Shown: positions 1 to 64,000 of the stretch, one piece after another
Layout: each line of letters begins with the position of its first letter
Position numbering within the stretch: position 1 is the stretch's first letter
Assembly: GCF_016026235.1 (NCBI RefSeq)
Contig: NZ_CP065613.1
Source: Escherichia coli
Lineage (GTDB): Bacteria > Pseudomonadota > Gammaproteobacteria > Enterobacterales > Enterobacteriaceae
Reading direction: 5' to 3' (one strand)
DNA: 64,000 nt
Made by a program: the position numbers and the translations under genes
Notes under the pieces: model-generated
Told to the model about the DNA's origin: nothing
The model's database searches: none
What the model saw: only the letters and a program-made list of their open reading frames with translations

Positions 1-966
1 CATACCTTTGATTCTTTCCCATGAGCGGGAGGTGAATGTTTTTTCCAGCAAATCAGCTTTTGCGCGTTTGGCGTCGTTACTGGTGCCCCCATGGTGCTTG
101 TTGAGCAACTCGATAATTTCATCAAGTGCGATTTCTTTTGCACGCTTTTCTTTTAGCCATGTCGGTGTACCGTCGTTGGCAAATAATTCACTGTTATCCC
201 GTGAGGTATCGATGCCGAGGTGTTCACCTCCCAGGTTAAGAAACTCGATATGAGGAAGAAAGTTTTTAAATGTTGGGTTTGAAAATACCTGTCCATCAAT
301 ACGGGTGGAGCGATCTTTTAGTATTCTGGCGGTGCGCCACACCTGACCGGTTTCTATGTTCATTTGCTTCTCCATCTGGATCAGGATGGAGGGTTCATAA
401 CCGGTTTCTGTTTCTGCTTTCATTTTTATACCGGTTTTTGCCAACTGGCGTTTGCCATCATCACCTTCGAAAAAGTCATACTCATATCCTGCACGCCCGC
501 ACATAATAATGTGCGCCTGACTGTTAACAAATCGATCGGTAAAGCGTCGCCACTCCTGTTTGAGCCACGCCCAGTCTGAAAATTCCAGTCCTCGTTTACG
601 GTTTCGGCGTCTGGCATACTCGTCGCATAATCCGGTCCAGAAGTGACTGATGGAGTCGATGATCATTACGGAACCGCTGCTTTCCGCTTCATTAATGGCT
701 TCAAGCAGATCAACAAACGAGCGGGTTTTTGCCGTAAATAATTCGATATTTTCCGCATCAAAGCGGGGTTTAACCCAGTCAGAGCCTGTTTCTGTGTCCA
801 GAAACATTACCGGGCGGTTACCAGCTTCAATTCCCCGTTGCCGCATAAGCATTACCAGACCAATAGCCAGTTCGCTTGCTGTGTAGGTTTTGCCGTCGCC
901 AGCAAACCCCATAATTCCTGCTTTTAGATAGGCCTGTGTGTTTATTGCTCGTTGAAAAAGCGCCAT
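1..966 (-). CDS. P-loop ATPase, RecA-fold (AAA_24/Sak4-like phage ATPase); 3' end runs off the window
   Basis: Not in the ORF track because no stop lies inside the window. My translation from ATG 966 (SD GGAGGA upstream) is open for 322 codons to position 1: MALFQRAINTQAYLKAGIMGFAGDGKTYTASEL... It has Walker A GFAGDGKT and a Walker-B-like VMIIDSISHFW. Confidence 0.7.
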   Translation of the reverse strand, partial: MALFQRAINTQAYLKAGIMGFAGDGKTYTASELAIGLVMLMRQRGIEAGNRPVMFLDTETGSDWVKPRFDAENIELFTAKTRSFVDLLEAINEAESSGSVMIIDSISHFWTGLCDEYARRRNRKRGLEFSDWAWLKQEWRRFTDRFVNSQAHIIMCGRAGYEYDFFEGDDGKRQLAKTGIKMKAETETGYEPSILIQMEKQMNIETGQVWRTARILKDRSTRIDGQVFSNPTFKNFLPHIEFLNLGGEHLGIDTSRDNSELFANDGTPTWLKEKRAKEIALDEIIELLNKHHGGTSNDAKRAKADLLEKTFTSRSWERIKGM

Positions 967-971
967 AGATT

Positions 972-1271
972 TTAGTCCTCCAAATCAATATCAACCTGGT
1001 GGTGGGCAATGGTTTCAGCCATGTACCGGATGTGTTCTGCCATGCGCTCCTGAAACTCAACATCATCATCAAATGCGTGGCTGATTGCCTGTTTATTGGC
1101 ACCGTGGCGTTGCAAATGGTCGATGCAGAGCGATTCAAACAGGTGCTGAGGCAGACCTTTTTCCAGGTCGTCCGCCAGTTCCGTTTCTTTTTCTTCACGA
1201 ACGATCTGCTGGTAGTGGCGAGCCCATGCCATTTCTTCAATACGATCAAAAATCGGGTAAGCGCTCATCAC
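972..1271 (-). CDS. gam: Gam-like host nuclease (RecBCD) inhibitor
   Basis: 99 aa, roughly three-quarters identical by eye to the lambda-type Gam at 56348-56644. Shared strings include [20 protein letters not shown] and [28 protein letters not shown]. Confidence 0.8.
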
Positions 1272-3204
1272 TGGTCACTCCAAAATTTTCAAGCTTGTTG
1301 GCAATCATCATTGCGATGTCAGGGATTGCAGGCGCATAGGCTATGCACGCAGGATTCGCACATAAACCGTAAACCGCCGCAATCAACACCTGTTTTTTCC
1401 AGTTGAGTTCATCTTCGCCAGTTTCATTATTGCTATCATTATGCTGATCGCTGCCAGCGTTCTCCGGTAACAAATCATCAGCTTTTTCCGTTTTCTTCGG
1501 CTCTTCTTCCTGTGCTTCATCTGGTTTTTTTTCGTCAAAAGTTTCCTGATAAGTTGCGTCTCCCATCACCGCGCCACAGTCAGGGCAGTTATCCTCGCCA
1601 GTCTGATTGCAGGGTGTTCCCTCCTCCGGTTCGCTGTTCTGGTGCTGTTTATCTTCAGTCTGTCGCACTTCATTTTCCGTTTTTTTGACTTCATTTGAGG
1701 AGATATGATGACCGGGAATCCATTTCGGATCATTCGGGTCGCTAATCCCTTCAACAAATTCTCCGCGAGAGGCAGCCAGTAATTTGTCTGCATCGACAGG
1801 ATTTTTGGGCGGAATGTTTTTCCGGGCTTCATGGAGTTCTGCCCGCAGTTCCTGATATTTCGCATCAACAGCATTTACCTGTGACTGAGCATCCAGCGGC
1901 TGCGTGTCCTGATGATGTTCAGTTGCATCCGGTTCCACTGTTTCAGCCGTTGCCTGTTCATCTGCCATTGCGCAAGATGGTTGCGGTTTTTCTTCATCAT
2001 CCTGTTTTCCTTCTTCTGTTACTCGCTGCGGCATCGGGGCAGAGGAGCGACCGCAGGCAATATCCACGATTTCCGGATCAGGGTTGGCATGATCGGTTTC
2101 AGTCAGTACTTTGTTCAGATATTCAGTGACGTGTGCGGGGATGACCTCGATCCCAATTGGTGCTTCTTTCACGGACGCAACCACGATGGCGCGGGAATAA
2201 TCCAGCCCGCCAGGCATGGTGATGAATTTGTCGCGGAAAACAGAAAAGGGTGGTTTATTTTCAGCGATAATTTCCTCAATGCGTTTAGCGTGTGCCGGAT
2301 GAAGGTTATAGATGTCCACGTCCATTGAACGGGCCAGTACGCCAGTGGCTACATCGCGCGTCAGTGACGTCAGATCGTGGACGAAACCTTCGCCGCGATC
2401 GGTGAGGTTCCCGCCGCCAGCATTAGCACCGGAAGTCGTGCGAGTGATGCGTGAAACACGATTCCCTTTTCGCCATTCTTTTGTCAGAAGACCGCGATCA
2501 ATGTGTTCGGTATCCAGCCAGGCTGAAATGAAATTCTTAAATTCATAGGGCTGATGTTTTTTCGTGATAGAGAAAACTGCCTTAATTGCATCAGTCAGGC
2601 GGAGCAGGGCGGCATTATCCAGAGTTGTCGGTTCTGCCATGCCGCGTATGGCCAACAGCAGATTCTGGACATAGCTGTTTTCCTGATCCATCTCAAGAGC
2701 AGTAATGTGTTTGCGTTGTTCACGGGTGGCATGATGCAGGTATTTCCGATCCCCGGCAGCATACGTAAAAATGTGCAGAAGACGCTGTGTGAACCGCAAA
2801 GTGGCTACAGAGACTTCGCAATCCTGGCAATCCTCGTGGGCGTCTGCCTGCGCGTTTTCTTCCTGGCCTCCCGCCAGTTCTTTGGTTTCTTGAGCATTAT
2901 CCTGGTGGTGAACGTCGTCTGGCGCTGCTCCCGGTTTTAGTTCCCATGTCATGGAGTCTTTGCTGAGTTGATAGCGTTCACTCCAGGTAAAATCGATCTC
3001 ACCTTCAGGGGGAAGGTCATTAACGACAGGAAAATTTGTGGCAACAGCTTTAAAATAGTTGCTCAGTTTTTTACCTGACTTAACGAGCAGATAGTCCAGA
3101 GTGGTGCTGGTCGATTCAAAATCGTCGCTTGCCCACAGGACGACGTCAGGTTCACCGGATGATTTTTTCGCTTTCCGTAACAGGAAGAGTGGTTTTGTGC
3201 TCAT
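1246..3204 (-). CDS. 652-aa early protein of unknown function (acidic low-complexity tracts, CPDCG motif near C-terminus)
   Basis: Long uninterrupted ORF in the same operon as gam and the ATPase. Its stop overlaps the gam start by 26 nt. I recognise no family. Confidence 0.6.
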
Positions 3205-3332
3205 TGTTTTTTAACCTCAACTCAGATTAAAATTACTGCGAGTGATGAATAAATGTCCCAGGTTCTTCACTCAGGCCTGCACACTGTGCAGGCTTTCTTT
3301 TTTTCAGATTTCACCTTTTAATTTCATTGCAA

Positions 3333-3578
3333 TCAGAGTTGCCAGAAATTCGGCTTTTTTTCTGCGGGCAGATTATTTCCGATGTAAACCAGGCACATTT
3401 TTGTGGCACCTTCAACAAGAGTTTTAAAGTTTCCTGATAGACCGTCGATATCAACCACAGTGAATGGGGTTTCTTTATTTTCTGTTTTAATTACGTAGCC
3501 AATATGCTTTCCTTCCAGGTAAACCTCGTGAACAATGTTATCAGTAGTTGCAACAGTGGCTTCATAATTGGTGTTCAT
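3333..3578 (-). CDS. hypothetical 81-aa protein
   Basis: I prefer the internal ATG at 3578 (MNTNYEAT...), which is preceded by a strong SD (AAGGAGAAAAAC). The track ORF extends to 3626. Confidence 0.55.
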   Translation of the reverse strand: MNTNYEATVATTDNIVHEVYLEGKHIGYVIKTENKETPFTVVDIDGLSGNFKTLVEGATKMCLVYIGNNLPAEKKPNFWQL

Positions 3579-3652
3579 GTTTTTCTCCTTAATTAAGGTT
3601 GAGCGAATCCCTGCCATTGCTGGCATAAATTCAGTTTCGAATAGTCAGTTAA

Positions 3653-3934
3653 TTAAAGTTCGTGTGCCATCTGGTCTTTTTCGGCGCAGATTTCACTACA
3701 ATATTTGCGTTTCTTTTTCCTCATCATGGTTCCGTGCATGTAAATAAGTTCAGCAGTGTAAGCCTTATCAGGGCTTACTTGTCTGTCACACAGGCCATAA
3801 GCACAGGGAATTAAATCGGGATCACCTTTCTGCTGGAGGGTTTTTTTGATTATCCATAACAATTTTTTGATTCCGGTGTGTGTTATGGTCTGCTGAGGTG
3901 CAGAGGTAAAACAATAATCAAGCATAGGGTTCAT
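3653..3934 (-). CDS. small Cys-containing protein (possible zinc ribbon), unknown function
   Basis: 93-aa ORF in operon context with a C..C...C...C pattern and a basic KKKRK tract. Confidence 0.5.
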   Translation of the reverse strand: MNPMLDYCFTSAPQQTITHTGIKKLLWIIKKTLQQKGDPDLIPCAYGLCDRQVSPDKAYTAELIYMHGTMMRKKKRKYCSEICAEKDQMAHEL

Positions 3935-3950
3935 ATCCGTAGCTCCATTT

Positions 3951-4505
3951 TTATTTTAAAGAAAGTAATTGTTCCACAGTCATATTTTTAATTGCGCCCC
4001 GGTTAACAAGAGTCCATCCCTGTTTTTCCAGATAAAACCGGAAAGTCTCCAGGGTACAGACCAGTGCGCCATCAGGAACGGTTTCGGTGAATTCGACATT
4101 GCCGAATTTGTCGAAGTGAACAACCAGAGTGCGACCATCACCCGGAATCATCTTGTCAGCAGGTGGGGTGTTATTCTGGCGCAGTTCGGCCTCCATGCGG
4201 TCGAACTCAGCAATGTAGGCTTCCTTGAATGCGGCGGCTTTTTTGCCAGTGAAGCCCATCATCAGGAAAACGAAGCCGTTTTTGGTGATTTGGTACATTG
4301 GGCGTTTTTCGCCTTTGGCGTCGGTATAGGTGACGGGCTTAAAATTAAGCCGGTTAAACTCCGGCGAGCATTCGAGAGTTTCGATCTTCTGAATAACGTT
4401 TTTGTGCATTTTCCGGAAGAACTTCGCAACCGCAACAGACGTAGTGACAGCGCGACCATTTTCGATGGTTACGTCAGGGTGAGAAAGGGTAAGGATAGTA
4501 GCCAT
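3951..4505 (-). CDS. rha: Rha-family phage regulatory protein (antirepressor-like)
   Basis: MATILTLSHPDVTIENGRAVTTSVAVAKFFRKMHKNVIQKIE...YQITKNGFVFLMMGFTGKKAAAFKEAYIAEFDRME matches the Phage_pRha pattern from memory. I place the start at ATG 4505 (SD GAGG at 4514-4517) rather than track start 4799, because the upstream 98 codons overlap a terminator and a structured RNA. Confidence 0.75.
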   Translation of the reverse strand: MATILTLSHPDVTIENGRAVTTSVAVAKFFRKMHKNVIQKIETLECSPEFNRLNFKPVTYTDAKGEKRPMYQITKNGFVFLMMGFTGKKAAAFKEAYIAEFDRMEAELRQNNTPPADKMIPGDGRTLVVHFDKFGNVEFTETVPDGALVCTLETFRFYLEKQGWTLVNRGAIKNMTVEQLLSLK

Positions 4506-4559
4506 GATGGCAGCCTCGATAGTCAGTTTAAATAACTCACCACCAGAGGTAGCAATCTC

Positions 4560-4640
4560 ATGGGTGGTGAGACGCACAGGGTTGCTACAACCGGTGACTA
4601 CCGAAACCGGCCAGCCTTGCGGCTGCCCTGCACGCCCCAC
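4560..4640 (-). ncRNA. candidate C4-type (P1/P7 c4-like) antisense RNA upstream of rha; ends approximate
   Basis: On the minus strand, GUAGCAA (4582-4588) and CUCACCACC (4563-4571) are complementary, in the same 5'-3' order, to UUGCUAC (4549-4555) and GGUGGUGAG (4536-4544). The targets lie just upstream of the rha SD/ATG. The region is GC-rich and hairpin-rich and is preceded by a terminator. No covariance model was run. Confidence 0.4.
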
Positions 4641-4670
4641 CATAATCTGAATGTGGCTGTGCTTGACGCA

Positions 4671-4694
4671 TAAAAAAACCGCCTGAGCGCGGTT
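4671..4694 (-). terminator. intrinsic terminator (minus strand)
   Basis: Minus strand reads AACCGC-GCTCAG-GCGGTT followed by TTTTTTA. Confidence 0.5.
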
Positions 4695-4821
4695 ATGCGC
4701 AGTAGTCATCGTCGGGGTAGCAATCCCGGCCCCCGTTTTATGAGGTGCAGGTGCACTATAATTCCACCCGTTCTGGTTTTCAATAGCTACATTCAACATT
4801 TTCTCTCACCTTTCATCACCG

Positions 4822-4976
4822 AAGTGAATTTTGTGATGCGGTGCCTGGTGCCTCCAGGTGACGTTAACCAGTTAACAATTACAGTCGGCTTTCCCACCCA
4901 AACCAATAAGGACTAACATGACTTTTAACTGTGCCGCGTGCGCTTAGCCGCATTCACCGCATCACAAAATTCACTT
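4822..4976. repeat. perfect 22-bp inverted repeat pair flanking a 111-bp spacer
   Basis: AAGTGAATTTTGTGATGCGGTG at 4822-4843 is the exact reverse complement of 4955-4976. The spacer contains smaller palindromes (CCTGGTGCCTCCAGG; GTTAACCAGTTAAC). Confidence 0.9.
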
Positions 4977-5206
4977 TAAAAAGGGCGGACATCAGCCAGC
5001 AATTAAACCGATGCCGCCAACTGGTACTTCACACAGCAATGTCGTTATTTACAACCGGAAGCGCACTCCCACCATTTAAATTTCACAGACAAGACCGACT
5101 CTTTATGGATACCGGAAATGCGCCTTCGTGTTGTGCCCGGTTTTATTTCACCACCTCCGGGCTTTGGTGGTATCTTTACTGAAGTTCTCACACAACCAGT
5201 AAGGAA

Positions 5207-5503
5207 ATGAATATGCCAACGTATCTCGCCAGAGTAGAACTATATAATGCTGAGCCAGAGGATTACGAAGGGCTTCATAAATATATGCTCTCACTAGGAT
5301 TCAGGAGAACGATCCCCCATGGAGATGGTTCGTATAATCAACTCCCGGACGGAACTTATGTTTCCGAAAAGGGCGGTGATATTTATCAAATTCGCAGCCA
5401 GATATCTGACTATGCAGACCGACTATCCGGGTATCGCGCGTCTGTTTTTGTTTGCGAATTCAGTCAATGCGCATGGTATTTATACCCCGCCAAGACCCGG
5501 TGA
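5207..5503 (+). CDS. hypothetical 96-98-aa protein, lone plus-strand gene in a minus-strand region
   Basis: ORF with SD AAGGA; start at ATG 5207 or 5213. It converges on and overlaps the 3' end of 5480-5692. No family recognised with confidence. Confidence 0.5.
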   Translation: MNMPTYLARVELYNAEPEDYEGLHKYMLSLGFRRTIPHGDGSYNQLPDGTYVSEKGGDIYQIRSQISDYADRLSGYRASVFVCEFSQCAWYLYPAKTR

Positions 5504-5692
5504 ATATCCTGCACGGCCTTCTGCTTTGTAGAAGGCTTCTTCGCTATCATAATCGCCAGATTCCAGCGCTTCTTTAGCCAGCCAGATGCGTGCCCCAGTG
5601 CCTGCATTTGGCTCCAGTTGCTGGAGGCGTTTTGCATCTTCTGGGAGTAGAGCGATAACGTGTTTTAATTCTGTCTCGTTCATTTTACTCAC
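5480..5692 (-). CDS. small YdfB/YdfC-like prophage protein
   Basis: 70-aa ORF immediately downstream of the ydfA-like gene, in the same order as Qin ydfABC. The similarity is from memory only. Confidence 0.45.
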   Translation of the reverse strand: MSKMNETELKHVIALLPEDAKRLQQLEPNAGTGARIWLAKEALESGDYDSEEAFYKAEGRAGYSPGLGGV

Positions 5693-5840
5693 CTGAATGT
5701 CTTCCCAACCAACGACGTGCGCCAGCTTCGGTTTTAAACGTTTTGCTTTTGGTATACGTCATGGCGGTGAATGTGCCGTCCTGGTTGGGGAACACGCCGT
5801 ACACCAGAGATTCGTTGTTGCCAAGATCGATAGTATTCAT
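5685..5840 (-). CDS. ydfA: YdfA-like (DUF1391) small protein
   Basis: Internal ATG 5840 gives 51 aa, MNTIDLGNNESLVYGVFPNQDGTFTAMTYTKSKTFKTEAGARRWLGRHSGE. This is near-identical to Qin YdfA as I remember it. Confidence 0.7.
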   Translation of the reverse strand: MNTIDLGNNESLVYGVFPNQDGTFTAMTYTKSKTFKTEAGARRWLGRHSGE

Positions 5841-6042
5841 GTTGACCCCATTTCCCCTTAACGCCGGGGTAGCGGAACTGTTTGCTGAGAACACCGTGCG
5901 GTGTCTTGATGAATGAAATTTAGAATAACCTAAGATGGGCGGCCAAGATTTTTATGTAGAAAAACCTAAGTTTTTTGATGTAAAAAACACAAGTGTTTGA
6001 AAGTTTGTGCTTTTTATTACAGGGTGTGGAGAAAAAAGGGGA

Positions 6043-6450
6043 TTATTTGTTTGCGCTTCTTTTGCGAGCTTTGAGTAGTTCTTCAAAAAGTTTGTTGAAA
6101 TTTTCAACTCGAGCACGCATCTCTGACAACAGGGCCTTTTGCTCTGACTCAGGCAGTGCGTCGAACAGTTGAAGTAACTCTTTTTGATCTTCTGTCAGAA
6201 TGGCTGGCTGATTATCCGGGATCGGTTCGCCTGGTTGTTTATCTTCATCCCCAAAAAGAAGCCAAGTCGGTGAGCACTGAAGCGCTTGGCTCAGTGCGAA
6301 TAATCTTTTCCCCGCCGGCTGTGTTTCATCTCTTTCCCATTGAGAAATTGTTACGTGAGCCACTTTGACCAGCTTACCTAATGCGGCCTGAGACAGTTTT
6401 AATTTTTTACGCCTATGTAAGAGGCGAGCACCGAAGGTTTCGTTTTTCAT
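6043..6450 (-). CDS. dicA: DicA-like HTH (XRE) prophage repressor, no S24 peptidase domain
   Basis: 135 aa with HTH LSQAALGKLVKVAHVTISQWERDET. The C-terminus LFALSQALQCSPTWLLFGDEDKQP...MRARVENFNKLFEELLKARKR parallels E. coli DicA. Confidence 0.85.
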   Translation of the reverse strand: MKNETFGARLLHRRKKLKLSQAALGKLVKVAHVTISQWERDETQPAGKRLFALSQALQCSPTWLLFGDEDKQPGEPIPDNQPAILTEDQKELLQLFDALPESEQKALLSEMRARVENFNKLFEELLKARKRSANK

Positions 6451-6526
6451 ATTAGGGAATTCTAATTTTTCTTGACTTAGGTTTCTCTACGATCTAGTTT
6501 CCTTAGGAAAATCTAAGGAGCTCGAT
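6451..6526. promoter_or_regulatory. divergent dicA/dicC control region: palindromic operators and a sigma70 promoter for the rightward operon
   Basis: Palindromes ATTAGggaattCTAAT (6451-6466) and CCTTAGgaaaatCTAAGG (6501-6518). TTGACT (6472-6477) is followed after 17 bp by TAGTTT (6495-6500), reading toward dicC. Confidence 0.5.
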
Positions 6527-6754
6527 ATGTTGAAAATTGATGCTATAGCGTTTTTTGGCAGCAAAACAAAGCTTGCCAATGCCGCAGGAGTTAGGCTGGC
6601 AAGCATTGCTGCATGGGGGGAACTGGTTCCTGAAGGTCGCGCGATGCGCCTGCAAGAGGCATCTGGCGGGGAACTTCAGTACGACCCCAAAGTTTATGAC
6701 GAATATCGTAAGGCAAAACGACCTGGGAAGGTGATTCATGAAAATCAGGCATGA
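6527..6754 (+). CDS. dicC: DicC-like Cro-type regulator
   Basis: 75 aa. FGSKTKLANAAGVRLASIAAWGELVPEGRAMRLQEASGGELQYDPKVYDEYRK closely matches DicC from memory. Confidence 0.8.
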   Translation: MLKIDAIAFFGSKTKLANAAGVRLASIAAWGELVPEGRAMRLQEASGGELQYDPKVYDEYRKAKRPGKVIHENQA

Positions 6755-7160
6755 GCACATCGAATCAGTGCTGTTAGCCCTGGCAGCCGAAAAAGGGCAG
6801 GCGTGGGTCGCTAACGCAATTACTGAAGAATATCTGCGGCAGGGGGGCGGCGAATTGTCTCTGGTACCAGGCAAGGACTGGAACAATCAGCAGAATATCT
6901 ATCACCGTTGGTTGAAAGGTGAAACGAAAGCGCAAAGGGAAAAAATTCAGAAACTGATCCCTGTGGTTCTGGCAATTCTTCCGCGTGAGCTGCGTCACCG
7001 ACTCTGTATCTTCGATACCCTGGAACGCCGTGCATTACTGGCGGCGCAGGAAGCGTTGAGTACGGCAATTGATGCGCATGATGATGCTGTCCAGGCCGTT
7101 TACCGGAAAGCACATTTCAGCGGTGGTGGGTCGCCCGGCGATTCTGTCGTAGTGCATTGA
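6738..7160 (+). CDS. ydaT: YdaT-like protein (CII-position regulator/toxic protein family)
   Basis: 140 aa, directly after the cro-like gene as in Rac ydaS-ydaT. Family assignment is from memory. Confidence 0.65.
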   Translation: MKIRHEHIESVLLALAAEKGQAWVANAITEEYLRQGGGELSLVPGKDWNNQQNIYHRWLKGETKAQREKIQKLIPVVLAILPRELRHRLCIFDTLERRALLAAQEALSTAIDAHDDAVQAVYRKAHFSGGGSPGDSVVVH

Positions 7161-7237
7161 TTGAAATTAATCGTGCCGGATTGTTTTGTTCGGTATCAGT
7201 TAAATGTAACGCTGCGAGCGTTACAAGGTGAAAACAA

Positions 7238-8026
7238 ATGGCTTCAAACTGGATAAAGCTCGAGGTTATTACGCCGGATAAGCCGGAAATATTCAGGCTT
7301 GCTGAGATTCTGAATATTGATCCAGATGCCGCATTAGGGAAGGTTATTCGCTTCTGGGCATGGGCGGATCAACAAATGATAGACGGTAATGCAGATTGTA
7401 ACGCTCGCGGCGTTACAAAAAGTGCAATAGATCGCATCACTTTTATGTCTGGTTTTGCTGATGCGTTAATTCAGGTTGGATGGCTGGTCGAAAATGACGG
7501 TGGGCTTTCTCTACCTAACTTTGAACGTCATAACGGAAAAAGCTCTAAAAAACGGGCGGTTACAAACGAGCGAGTAACAAAAATACGCGAACTGAAACGA
7601 AAAGGTAACGCTGCCAGCGTTACACAAACGGATCAAAAAGCGTTACCAGAGGAAGAGGAAGAGGAAGATCTAAATACTGATCTCCCCCTAAATCCCCCTC
7701 GCCAAAAACGAGCGTCTAAAAAATTCGAGCCGGAGGCTATTGAGCTGCCCGATTGGTTGCCGGAAACACTCTGGCATGAGTGGGTCCGGTTCAGACAGGC
7801 ATTGCGAAAACCGATTCGAACGGAGCAGGGCGCTAACGGGGCGATACGGGAACTGGAAAAATTCCGTCAGCAGGGTTTTACACCTGAGCAGGTGATTCGA
7901 CACAGCATCGCCAATGAATACCAGGGCCTGTTCGCGCCGAAAGGTGTTCGGCCTGAGACGTTGCTCCGACAGGTTAACACCGTCTCGTTGCCGGACAGTG
8001 CGATCCCGCCAGGCTTCAGGGGGTAA
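7238..8026 (+). CDS. replication initiation / replisome-organiser protein (lambda O functional analogue)
   Basis: 262 aa, positioned directly upstream of the DnaC-like loader. It has an acidic EEEEEED linker between two domains. Confidence 0.55.
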   Translation: MASNWIKLEVITPDKPEIFRLAEILNIDPDAALGKVIRFWAWADQQMIDGNADCNARGVTKSAIDRITFMSGFADALIQVGWLVENDGGLSLPNFERHNGKSSKKRAVTNERVTKIRELKRKGNAASVTQTDQKALPEEEEEEDLNTDLPLNPPRQKRASKKFEPEAIELPDWLPETLWHEWVRFRQALRKPIRTEQGANGAIRELEKFRQQGFTPEQVIRHSIANEYQGLFAPKGVRPETLLRQVNTVSLPDSAIPPGFRG

Positions 8027-8032
8027 CGGACC

Positions 8033-8779
8033 ATGAAAAATATTGCGACAGGCGGCGTTCTGGAACGCATCCGCCGACTGACCCCGCCACATGTAACCGC
8101 CCCATTCAGAACGGTAGCGGAGTGGCGCGAGTGGCAACTTGCTGAAGGCCAGAAACGTAGCGAGGAGATCAACCGCCTGAATCGCCAGTTGCGGGTGGAA
8201 AAAATTCTGAATCGCTCAGGCATCCAGCCGTTGCACCGTAAATGCTCGTTTGCGAATTACCAGGTGCAGAACGACGGCCAGCGATACGCGTTAAGCCAGG
8301 CGAAATCCATCGCCGATGAACTGATGACCGGGTGTACAAATTTTGCGTTCAGCGGAAAACCTGGTACCGGGAAGAATCACTTAGCGGCAGCTATCGGGAA
8401 TCGCCTGCTGAAAGACGGTCAGACAGTGATTGTGGTTACCGTGGCTGATGTTATGAGCGCCCTGCACGCCAGCTATGACGACGGGCAGTCAGGCGAAAAA
8501 TTTTTGCGGGAGCTGTGCGAAGTGGATCTGCTGGTTCTTGATGAAATTGGCATTCAGCGCGAGACGAAAAACGAGCAGGTGGTGCTGCACCAGATTGTTG
8601 ATCGCCGGACAGCGTCGATGCGCAGCGTGGGGATGCTGACAAACCTGAACTATGAGGTGATGAAAACATTGCTCGGCGAGCGGGTGATGGATCGCATGGT
8701 CATGAACGGCGGGCGCTGGGTGAATTTTAACTGGGAGAGCTGGCGTCCGAATGTTAGCCATTCGAGGGTTGTTAAGTAG
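8033..8779 (+). CDS. DnaC/IstB-like AAA+ helicase loader
   Basis: Walker A GKPGTGKNHLAAAIG, Walker B LLVLDEIG; 248 aa. Confidence 0.85.
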   Translation: MKNIATGGVLERIRRLTPPHVTAPFRTVAEWREWQLAEGQKRSEEINRLNRQLRVEKILNRSGIQPLHRKCSFANYQVQNDGQRYALSQAKSIADELMTGCTNFAFSGKPGTGKNHLAAAIGNRLLKDGQTVIVVTVADVMSALHASYDDGQSGEKFLRELCEVDLLVLDEIGIQRETKNEQVVLHQIVDRRTASMRSVGMLTNLNYEVMKTLLGERVMDRMVMNGGRWVNFNWESWRPNVSHSRVVK

Positions 8780-8793
8780 TTTCAGGAGGATTT

Positions 8794-9216
8794 ATGGCGA
8801 AACCTTTTACTCCCGAACAGCGGGAAGAACTGAAGACGCGAATTGTGGAACTCGTGCATCAGGACGGTCGGGTCACGATTCGGCAGTTGTCAGATGAAAC
8901 AGGTATCAGTCGTGCGTCTGTCGGTCGCTTATGCATGGAACTGGTCGCAAGTGGTGATGTATATAATTCTGGCTACGGCTTATTCCCGTCTGAACAGGCT
9001 CGCAAGGACTGGCAAAGCGCCCGCAAAAAACTCTCGAGAGTAAAGGTGAGGAAACCGGTTGTTGTTGATCCGGACCTTATCTGGTCATTACCTGACGGAG
9101 AAATACGCCGCTACGACAGGCGCCTGAATATAATCTGTCGCGAGTGCCGGAAGAGCGAAGCTATGCAGCGTGTACTGGCTTTCTATCAGGGTAATTTTCA
9201 GGAGGCGATACTGTGA
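8794..9216 (+). CDS. hypothetical protein with probable winged-HTH N-terminus
   Basis: 140-aa ORF with an SD. RQLSDETGISRASVGRLCMELVASG looks HTH-like. Confidence 0.5.
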   Translation: MAKPFTPEQREELKTRIVELVHQDGRVTIRQLSDETGISRASVGRLCMELVASGDVYNSGYGLFPSEQARKDWQSARKKLSRVKVRKPVVVDPDLIWSLPDGEIRRYDRRLNIICRECRKSEAMQRVLAFYQGNFQEAIL

Positions 9217-9273
9217 ATGAAATTAGCTATCAGGCTTCAATTACCGCTGGCATTCGCATCAAAGGAGAGGAGC

Positions 9274-9630
9274 ATGGAAATAAAACCAGAAGATGAGTTA
9301 AGCAATATCGTTTTATTTCCGATAAAAGAGGATGACCCTCGTAATCAGGTTAATTTTCTTTATGAGCCATCGGAAAGACCATATTGCCATCACGCCTCTG
9401 TACGGGTTGACGAAAAAGAGCGTCAGGTCCGCTGTAAAATCTGCGGTGCGGTTGTGGAGCCGTTTGACTGGATGCTCTCTGTGGCAAAAAGAGAAACCAG
9501 ACTGGCAGATGATGTAAGGCTATTGCGCCAGGAGGAACAGGAAAGGCGGAGAAATATAGAAAAGCTGATACAGATTGAGCGTAACGCGAAAGCGCGGATA
9601 CGCAGGGCGACAAAATCCAGAACTGAATAA
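9274..9630 (+). CDS. hypothetical 118-aa protein (CxxC zinc-ribbon-like + coiled coil)
   Basis: ATG 9274 follows SD AAAGGAGAGG; the track start 9217 is less likely. Contains CHHASVRVDEKERQVRCKICG. Confidence 0.5.
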   Translation: MEIKPEDELSNIVLFPIKEDDPRNQVNFLYEPSERPYCHHASVRVDEKERQVRCKICGAVVEPFDWMLSVAKRETRLADDVRLLRQEEQERRRNIEKLIQIERNAKARIRRATKSRTE

Positions 9631-9777
9631 TTAAATTTAGCACTGTTAAAAATTTAATCCTTAACCGGAGGGATTTCTGCACCCTCAAATCATCAGGAGA
9701 CCGCCCGAAAGGGCGGGGAGCAGTCACACATCTGTTTCCGATAGCCCCGTTCTAATGCTACACTCTTTGATATTTTT

Positions 9778-10464
9778 ATGACCCCAATAAACATATTTAT
9801 GACAGTTGCTGATTTCAAACGGCCCAAATTGGAGCTCCCAAACGGGGCAAACAAACTACTACTGCACTCTTGCTGTGCTCCATGTTCCGGTGAGGTGATG
9901 GAGGCGCTTCAGGCCTCGGGAATCGACTACACCATCTTTTTCTACAACCCGAACATTCATCCTCAGAAAGAGTATTTAATTCGTAAGGATGAGAATATTC
10001 GCTTTGCTGAACAACACGGCGTGCCGTTTATTGATGCTGATTACGACACAGACAACTGGTTTGAACGAGCCAAAGGAATGGAATGGGAGCCCGAACGAGG
10101 GATCCGTTGCACCATGTGTTTTGACATGCGTTTTGAGCGGACAGCGCTGTACGCCGCTGAAAATGGTTTCAGTGTGATCAGCAGTTCACTGGGCATTTCA
10201 CGCTGGAAAAATATGCAGCAGGTTAACGACTGTGGGCGGCGAGCCGTCGCGCATTATCCGGGCATGGTGTACTGGGATTATAACTGGCGCAAGCAGGGCG
10301 GCTCGTCCCGTATGATTGAAATCAGCAAGCGCGAAAAATTCTATCAGCAGGAATATTGTGGCTGTGTGTATTCTCTGCGCGATACCAATCTACACCGCAA
10401 ATCTCAGGGACGCCCTCTTATCAAAATTGGTCAACTCCACTACGGTAAAGAAGAGAAGGAGTGA
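9778..10464 (+). CDS. queH: QueH-type epoxyqueuosine reductase (DUF208)
   Basis: 228 aa with HSCCAPCS and EYCGCVYS cysteine motifs and the overall DUF208 pattern, from memory. Confidence 0.75.
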
Positions 10465-10691
10465 TTTTATGGGGCACCTTTCTGATTGATTTCATATTGG
10501 CGAGGTAAGTAGAATGACTGCGGGTGCTTGAGGCTATCTGCTTCAGGCATGAACACCAAAAGGCAGATAGAGAAAAGCCCCAGTTAACATTACGCGTCCG
10601 GCAAGACGCTTAACATTAATCTGAGGCCAATTTCATGCTTTGCACATGTAGGTTAGCCTCTTACATGCCGAAAGGCAAGGAGAAGCAGGCT

Positions 10692-10847
10692 ATGAAGCAG
10701 CAAAAGGCGATGTTAATCGCCCTGATCGTCATCTGTTTAACCGTCATAGTGACGGCACTGGTAACGAGGAAAGACCTCTGTGAGGTACGAATCCGAACCG
10801 GCCAGACGGAGGTCGCTGTCTTCGTAGACTACGAATCCAGGAAGTAA
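10692..10847 (+). CDS. hok: Hok/Gef-family type I membrane toxin (in-frame upstream extension from 10635 corresponds to Mok)
   Basis: MKQQKAMLIALIVICLTVIVTALVTRKDLCEVRIRTGQTEVAVFVDYESRK (51 aa). The 70-aa track ORF mirrors MokC/HokC organisation. I did not map the Sok antisense RNA. Confidence 0.85.
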   Translation: MKQQKAMLIALIVICLTVIVTALVTRKDLCEVRIRTGQTEVAVFVDYESRK

Positions 10848-10922
10848 GAGTGACCGGGCGGGGAGCTGATCCCATCCCCGCCCACCTCTGATGTGTCAGG
10901 CATCCTCAACGCACCCGCACTT

Positions 10923-10968
10923 AACCCGCCCATCGCTGTGATCTCTCAGCGTTTCGGCGGGTTTTTTG
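10923..10968 (+). terminator. hok mRNA 3' stem-loop / intrinsic terminator
   Basis: CCCGCC (10925-10930) pairs with GGCGGG (10956-10961). There is an inner CGCTG/CAGCG stem, followed by TTTTTT. Confidence 0.6.
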
Positions 10969-11096
10969 TTGTTTATTTCCGGTGAATTTGATTCGCGCAC
11001 CTTCGCAGATAGAATCGACTCACTTAAGTAGCGCGCAGGGAGAAGAGGGATGGACCCCGAACAGGGGAGAGCTATTTATCTGGAAGGATTCTGAAG

Positions 11097-11384
11097 ATGA
11101 AAATCGAAGAATTGCGTGAAATTTTTAGTGAAAATGGCCTCTATGCTGTGCGCGTTGAGAATGGAGCGATTGTCAGCCATTGCCGCATTAGATGTTTGCA
11201 ATCTCAACAAAGGAAGAGCGGTGCTGTGTTATTTTATTTTTGTAATGGACTTCTGACGGACGGTTTTATTTTGCGTGAGGACGAATTTGTCACATCATTA
11301 CGGGTTTTGAAAGAGATTGGTTTTAAGGCTGGTTTTCTGCTTTTGCTGAAGAATAAACTCATCTACAATCTTGAGCAGGATTGA
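11097..11384 (+). CDS. hypothetical 95-aa protein
   Basis: ORF only; no family recognised. Confidence 0.4.
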   Translation: MKIEELREIFSENGLYAVRVENGAIVSHCRIRCLQSQQRKSGAVLFYFCNGLLTDGFILREDEFVTSLRVLKEIGFKAGFLLLLKNKLIYNLEQD

Positions 11385-11422
11385 ACTCCTGCTGTGTAAC
11401 ACCGTGCCACCGGAGAAAGCCG

Positions 11423-12022
11423 ATGGCACATATACAACTGGTCAAACAAACCTCTTCCGGATTACTTCTCCCGGCGACGCCGGAGAGTTGCGATTTTCTG
11501 CATCAAATCAAAATAGGTGAGTGGATACACGCAGACTTTAAGCGTGTGCGTAACTACGCATTCCACAAGCGTTTTTTCAAACTCCTGCAACTGGGTTTCG
11601 ATTACTGGACTCCGGTCGGTGGGGCGATCACGCCTCGCGAACGAAAACTGGTGTCCGGTTTCGTTGATTACCTGTGTGAATCAGTAGGCCGGGAACATAC
11701 GCCAGCTCTGAGCGAAGCCGCAGAGCAATATCTGAATACAGTTGCGACACGCAGAACCCGTGATACGGCATTGCTAAAGTCGTTTGAGGCTTTCCGCGAG
11801 TGGGTAGCCATTCAGGCCGGATTTTACACCGAGCATTTTTATCCGGACGGTAGCCGTGGGTGTCGGGCGAAATCTATCGCGTTTGCGAATATGGACGAAA
11901 CCGAGTTTCAGCAGGTTTATAAATCTGTACTGAATGTGCTGTGGAACTGGATTCTGTTCCGTAAATTTTCCTCTCCGGAACAAGTCGAAAATGTGGCCGC
12001 GCAGCTGCTGGAGTTTGCGTAA
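11423..12022 (+). CDS. DUF1367-family nin-region protein
   Basis: ATG 11423 follows SD GGAGAAAG. MAHIQLVKQTSSGLLLPATPESCDFL... Family assignment from memory. Confidence 0.65.
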   Translation: MAHIQLVKQTSSGLLLPATPESCDFLHQIKIGEWIHADFKRVRNYAFHKRFFKLLQLGFDYWTPVGGAITPRERKLVSGFVDYLCESVGREHTPALSEAAEQYLNTVATRRTRDTALLKSFEAFREWVAIQAGFYTEHFYPDGSRGCRAKSIAFANMDETEFQQVYKSVLNVLWNWILFRKFSSPEQVENVAAQLLEFA

Positions 12023-12312
12023 TGGTGGATTTACTTAAAGCGGCGCGGGGGCAGATGTGCACCGTCAGAATTCCTGGCTACTGCAATCACGATCCGGAAA
12101 CGTCTGTGCTGGCGCATTACCGACTGGCGGGAACGTGCGGAACAGCGATAAAGCCACACGATATGCAGGCAGCGATTGCCTGTAGCTCGTGCCACGATTT
12201 AATCGACGGGCGGGTAAAAACCAGCGATTACACCAAAGAAGAATTACGCCTGATGCATGCAGAAGGTGTTTTTCGCACACAAGAAATCTGGAGAAAGGAG
12301 GGATATTTATGA
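12022..12312 (+). CDS. DUF1364 / YbcO-like putative nuclease
   Basis: 96 aa with a Cys/His pattern (CTVRIPGYCNHDPE...ACSSCHDLIDG). Start overlaps the upstream stop (TAATG). Confidence 0.7.
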   Translation: MVDLLKAARGQMCTVRIPGYCNHDPETSVLAHYRLAGTCGTAIKPHDMQAAIACSSCHDLIDGRVKTSDYTKEELRLMHAEGVFRTQEIWRKEGYL

Positions 12313-12863
12313 TTTACCCAACGAATACAGGAAAAAGCGGAGAACACCTTCGTCTCACCACGCTGGAAAGTGTCTGGATTCAGGGAAAACTACGTATGTG
12401 GGGGCGCTGGTCGTATATTGGTGGCGGTAAGACGGGGAATATGTTTAACCTGATGTTGACCTCTAAAAAGCTGACAAAAACGGCAATTAACGAGGCGCTC
12501 CGGAGGATGAAAAAAGCAGGTCTGAACAAGTCTGAACTTGAGGCTTTTTTGCGGGATATGATTAACGGTAAGCAAAAGAGCTGGCTGGCGCATTGTACTG
12601 ATGCAGAGGCGTTATGTATTGATCGGGTCATAAGTGAGGTGCTGGCAGAGCATCCAGGATTGATTAGCGTCCTTCGGCAACGGTATGAGGGGCGGGGGAT
12701 GACCAAACGCAAAATGGCTGAACTGCTGAATGATGCACACCCGAAATGGAGTTTAAGAACCTGTGAAAGACGCATTGAGCATTGGCTAAAGGTGGCAGAA
12801 TTTATTTTGTACAAACCAATGGTTATGGCTTTTGGTATAGAGAAAAAAGTTATTGCTTTTTGA
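12309..12863 (+). CDS. putative late-gene antiterminator (Q-position protein)
   Basis: 184 aa. ATG 12309 overlaps the upstream stop. Located immediately upstream of a short terminated leader, the tRNAs and the lysis genes. The call rests on position plus vague family memory; it is not lambda Q. Confidence 0.5.
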   Translation: MIYPTNTGKSGEHLRLTTLESVWIQGKLRMWGRWSYIGGGKTGNMFNLMLTSKKLTKTAINEALRRMKKAGLNKSELEAFLRDMINGKQKSWLAHCTDAEALCIDRVISEVLAEHPGLISVLRQRYEGRGMTKRKMAELLNDAHPKWSLRTCERRIEHWLKVAEFILYKPMVMAFGIEKKVIAF

Positions 12864-12940
12864 CGTAAAAACTGCTTCAATTCTTGTACGCTTCGCAAAG
12901 CTGTACCGCGAGGCGAATAGCAGACATGGACATTTGAAAG

Positions 12941-12965
12941 AGCCCGCTTTATGCGGGTTTTTTTA
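12941..12965 (+). terminator. intrinsic terminator just downstream of the Q-like gene (tR'-like)
   Basis: CCCGC (12943-12947), loop TTTAT, GCGGG (12953-12957), then a T-run. I could not identify a convincing pR'. Confidence 0.6.
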
Positions 12966-13052
12966 TACCTGAAAAACGGCACAGGACGTTAAACGTGCTG
13001 GTGGTCAGATGAGTTTGCAGATGTGATGACATATGGTTATTATTCTGCCTCC

Positions 13053-13129
13053 GGCCCTTTAGCTCAGTTGGTCAGAGCGAGCGACTCATAATCGCCAGGT
13101 CGCTGGTTCAAGTCCAGCAAGGGCCACCA
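13053..13129 (+). tRNA. ileZ: tRNA with CAU anticodon, ileX/ileZ-like (tRNA-Ile2, lysidine-dependent, AUA) rather than Met
   Basis: 77 nt. Acceptor GGCCCTT/AAGGGCC, anticodon loop CTCATAA, T-loop GGTTCAAGTCC, encoded CCA. The body resembles E. coli ileX from memory. Confidence 0.85.
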
Positions 13130-13130
13130 A

Positions 13131-13207
13131 CCACCACTAGCTCATCCGGATAGAGCATCAACCTTCTAAGTTGACGGTGCGAGGTTCGAGTCCTCGGTGG
13201 TGGGCCA
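13131..13207 (+). tRNA. argN: tRNA-Arg (UCU; AGA/AGG)
   Basis: 77 nt. Acceptor CCACCAC/GTGGTGG, D-arm GCTC/GAGC, anticodon stem TCAAC/GTTGA with loop CTTCTAA, T-arm CGAGG-TTCGAGT-CCTCG, then G-CCA. Confidence 0.9.
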
Positions 13208-13209
13208 GC

Positions 13210-13285
<76 letters not shown>

Positions 13286-13288
13286 TAT

Positions 13289-13363
<75 letters not shown>

Positions 13364-13976
13364 GCGAGATTTGAGACGAAGGTTGTTATTTGCACTGACA
13401 CAATATTGTGTGGGAATGTCTGACTCCTTACCATCTCCTGTTCTGTGATGTTGTTTTGTTGCAGTTCCAGTGCTCTTTTTTCAGCACCAGAATGGTGCAT
13501 TGTCGGTCAGGTTACGTAGTGAACCTCTGGCAGGGGACTGATAATGCATCATTCTGGTGTTGTAAATATCTCTTCGGACAACTTACAAAATATTCTAAGC
13601 AAACCCCGGGAACACACTCTTAACTGCCTTGGCTGGCGGTTTTTTGTACAGTGCTCGGTATGTGTGAGCTGGAAATCAGATTTTGCATGGACTGGAATCA
13701 TGCTGTTATTTAGGGGCGAAGAACTGGCTTTTTCTTCCGCCTTCTCACCAGTAATGATTAGAAAAATAATGAAATGCCCCCTCCGGGGAGGAGGACCGTA
13801 GAAAAAAGGACCCGCCAGCAAAAACATTGGGGATGAACAGCTTTCGCTACTCAGATTGCTGGCGGGTAAAGTTCCTCATGAATTAAGAATGCTACGCGAT
13901 CTTTTTTAATGGAAATGAAAATTATTGTCAATTAGACGTGCGTGTTTTTTCATACAATATTGGTAAAGGTGATTCA

Positions 13977-14007
13977 GGCCATCAGAGTTTTGCTGATGGC
14001 CTTTTTT
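13977..14007 (+). terminator. strong intrinsic terminator immediately upstream of the lysis cassette
   Basis: GGCCATCAG-agttttg-CTGATGGCC followed by TTTTTT. Confidence 0.7.
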
Positions 14008-14042
14008 CTTTCCGATAGCACAGGTCTGTCGGGGGGCGGGAT

Positions 14043-14258
14043 ATGTATCAGATGGAAAAAATATCAACAGGCATTGCCTACGGCACCTCCGCCGGCAGTG
14101 CCGGCTACTGGTTTTTGCAGTGGTTGGATCAGGTCAGTCCATCACAGTGGGCTGCGATTGGTGTGCTGGGAAGTCTGCTTCTGGGGCTTCTGACTTATCT
14201 GACGAATCTGTATTTCAAAATAAGAGAAGATAAGCGTAAGGCTGCGAGAGGTGAATAA
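14043..14258 (+). CDS. S: phage-21-type pinholin (S21-like), dual-start M1/M4
   Basis: 71 aa. [38 protein letters not shown]...[13 protein letters not shown] is near-identical to S21 from memory. Confidence 0.85.
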
Positions 14259-14755
14259 TGTCGCCATCATTACGCAAGGCTGTTGCAGTTGCTATTGGTG
14301 GCGGGGCTGTTGCTATAGCATCTGTGTTAATCACTGGCCCAGGTGGTAACGATGGTCTGGAAGGTGTCAGCTACATACCATACAAAGATATCATTGGTGT
14401 ATGGACTGTATGTCACGGACACACCGGAAAAGACATCATGCCTGGTAAAACGTATACCGAAGCAGAATGCAAAGCTCTCCTGAATAAAGACCTTGCCACT
14501 GTCGCCAGACAAATTAACCCGTACATCAAAGTCGATATACCGGAAACAACGCGCGGCGCTCTTTACTCGTTCGTTTACAACGTGGGCGCTGGCAATTTCA
14601 GAACATCGACGCTTCTTCGCAAAATAAACCAGGGCGATATCAAAGGCGCATGTGACCAGCTACGTCGCTGGACATATGCTGGCGGTAAGCAATGGAAAGG
14701 GCTGATGACCCGTCGTGAGATTGAGCGTGAAGTCTGTTTGTGGGGGCAGCAATGA
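14258..14755 (+). CDS. R: SAR endolysin (R21-like lysozyme)
   Basis: 165 aa with an N-terminal signal-anchor-release segment [20 protein letters not shown]. The remainder matches R21 from memory. Confidence 0.85.
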
Positions 14756-15222
14756 GCAGAGTCACCGCGATTATCTCCGCTCTGGTTATCTGCATCATCG
14801 TCTGCCTGTCATGGGCTGTTAATCATTACCGTGATAACGCCATTACCTACAAAGAGCAGCGCGACAAAAACGCAAGAGAACTGAAGCTGGCGAACGCAAC
14901 CATTACTGACATGCAGCAGCGCCAGCGTGCTGCTGATGCACTCGATGCTAAATACACGAAGGAGTTAGCCAATGCGAAAGCTGAAAATGATGCTCTTCGG
15001 CGCAAGCTTGATAATGGTGGTTGGGTGCTCGTCAAAGGAAAATGCCCTGTGCCATCCTCAGCCGAAACCTCCAGCGCCTCCGGCATGGGCAATGATGCCA
15101 CCGTCGAACTCTCTCCAGTTGCTGGACGAAACGTTCTCGGTATCCGGGACGGAATCATCAGCGACCAGACAGCATTGAGAATGCTTCAGGAGTACATCAG
15201 GATCCAATGCCTTGGGGGGTAG
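14752..15222 (+). CDS. Rz: i-spanin Rz
   Basis: ATGA overlap with the R stop. N-terminal TMD ([18 protein letters not shown]) plus a coiled-coil periplasmic domain. Confidence 0.8.
14972..15178 (+). CDS. Rz1: o-spanin Rz1 (lipoprotein) embedded in Rz in the +1 frame
   Basis: Signal sequence plus lipobox LIMVVGC, a Pro-rich mature part ([11 protein letters not shown]), fully inside Rz. Confidence 0.7.
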
Positions 15223-15310
15223 CGGTAATTTTACTCATTATCCTTCAAATCAGATTCTGTTGTCAGAGGAATGGGGGAAGCTGGATTCGCAAGAGCTTTT
15301 TATGGGCAGT

Positions 15311-15820
15311 TTAGCTAAAAAAAGGCAACACGAAGCTAAAACTACCAACATAAAGTGCTGACCAGCTAGCAGCTGAAATCAGACTCACTGTATACACTTT
15401 CACTGGATGAAGTTGCAACATTCCTGCCACCAAAGGAGCAATATAACGCAGCACGGCGATAAAGCGCGAAGTGAAAAGTATTGACACAGAGTTATTTTGC
15501 AACTGAAGGCGAACCCGTTCTATTGTATTGGAACGGCTCGATATTATACATGCAAGTTGAGGGATATGCCCAATTATTATACCAAGATGGTAATTAACGA
15601 TAGTACCGCACCATGCGCCACTCATGACCGTGATTCCAGCTTCCCATGGTGAAAGAGTCGTCTTGCTGACTGTAATTACAGTGGCCATCATAATTGATGC
15701 TGGTGGCAATATCGCCGAAATGAGTAAAGTGGATTTTGTGAACGCTATTATAAAAAGAAGCCCCCATAGGCGATATGGATGAAGTACAAAATAGTTCATC
15801 AAAGCATTTATCCACTCCAT
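15311..15820 (-). CDS. DedA/SNARE-associated-family inner-membrane protein (moron on opposite strand)
   Basis: 169 aa from ATG 15820 (SD AAGGAAAG), with several TMDs. SRFIAVLRYIAPLVAGMLQLHP resembles the DedA signature. AT-rich relative to its neighbours by eye. Confidence 0.6.
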   Translation of the reverse strand: MEWINALMNYFVLHPYRLWGLLFIIAFTKSTLLISAILPPASIMMATVITVSKTTLSPWEAGITVMSGAWCGTIVNYHLGIIIGHIPQLACIISSRSNTIERVRLQLQNNSVSILFTSRFIAVLRYIAPLVAGMLQLHPVKVYTVSLISAASWSALYVGSFSFVLPFFS

Positions 15821-16017
15821 CAATGTCTTTCCTTCTGTGAATTTTTCTTTGCTATTTAACCGTGATACGACTTAATTTAGGCTTAAACACCTTACATTTA
15901 CAAGGTACTCCTGTGGGGGGCCCTGCCACGGAGCGTCGCAGGAGTGAGTGATGAGGAAGAATTAAAGCAACCTATTGTGACAGGCAGCGATAACAGTAAA
16001 TCACAGGAAGCATAATC

Positions 16018-16782
16018 ATGGCAAAACCGGACTGGGAGGCCATCGAATCGGCATACCGGGCCGGAGTCCTTAGCCTCCGTGATATAGGCGAGAAATACGG
16101 CGTTACAGAAGGGGCTATCAGGAAGAGGGCCAAAAAGCTTGGTTGGGCACGCAGTGGCGGTACGCAGGTTTGCAAAAATGGTACGCAAAAAAGGAAAGTG
16201 CGTACCAGCAGAAAGCCTGCCATTACTGGCCTTACACAAAAAAGTACGCAACTAAAAACAGAATCTACACCGGATACGAAACCGATACGCGGAATGCGTA
16301 CCGATCCCCCGACTAACCCATTCCAACCCGGTAACCAGCAGGCATTAAAACACGGTGGTTATGCCCGTCGCCTTCTGCTCAAAGATGAGGTGATAGAGGA
16401 CGCTAAAGCGTTGACGCTCGAGGACGAATTATTTCGCCTTCGTGCTAACAACCTTGTCGCTGCAGAGAATATTGGCCGGTGGTTGGTGTCGCTGGAAGAT
16501 GCTAATGGGGACCAGGAAAGGAAGATGCTGATTGAAAATATCAGCGCCGCCGAGAAAGCAATGATGCGCAATACAGTTCGTATTGAGTCCATCGTTGGCA
16601 CGCTTGCGACGGTAGGAAAAATATTTGCTGATACAGCCTACCGCAAGGCCGCCACTGATAAGGTGTCTCTGGAGGCTGATCGTCTTCGCCGTGATGCAGG
16701 TATTGATGATGGCAATGGAGAGCGTGACCTCAATGACTTCTACTCTGACATCCAAACCGACGCTGAATCCGGCTTTACGTAG
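16018..16782 (+). CDS. terS: terminase small subunit
   Basis: N-terminal HTH (LSLRDIGEKYGVTEGAIRKRAKKLGW), located directly upstream of the large subunit. Confidence 0.7.
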   Translation: MAKPDWEAIESAYRAGVLSLRDIGEKYGVTEGAIRKRAKKLGWARSGGTQVCKNGTQKRKVRTSRKPAITGLTQKSTQLKTESTPDTKPIRGMRTDPPTNPFQPGNQQALKHGGYARRLLLKDEVIEDAKALTLEDELFRLRANNLVAAENIGRWLVSLEDANGDQERKMLIENISAAEKAMMRNTVRIESIVGTLATVGKIFADTAYRKAATDKVSLEADRLRRDAGIDDGNGERDLNDFYSDIQTDAESGFT

Positions 16783-18136
16783 TTTCTGGACTATGCGGGC
16801 ACGTAACAAAGTGCTTTATGGTGGTCGGTCATCGTCAAAATCATGGGATGCCGCTGGCATTGCCATATTTCTGTCGAATAAATACACCCTGCGTTTTTGT
16901 TGTGCCCGTCAGATCCAGAATAAAATCGAAGAGTCGGTGTATACCCTGCTCAAAATTCAGATAGACAGGTTTGGTCTGCGGCACCGTTTCCGTATTCTGA
17001 ACAACAAAATCATAAACCGGGTTACTGGCTCGGAATTTGTTTTTTATGGATTATGGCGCAACATCGAAGAAATTAAGTCACTGGAGGGGATCGATGTGTT
17101 GTGGCTGGAAGAAGCCCACGCACTGACGGAATACCAGTGGAAAATTCTGGAGCCAACGATCCGTAAAGAGGGTTCGGAATGCTGGTTCATATTCAACCCC
17201 GGACTTGTTACTGATTTCGTCTGGCGCAACTTCGTTGTTGATCCGCCCGAAGGCACTCTCATCCGCAAAATTAACTATGACGAAAATCCGTTTCTGTCTG
17301 ACACCATGCTTAAGGTTATCGACGCGGCGCGACGCCGTGATCCGGATGGTTTTAAACATGTGTATGAGGGCGTTCCGGAGTCTGATGATGATGCGGCAAT
17401 CATCAAACTGTCTTGGATAGAAGCCGCAGTGGATGCGCACAAAACGTTAAATTTCGAACCCAGTGGAAGAAAGCGTATTGGCTTTGACGTGGCTGACAGT
17501 GGTACAGATAAGTGCGCTAACGTTTACCGTCACGGATCCGTTGTTTTCTGGGCCGACGAATGGAAGGCCAAAGAAGATGAATTACTGAAGAGCTGCCAGC
17601 GTACTTATCAGGCGGCGCTGGAGCGTGAAGCAGATATTGTTTACGACTCTATCGGTGTTGGTGCGTCTGCCGGTGCTAAATTCTCTGAAATTAACGCTGA
17701 CCGGAAGAGCGAGAACGCATACGCGCGACGTGTGAATTACCAGAGGTTTAACGCCGGTGCTGGTGTGCATGAGCCAGATGACGAGTACAACGGCATCCCC
17801 AACAAAGACTTTTTCGCAAATCTTAAGGCTCAGGCATGGTGGCTGGTGGCTGACCGTTTCAGAAATACGTTTAACGCCATTAACAACGGAGAACAGTATC
17901 CTGTGGATGAGCTGATCAGCATAGATTCTCGTTGTCCGTTGCTTGAAAAGCTGAAACTGGAACTGACAACACCTCATCGTGATTTCGACCGTAACGGACG
18001 TGTGATGGTCGAAAGTAAAAAAGCCCTCGCAAAACGCGAGATACCGTCACCAAACGTTGCTGATGCATTCATTATGGCCTTCGCGCCAATCGATACATCG
18101 CTGGATATCTGGGAACAGCTGGGGAGACAGGCCTGA
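16733..18136 (+). CDS. terL: terminase large subunit (PBSX/Terminase_3-like)
   Basis: Walker-A-like GGRSSSKSWD and nuclease-domain acidic motifs. The start is uncertain (16715/16733); the track start 16625 overlaps terS too far. Confidence 0.8.
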   Translation: MTSTLTSKPTLNPALRSFWTMRARNKVLYGGRSSSKSWDAAGIAIFLSNKYTLRFCCARQIQNKIEESVYTLLKIQIDRFGLRHRFRILNNKIINRVTGSEFVFYGLWRNIEEIKSLEGIDVLWLEEAHALTEYQWKILEPTIRKEGSECWFIFNPGLVTDFVWRNFVVDPPEGTLIRKINYDENPFLSDTMLKVIDAARRRDPDGFKHVYEGVPESDDDAAIIKLSWIEAAVDAHKTLNFEPSGRKRIGFDVADSGTDKCANVYRHGSVVFWADEWKAKEDELLKSCQRTYQAALEREADIVYDSIGVGASAGAKFSEINADRKSENAYARRVNYQRFNAGAGVHEPDDEYNGIPNKDFFANLKAQAWWLVADRFRNTFNAINNGEQYPVDELISIDSRCPLLEKLKLELTTPHRDFDRNGRVMVESKKALAKREIPSPNVADAFIMAFAPIDTSLDIWEQLGRQA

Positions 18137-19602
18137 TGGCACGAAACAAACAAGCCCTGCGGCGAACTGTGCAGGCCACAGCTGATGGTTATGAGAATTT
18201 TATTGCCCGCGTAGGGATGCAGACACCTAACCAGCACTCAGCATCCACCTACCGGGCTAATTTCACCAGTCGTAACCGCATGCTGGTGGAATGGTCCTAT
18301 CGTTCATCCTGGATCATCGGCGAAGCAGTCGATGCTATCCCGGATGATATGACCCGCAAAGGCATTCGCATCACTTCGGAAATTGATGCAAAAGATCGTG
18401 GCATTCTCGAATCACAACTGGATGAGTTGCAAATCTGGGATGCGCTGAATGACGTGCTGAAATGGTCGCGCCTCTACGGCGGCGCGGTGGGTTTCATCAT
18501 GATTGAGGGGCAGGCACCAATGACCCCGCTGCGACCCGAAACCATCGGTAAGGGCAAGTTTAAGGGGATTCTCCCGCTCGACCGCTGGATGGTCGACCCG
18601 GCACTGACCCGCCGCATTAAAGATATGGGGCCGGACCTGGGTAAACCTGAGTTTTACGATGTGGTGACCACAGCAACGGGAATTCCTGCCTGGCGCATTC
18701 ATCACAGTCGCCTGATTCGCTTTGATGGCGTCACGTTGCCATTTCAGCAGAAGATGACCGAGAACGAATGGGGAATGTCGGTTGTAGAGCGTATCTGGGA
18801 TCGTCTTACCGCGTTCGACAGCGCTACTGTCGGCGCGGCGCAGCTGGTCTACAAGGCGCATTTGCGTACCTACAGCGTGGAGAAGCTACGCGAGCTTATC
18901 GCACTTGGTGGTCCTGCGTATGAAGCGTTGCTGAAGAATATCGACCTGATTCGACAGTTCCAGAGTAATGAAGGCATGACGCTCATGGACTCGCGGGATA
19001 AGTTTGAAACCCATCAGTACAGCTTCAGTGGTCTGGATGACATCCTTTCGCAGTTTGCAGAACAGATTAGTGGCGCTGTTGGTATCCCACTGGTGCGGTT
19101 GTTCGGACAGTCCCCGAAAGGATTTTCTACCGGTGATGCAGACCTTGCCAACTATTACGATCGCATCAGTTCGTTGCAGGAGAGGCGTTTACGTCTTCCG
19201 GTGCGGCGGATACTGGACATCATGCATCGTTCGGAACTTGGCAAGCCGCTGCCGGACGATTTCACGTTTGAGTTTAACCCGCTCTGGCAAATGTCTGATG
19301 TCGATCGCTCAACGGTGGCGTTAAACACCACCAACGCAATCAGTACGGCGCTGGGTGATGGTCTGATGACACTGAAAGCCGCTATGACTGATTTGCGAGA
19401 AAATTCTGACGTAACCGGCATCGGGGCATCCATTACCGACGAGGACATCGAGAATGCCGAAGATGAAGCGCCGCCCGGCATCGGCGAACCTGATGACGAA
19501 CCGCAGGAGCCGTCAGGCGGAAATCCGGTATCGAACCAGCCTACGCAGGATAGCGAGGGCGGTCGGAGACATCGTAAATGGTCGCTACGATGGTTCAAAT
19601 GA
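18136..19602 (+). CDS. portal protein (DUF1073-type)
   Basis: 488 aa. ATGA overlap with terL; acidic C-terminus. Confidence 0.8.
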   Translation: MARNKQALRRTVQATADGYENFIARVGMQTPNQHSASTYRANFTSRNRMLVEWSYRSSWIIGEAVDAIPDDMTRKGIRITSEIDAKDRGILESQLDELQIWDALNDVLKWSRLYGGAVGFIMIEGQAPMTPLRPETIGKGKFKGILPLDRWMVDPALTRRIKDMGPDLGKPEFYDVVTTATGIPAWRIHHSRLIRFDGVTLPFQQKMTENEWGMSVVERIWDRLTAFDSATVGAAQLVYKAHLRTYSVEKLRELIALGGPAYEALLKNIDLIRQFQSNEGMTLMDSRDKFETHQYSFSGLDDILSQFAEQISGAVGIPLVRLFGQSPKGFSTGDADLANYYDRISSLQERRLRLPVRRILDIMHRSELGKPLPDDFTFEFNPLWQMSDVDRSTVALNTTNAISTALGDGLMTLKAAMTDLRENSDVTGIGASITDEDIENAEDEAPPGIGEPDDEPQEPSGGNPVSNQPTQDSEGGRRHRKWSLRWFK

Positions 19603-20236
19603 CAGTATCACGGAAATTATTGCGGCGCTGGAGCGTTACAGTGAAATCATCACCCCCTGGGCGACAAAGGTCGCGGAAAACTTTACTGCGGACCTAACCC
19701 GGCAGAACGAGAAAGTTTGGCGGCAACACAGCAAGAACATCAGTCGCGAGCTCCGCAATCTTGTGGAAAGCGCTCCTGTGGGCCAGGTGATGCAATCCAT
19801 CATCGCCGAACAGGTCAAGTACATCAAATCTCTGCCTCTCGAGGCCGCAGACAGGGTGTACGACATCCAGAACAAAGCGATAGAGGCTGTTGTCACCGGT
19901 GGTCGGGCGGAGCAGTTTGCTAAAGAGATTGCATCTACCGGCGATGTTGCTAAGTCTAGGGCCGATCTGATTGCCCGAACGGAACTGGGAAGAGCAACGG
20001 GCGCGCTGGATATGGCCCGAGCGATAGCTATTGGCTCGGATGGTTATATTTGGCGTACAGCCGATGATGGCGATGTCCGAGATTCCCACGATCACATGAA
20101 AGGTAAATTCGTCCGCTGGGATTCACCTCCAACTTTGGACGGCATGACCGGCCACGCGGGCGAGCTGCCAAACTGCCGCTGCTATAAAGAGATCGTGTTT
20201 GTTCGCGTTCCATTCGCAATGAAAAGGGCAGCATAA
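19454..20236 (+). CDS. Mu F / SPP1 gp7-like minor head (morphogenesis) protein
   Basis: The C-terminal region ARTELGRA...WRTADDGDVRDSHDHMKGKFVRWD...PNCRCY is typical of the family. The start is uncertain (19454/19463/19493). Confidence 0.7.
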   Translation: MPKMKRRPASANLMTNRRSRQAEIRYRTSLRRIARAVGDIVNGRYDGSNDSITEIIAALERYSEIITPWATKVAENFTADLTRQNEKVWRQHSKNISRELRNLVESAPVGQVMQSIIAEQVKYIKSLPLEAADRVYDIQNKAIEAVVTGGRAEQFAKEIASTGDVAKSRADLIARTELGRATGALDMARAIAIGSDGYIWRTADDGDVRDSHDHMKGKFVRWDSPPTLDGMTGHAGELPNCRCYKEIVFVRVPFAMKRAA

Positions 20237-20239
20237 CCC

Positions 20240-21460
20240 ATGAAATACTTTTTTGAGACCAGGCTCGGGGAAACCCGATACCGCCTGGCTGACGGCTCGT
20301 TGCTGTGCAAAGACGTGCCGATAGGACGAACAGGTAAGCAGCTCTATGGTGCTGATGACCTGCCAAAACTGAAACCCGATAAGTTCGGTGAAATAGTCGT
20401 CACGCGTTCTCCTGAGCAGGTATTCCATCCGGCCACGCTTGCCTCATTCGAAGGGATGAGCATCACGATCCTGCATCCTGAAGATGAAAACGGGAATGTG
20501 CGGCTGGTAAATCCCGAGAACTGGAAAGAGCTTGCTGTCGGGCACCTCCAGAATGTCCGGCGCGGGACGGGTGAGCAGTCTGATTTGATGCTGGCTGACC
20601 TTATCGTCAAAGACGAAAGCGCCATTCAGCTTATCGAAGATGGCCTGCGCGAAGTGTCGTGCGGCTATGACGCGGAGTACGAGCAGACCGAGCCAGGTAA
20701 AGCCGAGCAGGTCGATATTACCGGAAACCATGTGGCTCTTGTCCCTAAAGGCAGAGCCGGAAATCGTTGTGCAATTGGAGACAGAGACACAATGGCAAAT
20801 CAAAAGAAAAACTGGTGGAACCGCATGCGTGCGGCCATCAAGACAGGAGATGCCGACACCATGAACGAACTGGTGGAGTCGGCTCCCGCATCGGTTACAG
20901 GAGATGAGGGGGATTTGCCGCAGGGCGTTAATCTCAACATCAACCTGTCCCCGCAGCAACCACTACCGGACAAAGCACCAGAGATGGGCGGAGATCCAAC
21001 CGGCGACAGTGATGATGACCTCAAAACATTACTGAAAGCCCTGCTGGCTAAGCTGGAAAGAAATGCCACGGGCGATAACGATAATAAGCCTGACGATAAT
21101 CCGACCGGTGACGGCGAGGACGATGAAGAGGAAACCACGATTACTGGTGACTCAGCCTGGCGTGCCGAAGTTATCGTTCCGGGTATCGATCTGAGCCGTA
21201 AGATGAAACCGACCGCGTTCAAACGCGAGGTTCTGGCTTCTGCTGACAAAACGCTGGTTCGCCAGATAGTCGGTGATGCGGATATCCGCAAATTACCGAA
21301 ACAATCGGTCGACATGGCGTTTAATGCCGTGTCTGAGGTTGCCAAAGGGCGAAACACCCGCGCCACCACCGGCGATGCACAGCGCCTAAACATGGGCATG
21401 ACCAGTATCGCTTCCCTGAACAAACAAAACGCTGAATTCTGGGCAAGCCGTAAAGGGTAA
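20240..21460 (+). CDS. prohead scaffold/protease-like protein (DUF2213-type)
   Basis: 406 aa between the head-morphogenesis and capsid genes, with an acidic low-complexity middle. Confidence 0.55.
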   Translation: MKYFFETRLGETRYRLADGSLLCKDVPIGRTGKQLYGADDLPKLKPDKFGEIVVTRSPEQVFHPATLASFEGMSITILHPEDENGNVRLVNPENWKELAVGHLQNVRRGTGEQSDLMLADLIVKDESAIQLIEDGLREVSCGYDAEYEQTEPGKAEQVDITGNHVALVPKGRAGNRCAIGDRDTMANQKKNWWNRMRAAIKTGDADTMNELVESAPASVTGDEGDLPQGVNLNINLSPQQPLPDKAPEMGGDPTGDSDDDLKTLLKALLAKLERNATGDNDNKPDDNPTGDGEDDEEETTITGDSAWRAEVIVPGIDLSRKMKPTAFKREVLASADKTLVRQIVGDADIRKLPKQSVDMAFNAVSEVAKGRNTRATTGDAQRLNMGMTSIASLNKQNAEFWASRKG

Positions 21461-21463
21461 AAA

Positions 21464-21970
21464 ATGAATAATGTATTTCTGTACCGGATGCCTGTTGGCA
21501 TTGCCGGGGCTGTCTCTCGCCCGCAGGACTTAACCGTCGAACCGGTGGTCCTTAAATCCGATAACGCCTTCGCTGCCTATGGCCTGGCTGGTAAATACGA
21601 TGATGACGGTTTTTTCGTGCCGCTGGCAGATGGTGATACCGCAGACAAGGTGAAGGGGATCTACGTGCGCCCTTATCCGACCACGTCGCAGCCGGACATG
21701 GTTCGCCAGGTGGGAACAGGCAAGAACTTCCCGGGCGACGCCATGAAGCGTGGCTACGTGACCGTTAATCTCGGTTCTGATTTTGATGCCAGCACTATCA
21801 AAAAAGGCGATCCGGTATACGTTGTCGTCTCCACTGATGAATCCATCAAAGTGCCGCTGGGTGGATTCATGTCCACGTCAGTCAGTGGCAAAAACGTGGT
21901 GCTGACCAACGCTGAATTCACAGGTGCCGGTGATGCTGACGGCAATGCAGAAATTTCCTGGAAGATTTAA
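21464..21970 (+). CDS. head structural/decoration-like protein
   Basis: 168 aa immediately upstream of the major capsid gene. The call is positional. Confidence 0.45.
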   Translation: MNNVFLYRMPVGIAGAVSRPQDLTVEPVVLKSDNAFAAYGLAGKYDDDGFFVPLADGDTADKVKGIYVRPYPTTSQPDMVRQVGTGKNFPGDAMKRGYVTVNLGSDFDASTIKKGDPVYVVVSTDESIKVPLGGFMSTSVSGKNVVLTNAEFTGAGDADGNAEISWKI

Positions 21971-21981
21971 GGAACAGACGA

Positions 21982-22923
21982 ATGATTACTTTTGATCAGG
22001 CAACCGTTGACAGCTCTGGTGCCTTTCTCATCGGGGAGCTGGAGCGACTCGACCAGACGCTGAACCTGCCACTGGTGGGGTACACCTGGAGCCGCGATAT
22101 TCAACTGCGTGAAGACGTCTCCATCGCAGATGACATTTCCAGCTGGACGAATACCAGCTTCGCCGCTGCGGGTACTGGCGCAAATCCGAATGGAAAAAAC
22201 TGGGTAGGCAAAGACTCAACCGCTATTGCTGGCGTGAACGTGGATATCGGCAAATCCGGTAACCCGCTGAACCTGTGGGGGATGGAACTTGGCTGGACGG
22301 TCATAGAATTGCAGGCTGCTCAGCAGGTCGGCCGCCCGATTGATACGCAGAAGTATGACGGTATGCAACTGAAATGGCAGATGGATAACGATGAACAGGT
22401 ATATGTTGGCGATTCCGCATTAAACCTGAAAGGCCTTGTTACCCTGGACGGCGTGCCTGTCAACAACGCTGCCAAAACGTGGGCAACCTCAACACCGGAC
22501 GAAATCCGCGCAAGCATTAACCAGGTGCTGTCTGATGCGTGGGCCGCTTCTGGTTACTCTGTGGTTCCGCGTGATTTGCTGATCCCGCCTGAGCAGTTTG
22601 CTCTGTTGTCCAGCATCATCGTTTCATCTGCAGGTAACCAGTCCCTGTTGACGTACCTTCAGACCAACACCATCAGCTATCACCAGAACGGTGTTCCGCT
22701 GAATATCCGCGCGGTTAAATGGCTGAAAGGCCGTGGTGTGGGGAATAAGGATCGCATGGTTGCGTACACCAACGATAAAAAATACGTCCGCTACCCGCTG
22801 GTTCCGCTTCAGAGCGTGCCGGTGCAGTATCGCGGTCTGTATCAGATCGTCACTTACTACGGCAAGCTGGGTGCAGTCGAGCCAGTGTACAAAGAAACCA
22901 TTTCGTACGTTGATGGCATTTAA
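21982..22923 (+). CDS. major capsid protein
   Basis: 313 aa. Position, size and vague DUF2184-like similarity. Confidence 0.65.
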   Translation: MITFDQATVDSSGAFLIGELERLDQTLNLPLVGYTWSRDIQLREDVSIADDISSWTNTSFAAAGTGANPNGKNWVGKDSTAIAGVNVDIGKSGNPLNLWGMELGWTVIELQAAQQVGRPIDTQKYDGMQLKWQMDNDEQVYVGDSALNLKGLVTLDGVPVNNAAKTWATSTPDEIRASINQVLSDAWAASGYSVVPRDLLIPPEQFALLSSIIVSSAGNQSLLTYLQTNTISYHQNGVPLNIRAVKWLKGRGVGNKDRMVAYTNDKKYVRYPLVPLQSVPVQYRGLYQIVTYYGKLGAVEPVYKETISYVDGI

Positions 22924-22964
22924 CAGCCATATGGCCCCCTGGCGGGGCCATTAAGGATGACCCG

Positions 22965-23186
22965 ATGGCAAAAAATAATGCAGTAATACACGTACATACC
23001 CCGTTTGTGCTCACGCTTCCCGACGGTTCGCGGCGCGAGTTTGTTAAAGGCCGTCATGCAGTGGAGGAAGACGTTGCCACGCACTGGTTCACTCGTGCGC
23101 ACGCGGAAGTATCCGTTGGCAAAGCCACAGACGCGCGTAACGAGGTAAAAAATGCCAAAGAATCAAAGTCTGCCAGCGGTAAGTGA
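22965..23186 (+). CDS. hypothetical 73-aa head-module protein
   Basis: ORF in operon context only. Confidence 0.4.
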
Positions 23187-23559
23187 TTTTCGCCGCGACT
23201 TCCCGCAGTTTGCTGACCCTGCCAAATATCCCGAAGCGCAAATCCAGTTTCGTCTGAATCTGGCCGATGAACTGCTGAGCGAAAACGTCACCGAAAAAAA
23301 GTTGTTTCCGTACTTTGCCGGATTGTTCGTTGCGCACTACATGACGCTCTGGGCGGCAGACAGCCGGGCGATGCTGGCTGGTGGTCCGGGCGGTTCAACC
23401 AATGGTGTTCAGTCCTCAAAGTCCGTGGATAAGGTAAGCGTCAGTTATGACACCAGCGCGACGCTGAATCCTGATGCAGGTTTCTGGAATAACACCCGAT
23501 ATGGCGCTGAATTTTATCAGTTGATCACGATGTTCGGTGCAGGCGGTCGCCAGCTATGA
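23152..23559 (+). CDS. head-tail connector/adaptor (DUF4054-like)
   Basis: 135 aa. Position plus family memory. Confidence 0.5.
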
Positions 23560-24109
23560 GTTTCAAAAGCGGTGTAACAACGAGGGTGGATAACGCTCAG
23601 GCCATTCTGGATGCGCTCAGGTCGTTAACCAAAAAAGATGTGCTGGTCGGCATCCCTTCGGAAGACAGCGAGCGGGATGATGTTCCGTTTGGTAATGCGG
23701 GCATCGGTTACCTCAACGAATACGGCTCACCGGCGCAAAACATCCCGCCACGACCTCACCTGGTCCCCGGCGTTAAATCGGTAGAAGAACAGACAGTGCC
23801 GCAGCTCAAAGCAGCGGCGCAGGCTGCGCTTGATGGTAATGCGGCGGGTGCGGAAAGAGCGCTCAACCGTGCCGGAACGCTGGCCGCTAATGGCGTCAGG
23901 CGTTACATGACCATTACCGGCTTTACGCCGCTTGCTGACAGTACTGTTGAAGCCCGGGCTCGTCGGGGCGCAAGGGGGCAACACTGGAACTTGCCCGGCG
24001 TGCTGCTGGCGAATCTCCGGGAACCGAACTGGCGAAACCATTAATTGACACCGGGCAATATCGCAGAGCGATTACCCATGTTGTGAGGGATAAAGATGCC
24101 GACTCTTGA
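23556..24109 (+). pseudogene. HK97 gp10 / Mu G-like head-tail joining protein with an apparent -1 frameshift in a G-run (~23964-23968)
   Basis: Frame A (23556-24044) ends in an atypical tail ...RGARGQHWNLPGVLLANLREPNWRNH. The -1 frame is open from 23951. It encodes ...GRKGATLELARRAAGESPGTELAKPLIDTGQYRRAITHVVRDKDADS, with a stop at 24107-24109 overlapping the next ATG at 24096. That is the family-typical C-terminus and gene junction. Confidence 0.5.
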
Positions 24110-24485
24110 TGTAACAGATGTGCTTTTTGACCCCGATTTTTGCGACTTCAATTTGTGGGTAACACGCCGTGTGCAAACGGTGGATGAGGATGGGATCGGC
24201 AGCGACAGCGAAGTTAAAAAGCAGTTTGCCGGAGTCGTTACTGTTGATCGCTCTCTGGAAAACCGTCGTATGCAGGCCGGGCAGGTAATCAGTGGTGCAA
24301 TTCTGATTGTGACGACTGAGCGACTGACGCAGGGACAGACTGGCCGTGATGCCGATATCGTGACGTATCAGGGCCGTGATTATCGTGTGACTTTCGTCGA
24401 CCCGTATACAGCGTATGGTGCCGGATTCGTTCAGGCGCATTGTGAGTTGCTGCCGTTTGATGGGGGAATTCCGGTTGAGCAATAA
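24096..24485 (+). CDS. neck/tail-completion protein (unknown family)
   Basis: 129-aa ORF in the morphogenesis operon. Confidence 0.45.
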   Translation: MPTLDVTDVLFDPDFCDFNLWVTRRVQTVDEDGIGSDSEVKKQFAGVVTVDRSLENRRMQAGQVISGAILIVTTERLTQGQTGRDADIVTYQGRDYRVTFVDPYTAYGAGFVQAHCELLPFDGGIPVEQ

Positions 24486-25023
24486 CACCAGCACAGAGCG
24501 CGGATGGCTGATACCAACCAGTGGCGATCCGGATTATGACGAAGCGCTCGACAGGCTGTTAAGCCAGTGGATGCGTAACGTTTCCGGTCTGTCTGCCGGG
24601 ATGGTTCGTCCGCGCTGGCAGAAAGAGCAGCCGCCACTGCTACCGGCTGAAACGAGCTGGTGTGCGTTTGGGGTTATCGGATGGTCAGGTGATGACAGTC
24701 CGGCATTCACCAGACAGACCGATGATGGCTCTCAGCTCTGGCGGCATGAAACGATTGAGTGTATGGCTTCGTTTTATGGTCCGGCGGGGATGGTGTATGC
24801 GTCCCGGTTTCGTGACGGTATATCTGTGCCGCAGAACAATGCAGCACTGAATGCGCTGGGGCTGTCTCTTGGCGATTACACAGGTCTGACTCCCTTCCCT
24901 GAACTTATTAATCAGCAATGGGTCCGCCGCTACGATATGACGGTGCGTCTGCGCCGGAAGGTTGTGCGCGAGTACGGTATTAAATCGCTGGTGGAAGCAC
25001 CAGTCATCTTTTTCGGAGATTAA
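24460..25023 (+). CDS. tail-completion protein (unknown family)
   Basis: ORF in operon. The start is uncertain (24415/24460). Confidence 0.45.
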   Translation: MGEFRLSNNTSTERGWLIPTSGDPDYDEALDRLLSQWMRNVSGLSAGMVRPRWQKEQPPLLPAETSWCAFGVIGWSGDDSPAFTRQTDDGSQLWRHETIECMASFYGPAGMVYASRFRDGISVPQNNAALNALGLSLGDYTGLTPFPELINQQWVRRYDMTVRLRRKVVREYGIKSLVEAPVIFFGD

Positions 25024-25026
25024 GCT

Positions 25027-26172
25027 ATGGCACAGGGCTTGCCTGTATCAAACGTTGTTAATGTTGATGTGATCATGTCGCCGCGTGCAGCATCAGGGCG
25101 AAATTTTGGTGCATTACTCATTCTCGGCCCGTCCACAATCATTCCGGTAAGTGAGCGCATTCGCCGTTATTCTGCTGCGGAAGATATTGGAAAAGATTTT
25201 GGCGTGGAATCACCAGAATATAAGGCTGCGCAGGTGTTTTTCTCACAATCACCGAAACCTCAGGAGGTTTTTGTTGGTCGTTGGGTGAAAACGAAGGGAG
25301 ACAGCGAACAGGCCACGCCTGAGACGCTGGAGCAGGCTGTGAATGCCATGCTTGATTATACTTCATGGTATGGGCTGGGGATTGCAGACGATGCAGATAT
25401 TCCGGATGCAGACTGGCTGAAAGTGGCTGCGGCGATCGAATCCTCTTCTGTAAGCCGTATTCTGGCGATTACGACAAGCGATGAGAAATGCCTGCAGACT
25501 GCATCCAGCGATGATTTGGCATCAAAACTGAAAACCGCCGGATATTCACGCAGTTTTATTCAGTATTCATCGGGTAATAAATACGCTGCGTTATCTGCAT
25601 TTGGCCGGGCATTCACGGTTAATTTCAATGGCAGTAATACCGCGATTACGCTCAAGTTTAAGCAGGAGCCGGGTGTCGGGTATGAAACACTGACAGTCAG
25701 CCAGGCATCGGCACTTGATGCAAAAAACTGCAATGTATTCGTGTACTACCAGAATGATACGGCTATCCTCCAGCAGGGAGTGATGGCTAACGGCGATTTC
25801 TTTGATGAACGCCACGGCCTGGACTGGTTACAGAATTATGTGCAGACCAACCTCTATAACCTGCTTTATACCAGCACCACGAAAGTACCCCAGAGTGAAG
25901 CCGGTATTACCCGACTGTTATCAAGTGTTGAAAAATCACTGGATCAGGCCGTTCAGAATGGACTGATTGCTCCGGGCGTATGGAACGGTGGCGACCTTGG
26001 TCAGTTGTCATCAGGTGACACGCTGCCCAAAGGTTATTACGTATACGCCCAGCCGCTGGATGAACAGGCACAATCAGAACGTGAAGCCCGTAAGGCTCCG
26101 GTGATTCAGGCTGCAATAAAACTTGCAGGCGCGGTTCATTACGCTGACGTACAGATTAACGTTGTTCGCTAA
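25027..26172 (+). CDS. tail sheath protein (DUF3383-type)
   Basis: 381 aa, followed by a tube-sized gene, chaperone and tape measure. Family from memory. Confidence 0.6.
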
Positions 26173-26182
26173 GGGGAAGTGA

Positions 26183-26623
26183 ATGTCTACCTATTCTTTT
26201 ATGGATGTCACTGCGACGCTGACCGGGCCGACCGGTTCGATTGACCTCGGGTACGGTTCGGCAAGTTCTGAAGAGGGGATTGTGGTTGCGATGGGCGGTC
26301 CTAAAAACACCATGACCATCGGTGCTGATGGCGAAGTGATGCACAGTCTCCATGCAGATAAAAGCGGGACGATTACCGTTAACCTTCTGAAGACATCACC
26401 GACAAATAAAAAATTGTCGCTGGCGTATAACGCACAGAGCCAGTCTTCTGCCACATGGGGGAATAACGTTATTGTGATCCGAAACAAGGTCAGCGGCGAC
26501 ATCATCACGGCACGCAGTGTTGCGTTCCAGAAACAACCGGATAACGCCAACGCTAAAACCGGTAATACGATGCCGTGGGTGCTTGACTGCGGCAAGATTG
26601 ACCAGGTTCTCGGGGAGTTTTAA
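26183..26623 (+). CDS. tail tube protein (DUF3277-type)
   Basis: 146 aa. Position and size. Confidence 0.55.
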   Translation: MSTYSFMDVTATLTGPTGSIDLGYGSASSEEGIVVAMGGPKNTMTIGADGEVMHSLHADKSGTITVNLLKTSPTNKKLSLAYNAQSQSSATWGNNVIVIRNKVSGDIITARSVAFQKQPDNANAKTGNTMPWVLDCGKIDQVLGEF

Positions 26624-26626
26624 TAC

Positions 26627-27079
26627 ATGGAATTCGAAATCAAAGGCGTGAAATATCGCGCGGCAAAACTCAGCGTTTTTGACCAGCTGAAAGTGACCCG
26701 CAAACTTCTGCCGGTGCTGGCAGGAATGATGTCAGATTTCGGGAGCATTCGCTCCCGTTTGCCTGCTGACGGCAAAATAGACACCGTGAAATTCGAGCAG
26801 TTAAAACCGGTGTTTGAAACCATGCTCCCGCGTATCGCTGAGGAACTGTCTTCCCTGACCGAAGATGACACCAGTGCAATTATTCATCCCTGTCTTGCGG
26901 TGGTGTCGCGGCGTCATATGGACGGATGGGTGCCGGTATTTACCCAGGGCGAACTGATGTTTGATGATATTGACCTGCTGGTCATGCTGCAGCTGGTGGC
27001 GCGGGTGGTCGCCGATTCGCTAGGAAATTTTTTGCAAGGACACCCTACCAAAGAGACGCCCATCCCGCCAGCGGAATAA
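26627..27079 (+). CDS. tail assembly chaperone (G-like short form)
   Basis: 150 aa directly upstream of the tape-measure gene. Confidence 0.6.
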   Translation: MEFEIKGVKYRAAKLSVFDQLKVTRKLLPVLAGMMSDFGSIRSRLPADGKIDTVKFEQLKPVFETMLPRIAEELSSLTEDDTSAIIHPCLAVVSRRHMDGWVPVFTQGELMFDDIDLLVMLQLVARVVADSLGNFLQGHPTKETPIPPAE

Positions 27080-27276
27080 CCTTCAATAGCCTGCCGGGTG
27101 GTGAAGATTTTATTCTTCGTCCGGCGCTTGCCTTCCATATTGACCAGAAAGATCTTAACAGTGGTGCGGTAGATCTCTGTCGCATCGCGCTTCTTAATGA
27201 CTACCTTGATATGTGCGAGGACAACGATGTCCGGGTAGAAAAATGGAGAGAGGATAATGAACGCCGAGACTATTAA
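26627..27276 (+). CDS. tail assembly chaperone, -1 frameshift-extended form (GT-like)
   Basis: Slippery heptamer A_AAT_TTT (27025-27031) in the zero frame. The -1 frame has no ATG and stays open for ~80 further codons (...FNSLPGGEDFILRPALAFHIDQKDL...) to TAA 27274-27276, overlapping the TMP start. Confidence 0.45.
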
Positions 27277-29209
27277 AGATTTCCTCGTCTCGCTTGGCTT
27301 CAGTGTGGATGATGCAGGAGCGAAAAAGTTCGGTTCTGTCCTCGCCGGTACAACTGCAAATGTCATCAAAATGGGGCTGGCTGTTGAAGGAGCTGCGCTG
27401 TCCGTGGTGGCCTTCACGGCTAAGATCGCCTCCGGTCTGGATAATCTTTACTGGGCGTCACAGCGCACCGGCGCGACAGTCCAGGGAATTCAGTCTATTG
27501 GCTATGCGGTTTCGCAGGTTGGCGGCAGCGTGGACGCTGCGCGATCTTCTCTGGAAAGCCTCTCCCGGTTTATTCGTAACAATCCCGGTGCAGAAGGCTT
27601 TCTGAATCGCCTGGGCGTACAGACCCGTGATGCCAGCGGTAACATGCGTGACATGGCCGCTATTTTTACTGGTGTAGGCCAGAAGCTCAGCGGTATGCCG
27701 TATTACCGGGCTAACCAGTATGCGCAGATGCTGGGCATTGACGAAAATACCCTTATGGCTATGCGTCGCGGAGTGGGGCAGTTCAGCGCTCAGTATTCAG
27801 AAATGGTGAAAGCGATCGGATTTAATGCCGATCAGGCTGCCTTATCGTCAAACCGGTTTATGACCTCGCTGAAATCGCTCGGTGAAATGGCCGGGATGGC
27901 GCGGGACAAAATCGGATCGAATCTTGCGGACGGACTGGCGGGGCAGATTGATAACCTGCGCAAAAAGATAATTGAAAATTTTCCCAAAATTGAAGTCACC
28001 ATCACAAAGGTCATAAAGGGGATCCTCTGGCTGGGTGAGATAGTCGGGCGGGGTGCATTCCGGATAGTCGATGGTGTCGGAGATATCATCGAGTGGTGGG
28101 GGAAACTGGATGCCGAAACGAAAACCCTGATAGAGGTTATCGGCGGTCTGGTTGTCGCCATGCGGATACTTAACTCTACTTTCTGGATGTCACCTATAGG
28201 GCTGATTACCGGTCTGATCGTGGCTCTCGGTCTCTTGTGGGAAGACTACAAAACATGGAAAGAAGGCGGTAACAGTCTTATCGACTGGGAAAAATGGCAA
28301 CCAGCAATAGATAAAGCGAAGGATGCGATCACCTGGCTTCGTGATCACCTTCTGGAACTAAAAGATGGTGTTGGCGGCTGGCAAAATGCACTGGAAATCC
28401 TCGGTACATTCATCGCGGGTGTCTGGGTATCCAAGGTTCTGGGGGCTTTCGGGAAAATATCAGGTTTGCTGGTCCCGCCGTGGTTAAAAGGCTGGATGGC
28501 TTATGCTGCGTATTTGTACTCTGATCGCGAAAATATTGGTGCCAGTGCGAAGTCATCCTGGGATTACACGAAACAAAATATTGGAGGTTCATTGCGCTGG
28601 CTTGGCATTGATACCGATTTTGGTCGTAATCCTCATACCGTAAAAGGCGCAAATATTCAGTCAGATATTCCAGGTGCTGAGCCGGAACAACATGCGCAGT
28701 CTACGAAGCGTACTTTAGCCGATCGGAATAACAATCCAGGGAATATTCGCCCGGTGAGCGGTAAAGGGTTCCGGTTTTTCGAATCAGCTCTTGAGGGCTG
28801 GGAGGCGATGAAAAACCAGCTCATGCGTTACTTTACTGGGAAAACAACCGGACGGGCATTACAGACTATTCAGGATATTGTCAGTACCTGGGCCCCGGCA
28901 GGTGATAACAACGATCCGAAAAAGTATGCACAGGATGTTGCGAAATGGATGGGAGTATCACCGAATGCAATATTGAATCTTACAGATCCCCGGACTATGG
29001 GAGCATTGATGCAGTCGATGGCGCGCAAAGAAGGTTATTCAAACTGGAACAGCCCGCTGGCGTATCAGGCCGCCGCTGGCAACCTTAACCAGCAGACTGT
29101 TATAAATGTTCATGGAGTTAACAACCCTCAGGAGGCGGCTAATCTGATCGCTGACAAGCAGGGGGCTGTAAATGCCAGGGCGGTACAGCAATTGAAAGGA
29201 CCTGCGTAA
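27257..29209 (+). CDS. tape measure protein
   Basis: 650 aa, helical with a TM-like central segment, in the expected position. The function of the C-terminal ~150 aa globular domain (NNNPGNIRP...) is unknown. Confidence 0.8.
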   Translation: MNAETIKDFLVSLGFSVDDAGAKKFGSVLAGTTANVIKMGLAVEGAALSVVAFTAKIASGLDNLYWASQRTGATVQGIQSIGYAVSQVGGSVDAARSSLESLSRFIRNNPGAEGFLNRLGVQTRDASGNMRDMAAIFTGVGQKLSGMPYYRANQYAQMLGIDENTLMAMRRGVGQFSAQYSEMVKAIGFNADQAALSSNRFMTSLKSLGEMAGMARDKIGSNLADGLAGQIDNLRKKIIENFPKIEVTITKVIKGILWLGEIVGRGAFRIVDGVGDIIEWWGKLDAETKTLIEVIGGLVVAMRILNSTFWMSPIGLITGLIVALGLLWEDYKTWKEGGNSLIDWEKWQPAIDKAKDAITWLRDHLLELKDGVGGWQNALEILGTFIAGVWVSKVLGAFGKISGLLVPPWLKGWMAYAAYLYSDRENIGASAKSSWDYTKQNIGGSLRWLGIDTDFGRNPHTVKGANIQSDIPGAEPEQHAQSTKRTLADRNNNPGNIRPVSGKGFRFFESALEGWEAMKNQLMRYFTGKTTGRALQTIQDIVSTWAPAGDNNDPKKYAQDVAKWMGVSPNAILNLTDPRTMGALMQSMARKEGYSNWNSPLAYQAAAGNLNQQTVINVHGVNNPQEAANLIADKQGAVNARAVQQLKGPA

Positions 29210-29859
29210 TGGACTTTTTATCTGTTTTACTGCAGCAGCGAACCCGCTCAATAGGAATCATTATTCCTGATGTGGTTATTACCGAAAAGCACACTGACGC
29301 CTTGGAAATTACGGAACATCCGGTTGAACAGCCCACGAATGCTGGTGCCAGTGGTGAGGGCGCTGGTTACATATCAGAACACGCATTCAGGCGCCCTTCT
29401 GAGGTTGTGATGGAAACCGGTTTTTCCGGAGGCGGATCGCTGCTTGATTTTGCCAGTAACCTGACTGCTACCAGTTTACTGGGGCTGAGCCCGAAAGAAC
29501 TGTATCAGGAACTGCTTAACTTGCAGCGGAATCGTATTCCTTTCGATGTGACAACCGGCAAGCGTATTTACAACAATATGTTGATAAAAACGCTGGAGGT
29601 CACGACCGATAAGAGTAGTGAAAATGTGCTTCTGGCGACACTTACCCTCAGGGAAGTAATTATTACCTCCACGCAGTCAGTCAGGGTTGCCCCGAAAAAC
29701 AATATGACCGAGGGAGTCGGAACGTCTGCTGTGCAGAATACAGGCACCAAAACAACGGTGCCGCCGAATAATTCCATTCTGAAATCGCTGCCACAGATGG
29801 CGCAAGAAGGTATCTCCACTGTTGATGGGTATTTGAGCAATTTATTTCTGGGAAGGTGA
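29209..29859 (+). CDS. tail/baseplate structural protein
   Basis: 216 aa. ATG overlaps the TMP stop. The call is positional. Confidence 0.45.
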   Translation: MDFLSVLLQQRTRSIGIIIPDVVITEKHTDALEITEHPVEQPTNAGASGEGAGYISEHAFRRPSEVVMETGFSGGGSLLDFASNLTATSLLGLSPKELYQELLNLQRNRIPFDVTTGKRIYNNMLIKTLEVTTDKSSENVLLATLTLREVIITSTQSVRVAPKNNMTEGVGTSAVQNTGTKTTVPPNNSILKSLPQMAQEGISTVDGYLSNLFLGR

Positions 29860-29862
29860 TTC

Positions 29863-30165
29863 ATGAAAGCCGTAGAAATCCCACTGGTTGCTGACAATCA
29901 GACTTTTGCCACCACAATTAACGGTTCGGTTTATCACCTGTCTGTCATCTGGCGAGGCGAGTGCTGGGTTCTGGATCTTGCTGACAGCAATGGCTCCGCC
30001 ATTATATCAGGTATACCGATGATTACGGGGGCTGACCTGCTGGCACAGTATCGATATATGGATCTGGGTTTTTCTCTGGTGGTGCTCTGCGACGTGGCAG
30101 GGCAGGAGAATCCGACGCAATTCGATCTTGGAACGCTCTCACACCTCTATGTTTTCACGGAGTAA
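29863..30165 (+). CDS. small baseplate-module protein
   Basis: 100-aa ORF in operon. Confidence 0.45.
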   Translation: MKAVEIPLVADNQTFATTINGSVYHLSVIWRGECWVLDLADSNGSAIISGIPMITGADLLAQYRYMDLGFSLVVLCDVAGQENPTQFDLGTLSHLYVFTE

Positions 30166-30167
30166 CA

Positions 30168-31208
30168 ATGTCGAAAAACTGGATGCGTCACTTTGAATTA
30201 TTGCTTGTTGATGATAAGGGCGACGGGATAAAAATTTCTGAGCTTAAAGTCACTTTCAATATTCAGAAAATGCCTGCGACCATATTTAATGGATTTGTTG
30301 GAAATTTTAAGGTTTATAACCTGTCTCCTACCACTCAGAACCGGATTATGCAGAAGGAGTTTTCGCGTATACAGGTTATTGCCGGATACAAGGGGCAACC
30401 GGATGCAGCAGGTAATTATCCTGATGAAAACGTTGGTATGATATTCAATGGAGATATCCGTTTTACTGTCACTGGTAAAGATAATGCCACAGACAGTTGG
30501 ATCATGTTGCAGTGTATTGACAGCTGGGAAGGCCACCTGAACGCAAGTGTGAAAACCACAGTGGCTGCTGGCTGGAAGTACAGCGATCTTTTCAGTCTGG
30601 GTATGAAATCATTCGAACCATATGGCATCGAATCCGGTGCAGTTCCTGACATGCCTGAAACGGTATTTCCCCGAGGTCGCGTTGTTTATCAAAACACATC
30701 AAGGTTGATGAATCATATCGCAGGGCAGTGTAAAGCTAACTGGTGGTATGAAAATAATCTGGTAAATATTGTTCCTGAAGATAAATATATTGGTGTTGCT
30801 ACGGTGTTGAATGCTAACACCGGGCTTATCAGTATGCCACAGCAGACGATGGGAGCTGGCGTAAATGTCAGATGTCTGATTAATCCAAATATTAAGCTCG
30901 GTGGGCTTATTCGTCTGGATCAGGCATCTGTATACCGTGCCTCTTTGAGTAATGACCAGGTAGCGAAATCGCCAGCACGACTGGATGAGTCTGAAAGCGA
31001 CGGTAATCTCTACGTTAACGGTCTGCCAGGCATGTCACAGCCTGCCAGCATTAATACTGACGGTGATTACATTGTGGGCAGCATTGATTATACTGGCGAC
31101 ACCCGAGGGCAGGCGTGGTATATGGACCTGCTTTGCCTGGCTAAAGGGAGTAAAAGTTTACTCACTCCTGATACGATAGCGAAAATAAGTGGGGTACCAA
31201 ATGCTTAA
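30168..31208 (+). CDS. baseplate hub-like protein (gpD/gp44-position)
   Basis: 346 aa. Position relative to the spike and wedge genes. Confidence 0.5.
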   Translation: MSKNWMRHFELLLVDDKGDGIKISELKVTFNIQKMPATIFNGFVGNFKVYNLSPTTQNRIMQKEFSRIQVIAGYKGQPDAAGNYPDENVGMIFNGDIRFTVTGKDNATDSWIMLQCIDSWEGHLNASVKTTVAAGWKYSDLFSLGMKSFEPYGIESGAVPDMPETVFPRGRVVYQNTSRLMNHIAGQCKANWWYENNLVNIVPEDKYIGVATVLNANTGLISMPQQTMGAGVNVRCLINPNIKLGGLIRLDQASVYRASLSNDQVAKSPARLDESESDGNLYVNGLPGMSQPASINTDGDYIVGSIDYTGDTRGQAWYMDLLCLAKGSKSLLTPDTIAKISGVPNA

Positions 31209-31443
31209 ATGGATCTTATTACTGGTATATTTTGTGACTTTGTCTTCTGTGGCTGCGGTAACATGCACCACTTCAAATACAGGAACAACTTACTGTACTG
31301 GTACAGACAGTAGTGGTTCTACAGTTAAAACAGAATCTTATACAACCAATACAGGTACTACGTATACCACAGGAACGATTAATGGGAGTGCAGTACATCG
31401 TGAATGCCAGGCGACCAATACTGGCACAACGTACTGTAATTAA
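31201..31443 (+). CDS. small secreted Thr/Gly/Cys-rich repeat protein (NTGTTY x3), moron
   Basis: MLKWILLLVYFVTLSSVAA signal peptide, then TSNTGTTYCTGT / TTNTGTTYTTGT / ATNTGTTYCN repeats. AT-rich (~37% GC in the first 60 nt, hand count). The ATG overlaps the hub gene stop. Confidence 0.55.
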   Translation: MLKWILLLVYFVTLSSVAAVTCTTSNTGTTYCTGTDSSGSTVKTESYTTNTGTTYTTGTINGSAVHRECQATNTGTTYCN

Positions 31444-31478
31444 TTTTTTTAAGAAATCAGCTATAAGAGACATTTGTA

Positions 31479-31820
31479 ATGAAGAAAATATTCCTTCTCG
31501 CAGTGTTGACTCCAACAATTTGTGTAGGTGGAACGCTGAATGATTTTTTTGGACTGCACACCTCACTGGCTGATAACTACATCATCAAGAGAGAGATCAC
31601 AAATAGGGCTGTTTCTAATGCGGCTATGGACGCTGTATCTAATGGTCGTGAGGCGGATTTTGGTGATGAGTTAATGAAAGAACATGGTGATAGTTATGGT
31701 GAAATAGCTCTGCGTCAACTCGCTTTCGAGTGCGGTTATTCTTTTTCCGATAGTGGCCAATCTCTTACGATTCTAAAAAAAGAAGAATGTAGATTGGTGC
31801 TATCTGAAAATAAGAAATGA
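31479..31820 (+). CDS. secreted/periplasmic 113-aa protein, moron
   Basis: MKKIFLLAVLTPTICVGG signal-like N-terminus; not a canonical lipobox. Followed by its own terminator. Confidence 0.55.
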   Translation: MKKIFLLAVLTPTICVGGTLNDFFGLHTSLADNYIIKREITNRAVSNAAMDAVSNGREADFGDELMKEHGDSYGEIALRQLAFECGYSFSDSGQSLTILKKEECRLVLSENKK

Positions 31821-31884
31821 GTTCGCTAAATTAACTTTTCACGGTAATTGCTTCTATCACCATGGAAAGAAAACTAGCTACATA

Positions 31885-31909
31885 AAACCCGCCTTCGAGT
31901 GGGTTTTTT
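31885..31909 (+). terminator. intrinsic terminator closing the two-gene moron
   Basis: AACCCGC-cttcga-GTGGGTT followed by TTTTT. Confidence 0.65.
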
Positions 31910-31928
31910 GCTTTCTGGAGGCATATGA

Positions 31929-32681
31929 ATGCCAGTTTCTTTAAGCGCTCAACTTGGTAGCAAAGAACAGGCCGATGTAAGACTTGCTGGCTCTGTCATG
32001 TCGGCGCTGCGTGTTTCTATGCCCGGCATCGTCCAGTCATTTGATCCGGACACGGTAACGGTAGTTGTTCAACCAGCGATTAAAGGCTATGAGCCAGACT
32101 CAAATGGAATCAACCAGTCGACGACATTACCCTTGCTGGTGGATGTGCCAGTGGTATTCCCGCGCGGCGGAGGCTGTACGTTGACTTTTCCGGTAAAAGC
32201 CGGGGATGAGTGTCTTGTCGTTTTTGCCGATCGTTGTATTGATTTCTGGTGGCAGAGTGGCGGGATACAGGAGCCGGTTGATGACAGAATGCATGATTTA
32301 TCGGATGCGTTTTGTATTGTAGGTCCCCAGTCGCAGGCGAGGAAGATTAGCGGTATTAATACCAGTGCCACACAGTTGCGTAGTGACGACGGCAGTACCT
32401 ATTTTGAGCTTAATCCTGATACCAGGAAAATTAAAATTGTCGCTCCGGGTGGTCTTGATGTGGTTGCCCCTCTGGCTGATTTTTCTGAGAAAGTAACCAT
32501 TCATGGCCTGTTAACCTGGATGGGTGGCATGGTGGGGTCTGTTGTTTCTGGTGTGGCTTCAAAAATCACTGGTGCTGTTGAGTTTTTGGGTAGCGTGAAG
32601 GCTAACGGCAAGCCAATCGATGATACGCACACTCATGGTGGTGTTCAGCGCGGTGGAAGCAATACCGACGGAGTAAACTGA
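31929..32681 (+). CDS. baseplate central spike (Mu gp45 / gpV-like)
   Basis: PGIVQSFDPDTVTVVVQPAIKG...VDVPVVFPRGGG...AGDECLVVFADRCID is the typical OB-fold spike N-domain pattern. Confidence 0.65.
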   Translation: MPVSLSAQLGSKEQADVRLAGSVMSALRVSMPGIVQSFDPDTVTVVVQPAIKGYEPDSNGINQSTTLPLLVDVPVVFPRGGGCTLTFPVKAGDECLVVFADRCIDFWWQSGGIQEPVDDRMHDLSDAFCIVGPQSQARKISGINTSATQLRSDDGSTYFELNPDTRKIKIVAPGGLDVVAPLADFSEKVTIHGLLTWMGGMVGSVVSGVASKITGAVEFLGSVKANGKPIDDTHTHGGVQRGGSNTDGVN

Positions 32682-33034
32682 TGCGATACAGACGTGAAGA
32701 CGCCGATGGCGATTACACCTTTGGCAGCGGTGATGACACCTGGCTGATTAACTCACCGGAGGCCGTGGCGCAGGCGGTAAAAACGCGATTCGAATTGTGG
32801 TATGGGCAATGGTTTCTCGACACCACCGAGGGGACTCCGTGGATCCAGTCCGTACTCGGTAAGCAGAAGCCGGAAACCTACAACCTGGCGATCCGTAAGC
32901 GCATCCTCGAAACGCGGGGCGTTAAATCAATCCTCTCTTTCAATACTACGGTGGATACCACGACCCGACGTGTCAGGTTTTCCACTGAAATCGACACTCT
33001 CTATGGAATAACGACTGTTACATCGGAGGCGTAA
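32681..33034 (+). CDS. baseplate wedge small subunit (gpW/gp25-position)
   Basis: 117 aa with ATGA overlap. The call is positional. Confidence 0.45.
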   Translation: MRYRREDADGDYTFGSGDDTWLINSPEAVAQAVKTRFELWYGQWFLDTTEGTPWIQSVLGKQKPETYNLAIRKRILETRGVKSILSFNTTVDTTTRRVRFSTEIDTLYGITTVTSEA

Positions 33035-34233
33035 TGGCTCTGAACCTTGATTCTCTCGGTTTATCTGCAAAGGTAACCGCGGAGGGGATCAGTGCGCCTG
33101 ATTATCAGACGATACTCAGCACCCTGATTAGCTATTTTCAGCAGATTTATGGTAGTGATGCCTACCTCGAACCGGACAGTAAAGACGGTCAGATGGTGGC
33201 TCTGATGGCGCTGGCGATTCATGATGCCAATAATATGGCTATAACTGTCTACAACTGTTTTTCACCGGCAACCGGCTATGGGGCTGCACTGACCAGTAAC
33301 GTGAAAATAAATGGTATTTCACGTAAAGGCGCGACGAACTCTACGGTTGATTTGCTTCTTACAGGAACAGCCGGAACAACCATCATTAATGGCAGCGTGA
33401 AAGATGGTAATAATGTGATATGGCGTTTGCCTGCGTCAGTGGTGGTCGGTGTGGATGGTACAGTGATGGCGACCGCAAGATGTTCCGTCAGTGGTGCAGT
33501 GGCGGCGCTGGCTGGAACTATCACTGAAATTAATACGCCAACCCGTGGCTGGGTTTCGGTAATTAATCCTGCTGCGGCTACTGTTGGCTCTCCGGCAGAA
33601 ACTGATGCTGAGTTACGTATCCGCCAGTCGCAAAGTGTTGCGTTGCCATCAATAACCCCATTTGAAGCACTGGATGGTGCTGTTTCTAATGTTGCCGGTG
33701 TAACCCGCCACAAACTCTATGAAAACGATACTGGTTCGGAGGACGGTAACGGGTTACCGCCACACTCTGTTGCTGTAATTGTGGATGGCGGTGATGTGAC
33801 GGATATTGCTCAGGCTATCAGAGGGAATAAAGGCCAGGGGACAGCCACTCACGGTACAACATCCGTTACGGTTCCGGATAAATACGGCAATCCCCATGTA
33901 ATCAAATTCTCGCGTTCCAGTGATGTGCCTGTTTATGCCCGGATTAAATTAAAAGTTTTTACGGGTTATACCTCACAGATAGGGCAGCAGATCCAGCAGG
34001 TTATTTCCGACTATATCAATAGTCTGACGATTGGTGATTCGGTCCTTTTAAGTCGCATTTACTCACCGGCGAATCTTGGCGTGGTGAGTGGCGGGAATGC
34101 ACGCTATTACGATATTCAGGAGCTGACGATTGGGAAATCCCCGGGGGCTTTGTCGTCATCAAACATTGATATCAGATACAACGAATCTGCGTCCTGTACC
34201 CCGGAAAATATCGTTATAACGGTGGAGTCATGA
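33034..34233 (+). CDS. baseplate J-like protein
   Basis: 399 aa. Position and family memory. Confidence 0.6.
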   Translation: MALNLDSLGLSAKVTAEGISAPDYQTILSTLISYFQQIYGSDAYLEPDSKDGQMVALMALAIHDANNMAITVYNCFSPATGYGAALTSNVKINGISRKGATNSTVDLLLTGTAGTTIINGSVKDGNNVIWRLPASVVVGVDGTVMATARCSVSGAVAALAGTITEINTPTRGWVSVINPAAATVGSPAETDAELRIRQSQSVALPSITPFEALDGAVSNVAGVTRHKLYENDTGSEDGNGLPPHSVAVIVDGGDVTDIAQAIRGNKGQGTATHGTTSVTVPDKYGNPHVIKFSRSSDVPVYARIKLKVFTGYTSQIGQQIQQVISDYINSLTIGDSVLLSRIYSPANLGVVSGGNARYYDIQELTIGKSPGALSSSNIDIRYNESASCTPENIVITVES

Positions 34234-34910
34234 GCAAATACACCGAACTAATCACGAACTACCACGCCACCAAACCTAAATTTCTTGCGCATGTTGATCT
34301 GATGACTCGGCCACTTATTGATGTTGCGGCTGCCACCAGAGGGCTGATTACTGCATTTGATATTGACTCTGCGGTTGGTGTGCAACTTGACATTCTGGGA
34401 TTGTGGATCGGACGTAGCCGTGTTGTCAGCCAGCCTATCTCAGGTGTCTATTTCAGCTGGGATACCGACGGGCTTGGATATGATCAGGGGGTATGGCAGG
34501 GACCATACGATCCTGATTCCGGATACATGTACCTCAGCGATGAAACTTATCGTGTCATTCTTAAAGCGAAGATTGCGATTAATAACTGGGATGGACGGAA
34601 TGATTCGCTTCCGGCAATTCTTGACGCTGCAACAGCAGGATCCGGGCTGCGAATGCAGATAGTCGATAATCAGGACATGACGATATCGGTCTGGGTCTTT
34701 CCTGATACTGATATTTCAGATGTATCGTGTGAGTTAATTGCGGCAATTAAACAGGGGTATCTCACAGTAAAAGCCGCCGGGGTATGGGCGGGTGGCATTG
34801 AAACACCTTCGGTGGAAACCCCATCGGAAGGCTCAAAATTTTTTGGTTTTGATATGGATAACGAATTCATCAGTGGTTTTGATGTAGGAGCATGGGGAGT
34901 ATTACTCTGA
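34230..34910 (+). CDS. baseplate/tail-fibre attachment protein (gpI / DUF2612-like)
   Basis: 226 aa with ATGA overlap. Confidence 0.5.
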   Translation: MSKYTELITNYHATKPKFLAHVDLMTRPLIDVAAATRGLITAFDIDSAVGVQLDILGLWIGRSRVVSQPISGVYFSWDTDGLGYDQGVWQGPYDPDSGYMYLSDETYRVILKAKIAINNWDGRNDSLPAILDAATAGSGLRMQIVDNQDMTISVWVFPDTDISDVSCELIAAIKQGYLTVKAAGVWAGGIETPSVETPSEGSKFFGFDMDNEFISGFDVGAWGVLL

Positions 34911-36166
34911 TGGCGAAAAATGACTTTAAAGCGTTTGCAACGGGTAAAAATGCCAATGTTATGTCGCAGGAGGAATGGGAAGCGTTGCCTGCGCTTTTAT
35001 CCGGATTTACAGCAGGGAAAGCATCCAGTGCGCAAGTCAATAAGGTTATTCGGCAGGCCAGCTTTATTGCTGCAGCTCTGGCCCAGTTTGTAAGTGACAA
35101 AACGCAACGGGATGTGCTTGATAATGGTGATCTGCCCGGTTTTGTTGAATTGCTGGGATCGGGGTTTGCTGTTGAATACCTGAGCCGCAAGAATCCGTTT
35201 GGCGATATCAAATCGGATGGCACGGTGAAAACGGCTCTCGAAAACCTTGGTTTACAGGAAACGGTAAACAAGGCTGGTAACGCTGTCCAAAAGACAGGCG
35301 ATACCTTGTCCGGTGGACTTACTTTTGAAAACGACTCAATCCTCGCCTGGATTCGGAATACTGACTGGGCAAAGATTGGTTTTAAAAATGATGCCGACAG
35401 CGATACTGATTCATACATGTGGTTTGAAACAGGTGACAACGGCAATGAGTATTTCAAATGGAGACACCGCCTCGCTGGCGGCCAGCTCAAAGAGCTGATG
35501 AATCTTAAATGGGATTCACTAAATATTCTGGTTAATGCCGTCATTAATGGTTGCCTTGGCATTGGTACGACGAATGCGTTAGGTGGAAATTCAATTGCTT
35601 TCGGGGATAACGATACCGGCCTGAAACAGAACGGCGATGGTCTGCTGGATGTTTATGCGAATGGACAGCATGTATTTCGTTTTCAGAATGGCGTGGCTAT
35701 TGCTTTTAAGAATATTCAGGCCGGAACTGCCAGAAAATTCACGTTATCCAGCGCCAACAACTCCACGAAAAATGCAGCGTTTTGTTTGTGGGGTAATCCA
35801 TCCAGGCCTGTTGTTGCAGAGCTTGGTGATGATTCAGGCTGGCATTTTTTCAGCCAGAGGAATACAGATAACAGCATCACGTTCGCCGTAAACGGACAGG
35901 TAATTCCGTTAAATTACGGAAACTTCGATGCCCGCTATAAACATCGAACTGAGGGGGTACAGGATGTGCGATATGGCCATGAAATGTATTACGGCCCCGG
36001 CAGTAACACCGTTTCGTGGACATTTCGCGCACCTTCGGGACACGGGCTGTCAGGGGTAAAGATATCGGATACCCACCGTAACTCAGCGGATAACGTTGAC
36101 GGTGTGTATTACCGACCGCTGCAAAAACTGATTAATGGTACCTGGTATAACGTGGCGAGCGTTTAA
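34910..36166 (+). CDS. tail fibre protein 1
   Basis: MAKNDFKAFATGKNANVMSQEEWEALPALLSGFTAGKASSAQVNKVIRQASFIAAALAQF is the conserved fibre N-terminus seen in P2 H/Mu S-type fibres. ATG 34910 overlaps the upstream TGA. Confidence 0.8.
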   Translation: MAKNDFKAFATGKNANVMSQEEWEALPALLSGFTAGKASSAQVNKVIRQASFIAAALAQFVSDKTQRDVLDNGDLPGFVELLGSGFAVEYLSRKNPFGDIKSDGTVKTALENLGLQETVNKAGNAVQKTGDTLSGGLTFENDSILAWIRNTDWAKIGFKNDADSDTDSYMWFETGDNGNEYFKWRHRLAGGQLKELMNLKWDSLNILVNAVINGCLGIGTTNALGGNSIAFGDNDTGLKQNGDGLLDVYANGQHVFRFQNGVAIAFKNIQAGTARKFTLSSANNSTKNAAFCLWGNPSRPVVAELGDDSGWHFFSQRNTDNSITFAVNGQVIPLNYGNFDARYKHRTEGVQDVRYGHEMYYGPGSNTVSWTFRAPSGHGLSGVKISDTHRNSADNVDGVYYRPLQKLINGTWYNVASV

Positions 36167-36168
36167 TT

Positions 36169-36714
36169 ATGTTACATTTAAAAAATATTACAGCGGGTAA
36201 TCCAAAAACTGTTGAGCAATATCAGATGACAAAACGATATTCGGTCACCTGGCTTTTTTCGGAAGACGACAAAAACTGGTATGAAGAACTGAAGAATTTC
36301 GCCAGCGACACAATAAAAATAGCTTACACCGGAGACGGTCGTGTGGTGTGGGTCGGTAAGGATGTGACAGGCATCGAGCCACGCAATGCCAGTGTTATTG
36401 AAGTTCCTGATATTACCGCTAACCGACGGATTACCGCGCCGGGTTACTGGTTTTACCGCAATGATGAATTTGTCTTTGACTACAGACTCAAAGCGGAAGA
36501 TGAGCGTGATGCCCTTCTGGCTCAGGTCAGTGCCCGGACAGGGGAATGGGAAGAAGACCTGCTGCTGGGGTTAATCAGCGACGAAGATAAAGAAAAGCTG
36601 AAAGCCTGTCGTATTTACGCGAAATCACTGCAGGCGATGGATTTCAGCGCCATCACTGATAAATCCTCATACAACGCCATTGAATGGCCCGTCTCTCCGG
36701 AAGGTTCTTCCTGA
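36169..36714 (+). CDS. tfa: tail fibre assembly chaperone 1
   Basis: 181 aa directly after the fibre gene. The C-terminus ...EDKEKLKACRIYAKSLQAMDFSAITD...IEWPVSP is typical of Tfa. Confidence 0.75.
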   Translation: MLHLKNITAGNPKTVEQYQMTKRYSVTWLFSEDDKNWYEELKNFASDTIKIAYTGDGRVVWVGKDVTGIEPRNASVIEVPDITANRRITAPGYWFYRNDEFVFDYRLKAEDERDALLAQVSARTGEWEEDLLLGLISDEDKEKLKACRIYAKSLQAMDFSAITDKSSYNAIEWPVSPEGSS

Positions 36715-36737
36715 TTTAATTTATCGCGAGAAAAACA

Positions 36738-38006
36738 ATGTCTGTAGTGATATCAGGTGCGCTGACTGATGGCGCAGGTATCCCCATGTCCGGATACCAT
36801 ATTATTCTGAAATCCCGGGTAAACACCCCGGAAGTGGTTATGCACACTGTTGCTGATGTGATGACAGGAAACGATGGTGAATACTGTTTCCATGCGCGGA
36901 CTGGAAAATATGGTGTGTATCTGAAACAGGACTGGCGCAACGAGTACAACGTTGGCGACATTGCTGTATATGAGGACTCAAAGCCCGGCACGCTGAATGA
37001 CTTTCTGATTGCTCCTGATGAGGGCGACCTGAAACCGGATGTCGTCAAACGCTTTGAGGAAATGGTGGCGCAGGCGCAGCAGAGCGCCGGGGCCGCAGCC
37101 GGAAACGCACAGCAGACGGCGCAGGATGTGGCGGCAGCCGCAGGTTATGCCCGCGCAGCAGAACAGGCCAAAAATGACATTGATGCTGCGCTGACCGGCA
37201 CTCTGAAAACGGCTAACCATCTGTCTGAAATCGCAGCAGCAGGCGAAAAGGCACAACAGAAGTCCCGGGATAATCTGGGGCTGAAAAGTGCAGCCACGAT
37301 GGAAGCACAGAGCGACATTTACGACCGGACAAAAGGCCGTCTGGCGATACCCGGCGCATTCGGCTTTGGGCGTGCTTTTCTGCCTGAAGATGTTATCCGT
37401 TTTGACACTAAGAGTGATTTCCTGGCCTGGGTAAGGAATGCGCTGCCAGGTGAATATTCCGTTGCTGGCCCCTACGACATCATCATACCCGACACACGGT
37501 TTGAAGGGGTGCTCAGCATCCGGTGGACTGATGCACGCCCTGAGACAACAGAACCGCGGTACAGAGCCAAATCCCTTACTTTTTACGGCATTAACGGCCC
37601 CATTTATCACACCCGCTACTGCTACTGGCCCATATCCAGACTGACTGGCTGGGTGAAAATAAATATAACCACAGAAGATATTATTTACAGAATCGTGGCG
37701 AGCTCTGTCCGCAACAGATGGGGAGACCCTGACATTGGCGGGCTGATTATTGCTGCGTACCAGGGAGAAGCTGACGGTGATAAAGTCATCAGACTTGTCA
37801 GGGGGCAGTCATACAGAGGCTCACGACTGGGACCGGTGGGGATTTCAGTGCCCAGTACTCCCACCGGAACGTATATAGCATCCCCACAATTTTTCATTAC
37901 GGGATGTTCAGAGCATTCATTACCGGGGTCATATTGCGCCCTGTCCGGGGTGCCGGATGCACATGTCTCTGGCGCAATGCCCGGGCTTTTTATTCGCACA
38001 TCGTGA
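36738..38006 (+). CDS. tail fibre protein 2 (prophage tail-fibre N-terminal domain, Stf-like)
   Basis: MSVVISGALTDGAGIPMSGYHIILKSRVNTPEVV... N-domain plus an Ala/Gln-rich coiled region typical of side tail fibres. Confidence 0.7.
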   Translation: MSVVISGALTDGAGIPMSGYHIILKSRVNTPEVVMHTVADVMTGNDGEYCFHARTGKYGVYLKQDWRNEYNVGDIAVYEDSKPGTLNDFLIAPDEGDLKPDVVKRFEEMVAQAQQSAGAAAGNAQQTAQDVAAAAGYARAAEQAKNDIDAALTGTLKTANHLSEIAAAGEKAQQKSRDNLGLKSAATMEAQSDIYDRTKGRLAIPGAFGFGRAFLPEDVIRFDTKSDFLAWVRNALPGEYSVAGPYDIIIPDTRFEGVLSIRWTDARPETTEPRYRAKSLTFYGINGPIYHTRYCYWPISRLTGWVKINITTEDIIYRIVASSVRNRWGDPDIGGLIIAAYQGEADGDKVIRLVRGQSYRGSRLGPVGISVPSTPTGTYIASPQFFITGCSEHSLPGSYCALSGVPDAHVSGAMPGLFIRTS

Positions 38007-38016
38007 GGAATGCACC

Positions 38017-38580
38017 GTGGAAATTAAAAAAATCATTAATCCCCGTTATACCGAAAGTGGCGCAGTAGACTGTGACGTTTTTTTTGACGACAGGGACCAG
38101 GCAGTTCCCTACACAGCCACCGCTGATGATGTCGCACCGACGGGTCAGCAAATCTGGCAGGAACTGCAAAGTGGCAAATGGGGTGAGATAGCCCCATTCA
38201 CTGTGACACCAGAAATGCTGGAAGCGGCCAGAGAGGCCAGACGTCAGGAAATTGAAGCATGGCGCACAGAACAGGAGGCGAAGCCGTTCACGTTTGAATG
38301 GAACGGTCGTATCTGGAATGCTGGCCCCGACTCACTGGGCCGCCTGTCCCCGGTAGTCATGCTGGCAAAATCTGTCACAGCACAAACACATATGGCGTGG
38401 AGCGATGCCGATAATCAGCAGGTGAAACTGTCGATGCCGGAACTGGAAGAACTGGCGGCAGCAATGGTGCAGGCGCAGGTCGATCGCAACGATGAGATTT
38501 ATCGCCGTCAGCGTGAAATGAAAGAGGAGCTGAGCGGTCTGGATGATTTGGCTTCAATTCGGGCGTTTGACGTTGAGTAA
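38017..38580 (+). CDS. tail fibre assembly-like protein 2 (GTG start)
   Basis: GTG 38017 lies 6 nt after SD GAGGAA. 187 aa with a Tfa-like C-terminal helix region. The track start 37957 overlaps the fibre gene by 50 nt. Confidence 0.55.
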
Positions 38581-38696
38581 TGAATAAGCCGCAACTGGCG
38601 GAATCACAGAAGACCGCTTTGCTTACCGAAGCGGAGTCTGTCATCCGGCCGCCGGGGCGTGCTGTCAGGCTGAACAGGGAAACGGATGAATCCGGG

Positions 38697-38723
38697 GAGG
38701 CCCGGGGGCGGGCCTCTGTTTTT
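38697..38723 (+). terminator. late-operon intrinsic terminator
   Basis: GAGGCCCG-gggg-CGGGCCTC followed by TGTTTTT. Confidence 0.7.
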
Positions 38724-38759
38724 CCGGAGTCAGTCCGGTCTGTGGTTTATGCGATGTGA

Positions 38760-40586
38760 TTATGAATGGTGCAGTTGTGAGCCGTTTTCAGGCAATCGCA
38801 GGGCCAGTACCTCGTCAGTCAGCTGACGGTAAATCTGCTGTTCAGTCTCACGCATCACCTGTGCACCGGCTTCCCTCTCCGCATCCGCATCACCGCTCAG
38901 ACCTGATGCTTTCAGCCGGTCAGCCACCCTCTGAGGGTACTCATTCTCCAGCATCTCATATTTCTGCTCTTCTGCCAGCGCCCAGCGGTCAGCTTCCGTA
39001 CGCTTCAGTACAGCATGCCATGGTCCCCAGAGGGAGAACCAGTCCGTAAATTCATTCTCTTCACGGCTTCTGACCATGGCTTCGGCAGTGCGGAGGTCAT
39101 TTGCTGTCACTCCCGACACGCCATAGAAACGCATTTCCTTCACGGCAGTGGAGAGCTGAAGTTTCTCTGCGAGCATGGTCTGGAAGGCCAGGTAGACTTC
39201 TATCTCATCCACAAAATGGAGAGTTCTGACTTTATCCCGGGCAATGTCCTCCAGAATTTCGAGGCGGAACATTTCCCTGCCCAGGGAGAGCAGAGCGCCG
39301 GTATCATTATCGAAAAGGCCTTCTGATGCCTGATGGACCAGGAGGGTTTTCCGGAGATTGTTCCATGTGAGCGCGACACGGTCCTCACAGCTCTCAGTGG
39401 CATCAGCAGCAACAGCGAAAGACTGCTGTCGAAGCTCCGCAGAGGCACTGAGTTTTTCCAGCCATGCAGCGACCTGTTCACGGAATCCGGAGGTATTGCG
39501 TGCAGAGACGGTATCGGAAAGGCGGTCAAGGAACGCGGAGAATGCCCGGGAATTCTCCTCGGTGGAAAAAGAAGTCCATTGTGTAGAAACCTCCCGACGA
39601 TCTGCTTCAGGAAACCAGGCTGCCACAGTTTCGGGAAGAGGGGGGATCTGAAAGTTCTGCCCCCCTTCAGTGATGACTCTGATATGGCGCGAATGTAAAT
39701 TTTGCGGCAACATCTGGCGTAAAAACAGTCTGTTTTGGTCTGACAGGGAAATACGAAACTGAGGCCCGTTAAAATTTGGAACCGAAGTTTGCTGTATTAA
39801 GAATAGCAGAGTTTGATCTGATAAGGGGTTATTTGCAATCTCAATAGTTATATGAGGATCTAAACGAAAAAGATTTGTCGGGATTGTAGTTATTTGGTTG
39901 TTTTCAAAATAAAAAAATCTTCTCATGATAATATTTTCTTGGATGTTTGGTAAGTTGCTTAATCTATTGCTATATGCAAAAAGAAGTTGCAGTCTCCTAG
40001 GTAAAGGGGGCAGTTCAGTAAGATGGTTGTGCGCAACCTTAAGTATCTTAAGATTAGAAGGCAGAGATGGAAGAGTTTGCAGTTCGTTGTTCCTAACCTC
40101 AAGTTTTTTTAAATTCAAGGGTAATGAAGGCAGTGTGGATAACCTATTATACTCTGCGCTTAGTGATTTGATGGTGTCTGGTAATAACGGCAGATTCTCT
40201 AATTGATTTTCGGACACATCCAAAGTTATTAGATAATGTGGTAATGCAGATATATGTGTTAAGAAATTATCTCTTGCAATAAGTTCTTTAATATTTTCAG
40301 GTAAATCAGTAAGGATGGTTAATTTATTACAGCTCACATCAAGCTTTTTAATGCAAGCAGGGAGTACAGGTAACGAGGAAAGCGCCAAGGCTCGCAGGTC
40401 CAGTTTATGCCCCTTAGAGGTAAGACATGCACGAAGTCTTCTTACCGCCTCAGTACGCTGTTCTTCCGGTAACCCCTGTTTCTCCCAATCATCCCATTCG
40501 GACAAATAATGGTTGGGGGATGTAATTGTGCTGATATGTGGAAATAAACAGGATGAAATATTTCTGAGCATATTAATTTCTCGCAT
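38760..40586 (-). CDS. ipaH: IpaH-family type III effector: N-terminal LRR domain + C-terminal novel E3 ubiquitin ligase (NEL) domain
   Basis: The C-terminal ~300 aa (FSAFLDRLSDTVSARNTSGFREQVAAWLEKLSASAELRQQSFAVAADATESCEDRVALTWNNLRK...LHHS) match the invariant IpaH NEL domain, including the catalytic Cys region. The N-half has LxxLPxLPxxL repeats and is markedly AT-rich. A likely alternative start is ATG 40571 (MLRNISS...). Confidence 0.95.
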   Translation of the reverse strand: MREINMLRNISSCLFPHISTITSPNHYLSEWDDWEKQGLPEEQRTEAVRRLRACLTSKGHKLDLRALALSSLPVLPACIKKLDVSCNKLTILTDLPENIKELIARDNFLTHISALPHYLITLDVSENQLENLPLLPDTIKSLSAEYNRLSTLPSLPLNLKKLEVRNNELQTLPSLPSNLKILKVAHNHLTELPPLPRRLQLLFAYSNRLSNLPNIQENIIMRRFFYFENNQITTIPTNLFRLDPHITIEIANNPLSDQTLLFLIQQTSVPNFNGPQFRISLSDQNRLFLRQMLPQNLHSRHIRVITEGGQNFQIPPLPETVAAWFPEADRREVSTQWTSFSTEENSRAFSAFLDRLSDTVSARNTSGFREQVAAWLEKLSASAELRQQSFAVAADATESCEDRVALTWNNLRKTLLVHQASEGLFDNDTGALLSLGREMFRLEILEDIARDKVRTLHFVDEIEVYLAFQTMLAEKLQLSTAVKEMRFYGVSGVTANDLRTAEAMVRSREENEFTDWFSLWGPWHAVLKRTEADRWALAEEQKYEMLENEYPQRVADRLKASGLSGDADAEREAGAQVMRETEQQIYRQLTDEVLALRLPENGSQLHHS

Positions 40587-40935
40587 ATGGATATGGAATT
40601 AGATTGTGAATAAATTGTATTTAATGTATCTCTCCTAATGAGGAGGGTGTTTCAGAATATTCGCCATAAGGGAATGAGTGTTATATCATGCTTTCTACCC
40701 TGGTAAGTATATTTGCTTTTTTCGTATATTTGGTTCATCTTTTTTTGATGTTTTACATATTCACAATGCAGAGGATTTATACCAGAAGACATTAGTCTTG
40801 AGTAAGATACTACAACATCTCCAACTATTTTAGCCAGCCTGACTACTTGACTTGGTAATATTCGTTGCTAATAATCATGTATAAAATAAGCTTATATACA
40901 TAGTAACTTCAGCAAAGGATTTAGTAATGATCCAA

Positions 40936-40978
40936 ATCATATCTCAATGTACTGTTTTTTTCTTTAAAAAAACAGTAC
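40936..40978 (-). promoter_or_regulatory. candidate MxiE-box promoter reading toward ipaH
   Basis: The minus strand at 40978-40962 reads GTACTGTTTTTTTAAAG versus the remembered MxiE-box consensus GTATCGTTTTTTTANAG (15/17). TATGAT (40941-40936) lies exactly 20 nt downstream, matching the -49/-33 box and -10 geometry. It sits ~340-360 nt upstream of the ipaH ATG. Confidence 0.45.
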
Positions 40979-41076
40979 ATTCTATTTTATAATGACTGTG
41001 TATTCCCATGGAAGGAGATCACCCAATTCTCCCCCCCGACTTTTGACGCAGTGTCTTGTTAACAGGGGGATTTACC

Positions 41077-41208
41077 ATGCTTATTGGCTATGTACGCGTA
41101 TCAACAAATGACCAGAATACCGATCTACAACGTAATGCGTTTATTTGTGCCGGAAGTGAGTTGATTGTTGAGCGAATGGGAAGTTGGCCAGAAGTTGTTA
41201 TGGCATAG
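41077..41208 (+). pseudogene. pin: N-terminal fragment of a Hin/Pin/Gin-type serine DNA invertase
   Basis: MLIGYVRVSTNDQNTDLQRNAFICAG... contains the catalytic-Ser motif YVRVST. It then diverges and stops after 43 codons; full-length invertases are ~190 aa. Confidence 0.7.
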
Positions 41209-41458
41209 TGTTTACGGTCGTTAATACAGGTAAACAAAAGCGGGGAGAGTCATACTCCCTGAATAGTCGCGAAAATATCTGTGGCATTGTCAAATTCGTG
41301 TCGGTGACTAATATTTTAGTAATATGCCATTCGAAATGGAGTGCTAACTTATTGATTTAATTGATGTGCGATATTGTATTTTATCGTGTTTTGTTGTCTG
41401 TTTTTTATCCAGTAAGTGTTGTTATGTGTATGAAAGATAAGGGATTTATCATTTTTGA

Positions 41459-42463
<1,005 letters not shown>

Positions 42464-42503
42464 CCGCTGATTTACCCGGCGCAGTCTCTCCTGCGCCGGT
42501 GTA

Positions 42504-43457
42504 TTAACCTATTTCCTGTAACGCATGTCTCTGGCGTTCGACGATATTGGTCCACAAATTGTCTTTATCGTCAGTCCACAAATTAATCAGCAAGGCAAAA
42601 AAGCGTTCTGCTGCCGGAGAAAGCACGGCATCTTTGCGGCGAATAATCCCCAATGTCCGACGTATAACGGGTTCCACCAGTGGGATACCAATAATCGAAG
42701 AATAGGGCGCATGGGGCATTGCCAGACCAGGAAGCGCTGAAATCCCCAGTCCTGCCTCCACCAGTCCTAATGACGTCGAAAGATGACGCACTTCGTAAAA
42801 CCAGTCCAGCTTCCAGGGCTTGTCGGCTAGCTGTTGTTCTATCAACAGTCGGTTGCCGCTGGAGGAGCGTACGCCAATCATTTTGTAACCCACTAACTCC
42901 TGCCATTCTACAAGCTGCTTTTTAGCCAATGGATGGTCACGCCGACAGGCCAGCACGAACGGCTCGTTGACCAGTGGGGTAAAATCAATGGATGAATTTG
43001 TGACGTTGTTCATGTTTATGCCAAAGTCTGATTCGTTACACAGCACCGATTCCATGCAATTATTCGTGCCTTGTTCCAGAATCCGCACTTTAATATTGGG
43101 ATACAGCTCATTAAATTTACCGATTGCCAGCGGTAAAAAATAAAATACTGCGGTCGGAATACACGCTAACGTCACCATACCACGATGATAAGCATTCATA
43201 TCACGAATATTAAAAAGCGTTTCATCGAATTTCTTTATTAATTCCCGCGCCTCCGGGAGCAACCTTTTTCCTGCTTTTGTTAACGTAACCTTGCGAGTTG
43301 TACGCTCAAATAGTTGAATATGTAAATCTTCCTCCATCTTTTTTATTCTTCGCGTTAATGCAGGTTGCGTAATGTTTAGTAATTTAGCGGCATTGTTAAA
43401 TGAACTGGACTCTGCCAGTATGACAAATGCCTTCATACTTGATAATTCATGCTTCAT
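42504..43457 (-). CDS. ybhD: LysR-family transcriptional regulator YbhD
   Basis: 317 aa from ATG 43457 (MKHELSSMKAFVILAE...) with an HTH. Divergent from ybhH, as in K-12. Confidence 0.9.
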   Translation of the reverse strand: MKHELSSMKAFVILAESSSFNNAAKLLNITQPALTRRIKKMEEDLHIQLFERTTRKVTLTKAGKRLLPEARELIKKFDETLFNIRDMNAYHRGMVTLACIPTAVFYFLPLAIGKFNELYPNIKVRILEQGTNNCMESVLCNESDFGINMNNVTNSSIDFTPLVNEPFVLACRRDHPLAKKQLVEWQELVGYKMIGVRSSSGNRLLIEQQLADKPWKLDWFYEVRHLSTSLGLVEAGLGISALPGLAMPHAPYSSIIGIPLVEPVIRRTLGIIRRKDAVLSPAAERFFALLINLWTDDKDNLWTNIVERQRHALQEIG

Positions 43458-43640
43458 TATTACTCCGGAAAATGGAAGCGTTGATTTTGGGTGGCTGGCC
43501 CTTAAAAATTTTAACTGCATTTAGCCAACTTAAATTAATGAAAAAATGTTATTAATCGTTGAGCTAAAGTCATTAGAGATGCTTTGCCCTTAATGTAACC
43601 ATATCGCAATAAGTTATGTTTTTAAATTGAGGGCATTATT

Positions 43641-44693
43641 ATGAAAAAAATACCCTGCGTGATGATGCGAGGTGGAACCTCGAGGGGCGCGTTCCTGTTA
43701 GCGGAACATTTACCCGAAGATCAAACGCAGCGCGATAAAATATTGATGGCAATTATGGGTTCCGGTAACGATCTGGAAATTGACGGTATTGGCGGCGGTA
43801 ATCCGCTGACCAGTAAAGTCGCCATTATTAGCCGCTCCAGCGATCCGCGTGCAGATGTCGATTATCTGTTTGCTCAAGTTATCGTCCATGAGCAACGTGT
43901 CGATACCACGCCTAACTGCGGCAATATGCTGTCTGGCGTTGGGGCATTCGCCATTGAAAATGGTTTGATTGCAGCGACTTCGCCAGTTACCCGCGTACGT
44001 ATCCGCAACGTCAATACGGGTACGTTCATCGAAGCTGATGTGCAAACGCCAAATGGTGTTGTCGAGTACGAGGGTAGCGCCAGAATTGACGGCGTACCGG
44101 GTACTGCCGCACCGGTTGCGCTCACTTTCCTGAATGCCGCCGGAACGAAAACCGGAAAAATCTTCCCAACGGATAATCAGATTGATTATTTTGACGATGT
44201 CCCGGTGACCTGTATCGATATGGCGATGCCAGTTGTCATTATTCCGGCTGAATATCTGGGAAAAACAGGTTATGAATTACCGGCGGAACTGGATGCCGAC
44301 AAAGCATTATTAGCCCGCATTGAATCTATCCGTCTACAAGCGGGTAAAGCAATGGGCTTAGGTGATGTCAGTAATATGGTTATCCCTAAACCTGTGCTTA
44401 TTTCTCCAGCGCAGAAAGGCGGGGCAATTAATGTGCGTTATTTTATGCCGCATTCTTGCCATCGCGCGCTGGCGATAACCGGTGCTATTGCTATTTCCAG
44501 TAGTTGTGCATTGGAAGGCACCGTCACCCGACAAATCGTCCCTTCTGTAGGATATGGCAATATCAATATTGAACACCCCAGTGGTGCGCTCGACGTTCAT
44601 TTAAGTAATGAAGGTCAGGATGCCACGACGTTACGCGCATCTGTTATTCGGACGACCAGAAAAATATTTTCCGGTGAAGTTTATCTTCCCTGA
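43641..44693 (+). CDS. ybhH: PrpF-family isomerase-like protein YbhH
   Basis: 350 aa. Synteny and sequence memory. Confidence 0.9.
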   Translation: MKKIPCVMMRGGTSRGAFLLAEHLPEDQTQRDKILMAIMGSGNDLEIDGIGGGNPLTSKVAIISRSSDPRADVDYLFAQVIVHEQRVDTTPNCGNMLSGVGAFAIENGLIAATSPVTRVRIRNVNTGTFIEADVQTPNGVVEYEGSARIDGVPGTAAPVALTFLNAAGTKTGKIFPTDNQIDYFDDVPVTCIDMAMPVVIIPAEYLGKTGYELPAELDADKALLARIESIRLQAGKAMGLGDVSNMVIPKPVLISPAQKGGAINVRYFMPHSCHRALAITGAIAISSSCALEGTVTRQIVPSVGYGNINIEHPSGALDVHLSNEGQDATTLRASVIRTTRKIFSGEVYLP

Positions 44694-44768
44694 AAAAATT
44701 CGTTGTCAGGATAAGGACAATCAATAAAGGACTTCTGTATGAGTCATACAGAAAGAACAGGATTTTAA

Positions 44769-46202
44769 ATGAATAAGAAATCGTTATGGAAGCTAATTCT
44801 GATATTAGCGATCCCATGTATTATTGGCTTTATGCCAGCTCCGGCAGGATTAAGCGAACTGGCGTGGGTGCTTTTTGGTATTTACCTGGCGGCCATTGTG
44901 GGGCTGGTTATCAAGCCTTTCCCGGAACCTGTCGTACTGTTAATTGCCGTTGCTGCCTCCATGGTGGTGGTCGGTAACTTATCCGACGGTGCGTTTAAGA
45001 CCACCGCCGTATTAAGCGGTTACTCTTCAGGTACTACCTGGCTGGTGTTCTCGGCGTTTACCTTAAGCGCCGCATTTGTGACCACCGGTTTAGGTAAACG
45101 TATTGCCTATCTGCTGATTGGTAAAATCGGTAACACCACGCTGGGTCTGGGTTACGTTACGGTATTCCTCGATCTGGTATTGGCTCCGGCAACACCGTCT
45201 AACACCGCGCGTGCGGGCGGCATTGTGTTACCGATCATCAACAGCGTGGCGGTGGCTTTGGGGTCCGAACCGGAAAAAAGTCCGCGTCGTGTCGGACATT
45301 ACCTGATGATGTCCATTTACATGGTCACCAAAACCACCAGCTATATGTTCTTTACCGCAATGGCGGGGAACATTCTGGCGCTGAAAATGATCAACGACAT
45401 TCTGCACCTGCAAATTAGCTGGGGTGGATGGGCGCTGGCCTCCGGATTGCCGGGCATCATTATGCTGCTGGTCACCCCGCTGGTGATTTACACCATGTAT
45501 CCACCAGAAATTAAGAAGGTGGATAACAAAACCATCGCTAAAGCGGGTCTTGCCGAACTGGGACCGATGAAAATCCGCGAAAAAATGCTGCTCGGTGTCT
45601 TTGTGCTGGCGCTGCTGGGCTGGATTTTCAGTAAGTCTCTGGGGGTTGATGAATCTTCAGTGGCTATTGTTGTTATGGCGACCATGCTGCTGCTGGGTAT
45701 CGTTACCTGGGAAGACGTGGTTAAAAATAAAGGCGGCTGGAATACCTTAATCTGGTACGGCGGTATTATCGGCTTAAGTTCCTTATTATCGAAAGTTAAA
45801 TTCTTCGAATGGTTAGCTGAAGTCTTTAAAAATAACCTGGCATTTGATGGTCACGGAAACGTTGCTTTCTTCGTTATTATTTTCCTCAGCATCATCGTGC
45901 GTTATTTCTTCGCTTCCGGTAGTGCCTATATCGTTGCTATGTTACCGGTATTTGCCATGCTGGCGAACGTCTCCGGCGCACCGTTAATGTTAACCGCGCT
46001 GGCACTGTTGTTCTCCAACTCCTATGGCGGCATGGTTACTCACTATGGCGGCGCGGCAGGTCCGGTCATCTTTGGCGTGGGTTATAACGATATTAAATCC
46101 TGGTGGTTGGTCGGTGCGGTACTGACGATATTAACCTTCCTGGTGCATATCACCCTCGGAGTGTGGTGGTGGAATATGCTGATCGGCTGGAACATGCTGT
46201 AA
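44769..46202 (+). CDS. ybhI: DASS-family (divalent anion:Na+ symporter-like) transporter YbhI
   Basis: 477 aa, polytopic membrane protein. Synteny. Confidence 0.9.
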   Translation: MNKKSLWKLILILAIPCIIGFMPAPAGLSELAWVLFGIYLAAIVGLVIKPFPEPVVLLIAVAASMVVVGNLSDGAFKTTAVLSGYSSGTTWLVFSAFTLSAAFVTTGLGKRIAYLLIGKIGNTTLGLGYVTVFLDLVLAPATPSNTARAGGIVLPIINSVAVALGSEPEKSPRRVGHYLMMSIYMVTKTTSYMFFTAMAGNILALKMINDILHLQISWGGWALASGLPGIIMLLVTPLVIYTMYPPEIKKVDNKTIAKAGLAELGPMKIREKMLLGVFVLALLGWIFSKSLGVDESSVAIVVMATMLLLGIVTWEDVVKNKGGWNTLIWYGGIIGLSSLLSKVKFFEWLAEVFKNNLAFDGHGNVAFFVIIFLSIIVRYFFASGSAYIVAMLPVFAMLANVSGAPLMLTALALLFSNSYGGMVTHYGGAAGPVIFGVGYNDIKSWWLVGAVLTILTFLVHITLGVWWWNMLIGWNML

Positions 46203-46203
46203 A

Positions 46204-46330
46204 TATACTCGTCATACTTCAAGTTGCATGTGCTGAGTCTGCGTTCGCTCACCCCAGTCACTTACTTATGTAAGCTCCTGGGGATTCACTCGCTTGTCGC
46301 CTTCCTGCAACTCGAATTATTTAGAGTATA
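46204..46330. repeat. ERIC (IRU) element, 127 bp
   Basis: Contains ATGTAAGCTCCTGGGGATTCAC (ERIC1R primer sequence) and CGCTCACCCCAGTCACTTACTT (reverse complement of ERIC2). Termini are TATACTC...GAGTATA. Confidence 0.9.
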
Positions 46331-46384
46331 TCCATTTATTATCTTTCTGCGCACTTCACGGTGCGCAGATATCTGGAGCATTTA

Positions 46385-48646
46385 ATGATCAAGTTATCTG
46401 AAAAAGGCGTGTTTCTCGCCAGTAATAACGAAATAATTGCCGAAGAACATTTCACCGGCGAAATTAAAAAAGAAGAAGCCAAAAAAGGCACTATTGCCTG
46501 GTCTATTCTCTCTTCTCATAATACGTCCGGAAATATGGATAAACTTAAAATTAAGTTTGATTCATTAGCCTCTCACGATATTACCTTTGTTGGTATTGTA
46601 CAGACCGCTAAAGCGTCCGGTATGGAACGTTTCCCGCTGCCGTATGTGCTGACCAACTGCCATAACTCACTTTGCGCCGTCGGCGGCACCATTAACGGTG
46701 ATGACCATGTTTTTGGTTTATCGGCGGCCCAGCGTTATGGCGGTATTTTTGTGCCTCCGCATATTGCGGTCATCCATCAATATATGCGTGAAATGATGGC
46801 AGGCGGCGGCAAAATGATCCTCGGGTCAGACAGCCACACCCGTTACGGTGCATTAGGGACAATGGCAGTCGGTGAGGGCGGCGGTGAATTGGTAAAACAG
46901 CTGCTTAATGACACCTGGGATATCGACTATCCGGGAGTTATTGCGGTGCATCTGACCGGAAAACCAGCGCCGTATGTCGGGCCGCAGGATGTGGCGCTGG
47001 CTATCATCGGTGCCGTGTTCAAAAACGGCTACGTCAAAAACAAAGTGATGGAATTCGTAGGTCCCGGTGTTGCTGCGCTCTCTACCGATTTCCGTAACAG
47101 TGTTGACGTTATGACCACTGAAACGACCTGTTTAAGTTCTGTCTGGCAAACCGATGAAGAAGTGCATAACTGGCTGGCGCTGCACGGTCGCGGCCAGGAT
47201 TACTGCCAGCTTAACCCTCAACCGATGGCGTACTACGATGGCTGCATCAGCGTTGATTTAAGCGCCATCAAACCAATGATTGCGCTGCCGTTCCACCCGA
47301 GCAACGTGTATGAAATCGACACACTGAACCAGAACCTGACCGACATTCTGCGTGAGATTGAAATTGAGTCCGAACGCGTGGCGCACGGTAAAGCCAAACT
47401 CTCGCTGCTGGACAAAGTGGAAAATGGTCGCCTGAAAGTGCAGCAGGGGATTATCGCGGGCTGTTCTGGCGGTAACTACGAAAACGTTATCGCGGCGGCG
47501 AATGCACTGCGCGGTCAATCCTGTGGCAATGACACCTTCTCGTTAGCGGTTTACCCGTCATCACAGCCAGTATTTATGGATTTAGCCAAAAAAGGTGTGG
47601 TAGCAGATTTGATTGGCGCAGGCGCAATCATCAGAACCGCGTTCTGCGGCCCATGCTTTGGCGCGGGCGATACGCCAATCAACAACGGTTTAAGTATTCG
47701 CCACACCACGCGTAACTTCCCGAACCGCGAAGGCTCTAAGCCAGCTAATGGGCAGATGTCAGCGGTGGCGTTGATGGACGCTCGTTCTATCGCTGCGACT
47801 GCGGCAAACGGTGGCTATTTAACTTCTGCCAGCGAACTCGATTGCTGGGACAACGTGCCGGAGTACGCCTTCGATGTAACGCCGTATAAAAACCGTGTTT
47901 ATCAGGGCTTTGTGAAAGGGGCAACTCAGCAACCGCTGATTTACGGACCGAACATTAAAGACTGGCCGGAATTAGGTGCGCTGACTGACAATATCGTCCT
48001 CAAAGTGTGCTCGAAGATCCTCGACGAAGTGACCACCACCGACGAATTGATTCCTTCCGGTGAAACCTCTTCTTATCGTTCAAATCCGATTGGTCTGGCG
48101 GAGTTTACCCTGTCTCGCCGCGATCCCGGTTATGTTGGCAGAAGTAAAGCGACTGCTGAGCTGGAAAATCAGCGTCTGGCGGGGAATGTCAGCGAGCTGA
48201 CAGAGGTGTTTGCGCGCATTAAGCAGATTGCTGGTCAGGAGCATATTGATCCGCTGCAAACTGAAATTGGCAGCATGGTCTATGCGGTGAAACCAGGCGA
48301 TGGTTCTGCGCGTGAACAGGCGGCGAGCTGCCAGCGTGTGATTGGCGGTTTGGCGAATATTGCCGAGGAGTACGCGACTAAACGCTACCGTTCTAACGTC
48401 ATCAACTGGGGGATGTTACCGCTGCAGATGGCGGAAGTGCCAACCTTTGAAGTGGGGGATTACATTTACATCCCTGGCATTAAAGCGGCGCTGGATAATC
48501 CGGGTAGGACGTTTAAAGGTTATGTGATCCATGAAGATGCGCCGGTAACGGAAATTACGCTCTATATGGAAAGTCTGACTGCTGAAGAGCGCGAGATTAT
48601 CAAGGCGGGTAGTTTGATTAACTTCAATAAAAACCGTCAGATGTAA
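46385..48646 (+). CDS. ybhJ: aconitase-family protein YbhJ
   Basis: 753 aa from ATG 46385 ([10 protein letters not shown]...). Synteny with K-12. Confidence 0.9.
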
Positions 48647-48660
48647 AAAGCGCCATGTGA

Positions 48661-48864
48661 ATGTAGGTCGCATTCGGCACTTATTGTCGGATGCGATGCT
48701 TGCGCATCTTATCCGACCTACGAATCGCATCGAATCTGTAGGCCAGATAAGGCATTTACGCAGCATCCGGCACTTATTGTCGGATGCGATGCTGGCGCAT
48801 CTTATCCGACCTACAAATCGCATCGAACCGTAGGCCGGATAAGGTGTTTACGCCGCATCCGGCA
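48661..48864. repeat. REP/BIME cluster (at least four REP units in alternating orientation; ~94-bp tandem duplication)
   Basis: Units of the form TCGGATGCGATGCT.GCGCATCTTATCCGACCTAC and inverse GTAGGCC.GATAAGG...GCATCCGGCA. The 60-nt block at 48674-48733 recurs at 48768-48827 with 2 mismatches. Confidence 0.9.
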
Positions 48865-48879
48865 AATAGTTAATAGCTC

Positions 48880-50163
48880 TTACTTCTTCGCCTCTGCAAC
48901 CACTTTGCTACCCACGCCGCGGTTATTGTATTCCCACATGCGGTTGTAGTTAGTGTCATTCAGATTGCGCTGTATTTCGTCGCTATCGTCAACGCTGCCG
49001 GTATTACCCGCAAACGGACGATTAGAGATCACCGCATCGCCCCACGGTTTAACCGTGTTAAAACCTTCGTTGATGGCGCTATCACGGATCACCACCTGAC
49101 CGTTGGTATTGGCATCAACATCCAGCGAGCGGCCCAGTTGCGCCACGCCATCACCGGAAGCATTGAAACGGCTGTTTACGGCGAGGAAACCGTAATAGAT
49201 GTTGGACAGCGTAGCCGGTGCAAACACATACGCTTCTTGCTGAGTACGTGAGTTCACCACGCGGAATTCGGTGTTATCGAACACCACTGCACCGCGACCA
49301 GAAACGATATCCACATCCCCTTCAATATAGCTGTTGGTCACCAGCGTACGTGGCTGACGATTGGTTTCCAGACGGTTCTGCACACCGCTGTTGGTGACAA
49401 AGAAGGTGTTCTGACGACCGAGAATGTTAACGTTGTTAATCTGTACCTGGTCACCATCAGTACGCAGTGCCACCGCCGGATGGTTACCTGCATCTACGCT
49501 ATCGCCCAGCGTGTTTTCGATGGTCAGATTTTGCAGTTGCAGGCCATTGTTTTGTGACCAGAAGACCGCAGAACAGAGAACACCGATACTGTCGCTGCGT
49601 TTGCTCTGGCAGCTATCGTACATATACCACGCTGGTTTACCTGGCATATATTTGCCGCGCGGGTTGACGTCGTGACGCCAGTCGGCAGGGCTCATGCCAC
49701 CATCAAGGGAAAGCCCAATCTTCACATCAATCGGTTTTTCACCTGTACCGTACAGAGTAATTCCACCCGGAGCGGCAGGGACATATACCGTTCCCTGATA
49801 CTCACCAGGCATCACGGCAATATACTGGCGCTTGTTGGTACGCTTGATAATTGCCGCATCTACCGCCGCCTGAATCGTGGTATGCGTTACACCTTGAGTG
49901 CCCGCCGGGCCGACAACAAAGTCAGGTTGCGCAGGCAGGGTAATCGGGGACGGATTCCACGCTGCAGCACCTGGTGTCAGGGATGCAAAATAGTGTTGAG
50001 CATCGAAATTCTGCGCTTCTTTTGCCGACAGAATCGGGCGAGAAGAGGTACCAGGCGCAGTTTGATCAGAAGGACGTTGATCGGGTGGTGTTGAGCTACA
50101 GGCGGTCAGCGTCACGCCAAAAGCCAATGCCAGCGCCAGACGGGAAACTGAAAATGTGTTCAC
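48880..50163 (-). CDS. ybhC: pectinesterase-like outer-membrane lipoprotein YbhC
   Basis: 427 aa with lipobox LTAC at the N-terminus. Synteny; this is the last gene before attB-lambda in K-12. Confidence 0.9.
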   Translation of the reverse strand: MNTFSVSRLALALAFGVTLTACSSTPPDQRPSDQTAPGTSSRPILSAKEAQNFDAQHYFASLTPGAAAWNPSPITLPAQPDFVVGPAGTQGVTHTTIQAAVDAAIIKRTNKRQYIAVMPGEYQGTVYVPAAPGGITLYGTGEKPIDVKIGLSLDGGMSPADWRHDVNPRGKYMPGKPAWYMYDSCQSKRSDSIGVLCSAVFWSQNNGLQLQNLTIENTLGDSVDAGNHPAVALRTDGDQVQINNVNILGRQNTFFVTNSGVQNRLETNRQPRTLVTNSYIEGDVDIVSGRGAVVFDNTEFRVVNSRTQQEAYVFAPATLSNIYYGFLAVNSRFNASGDGVAQLGRSLDVDANTNGQVVIRDSAINEGFNTVKPWGDAVISNRPFAGNTGSVDDSDEIQRNLNDTNYNRMWEYNNRGVGSKVVAEAKK

Positions 50164-50194
50164 AGGTTGCTCCGGGCTATGAAATAGAAAAATG

Positions 50195-50296
50195 AATCTG
50201 TTGAAGCCTGCTTTTTATACTAAGTTGGCATTATAAAAAAGCATTGCTTATCAATTTGTTGCAACGAACAGGTCATTATCAGTCAAAATAAAATCA
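50195..50296. other. attL: attL (BOP') of lambda: bacterial B arm, common core, phage P' arm
   Basis: TGAAGCCTGCTTTTTATACTAAGTTGGCATTATAAAAAAGCATTGCTTATCAATTTGTTGCAACGAACAGGTCA.TATCAGTCAAAATAAAATCATTATTTG matches lambda attP P' arm and E. coli attB B arm from memory. The core at 50210-50223 has five Ts where canonical GCTTTTTTATACTAA has six. Confidence 0.9.
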
Positions 50297-51367
50297 TTAT
50301 TTGATTTCAATTTTGTCCCACTCCCTGCCTCTGTCATCACGATACTGTGATGCCATGGTGTCCGACTTGTGCCCGAGAAGATGTTGAGCAAACTTATCGC
50401 TTATCTGCTTCTCATAGAGTCTTGCAGACAAACTGCGCAACTCGTGAAAGGTAGGTGGATCCCCTTCGAAGGAAAGACCTGATGCTTTTCGTGCGCGCAT
50501 AAAATACCTTGATACTGTGCCGGATGAAAGCGGTTCACGACGAGTAGATGCAATTATGGTTTCTCCGCCAAGAATCTCTTTGCATTTATCAAGTGTTTCC
50601 TTCATTGATATCCCGAGAGCATCAACATGCAATGTTGTAGGGATGGCAATTTTTACGCCTGTTTTGCTTTGCTCGACATAAAGATATCCATCTACGATAT
50701 CAGACCACTTCATTTCGCATAAATCACCAACTCGTTGCCCGGTAACAACAGCCAGTTCCATTGCAAGTCTGAGCCAACATGGTGATGATTCTGCTGCTTG
50801 ATAAATTTTCAGGTATTCGTCAGCCGTAAGTCTTGATCTCCTTACCTCTGATTTTGCTGCGCGAGTGGCAGCGACCGGGTTTGTTGTTATATGGCCTTCA
50901 GCTATTGCCTCTCGGAATGCATCGCTCAGTGTTGATCTGATTAACTTGGCTGATGCCGCCTTGCCCTCGTCTATGTATCCATTGAGCATTGCCGCAATTT
51001 CTTTTGTGGTGATGTCTTCAAGTGGAGCATCAGGCAGCCCCCTCCTTATTGCTTTAATTTTGCTCATGTAATTTATGAGTGTCTTCTGCTTGATTCCTCT
51101 GCTGGCGAGGATTTTTTCGTAGCGATCAAGCCATGAATGTAACGTAACAGAATTATCACTGTTGATTCTCGCTGTCAGAGGCTTGTGTTTGTGTCCTGAA
51201 AATAACTCAATGTTGGCCTGTATAGCTTCAGTGATTGCGATTCGCCTGTCTCGGCCTAATCCAAACTCTTTACCCGTCCTTGGGTCCCTGTAGCAGTAAT
51301 ATCCATTGTTTCTTATATAAAGGTTAGGGGGTAAATCCCGGCGCTCATGACTTCGCCTTCTTCCCAT
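50297..51367 (-). CDS. int: lambda integrase
   Basis: 356 aa, MGRRRSHERRDLPPNLYIRNNGYYCYRDPRTGKEFGLGRDRRIAITEAIQANIELFSG... Essentially lambda Int. Confidence 0.97.
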   Translation of the reverse strand: MGRRRSHERRDLPPNLYIRNNGYYCYRDPRTGKEFGLGRDRRIAITEAIQANIELFSGHKHKPLTARINSDNSVTLHSWLDRYEKILASRGIKQKTLINYMSKIKAIRRGLPDAPLEDITTKEIAAMLNGYIDEGKAASAKLIRSTLSDAFREAIAEGHITTNPVAATRAAKSEVRRSRLTADEYLKIYQAAESSPCWLRLAMELAVVTGQRVGDLCEMKWSDIVDGYLYVEQSKTGVKIAIPTTLHVDALGISMKETLDKCKEILGGETIIASTRREPLSSGTVSRYFMRARKASGLSFEGDPPTFHELRSLSARLYEKQISDKFAQHLLGHKSDTMASQYRDDRGREWDKIEIK

Positions 51368-51563
51368 TTCTGATCCTCTTCAAAAGGCTACCTGTTACTG
51401 GTCGATTTAAGTCAACCTTTACCGCTGATTCGTGGAACAAATACTCTCTTCCATCCTTAACCGGAGGAGGGAATATCCTGCACTCGCGTACCCATCGACG
51501 AACTGTTTCAAGGCTCCTTGGGCGTCGCTGGCGTGCGTTCCACTCCTGAAGTGTCAAGTACAT
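51345..51563 (-). CDS. xis: lambda excisionase
   Basis: 72 aa, MYLTLQEWNARQRRPRSLETVRRWVRECRIFPPPVKDGREYLFHESAVKVDLNRP... Overlaps the int start as in lambda. Confidence 0.95.
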   Translation of the reverse strand: MYLTLQEWNARQRRPRSLETVRRWVRECRIFPPPVKDGREYLFHESAVKVDLNRPVTGSLLKRIRNGKKAKS

Positions 51564-51615
51564 CGCAAAGTCTCCGCAATTACTCGCAAGGGAGCGAGTA
51601 TTGGTTTATTTTCTC

Positions 51616-51642
51616 CAACAAAAAAGGAGCCGAAGCTCCTTT
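51616..51642 (-). terminator. intrinsic terminator between orf207 and xis
   Basis: Minus strand: AGGAGC-ttcg-GCTCCT followed by TTTTTGTT. Confidence 0.6.
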
Positions 51643-51647
51643 GATGA

Positions 51648-52271
51648 TTAAAATTCGAATTGTCTCGCCCGAAGGCTTTTCAGCATTGGTTTTGCCCGTT
51701 CGAAAAGGGCGCTTGCTTGGTCAAGTCGTGTCGCCTCCCTTAGCAGTACATCTCTGTTTTTCGTCACCGTGTAAAAAGTTTCAAACGCGATGTCATACAG
51801 CTTGCTCGTGTATGATGAGTTCAGTTCCTTCAATATCGGGTACAGACGTTTGCAGATGTCCTGCGCATTCTCCATCTGTACCTGCATATAGCAAAGGAGG
51901 ATGATTTCTTCGTCTGTGAATTGCTGCGCTGGTTGCATGCTGCGAAGTTTCTTTTCGCACTCGATGAAGTATCGGCGTATCTGGCGGCCTTTTTCGTTAC
52001 GCTCGACCATCGCCGTTTCTTTGGCTGTATCGAGGGTGAGGTGATAGTCTTTGCTACGGCGATCGCCTCCACGTCCTTTGATCCCCCTGTTTTGGTGAAC
52101 CAAAATGTAATCGACATCAACGGCAAAGCCGTATTCTGTTATGCGATTTTTAATCCATGTAGAGAAGTCACGACGTACTTCCAAAAATTCGTGTAAATCA
52201 CGGGCATTAACGAGAAGAGTTGTTTCGTTGGATATAGTGCCGTTGAATACGGGGATGAGTTGACTGGTCAT
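51648..52271 (-). CDS. AntA/AntB-type antirepressor-like protein
   Basis: 207 aa. The N-terminus IPVFNGTISNETTLLVNARDLHEFLEVRRDFSTWIKNRITEYGFAVDVDY resembles the AntA domain. Confidence 0.6.
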   Translation of the reverse strand: MTSQLIPVFNGTISNETTLLVNARDLHEFLEVRRDFSTWIKNRITEYGFAVDVDYILVHQNRGIKGRGGDRRSKDYHLTLDTAKETAMVERNEKGRQIRRYFIECEKKLRSMQPAQQFTDEEIILLCYMQVQMENAQDICKRLYPILKELNSSYTSKLYDIAFETFYTVTKNRDVLLREATRLDQASALFERAKPMLKSLRARQFEF

Positions 52272-52592
52272 TTTTATGTCCTTTGCATTTGTTCAGATAG
52301 CCCTGTGTTCAGCAGGGCGGTCAGGTACTTGAACACCGTGCAAAGTCGGCCCGTATCCTTAACCTTTCGGCTGTTTTTCGGTATACGCGCTACCCGACCA
52401 TATCTGAAAAATGGACATAAAAAATCCGCATGACTGACGGGTGCGGTTTCCGCTTTGCAAGGTGTGTTCAGCACCATGAAGCGGAATATAGCCCCGTTAA
52501 TGCGGTGTTGTCAAATCATGTAGGCCTTATCTTGCTGTAAGCCGCGCCATTCGGGCTTTTCCCCACATTTGGGGAAAACTATCTTGTCAAAA

Positions 52593-53375
52593 TCATGCAG
52601 CCTTTCGCCCTCCTTCGATGAGTTCCTCTATTTTGTGCACTCCAGCCTCGTTGTACCGAAATGTTTCAACCTGCTTGTCATTGTGCGCCGATTTGTCGAT
52701 GAACCACTTCCCGTACTTTTCTGTTTTGAGCATGTAGGTGTTGGCTATGCGTCCTACCTTGTTGGCTGAAATACCGTAGCGCTGGCCGACTTCCGTAGCA
52801 GAGTAGTAGTGCTCTGAGATAGCTGGCAGAGGTACAACATCGCGACCAACAATCGGGTTGAACACTCCAGCTACTGCTGCCTGCTTTGATTCTGAGGACA
52901 GATTCGGGAACATATTCACCAGTCGATCCGCCACGTTCAAAGCTATTTCCATGGTTCGCGCACGGTCTAGGCTACTTTCTGGTTGCGGTACTGGTTGAGG
53001 ATGGTTGGCAACCTTTTCGCGCTGATTGAAGTAGCCGTCCTCCAGTTTTTCGAACACGTCCCATGCCTGATCCGTTTCGAGCATCTTCGCGTGACGGGCG
53101 GCTCCGCGCTCTGTCCAGAGGATGAGGTGGCGTGCATTTGGGGCAATTTTCACAAAGTAGTTTAAAGCTACTTTGTGTTTTAGCGCGCGCAGCTCGTCAC
53201 CAACGACCTTGTAGAAGTGTACCCCCTCAACAAAGCGCGACTTGTTTTCATGATGGTTTTGCCGGATGCGCACAACATCCGTTCCGTACAACTGCGCCAA
53301 TAGTTCGCTGGTGATGACGTTGGTTTGTTTGTAGGTGATTGGTGAAAGTGTTTCAACAGAAATTTGAGCATTCAT
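52593..53375 (-). CDS. ORF6N/KilA-N-like DNA-binding domain protein (antirepressor-like)
   Basis: 260 aa. The N-terminus ITYKQTNVITSELLAQLYGTDVVRIRQNHHENKSRFVEGVHFYKV resembles the ORF6N domain. Confidence 0.55.
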   Translation of the reverse strand: MNAQISVETLSPITYKQTNVITSELLAQLYGTDVVRIRQNHHENKSRFVEGVHFYKVVGDELRALKHKVALNYFVKIAPNARHLILWTERGAARHAKMLETDQAWDVFEKLEDGYFNQREKVANHPQPVPQPESSLDRARTMEIALNVADRLVNMFPNLSSESKQAAVAGVFNPIVGRDVVPLPAISEHYYSATEVGQRYGISANKVGRIANTYMLKTEKYGKWFIDKSAHNDKQVETFRYNEAGVHKIEELIEGGRKAA

Positions 53376-53440
53376 AGCGTCCTCACATTGGCTTTTGCAT
53401 TGAAGAAAGCTTGACGGTGAACTCGCCGTAACGAGTTCAG

Positions 53441-53470
53441 ATAAAAGAAATCCCCGCGAGTGCGAGGATT
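53441..53470 (-). terminator. intrinsic terminator after the DUF551 gene
   Basis: Minus strand: AATCCTCGC-actc-GCGGGGATT (one mismatch) followed by TCTTTTAT. Confidence 0.5.
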
Positions 53471-53499
53471 GTTATTTACCTTTGACGGCAAGTTGCAGG

Positions 53500-54030
53500 T
53501 TAGCCACGGTTAACCTCCTGCGGCGGTTCTGGTAGCTGCATCCAGTGGGTTACCTCTTTGAGATACAGGTCTTCGCCATCACCGTCATCCCAAGTGGGAT
53601 TGCCATCATTAAACCAGTCGCCATATACGCCGACCTGAGTGTTGGGGATGTTTGGTGGGTAGTTGTTTTTAAAGTCAGCTGCTAACACATAGCATTGTCG
53701 CTCTCCCATTTCTGGCATTCGCTCACTACAGCTTATCCAGGCATCCGGAGTTACCGGCACTGGCTGGGCGGTATAAAGCGGTGTTATATCTGCCCGAAAA
53801 TTACATGCTTTATGCAGCCGCACCCACCGTTCGACTTCTGCTTTGTCAGAATACATACCAGTGAACGTGTTATATTCACGGTCAATTTGCGTGAAGGTTA
53901 CCTTCCACGCCACCGGCTCTGCTGTCAGCGATGCCAGAGCAATTTCATAAGCACGGCGTTCAACATTGTCTCGCACATCCAAACTGCTGATACGCTCTTT
54001 GATTTCTTTAATCAGTTCTTTGTCGTTCAC
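53500..54030 (-). CDS. DUF551-domain protein
   Basis: The C-terminus WISCSERMPE...THWMQLPEPP is the DUF551 signature from memory. Confidence 0.65.
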   Translation of the reverse strand: MNDKELIKEIKERISSLDVRDNVERRAYEIALASLTAEPVAWKVTFTQIDREYNTFTGMYSDKAEVERWVRLHKACNFRADITPLYTAQPVPVTPDAWISCSERMPEMGERQCYVLAADFKNNYPPNIPNTQVGVYGDWFNDGNPTWDDGDGEDLYLKEVTHWMQLPEPPQEVNRG

Positions 54031-54102
54031 TTATGCCTCCGATTCCCGGATGTCACCCAAATCAACGCTACAATGCCAACCAGTGCAACGAGCGCAAAAC
54101 TA

Positions 54103-54606
54103 TCAAGCATCTCCAACCTCTTTAACGGTAACTGTCTGTGCCTCCAGTTCTGCTATGCGCTTTTCTGAGGCTTCAAGTAACGCCTGCTTATCGCGTAGCG
54201 CTTCTTCCAGTTCAGCAACATGGCATTCACTATCAATAAGGTTGTTCTCTGCTGCTTCCAGCTCAACACGCAACTTCCCTACCGTTAGCGCAATTTCCTC
54301 GTTCTCCTGATCGCGGCTTTTGATGTATTGCAGGTTTCTTTCCCGTTCATCCAGTAGTGCCAGCGCAACATTTGGATTAAAAGCAGCAATAAATTCAGCG
54401 TTTGCATAAGCCTGAACATCTGTTTCAACCAGGCAGTTAACATGACATTCCGCAATCACACCACCGGGTTCTCCTTTCCATTTTTGACAAACAAAAACTC
54501 CTGTTATATTCCCATGCTGATTGCCCGATGTATGCCCTACGATGTAGCTCCCTTTCGTTGCCTTTTCTGCCGCATCACGCAGTGCCTGATAATTAATTTC
54601 GCTCAC
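54103..54606 (-). CDS. Ead/Ea22-like protein (GTG start)
   Basis: 167 aa with a C-terminal coiled coil. Family from memory. The start GTG overlaps the upstream TGA. Confidence 0.6.
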   Translation of the reverse strand: MSEINYQALRDAAEKATKGSYIVGHTSGNQHGNITGVFVCQKWKGEPGGVIAECHVNCLVETDVQAYANAEFIAAFNPNVALALLDERERNLQYIKSRDQENEEIALTVGKLRVELEAAENNLIDSECHVAELEEALRDKQALLEASEKRIAELEAQTVTVKEVGDA

Positions 54607-54728
54607 TTCGAACCTCTCTGTTTACTGATAAGCTCCAGATCTGCATTAAGCGCAGCAAAAATCTCTGGTGGTGTGCGCCAGCTGTCGCGATGTTCGGCAG
54701 GAGTATTGCTTCCGGTGAAATCAGTCAT
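54603..54728 (-). pseudogene. 41-codon ORF resembling only the N-terminus of a phage Dam-type N6-adenine methyltransferase
   Basis: [41 protein letters not shown]. The W.TP..(I/L)F.AL(N/D)AEF motif is present but the catalytic part is absent. Translationally coupled on both sides (ATGA/GTGA overlaps). Confidence 0.35.
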
Positions 54729-54883
54729 ACAGCCCCCCGTTTATTATTTATCTCCTCAGCCAGCCGCTGTGCTTTCAGTGGATTTCTGATAACAGAAAGG
54801 CCGGGAAATACCCAGCCTCGCTTTGTAACGGAGTAGATGAAAGTGATCGCACCTACCCGGATATTATCGCGAGGATGCTTCAT
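54725..54883 (-). CDS. lambda orf60a-like small protein
   Basis: [52 protein letters not shown] (52 aa). ATGA overlap with the exo stop. Below the track size cut-off. Confidence 0.6.
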
Positions 54884-55560
54884 CGCCATTGCTCCCCAAA
54901 TACAAAACCAATTTCAGCCAGTGCCTCGTCCATTTTTTCGATGAACTCCGGCACCATCTCGTCAAAATTCGCCATGTACCTTTCATCCCGCTCAACCACG
55001 ACATAATGCAGGCCTTCACGCTTCATGCGCGGGTCATAGTTGGCAAAGTACCAGGCATCTTTTCGCGTCACCCACATGCTGTACTGCACCTGGGCCATGT
55101 AAGCCGACTTTATGGCCTCGAAACCACCGAGCCGGAACTTCATGAAATCCCGGGAGGTAAACGGGCATTTCAGCTCAAGGCCATTGCCGTCACTGCATAA
55201 ACCATCGGGAGAGCAGGCGGTGCGCATACTTTCGTCGCGATAGATGATCGGGGATTCAGTAACATTCACGCCGGAAGTGAATTCAAACAGAGTTCTGGCG
55301 TCGTTCTCGTACTGTTTTCCCCATGCCAGCGCCTTAGCATTAACTTCCGGAGCCACACCGGTGCAAACCTCAGCCAGCAGGGTGTGGAAGTAGGACATTT
55401 TCATGTCAGGCCACTTCTTTCCTGAGCGGGGCTTTGCTATCACGTTGTGAACTTCTGAAGCGGTGATGACGCCGAGCCGTAATTTGTGCCACGCATCATC
55501 TCCCTGCTCGATAGCTCTCACGTCGATCCCGGTACGCTGCAGGATAATGTCCGGTGTCAT
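54880..55560 (-). CDS. exo: lambda exonuclease (Red alpha)
   Basis: 226 aa, [65 protein letters not shown]... = lambda Exo. Confidence 0.97.
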
Positions 55561-56342
55561 GCTGCCACCTTCTGTTCAGTGGCTTTTTGTTTCAGGAATC
55601 CAAGAGCTTTCACTGCTTCGGCCTGTGTCAGTTCTGACGATGCGCGAATGTCGCGGCGAAATATCTGGGAACAGAGCGGCAATAAGTCGTCATCCCATGT
55701 TTTATCCAGGGCGATCAGCAGAGTGTTAATCTCCTGCATGGTTTCATCGTTAACCGGAGTGATGTCGCGTTCCGGCTGACGTTCTGCAGTGTATGCGGTA
55801 TTTTCGACAATGCGCTCGGCTTCATCCTTGTCATAGATACCAGCAAATCCGAAGGCGAGACGGGCACACTGAATCATGGCTTTATGACGTAACATCCGTT
55901 TGGGATGCGACTGCCACGGTCCGGTGATTTCTCTGCCTTCGCGGGTTTTGAATGGTTCGCGGCGGCATTCATCCATCCACTCGGTAACGCAGATCGGATG
56001 ATTGCGGTCCTTGCGGTAAATCCGGCATGTGCAGGATTCATTGTCCTGCTCAAAGTCCATACCATCAAACTGCTGGTTTTCATTGATGATGCGGGACCAG
56101 CCATCAACGCCCACCACCGGAACGATGCCGTTCTGCTTATCAGGGAAGGCGTAAATTTCTTTCGTCCACGGATTAAGGCCGTACTGGTTGGCGACGATCA
56201 ACAATGCGATGAACTGCGCATCGCTGGCATCACCTTTAAATGCCGTCTGGCGAAGAGTGGTGATCAGTTCTTGTGGGTCGACAGAATCCATGTCGACACG
56301 TTCAGCCAGCTTCCCAGCCAGCGTTGCGAGTGCTGTACTCAT
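55557..56342 (-). CDS. bet: lambda Beta recombinase (Red beta)
   Basis: 261 aa, [66 protein letters not shown]... = lambda Bet. Confidence 0.97.
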
Positions 56343-56347
56343 CCGTT

Positions 56348-56644
56348 TTATACCTCTGAATCAATATCAACCTGGTGGTGAGCAATGGTTTCAACCATGT
56401 ACCGGATGTGTTCTGCCATGCGCTCCTGAAACTCAACATCGTCATCAAACGCACGGGTAATGGCTTTTTTGCTGGCCCCGTGGCGTTGCAAATGATCGAT
56501 GCATAGCGATTCAAACAGGTGCTGGGGCAGGCCTTTTTCCATGTCGTCTGCCAGTTCTGCCTCTTTCTCTTCACGGGCGAGCTGCTGGTAGTGACGCGCC
56601 CAGCTCTGAGCCTCAAGACGATCCTGAATGTAATAAGCGTTCAT
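56348..56644 (-). CDS. gam: lambda Gam (short form), RecBCD inhibitor
   Basis: 98 aa, [66 protein letters not shown]... Confidence 0.95.
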
Positions 56645-56719
56645 GGCTGAACTCCTGAAAATGGCTGTGAAAATATCGCCCGCGAAATGCCAGGCTGATT
56701 AGGAAAACAGGAAAGGGGG

Positions 56720-56863
56720 TTAGTGAATGCTTTTGCTTGATCTCAGTTTCAGTATTAATATCCATTTTTTATAAGCGTCGACGGCTTCACGAAACATCTT
56801 TTCATCGCCAATAGAAGTGGCGATAGTGAATTTAGTCTGGATAGCCATAAGTGTTTTATCCAT
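56720..56863 (-). CDS. kil: Kil (host cell-division inhibitor)
   Basis: The internal ATG 56863 gives 47 aa, [47 protein letters not shown], near-identical to lambda Kil. The track ORF is over-extended. Confidence 0.85.
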
Positions 56864-56996
56864 TTTTGGGAACTCCTGGCTGATTAAGTACGTCGATGAG
56901 TCGTTTCCATCCGTCACGTAATTTACGGGTGATTCGTTCAAGTAAAGATTCGGAAGGGCAGCCAGCAACAGGCCACCCTGCAATGGCATATTGCAT
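56856..56996 (-). CDS. cIII: CIII (FtsH inhibitor)
   Basis: Not in the track (46 aa). ATG 56996 follows [54 protein letters not shown] matches lambda CIII, with a shorter C-terminus. Confidence 0.85.
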   Translation of the reverse strand: MQYAIAGWPVAGCPSESLLERITRKLRDGWKRLIDVLNQPGVPKNG

Positions 56997-57101
56997 GGTG
57001 TGCTCCTTATTTACGCTTTAAATTGCTCCGTGTATTCACTCGTTGGAATGAATACACAGTGCAGTGTTTATTCTGTTGTTTATGCCAAAAATAAAGACCA
57101 A

Positions 57102-57725
57102 CTATGCGGCCTCGGAAGGAAGTCCAATCATCTTATTCAAATCTTCTACCCGTAAAGCAGGAAGTGCTGTACTTGCTTTATCTGCTTCTTTTGGTAGCAA
57201 TTCTTTGCTTTCAGGCCAAACTTCAATAAGTCGCTTAACTGTTGTGACTGAGTTCAAAGCAGCCCATACATTTGATTCGATATCCTTTTTCCTGGCTTTA
57301 AGTTTTTGTTGCAATGCGCAGATTTCATCAAACCTTTTTGTTATTTCGTGTTCTGCGCTAAACATGCATTTATCTCTGGTCGGAGTAGGGAGCAATATAT
57401 CTTCGCCGTTGCCGTCTTTCCCATATGAATACCATCCAACCCTTCTGCCAGATACAGTCAGATAAATTGAAGTAGAACGAACATCGCATGAGTAAAATGA
57501 ACATCCCATCTTTTCAAGTTCTTCACTTATAGCTACCAACTTGGATGATAACTGATCCACTTCCTCAGTTTTCTTCTTCCCGCCAAACGCAACAACTCTG
57601 GCGTCAAGTGCAAGCTGGTTCTTTAGCTTTGTTACTTCTTCAAGTTCAGTGAACACCCCGGACTTAATTAAAGCGTTGCGTGCTATTACTTCTTTTATTC
57701 TCGTTGTTAAGCGGATTGATGACAT
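57102..57725 (-). CDS. 207-aa protein of unknown function in the cIII-N accessory slot
   Basis: ATG 57725 follows SD GAGAGGA (MSSIRLTTRIKEVIARNALIK...). No family recognised with confidence. Confidence 0.6.
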   Translation of the reverse strand: MSSIRLTTRIKEVIARNALIKSGVFTELEEVTKLKNQLALDARVVAFGGKKKTEEVDQLSSKLVAISEELEKMGCSFYSCDVRSTSIYLTVSGRRVGWYSYGKDGNGEDILLPTPTRDKCMFSAEHEITKRFDEICALQQKLKARKKDIESNVWAALNSVTTVKRLIEVWPESKELLPKEADKASTALPALRVEDLNKMIGLPSEAA

Positions 57726-57786
57726 ATTAATTCCTCTCAAATAAGTGGTTTGCTGCCTGATTTCATTTTCTGGCGACCAACACAAG

Positions 57787-58170
57787 TCATCTTGCTGTCA
57801 GCTGTTTGGATTTCCTGTAGCCTGCCGCGTAAAGAGCTACGTTTGGAAGACATACACCAGTTTCTGGTTGCTTATGTCCAAACTCATTCGCGTACACAAT
57901 GGCCGCTCGCTCCAGATTGCGTCTGTATTCTTTCTGTTGCCAGATCACGTCCTGTGCCATGAACTTAATTGGCTTAGCGTCTTCTATGCGCTCAGGCGTT
58001 TCGTGAGTACCTTTAGCCTGAATCTGTGCTCTGCTTAGAGTAGGGCGGTGTAATACTTCTGAACTTATTGCTTCTTCGCGGGCCAGCACGCCGTTAGCTA
58101 ATGCCTTTGCCTTTAAACGCTCACGACGACGAGAACGTGAATTGCCTTTGAACTGAGTTCTGCGTGTCAT
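57787..58170 (-). CDS. N: N-type transcription antiterminator (P22 gp24 / 933W N family)
   Basis: 127 aa with an arginine-rich motif GNSRSRRRERLKAKALA near the N-terminus. The C-terminus VALYAAGYRKSKQLTAR is as in P22/Stx-phage N, from memory. Confidence 0.85.
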   Translation of the reverse strand: MTRRTQFKGNSRSRRRERLKAKALANGVLAREEAISSEVLHRPTLSRAQIQAKGTHETPERIEDAKPIKFMAQDVIWQQKEYRRNLERAAIVYANEFGHKQPETGVCLPNVALYAAGYRKSKQLTAR

Positions 58171-58335
58171 ATAGACCTCCTGATGAACTTTGGTGGTGTG
58201 GTAGGTGGGAGACCCATTTTGACCTGTTTCGGCCTACTTCAATTCGGCAATAGTCCCGCAGGCCTCGCCGCTTTACGTGCGACATATTCCCGTCCATGAA
58301 CCCTTCACCACACCCCAAAGTTCACTTTGGTTATT

Positions 58336-58350
58336 GCGCTTTGTCAGCGC
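58336..58350 (-). promoter_or_regulatory. nutL boxB-like hairpin
   Basis: The minus strand reads GCGCTGACAAAGCGC (5-bp stem, GACAA pentaloop), the P22-type boxB sequence as I remember it. It lies between OL and N. I found no convincing boxA. Confidence 0.55.
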
Positions 58351-58421
58351 CGTAGATTCATATTCGAATCGTTGTATATTCACCGCCCTGGTGAGTAGTG
58401 CGTCCTGCTGATGGCTTAAAG

Positions 58422-58504
58422 ATAACCTAGGTTATAGCGGTGGTCAATAACTTAATTTATGGATTCTGATAAATAAGTTATAAGTGATGGATAATAAAGG
58501 TATT
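58422..58504. promoter_or_regulatory. OL operator cluster / pL region
   Basis: ATAACctagGTTAT (58422-58435), ATAACttaaTTTAT (58447-58460), a 13-nt variant ATAAAtaaGTTAT (58469-58481) and ATAATaaagGTATT (58491-58504). Same half-sites as at OR. Confidence 0.6.
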
Positions 58505-58620
58505 TTATTTTTGTAAATGTTGCGGATTGGTCGGTATTGGAAGGGGGGCGCTGTATTGCTGGCGTGTTGGTTCGTGGTTTACCGCATTTGCGGCTGTTAA
58601 ATATGGGGGACGATCGCGAG

Positions 58621-58650
58621 GCAAAGAAAACCCGGCGCGGAAGCCGGGTT
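58621..58650 (-). terminator. intrinsic terminator closing the immunity-region transcript
   Basis: Minus strand: CCCGGC-ttccgc-GCCGGG followed by TTTTCTTTG. Confidence 0.7.
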
Positions 58651-58665
58651 TGAGATTTAGTTATT

Positions 58666-58800
58666 TTCAGCAGCTCGGATAAGAGCGGAAGTGCTGACGA
58701 ACATGTTCGAGCTCACCGAAACGTATGCGGCAGTAACTGCGCACATAAACCGGCTTGTCGTGTTCGTAGATGAAGTCATCGCGATTAACATCGTGAGCCA
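58666..58800 (-). CDS. 44-codon ORF of unknown function
   Basis: Not in the track. ATG 58800 lies 7 nt after SD AGGAGA. MAHDVNRDDFIYEHDKPVYVRSYCRIRFGELEHVRQHFRSYPSC. Followed by the terminator. Confidence 0.4.
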
Positions 58801-58949
58801 TAGCTTTTCTCCTGTTTTTGTATACAGCCTGTTTACCCGAACAGGTTGTAGTTTGTTGGGAGAACCGCTATCCTTGGCTTGCGGTTGCCAAGGGTGTAGC
58901 GGTAGGTAATCCTCCATACACTTCGGAAATACTGGATATATTTCCGACC

Positions 58950-58974
58950 CAAAAAGCCCCGTTCCCTCGGGGCT
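58950..58974 (-). terminator. intrinsic terminator directly after orf177
   Basis: Minus strand: AGCCCCG-agggaa-CGGGGCT followed by TTTTT, starting at the base after the stop codon. Confidence 0.7.
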
Positions 58975-59508
58975 TTATTCTTTTGTTCCGCCATCAATCA
59001 TCGCAAAAGATTCCACAATCAGACTGATACGCTTGGCTTCATCTTTTGTCAGGTCGCGAGGCAGGTTGCCAATGGTGACGATAAGATCTCCGCGCAATGG
59101 AATCGGCAGTTCAAATGTTTTTACACCAACCTGTACGTCAGCTACCGCCTTCTTCTTAGGTGCCATCTTTTTACGCTCCTTTTTTTTATTTACATCACCA
59201 ACTGACACATTAATCTCACCATTCTGGTAGGAGATAAATTTATCAATAGCACTTTGCATTCGGCTTTTGTATGCCTGCAAAGATGATTCAGAAGGTTTGC
59301 TTTCTGCTGAGTCTGCGTACGAACTTGCTAAGTTGGCAACGCTATAATCACGGATATCGGCATCGGTGAAATCCGACCCAAGAACAGTAAGAAGGCGCAG
59401 GGAAGAGTCACGGAGATTGCGGGCTGTAGCATCATTGACGATACCAAGCTCAGGAAGCATCTGTAAGAAGTCCTGAAATGCTTTGATGGTGTAGCTTTTG
59501 GTTTGCAT
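58975..59508 (-). CDS. 177-aa protein of unknown function (rexAB-slot cassette)
   Basis: Clean ORF with SD TGAGG. Helical N-half, a basic linker KKKERKKMAPKKK, and C-terminal ...FELPIPLRGDLIVTIGNLPRDLTKDEAKRISLIVESFAMI. No family recognised. Confidence 0.65.
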   Translation of the reverse strand: MQTKSYTIKAFQDFLQMLPELGIVNDATARNLRDSSLRLLTVLGSDFTDADIRDYSVANLASSYADSAESKPSESSLQAYKSRMQSAIDKFISYQNGEINVSVGDVNKKKERKKMAPKKKAVADVQVGVKTFELPIPLRGDLIVTIGNLPRDLTKDEAKRISLIVESFAMIDGGTKE

Positions 59509-59535
59509 AAAAAAGCCTCATACAGTTGATGAGAC

Positions 59536-59564
59536 AATACTAATTTGATCGTCAAAACAAATCA
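59536..59564 (-). promoter_or_regulatory. sigma70 promoter internal to the cassette (pLIT-like position), driving orf177
   Basis: Minus strand: TTGATT (59564-59559), 17-bp spacer, TAGTAT (59541-59536). A 10-bp palindrome AACGATCGTT lies just upstream. Confidence 0.5.
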
Positions 59565-59697
59565 AGACCCAAGAAACGATCGTTGATTCCTTTCTTTGTG
59601 ACAATACAGTCAAATCAAGTTTTACAAGGATTACTTTTCTTCGATTACATTAAAGGCCGCACTTCTGCGACCATCCATCACCAAAATGTCTCTTCAC

Positions 59698-60039
59698 TCA
59701 TCCGAAGAAGCAGCAATCCGGGTCAGCACGCACAAGCTCAAGCGCATCAGTCAGCGAAAGTTCAGTACTGTACTGATGCCATTTCATATCCTTCCGCATC
59801 CAATAGATTTTCCATCTATCCAGAGAACGTATGTACTTGATTCTTGCTGATGGCAGGATGTTTGTTTCACCTGGGTTGCCCTGCCACACGGGGCGCTGTT
59901 CGCCGATATCTATCGTTTGGTCATTGATGCTATAAACAATATCCAGTTCATTGCGGATATGTTCAGGCGGCCTTATGCTTTCAATGAATTGGTGAACTTC
60001 TTTTTTGACCGCTTGATATTCAAGGTCAGTGAACGCCAT
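59698..60039 (-). CDS. 113-aa protein, DUF3024-like (rexAB-slot cassette)
   Basis: SD GAGGAGGA begins 37 nt after the cI stop. The C-terminal pattern ...IKYIRSLDRWKIYWMRKDMKWHQY...CCFFG resembles DUF3024 from memory. Confidence 0.65.
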   Translation of the reverse strand: MAFTDLEYQAVKKEVHQFIESIRPPEHIRNELDIVYSINDQTIDIGEQRPVWQGNPGETNILPSARIKYIRSLDRWKIYWMRKDMKWHQYSTELSLTDALELVRADPDCCFFG

Positions 60040-60076
60040 CTATCCTCCTCACCCAAACGTTTCTTCAGGCCACTGG

Positions 60077-60784
60077 TTACCAGCTATGCGATGACCAGAA
60101 TACTCTGCCAATAATCCTTACGGTTTTATGAAATTCATCTCTATCCATTACTTCATCCGGGTACTCTTCGCGATTTATTGATCTGATTATCACCGATGTA
60201 GGAGTGGCGATTAATGTTTTTACTCGCAACAAATCAGACTGGCAAATAGCGTAGGTTTTACCATCTCTGATGGTGGTATCTTGTGTGTTAACACCAACAA
60301 CATCGCCATCGTGAAGAGTTGGTTCCATGCTTTGACCTGTTACCCTTACCAGCTTGGCAGAACTTTCAGTTACCCCCATCTTTTTCAGATAGTACTTTCT
60401 GAAAACCAAAGAGAACTCTGATGATTCTTCTATCTCGCAGCTACCGCTTCCAGCCGAAAGCGAAACGTTAAGAAGAGGCAATGCGACAAACTCGTCATCG
60501 TTTTTTTTAATGTCTTCCCATACCACAGCTTTTAAAGATGACTCACGGATATTGGATGGTTCTTCATGTGTACCATCCCTCATTTCACCAATACCAGAAC
60601 TAAGCCATTCAGGGCGTACTTTTAAAGCATTAGCTAACTCAACCATCTTGCGAGATCCGTTTGTTTTACCGGATGACATCTTCTGTATGGCTGGCTGAGA
60701 TATTCCAACCATGTCCGCAAGCTGTGATTGCGACACCCCTGCCGATCTCATGGCTGCATTTAGTCTTTCTGCGAATGTTTTCAT
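60077..60784 (-). CDS. cI: CI-type prophage repressor (N-terminal HTH + C-terminal S24/LexA-like autopeptidase)
   Basis: HTH VSQSQLADMVGISQPAIQKMSSG, an Ala-Gly cleavage-type site (LSAGSG), catalytic GQSMEPT and a downstream Lys (LRVKTL). I prefer ATG 60784 (MKTFAERL...) over track start 60814. Confidence 0.85.
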   Translation of the reverse strand: MKTFAERLNAAMRSAGVSQSQLADMVGISQPAIQKMSSGKTNGSRKMVELANALKVRPEWLSSGIGEMRDGTHEEPSNIRESSLKAVVWEDIKKNDDEFVALPLLNVSLSAGSGSCEIEESSEFSLVFRKYYLKKMGVTESSAKLVRVTGQSMEPTLHDGDVVGVNTQDTTIRDGKTYAICQSDLLRVKTLIATPTSVIIRSINREEYPDEVMDRDEFHKTVRIIGRVFWSSHSW

Positions 60785-60796
60785 ATCCACAAATCT

Positions 60797-60859
60797 ATAA
60801 CTACGGTTATCCAAAGTAAAATAATAAAGGTTATTGCTATCTTTTATAACTTGGGTTAT
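60797..60859. promoter_or_regulatory. OR tripartite operator (pRM/pR region)
   Basis: Three 14-bp sites with 24- and 25-bp centre spacing: ATAACtacgGTTAT (60797-60810), ATAATaaagGTTAT (60821-60834), ATAACttggGTTAT (60846-60859). Confidence 0.65.
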
Positions 60860-60895
60860 CCTTGGTTATAAGTAATGGCTGAAAGAGGTATGCTC

Positions 60896-61120
60896 ATGAA
60901 TTTAGTAATTCAACGAGCCTTGAAGATTGTCGGTAGTCAAAAGCGGCTTGCCGACAAGTGTGGTGTAACGCAGCCAGCAGTACACAAATGGCTGAAAGGC
61001 GGGCAGGTTTCTCCAGAGAAAGTTACCGCCATCGTTAACGCCACTGGAGGGCAGATCAAGGCTTACGAAATTCGCCCAGATTTACCACACCTGTTTCCAA
61101 AACCGAATCAGGCAGCATAA
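60896..61120 (+). CDS. cro: Cro-like HTH regulator
   Basis: ATG 60896 follows SD AGAGG. 74 aa, with HTH SQKRLADKCGVTQPAVHKWLKGG. Confidence 0.75.
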   Translation: MNLVIQRALKIVGSQKRLADKCGVTQPAVHKWLKGGQVSPEKVTAIVNATGGQIKAYEIRPDLPHLFPKPNQAA

Positions 61121-61258
61121 GTAACACCGCTATTTTCACAATGGGCATTCGTCCTACGTCGCTGACAAAGCGAGCCCCAAGATATCTGACCAACTAAGGC
61201 CATATGCGTTTCCACGCATAGCTTTCAACTAACTATTCACTATTGGAAATCTTAAGAA

Positions 61259-61558
61259 ATGGAACAAACAAGTTACAGCAAACTATCACAGCGCGACGTT
61301 GATCGTGCAGAAACAGATTTACTCATCAACCTGTCAACGCTTACCCAGCGCGGTCTGGCAAAGATGATTGGCTGTCATGAATCGAAGATAAGCAGAACGG
61401 ACTGGAGGTTTATTGCTTCGGTCTTGTGTGCTTTCGGAATGGCATCAGACATCAGTCCGATTAGCAGGGCTTTTAAGTATGCGATTGATGGACTCACCAA
61501 TAAAAAACGCCCAGTGTGCAAGACCGAGCGTTCTGAACAAATCCAGATGGAATTTTAA
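61259..61558 (+). CDS. cII: CII-like transcriptional activator
   Basis: 99 aa. The C-terminus TNKKRPVCKTERSEQIQMEF parallels lambda CII (TNKKRPAATERSEQIQMEF). HTH QRGLAKMIGCHESKISR. Confidence 0.8.
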   Translation: MEQTSYSKLSQRDVDRAETDLLINLSTLTQRGLAKMIGCHESKISRTDWRFIASVLCAFGMASDISPISRAFKYAIDGLTNKKRPVCKTERSEQIQMEF

Positions 61559-61580
61559 CAACATCCAACGAGGTAATTAT

Positions 61581-61724
61581 ATGCGAAAAACGCAGGAAAA
61601 TAAACGCGTTAATCACCGAAAAGATGTGCTACGTGACCAGTTTTATCAGGGGGTTAATCCAGAAATAGCTGTGCCACTGAGAGAAATACTTAACAGGTAC
61701 AAAACTTCGGAGAAGTCAAAATGA
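61581..61724 (+). CDS. 47-codon ORF of unknown function
   Basis: ATG 61581 follows SD GAGGTAA. ATGA overlap with the O-like gene start. Below the track cut-off. Confidence 0.4.
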   Translation: MRKTQENKRVNHRKDVLRDQFYQGVNPEIAVPLREILNRYKTSEKSK

Positions 61725-62030
61725 GCATGAATCTTATGGCTAAGGCCATGAATATAAAGGTTGGCAACCCACTGAGAAAACTGATTCTGATTAAACTTGC
61801 CGATAACGCCAATGATAATGGCGAATGCTGGCCTTTATATCAACATGTCGCTGACCAGTGTGAGGTGAGCAGATCGACAGTAAAAAGTCACATTAGGGCA
61901 CTGGAAGAGATGGGGCTTTTGAAAAGGGAATGCAGAAGAAAAGGAGAGCTTAACCAGTCAAACGTTTTTTATCTGACGCTGGATAATGCACAACAAATCC
62001 CACCAGAATCAGGTGGGGCAGGAGCTGCCC

Positions 62031-63486
62031 TAGGGGGTGCCCCTATTAAGTTGTCAAGCATGTTATGACCCCTGCGGGGTATAAAAAGTCCCGTCGCGCA
62101 TCATGGCGAACAGAACGTCGCAGCGTCGTCTCGCCAGGGCGATAAGCGCCTGATTGTGTCGTTTTCCCTGACTCATTTTGCGGGTGTAGTAAGCCCTGGA
62201 GAGCGGATCCCTGAGCGCGGCGAAGGCCGACAGGAACAACGCCCGTTTGAGAGCTTTATTACCCCGTCGCGAGGGATGCTCACCGCGTATTGACGAGCCG
62301 GATCGCCGAGTTACCGGCGCAAGGCCAGCATAAGCAGCGAGATGTGCGGCAGAGGCGAAGGCGCGGCAGGCGACCTCGGTGAGGAGTCTGGCTGCGGTCC
62401 TGACACCGACTCTGGGCATACTGGTCAGGACCGGGTAAAGAGGGTGAGCAAGAACTCGCTGTTCTACCTCAAGCGCCACCTCGTCTCTTTGCTTACGCAG
62501 CGTGATGAGCTGGAGTGCCAGACGTGGCAGTACTACGGCAGCGGCATTCGTGCCGGGAACGACGACGGTTTGTTCGGCCAGTGCCTGAGCTATGTCTGCT
62601 GCAAGGCGTTTACCCAGACGAGGCGCAAGTTTGCAGAGCTGGGCTGCCAGCTTCTTCTCACCCAGCGAAGCGAGTTTTTCTGGTGAGGGATATCGCTGGA
62701 GAAGATCGAGTACCGCCGGGTGCTCAAGTCTCGGACCGAGAACGCGCTCCAGTGCCGGATGTATCTGGGTCAGAAGGCCGCGGATACGGTTGCTGGCCTG
62801 CGTTGTCTGTGCGGCAAGATCATCATCGAAGCCGCAGAGCATGGAGAGTTCGGCGATTTGCTCGTCAGCCAGTTTCAGCGTGCGTAGCGCGTGAGGCAGG
62901 GTACGGGCAGCTTCGGCAATGATGGCAGCGTCACGAGCATCAGTTTTAGCTTCACCGGCGTGTAAGTCGGCTATGCGGCGCATGGCCAGTCCAGGGAGGT
63001 ATCCGACAAGGACTCCTTCTGAGCGGGCAACGGCGACAGGTAACGCACCGATGGTAGCTGGCTGATCAACAACCAGCAGTATCTGACCATGTTGTTTCAG
63101 GTCAGATATTAGCGACCTGAGTTTGTTTTCGTCGTTGGGTAATGCTTTATCGAACAGGCGTTTACCTGAACGATTAATGGCAACAGCGTGATGCGTATCT
63201 TTACCGACATCAACGCCGATAAAGACCTGGACGGATTCGTAATCGCTGGATTCGGTCATTCTGTCTCCCTTGTATATGGGTTAACCAGATAACCACGGGG
63301 AGCAGGTACCGGCATCCACGTTACAGACGGTCCCGGCAAAAGTGCCTGACCTGACCCCTATTAGCGGTTACCAGCGCCCCACCAGACCCGGTGACATCAC
63401 CCCCCGGATCATGGACGACTGGGGGCAGTAATCATGCCGGGTCTGGCTGGCTAACACCCCATTATAAGGGGTACGAATAAAGTAAC
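62031..63486 (-). mobile_element. IS110-family insertion sequence (~1.46 kb; ends inferred from the flanking 16-bp repeat)
   Basis: A single DEDD-type transposase gene. 227-bp 5' non-coding end, 32-bp 3' end, no terminal inverted repeats seen. Flanked by the identical 16-mers at 62015-62030 and 63487-63502. Confidence 0.8.
62063..63259 (-). CDS. IS110-family (DEDD) transposase/recombinase
   Basis: 398 aa. The N-terminus FIGVDVGKDTHHAVAI...AKTDARDA is DEDD_Tnp_IS110-like. The C-terminal ...VGVRTAARLLTEV...AAYAGLAPVTRRSGSSIRG is Transposase_20-like. Confidence 0.9.
   Translation of the reverse strand: MTESSDYESVQVFIGVDVGKDTHHAVAINRSGKRLFDKALPNDENKLRSLISDLKQHGQILLVVDQPATIGALPVAVARSEGVLVGYLPGLAMRRIADLHAGEAKTDARDAAIIAEAARTLPHALRTLKLADEQIAELSMLCGFDDDLAAQTTQASNRIRGLLTQIHPALERVLGPRLEHPAVLDLLQRYPSPEKLASLGEKKLAAQLCKLAPRLGKRLAADIAQALAEQTVVVPGTNAAAVVLPRLALQLITLRKQRDEVALEVEQRVLAHPLYPVLTSMPRVGVRTAARLLTEVACRAFASAAHLAAYAGLAPVTRRSGSSIRGEHPSRRGNKALKRALFLSAFAALRDPLSRAYYTRKMSQGKRHNQALIALARRRCDVLFAMMRDGTFYTPQGS

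Positions 63487-64000: not shown

Follow-up and report, generated by a model that had tools for sequence, protein, structure and literature searches.

We analysed a 64,000-nt window of the Escherichia coli genome GCF_016026235.1 (contig NZ_CP065613.1), and within it the interval 58621-60076, which fills the slot between a CI-like repressor gene (cI) and the left operator (OL) of a prophage. Three open-reading frames, orf113, orf177 and orf44, follow one another here on the minus strand, and all three are real (Table 1). The operators that frame the slot share the form ATAAC-N4-GTTAT, for which the window holds ten matches against 1.65 expected, five of the ten falling at OL and OR. Every feature listed in the initial annotation of this interval was recovered at its stated place, give or take a base or two: the 189-bp spacer between orf113 and orf177, both terminators and the terminator-free passage from cI to orf113 were as described, orf44 (given as 58666-58800) and the internal promoter (given as 59564-59536) are each displaced by one base, and the SD of orf113, which had been said to start 37 nt after the cI stop, starts 27 nt after it, 37 nt being the whole gap.

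Table 1 Features of the slot between cI and OL, with the flanking operators, in the order of minus-strand transcription.
Feature	Position	Strand	Remarks
OR	60797-60859		Three ATAAC-N4-GTTAT operators: 60797-60810, 60821-60834, 60846-60859
cI	60077-60784	minus	CI-like repressor, HTH_3 + Peptidase_S24; anchors the orf113-carrying pRM transcript
SD of orf113	60043-60050	minus	GAGGAGGA; in the 37-nt gap after cI
orf113	59698-60039	minus	Full-length DUF3024 protein, phrog_3467
Hairpin directly 3' of orf113	59655-59672	minus	GGUCGCAGAAGUGCGGCC (arms GGTCGCAGAAGTGCGGCC and UUUAAUGU); weak U tail; overlooked in the initial annotation
GATC sites near internal promoter	59575-59584, 59544-59553
Internal promoter, sigma70-type	59537-59565	minus	TTGATT (59565-59560)-17-TAGTAT (59542-59537)
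5'-UTR hairpin + U6	59515-59535	minus	3' arm holds the orf177 SD (GAGG); overlooked in the initial annotation
orf177	58975-59508	minus	177 aa, phrog_2602
Leader RNA	58802-58976	minus	Conserved, structured
Leader P1	58953-58976	minus	GC-rich hairpin immediately after the orf177 stop; terminator-like on both strands
Leader P2	58924-58946	minus
Leader P3, 5' arm	58897-58915	minus
Leader P3, apical stem	58872-58893	minus
Leader conserved segment	58859-58871	minus	AUAGCGGUUCUCC; includes the anti-SD
Leader P4	58824-58849	minus
SD of orf44	58807-58813	minus	AGGAGAA
orf44	58667-58801	minus	44-aa basic protein, type A small ORF, phrog_21154
Intrinsic terminator	58629-58650	minus	Closes unit 2 just upstream of OL/pL; -15.8 kcal/mol; kept in relatives
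OL			ATAAC-N4-GTTAT operators at 58422-58435 and 58447-58460; lower slot boundary
pL-like promoter	58447-58419	minus	TTGACC-17-TATCTT; lower slot boundary, with OL

The 37-nt gap between cI and orf113 contains no terminator-like site on the minus strand, and orf113 would be translated from the pRM transcript along with cI. Its product, earlier described as DUF3024-like, matches that family over its full length (PF11225, 108.7 bits against a cut-off of 24.9, E = 2.4e-31, residues 4-113 on profile positions 2-112 of 112) and is also the PADLOC candidate PDC-S43 (HMM PDLC05018, E = 7.2e-42, residues 1-113 of 113). The predicted fold runs alpha, five beta strands, alpha; the nearest folds of such a small alpha/beta protein appear to be protein-binding inhibitor or immunity proteins, and orf113 may act in phage exclusion or modulate a partner protein. 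The initial annotation was right to place stk in this slot in 933W, yet not stk alone, as the first gene after cI there is the same DUF3024 gene: in many 933W-type Stx2 phages it is ~97% nucleotide identical to orf113 and lies on the cI-stk transcript. Stk has been reported to be co-transcribed with cI (PMC3564112), and the expression of cI, DUF3024, p23 and stk shifts jointly in 933W (PMC10789677). The hairpin directly 3' of orf113 marks where the mosaic block common to 933W ends, and since the homologous hairpins at related loci carry a run of U6-8 after the stem, the cI-orf113 transcript probably stops at it (59672-59655). Prophage ends, too, carry DUF3024 genes, some accompanied by the stk cassette and others not; the gene stands alone in Rahnella and beside a 153-aa gene, a kinase and a small ORF in Erwinia. 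In our literature search DUF3024/PDC-S43 was named solely as an annotation, and no experimental report of phage protection was found.

The second gene, orf177, has a promoter of its own, which the initial annotation called good. This overstated it, as only 8 of 12 consensus positions match, and for the same reason a consensus scan missed it; the promoter is nevertheless kept upstream of orf177 relatives in unrelated contexts. The hairpin that follows it is conserved with compensatory changes, and a transcript begun at the internal promoter would miss most of its 5' arm. In the protein, the three-part layout proposed earlier was recovered, and what had been a module of a type that could not be named can now be described more precisely. 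Residues 1-96 form the core-binding (CB), SAM-like four-helix domain of tyrosine recombinases, residues 97-129 a Lys-rich basic linker and residues 130-170 a beta-beta-alpha C-terminal domain with the motif KTFELPIPLRGDLIVTIGNLPRDLTKDEAKRISLIVESFA, invariant in the family, the structural model being of low confidence from residue 101 on (pLDDT 41-69). Matches to Phage_int_SAM are sub-threshold but recurrent among family members, and the helices carry conserved polar and basic residues (T28, N31, Y80 and R83), a further point in common with tyrosine recombinases (lambda Int, XerC/D, IntI). The catalytic domain with R-K-H-R-H/W-Y is absent, with no Phage_integrase match in Pfam, whereas the 40-residue beta-beta-alpha end is not found in recombinases. 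Because only a linker and this 40-residue domain follow the CB domain, we do not file orf177 as a recombinase; it is a core-binding-domain-only relative of these enzymes. Driven by the unit's own promoter, it would probably be a dimeric DNA binder, combining a CB domain without catalysis with the C-terminal domain.

A profile search gave 1,121 representatives of the orf177 family, nearly all 155-200 aa long and aligned end to end; frameshifted or IS1-disrupted copies also exist (L038-L040). Foldseek of orf177 against viral models returned no significant match, integrases having the highest probabilities, PDB sequence searches with two proteins and with the family profile gave chance-level matches only, and a literature search on accessions, PHROG ids and the core-binding-domain idea found nothing relevant. 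The strand-LPxDL-helix pattern of the C-terminal domain is reminiscent of a ribbon-helix-helix fold, with one helix only in a low-confidence monomer model and no Pfam RHH match.

Between orf177 and orf44 lies the leader RNA, rightly described as hairpin-rich in the initial annotation and strongly structured (-73.7 kcal/mol, z = -6.96). A covariance model, from whose build the window was left out, detects the window leader (49 bits, E = 1e-10) as well as that of a chromosomal relative with a protein only 27% identical. Paired cells make up 92.7% of the leader alignment, and both sides have changed in 20 of the 39 pairs, a result that none of 500 shuffles equalled, with slid controls at 35-55%. 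G-U pairs outnumber A-C pairs by 29 to 16 on the sense strand; as this excess is modest, an antisense transcript or a structure in single-stranded DNA could also account for the pairing. The P1 hairpin has a better U tract on the opposite strand in most relatives. Transcription past P1 would enter a folded leader of ~150 nt, in which the anti-SD UUCUCC, adjoining an invariant AUAGCGG, may pair either with an upstream GGAGG arm, so that the ribosome-binding site stays accessible, or with the orf44 SD and start codon (AUG), which blocks it. This two-way pairing suggests that orf44 is a translationally gated output. The minimum free energy (MFE) structure hides the orf44 SD and AUG, and in several relatives it keeps the SD exposed; such ON/OFF switching is suggested by folding and by covariation judged by eye.

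A comparable arrangement is known from the c4 RNA of P1/P7 (icd-ant) and the CI RNA of P4 (seqA/seqB/seqC), in which an internal segment of one transcript has complementary copies on both sides, the downstream one overlapping a small ORF's ribosome-binding site. The GGAGG arm, UUCUCC anti-SD and GGAGA SD of our leader likewise covary together, but here no ant-like gene follows, no sign of processing was seen, and the upstream gene encodes a predicted DNA-binding protein. The leader matched neither the C4 and P4 CI antisense RNAs nor any other Rfam family, and searches of Rfam 15 at gathering-free thresholds, with the region and with 200-nt slices of two loci, gave only terminator-driven sub-threshold matches. 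As the covariance model of type A/C leaders did not detect those of type B and of the VT2-Sakai type, we claim an analogous architecture rather than one RNA family for all units. In ~47 E. coli genomes the same leader, followed by a zinc-ribbon small ORF, stands behind an Xre + ImmA/IrrE (COG2856) pair (56.9 bits). Because the pair there sits where orf177 does here, orf177 may hold the same regulatory place; it has no HTH or metallopeptidase domain, so this equivalence is positional only.

The small protein orf44 is under purifying selection, and its conservation exceeds that of orf177. That it acts as RNA rather than protein was rejected on its substitutions at third codon positions, and zinc binding was dropped because neither its Cys nor its His residues are conserved. 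At every locus examined except two, a small ORF of 40-58 aa lies 150-200 nt downstream of the orf177 relative; these ORFs are of three types (A, B and C), between which hhalign detected no homology. The products are hydrophilic and basic, and those of type C are zinc ribbons; the idea that those of type B are arm-type integrase DNA-binding domains was dropped, as Pfam gave it no support. Searches of Pfam, NCBIfam and PADLOC gave nothing significant for orf177, orf44 or the type B and C small ORFs. A distance of 170 nt and a hairpin terminator separate orf177 from orf44, and the C-terminal domain of the large protein stays constant while the type of small ORF varies. Across the family the small ORF is swapped under a constant large protein and leader architecture, and the leader also occurs behind Xre + ImmA/IrrE; both observations suggest a regulatory or sensing role for orf177 and an effector role for the small protein.

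The initial annotation had joined the three ORFs into a single cassette, but they belong to two unrelated units. Unit 1 consists of orf113, and unit 2 of orf177, the leader and orf44, self-contained with its own promoter and terminators. Co-occurrence of orf113 and orf177 in other genomes, on which the single cassette had been staked, largely fails: in a tblastn table of 77 loci, ~45 orf177-family loci have no DUF3024 gene within about 6 kb, which holds for the units of Salmonella, Yersinia, Symbiopectobacterium, Leminorella, nin-region phages and satellites. DUF3024 without orf177 is found in 933W-type phages, STEC299, Rahnella and Erwinia, and orf177 with orf44 in only 5 of 5,426 E. coli genomes, against hundreds that carry DUF3024. 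VT2-Sakai retains just a decayed DUF3024 remnant beside an intact orf177-family unit. A scan of genome contigs yielded three loci only, and the broad alignment was too diverse to serve as a seed. The settings of the family are varied: units adjoin cI in E. coli, Yersinia and VT2-Sakai (the cI-N slot), others occupy the nin region, with replication genes on one side and ninB/rusA/Q on the other, some lie at prophage ends beside effector genes, and in satellite-like elements they stand just upstream of the capsid operon; one relative is antisense inside a tail operon and another is a chromosomal orphan. Many type B units in the nin region are oriented with the early lytic transcript, with which a strictly lysogen-only expression fits poorly. 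Taken jointly with the roles proposed here, our preferred reading, held with a little less than even confidence, is that the interval comprises two independent accessory units, juxtaposed by recombination in a cargo hot spot.

Lambdoid prophages use the cI-N slot for genes that are active during dormancy, and lambda rexAB, 933W stk, BTP1 bstA and 434 hex occupy it in the same orientation, from cI to OL/pL. As in those slots, the first gene here would be read from pRM with no terminator between; the distal part has an internal promoter, like the pLIT of lambda rexAB, and a terminator stands just before OL. In contrast, orf113, orf177 and orf44 are unrelated to RexA/B, Stk, BstA and Hex both in sequence and in domains. 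The lack of likeness to Rex, Stk, BstA and SieB noted earlier was borne out in Pfam and PADLOC: the three ORFs gave no Rex family match (also in NCBIfam) and contain no hydrophobic segment, and neither KilA-N + BstA_C nor a kinase was matched. The slot holds no kinase, KilA-N or membrane protein, unlike rexAB, stk and bstA, and its structured RNA with a ~44-aa small ORF has no counterpart in rexAB, stk, bstA or hex.

At least six different cargos occupy the interval from cI to OL among prophages that share one immunity type. Alternative or neighbouring cargos include BstA, Stk (PD-T4-6-like), PDC-M24 and PDC-S15; the Stk kinase of the 933W-type neighbour matches PD-T4-6, and in Yersinia a true BstA adjoins an orf177 relative. 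This agrees with the earlier view of the slot as a lysogen-side cargo hot spot, whose other occupants are known or candidate defence genes (Stk/PD-T4-6 kinase, BstA, PDC-M24). We found no experiment or database entry that gives a function to orf113, orf177 or orf44; their position, which in a hot spot is weak evidence, makes a defence or exclusion role plausible. The likely role would lie in mobile-element conflict, that is, superinfection exclusion, or abortive-infection-like or addiction-like behaviour from the prophage. It is possible, although we would not expect it, that unit 2 represents a new class of conflict system of prophages and phage satellites, in which foreign or replicating DNA is sensed or bound by an integrase fragment that has the CB domain but no catalysis, and a folded RNA gates an interchangeable effector of 40-58 aa, as a cartridge that can also be plugged in behind Xre + ImmA/IrrE. 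What is new is that the orf22/orf177 family is large and pairs an integrase DNA-binding domain without the enzyme, nearly throughout, with a covarying leader RNA and an exchangeable small ORF, which turns three 'hypothetical proteins' into a defined, clonable unit. If its task turns out to be defence, addiction or switching, the catalogue of mobile-element conflict systems would gain a new architecture of protein sensor, RNA gate and mini-effector, and the unit would bear on Stx prophage stability and competition in pathogenic E. coli; should it be inert, the RNA motif still wants explanation.

Unit 2 might instead be a housekeeping regulator of its own element, an integrase-derived repressor, architectural factor or recombination-directionality factor with a small co-regulator, tuning lysis-lysogeny, excision or late genes instead of attacking competitors, which we regard as unlikely. 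The recombinase-like repressors MrpR (SPbeta) and SroF (phi3T) are comparable, but both retain the full recombinase fold, whereas orf177 has the CB domain only. The units beside cI, between replication genes and ninB/rusA/Q or upstream of a capsid operon are placed as such a regulator might be, yet those at prophage ends, antisense in the tail operon or orphaned in the chromosome have no fixed neighbour to regulate. Further in its favour, the leader and small ORF also stand behind Xre + ImmA/IrrE, a classical stress-responsive mobile-element switch, and the zinc ribbons of type C recall those small phage transcription factors that are zinc ribbons. Close phages of the same immunity type without unit 2 carry other cargo, however, so the unit is dispensable for the switch.

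An addiction system seems more doubtful still: the small basic protein would be a toxin, silenced by the leader and/or by a cis-antisense RNA ending at P1, and the benefit, as with toxin-antitoxin pairs, would be prophage retention and not the exclusion of phages. Type I toxin mRNAs have long structured 5' UTRs with alternative pairings, as the leader does, and the sequestered SD and AUG of the MFE structure, the better P1 terminator on the opposite strand in most relatives, the interchangeable small ORFs under a single RNA architecture and a weak likeness, short of significance, to the Rfam hok/sok-region model (E = 0.026 and 4.5) all lean the same way. However, the small proteins are hydrophilic and basic rather than the small hydrophobic membrane peptides of type I systems, to any of which a 177-aa DNA-binding protein would be foreign. 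Moreover, a consensus scan found no antisense promoter in the leader, reading by eye found none that convinced, and the G-U excess lies on the sense strand. Against a type II pair speak the 170-nt spacer and the C-terminal domain, unchanged across small-ORF types.

For unit 1, we consider it improbable that orf113 is, rather than a defence gene, a lysogeny-stability factor like Hex of phage 434, made from the pRM transcript and dampening either the SOS signal or the cleavage of the repressor that depends on RecA. In phage 434 the pRM transcript carries the hex ORF immediately behind the repressor gene, possibly with some overlap between the two, and Hex lowers spontaneous induction about 30-fold in a RecA-dependent manner (PMC3564112). 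This precedent, the predicted co-transcription of orf113 with S24-type repressors of two immunity types and the DinI-family genes that adjoin DUF3024 at loci away from cI fit such a factor. On the other hand, orf113 has no sequence similarity to Hex, its match to PsiB is one among many equally weak alpha/beta matches, DinI genes lie beside many prophage cargos of unrelated kinds (the Salmonella orf177 unit among them), and DUF3024 also turns up at a great distance from repressor genes, and together with the stk cassette.

Least probable of these readings is one functional lysogen-expressed cassette in which DUF3024 works with orf177 and orf44: a second allele does lie behind the DUF3024 remnant of VT2-Sakai, and DUF3024 could be a shared upstream component since it precedes other variable cargos (the stk cassette, PDC-M24), but the ~45 loci lacking it, its solitary occurrence in Rahnella, its listing by PADLOC as a single-gene candidate, the hairpin and separate conserved promoter that part the units, and its decay in VT2-Sakai beside an intact unit all speak against this. 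The DUF3024 gene (933W) and the orf22 family (VT2-Sakai) sit in the two best-studied Shiga-toxin phages, and the window combines both.

The window represents a lambdoid E. coli prophage; its region 58400-60900 shares 99.8% identity with E. coli O39:NM F8704-2 and 94.9% with phage SH2026Stx1. The minus-strand order is cro/OR, cI, orf113, orf177, orf44, OL/pL, N, an Nmad5 gene, cIII, kil, gam and bet, where cI encodes a repressor with HTH_3 and Peptidase_S24 domains. The ATAAC-N4-GTTAT operator motif has ten matches in the whole window, against 1.65 expected. All ORFs were present where the initial annotation had placed them, aside from a shift of one base in the coordinates of orf44.

Coordinates of features in and around the slot between cI and OL/pL
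Feature	Position	Strand	Detail	Basis
OL operators	58422-58460		2 x ATAAC-N4-GTTAT	
OR operators	60797-60859		3 x ATAAC-N4-GTTAT	
pL-like promoter	58447-58419	minus		motif scan
orf44	58667-58801	minus		
P1 hairpin of leader	58953-58976			
orf177	58975-59508	minus		
Hairpin over orf177 SD	59535-59515		followed by U6	
Internal orf177 promoter	59565-59560, 59542-59537	minus	TTGATT, 17 nt, TAGTAT	sequence
GATC (Dam) sites	59544-59553, 59575-59584			
Hairpin 3' of orf113	59672-59655			
orf113	59698-60039	minus		
orf113 SD	60043-60050	minus	GAGGAGGA	sequence
Cro-like gene	60875-61120	plus		
HTH_36 ORF	61721-62068	plus	115 aa	
IS110-family transposase gene	62063-63259	minus		
Nmad5 gene	57102-57725	minus		

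The three genes between cI and OL/pL had been proposed to form a single lysogen-expressed cassette, a proposal that comparison with other genomes does not support, and we conclude that the slot holds two independent accessory units, the DUF3024 gene orf113 and a tripartite unit of orf177, a leader RNA and orf44. At ≥99% identity orf177 and orf44 were found in 5 of 5,426 complete E. coli genomes, always together, whilst a wider query including DUF3024 matched 369 E. coli genomes. The expected co-occurrence of orf113 and orf177 was largely not borne out: in a tblastn comparison of 77 fetched loci, orf177 relatives lacking DUF3024 came from Salmonella, Yersinia, Symbiopectobacterium and Leminorella, from numerous viral contigs and from satellite-like elements, and DUF3024 was found elsewhere with other cargos. 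In phage VT2-Sakai the sole intact gene between cI and N belongs to the orf177 family (orf22, 38.6% identical), with a decayed DUF3024 remnant 5' of it. In the same record (NC_000902.1, 3000-4330) an unannotated 40-aa small ORF of the orf44 type lies 3' of orf22; the 53-aa ORF annotated there instead, on the opposite strand, is probably spurious. The sole hint of linkage is that two unit alleles, ~40% identical, both sit behind DUF3024 in the immunity type of the window, which hot-spot recombination explains equally well as functional linkage.

Relatives of orf177 formed 53 clusters in Enterobacterales in a word-based search, and when 1.84 billion representatives were searched with a profile, 1,121 were detected at E ≤ 1e-3 and 446 at E ≤ 1e-10, nearly all 155-200 aa long and matching the profile end to end. 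Confidence in the AF2 model is high over residues 1-96, a stretch of four helices, and poor over the linker and C-terminal domain. Matches to Phage_int_SAM recur among family members, all of them sub-threshold; the catalytic domain is absent from orf177, so a recombinase was ruled out. The best-conserved part of the family is the C-terminal 40 residues (F.LPIPLR..L.V.I.NLP.DLT..EAERI), with R139 and P150 invariant, a pattern that suggests a strand-strand-helix element for dimerisation or DNA binding. Most likely, orf177 is a non-catalytic DNA binder acting as a regulator or sensor. Some near-identical copies of the unit, on the IMG/VR contigs L038, L039 and L040, carry a frameshifted orf177, and one of these has an IS1 insertion (InsA-like ORF) just 3' of the frameshift, where orf44 was not detected; orf177 can therefore be lost.

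The internal promoter proposed for orf177 is present as a motif, but it matches only 8 of 12 consensus positions and falls under the scan threshold. It is kept 5' of relatives located after DinI in Salmonella and after another cI in Yersinia, and this conservation in other contexts weighs more than the similarity to the consensus. We take the unit to have a promoter of its own. GATC sites lie in and just 5' of the promoter, and a TTGAT-N11-ATCAA inverted repeat overlaps its -35 element and spacer; both recur in promoters of orf177 relatives from other genera and may represent an operator or methylation-sensitive control. A second hairpin, missed by the initial annotation, includes the orf177 SD. 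Judging by its position it would form only in transcripts arriving from upstream and, by hiding the SD in these, could insulate orf177 from pRM read-through.

Both terminators fold as originally described (terminator scan, folding), and the leader between orf177 and orf44 is indeed hairpin-rich (-73.7 kcal/mol, z = -6.96 against shuffled controls). Its layout is kept between loci, with P1 directly after the stop codon, then P2, a long P3, P4 and the SD, and an invariant AUAGCGG(U/A)U on the 3' side of P3. A covariance model from other loci only found the window leader (58799-58983) at 49 bits (E = 1e-10), and the model also detects the leader belonging to a chromosomal relative with 27% protein identity. 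In an alignment of 15 sequences, which was fitted to the model and so favours the structure, 92.7% of cells pair and both sides change in 20 of 39 pairs, a pairing matched by none of 500 shuffles and reaching 35-55% in slid controls. The segment 3' of AUAGCGG (UUCUCC, UUUACC or UUAACC) has two complementary partners, an upstream arm (GGAGG or GGUAAAC) and the SD (GGAGA or GGUAA), and the three change together across loci. The minimum free energy structure covers the SD and AUG of orf44 in the window, yet exposes them in several relatives, therefore an ON/OFF switch over orf44 is plausible, if unproven. Leaders of type B units (see below) and of the VT2-Sakai type have an analogous layout but were not detected by the covariance model, and an Rfam search returned no matching family. 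P1 and its counterparts at related loci are preceded by an A run and followed by a U run. In most relatives the opposite strand offers the better U tract, and P1 might therefore also terminate an antisense transcript covering the leader; a search for an antisense promoter found none.

With two exceptions, every non-identical locus examined has a small ORF, equipped with an SD, 150-200 nt 3' of the orf177 relative. Three types occur: type A (40-45 aa, orf44-like) in E. coli including this window, Salmonella, VT2-Sakai and others, type B (43-58 aa, PPGYRW..CR.R...ILDAH.YGY..W.F.V) in Yersinia and nin-region phages, and type C (44-54 aa, with a CxxC...CxC zinc ribbon) in satellites, a tail-operon insert and ImmA loci; hhalign found no homology between them. 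orf44 is more conserved than orf177 (72% vs. 34% in Leminorella, 91% vs. 45% in locus L046), and its substitutions are concentrated at third codon positions, which marks it as protein-coding. We read orf44 as a putative translationally gated output.

Between cI and N, the tripartite unit occurs in E. coli, in Stx phages of the VT2-Sakai type and in Yersinia, where it adjoins a BstA gene. It is also found in the nin region, flanked by replication genes and ninB/rusA (a PDC-S15 candidate follows it at one locus), at a prophage end beside DinI and effector-like genes in Salmonella, between primase-replicase and capsid genes in satellite-like elements, and once antisense within a tail operon; one orf177 relative is a lone chromosomal gene. 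The satellite-like loci (L014-L017, L019, L063, L066-L072) encode AlpA, DUF4222 and an AAA_25 primase-like gene, then capsid, protease and portal, and on the opposite strand a 136-aa protein of TSRQGTDGRV repeats. Among prophages that share almost the same cI, at least six different cargos fill the slot. In three such E. coli prophages (L085, L086 and L087) the cargos are a pair of hypothetical genes (120 aa and 42 aa), an SDH-family Clp-fold serine protease with a 56-aa ORF, and a lone 98-aa ORF. A leader copy, 71% identical, is present in ~47 other E. coli genomes (blastn; 56.9 bits with the covariance model) directly 3' of an Xre-ImmA/IrrE pair and followed by a type C small ORF and a terminator, therefore leader and small ORF form a cartridge able to sit behind different regulators. 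In E. coli O55:H7 RM12579 (NC_017656.1, 3330-3655, minus strand), the leader and a 49-aa zinc-ribbon ORF, without RefSeq annotation, follow Xre-HTH and ImmA/IrrE genes in the nin region, between hokD and DUF968/rusA/Q.

From the hot-spot position and the neighbours, our best guess is that the unit acts in conflict between mobile elements. It seems unlikely to be a self-regulatory switch of its own element, and rather less likely still to be an addiction unit. All three genes have existing database entries as hypothetical proteins. We found no description, in Pfam, Rfam, PADLOC, NCBIfam or the searchable literature, of a family with the core-binding domain only, of its obligatory association with a covarying leader and exchangeable small ORF, or of cartridge reuse behind ImmA/IrrE pairs, and we rate the orf177-leader-small-ORF unit as outside known kinds of system.

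The first unit, orf113, is a full-length DUF3024 gene (Pfam E = 2.4e-31) matching phrog_3467 and the PADLOC single-gene candidate PDC-S43 (7e-42); DUF3024 is already listed as a putative defence candidate. The 37-nt gap between cI and orf113 is free of terminator-like sites in a terminator scan, as first described, but the orf113 SD begins 27 nt after the cI stop, not 37 nt. With its flanks (59654-60088) the gene shares ~97% identity with many Stx2 phages. The 933W-type phage Stx2a_F723 has the order cI, DUF3024, a 153-aa ORF, the Ser/Thr kinase gene stk, a 54-aa ORF and N, so 933W has the same DUF3024 gene as first in the slot, which had been taken to carry stk; stk is there, but not alone. 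A 933W-annotated transcriptome shows joint expression changes of cI, DUF3024, p23 and stk (PMC10789677), and stk and cI are reported to be co-transcribed (PMC3564112), which places the orf113 orthologue on the pRM transcript. We conclude that orf113 is probably carried on the cI transcript. A further hairpin, overlooked initially, lies directly 3' of orf113. In STEC299, DUF3024 precedes DUF6978 and DUF1828 (PADLOC PDC-M24A/B matches), whilst away from any cI it is found at a prophage end 3' of DinI genes in Rahnella, and together with a cassette of the 153-aa gene, kinase and small ORF in Erwinia. A Hex-like role for orf113 seems unlikely.

The top Pfam match of the Cro-like gene is YdaS_toxin (E = 3.6e-18), above P22_Cro and HTH_3, which is a family name and no sign of toxicity. 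An IS110-family transposase gene (DEDD_Tnp_IS110 and Transposase_20) adjoins the HTH_36 ORF, which looks like the truncated 5' part of a phage replication-initiator gene, and the prophage replication module therefore appears interrupted. Between N and cIII, the Nmad5 (nucleotide modification associated domain 5) gene matches its Pfam family at E = 3.9e-71 and phrog_1965.
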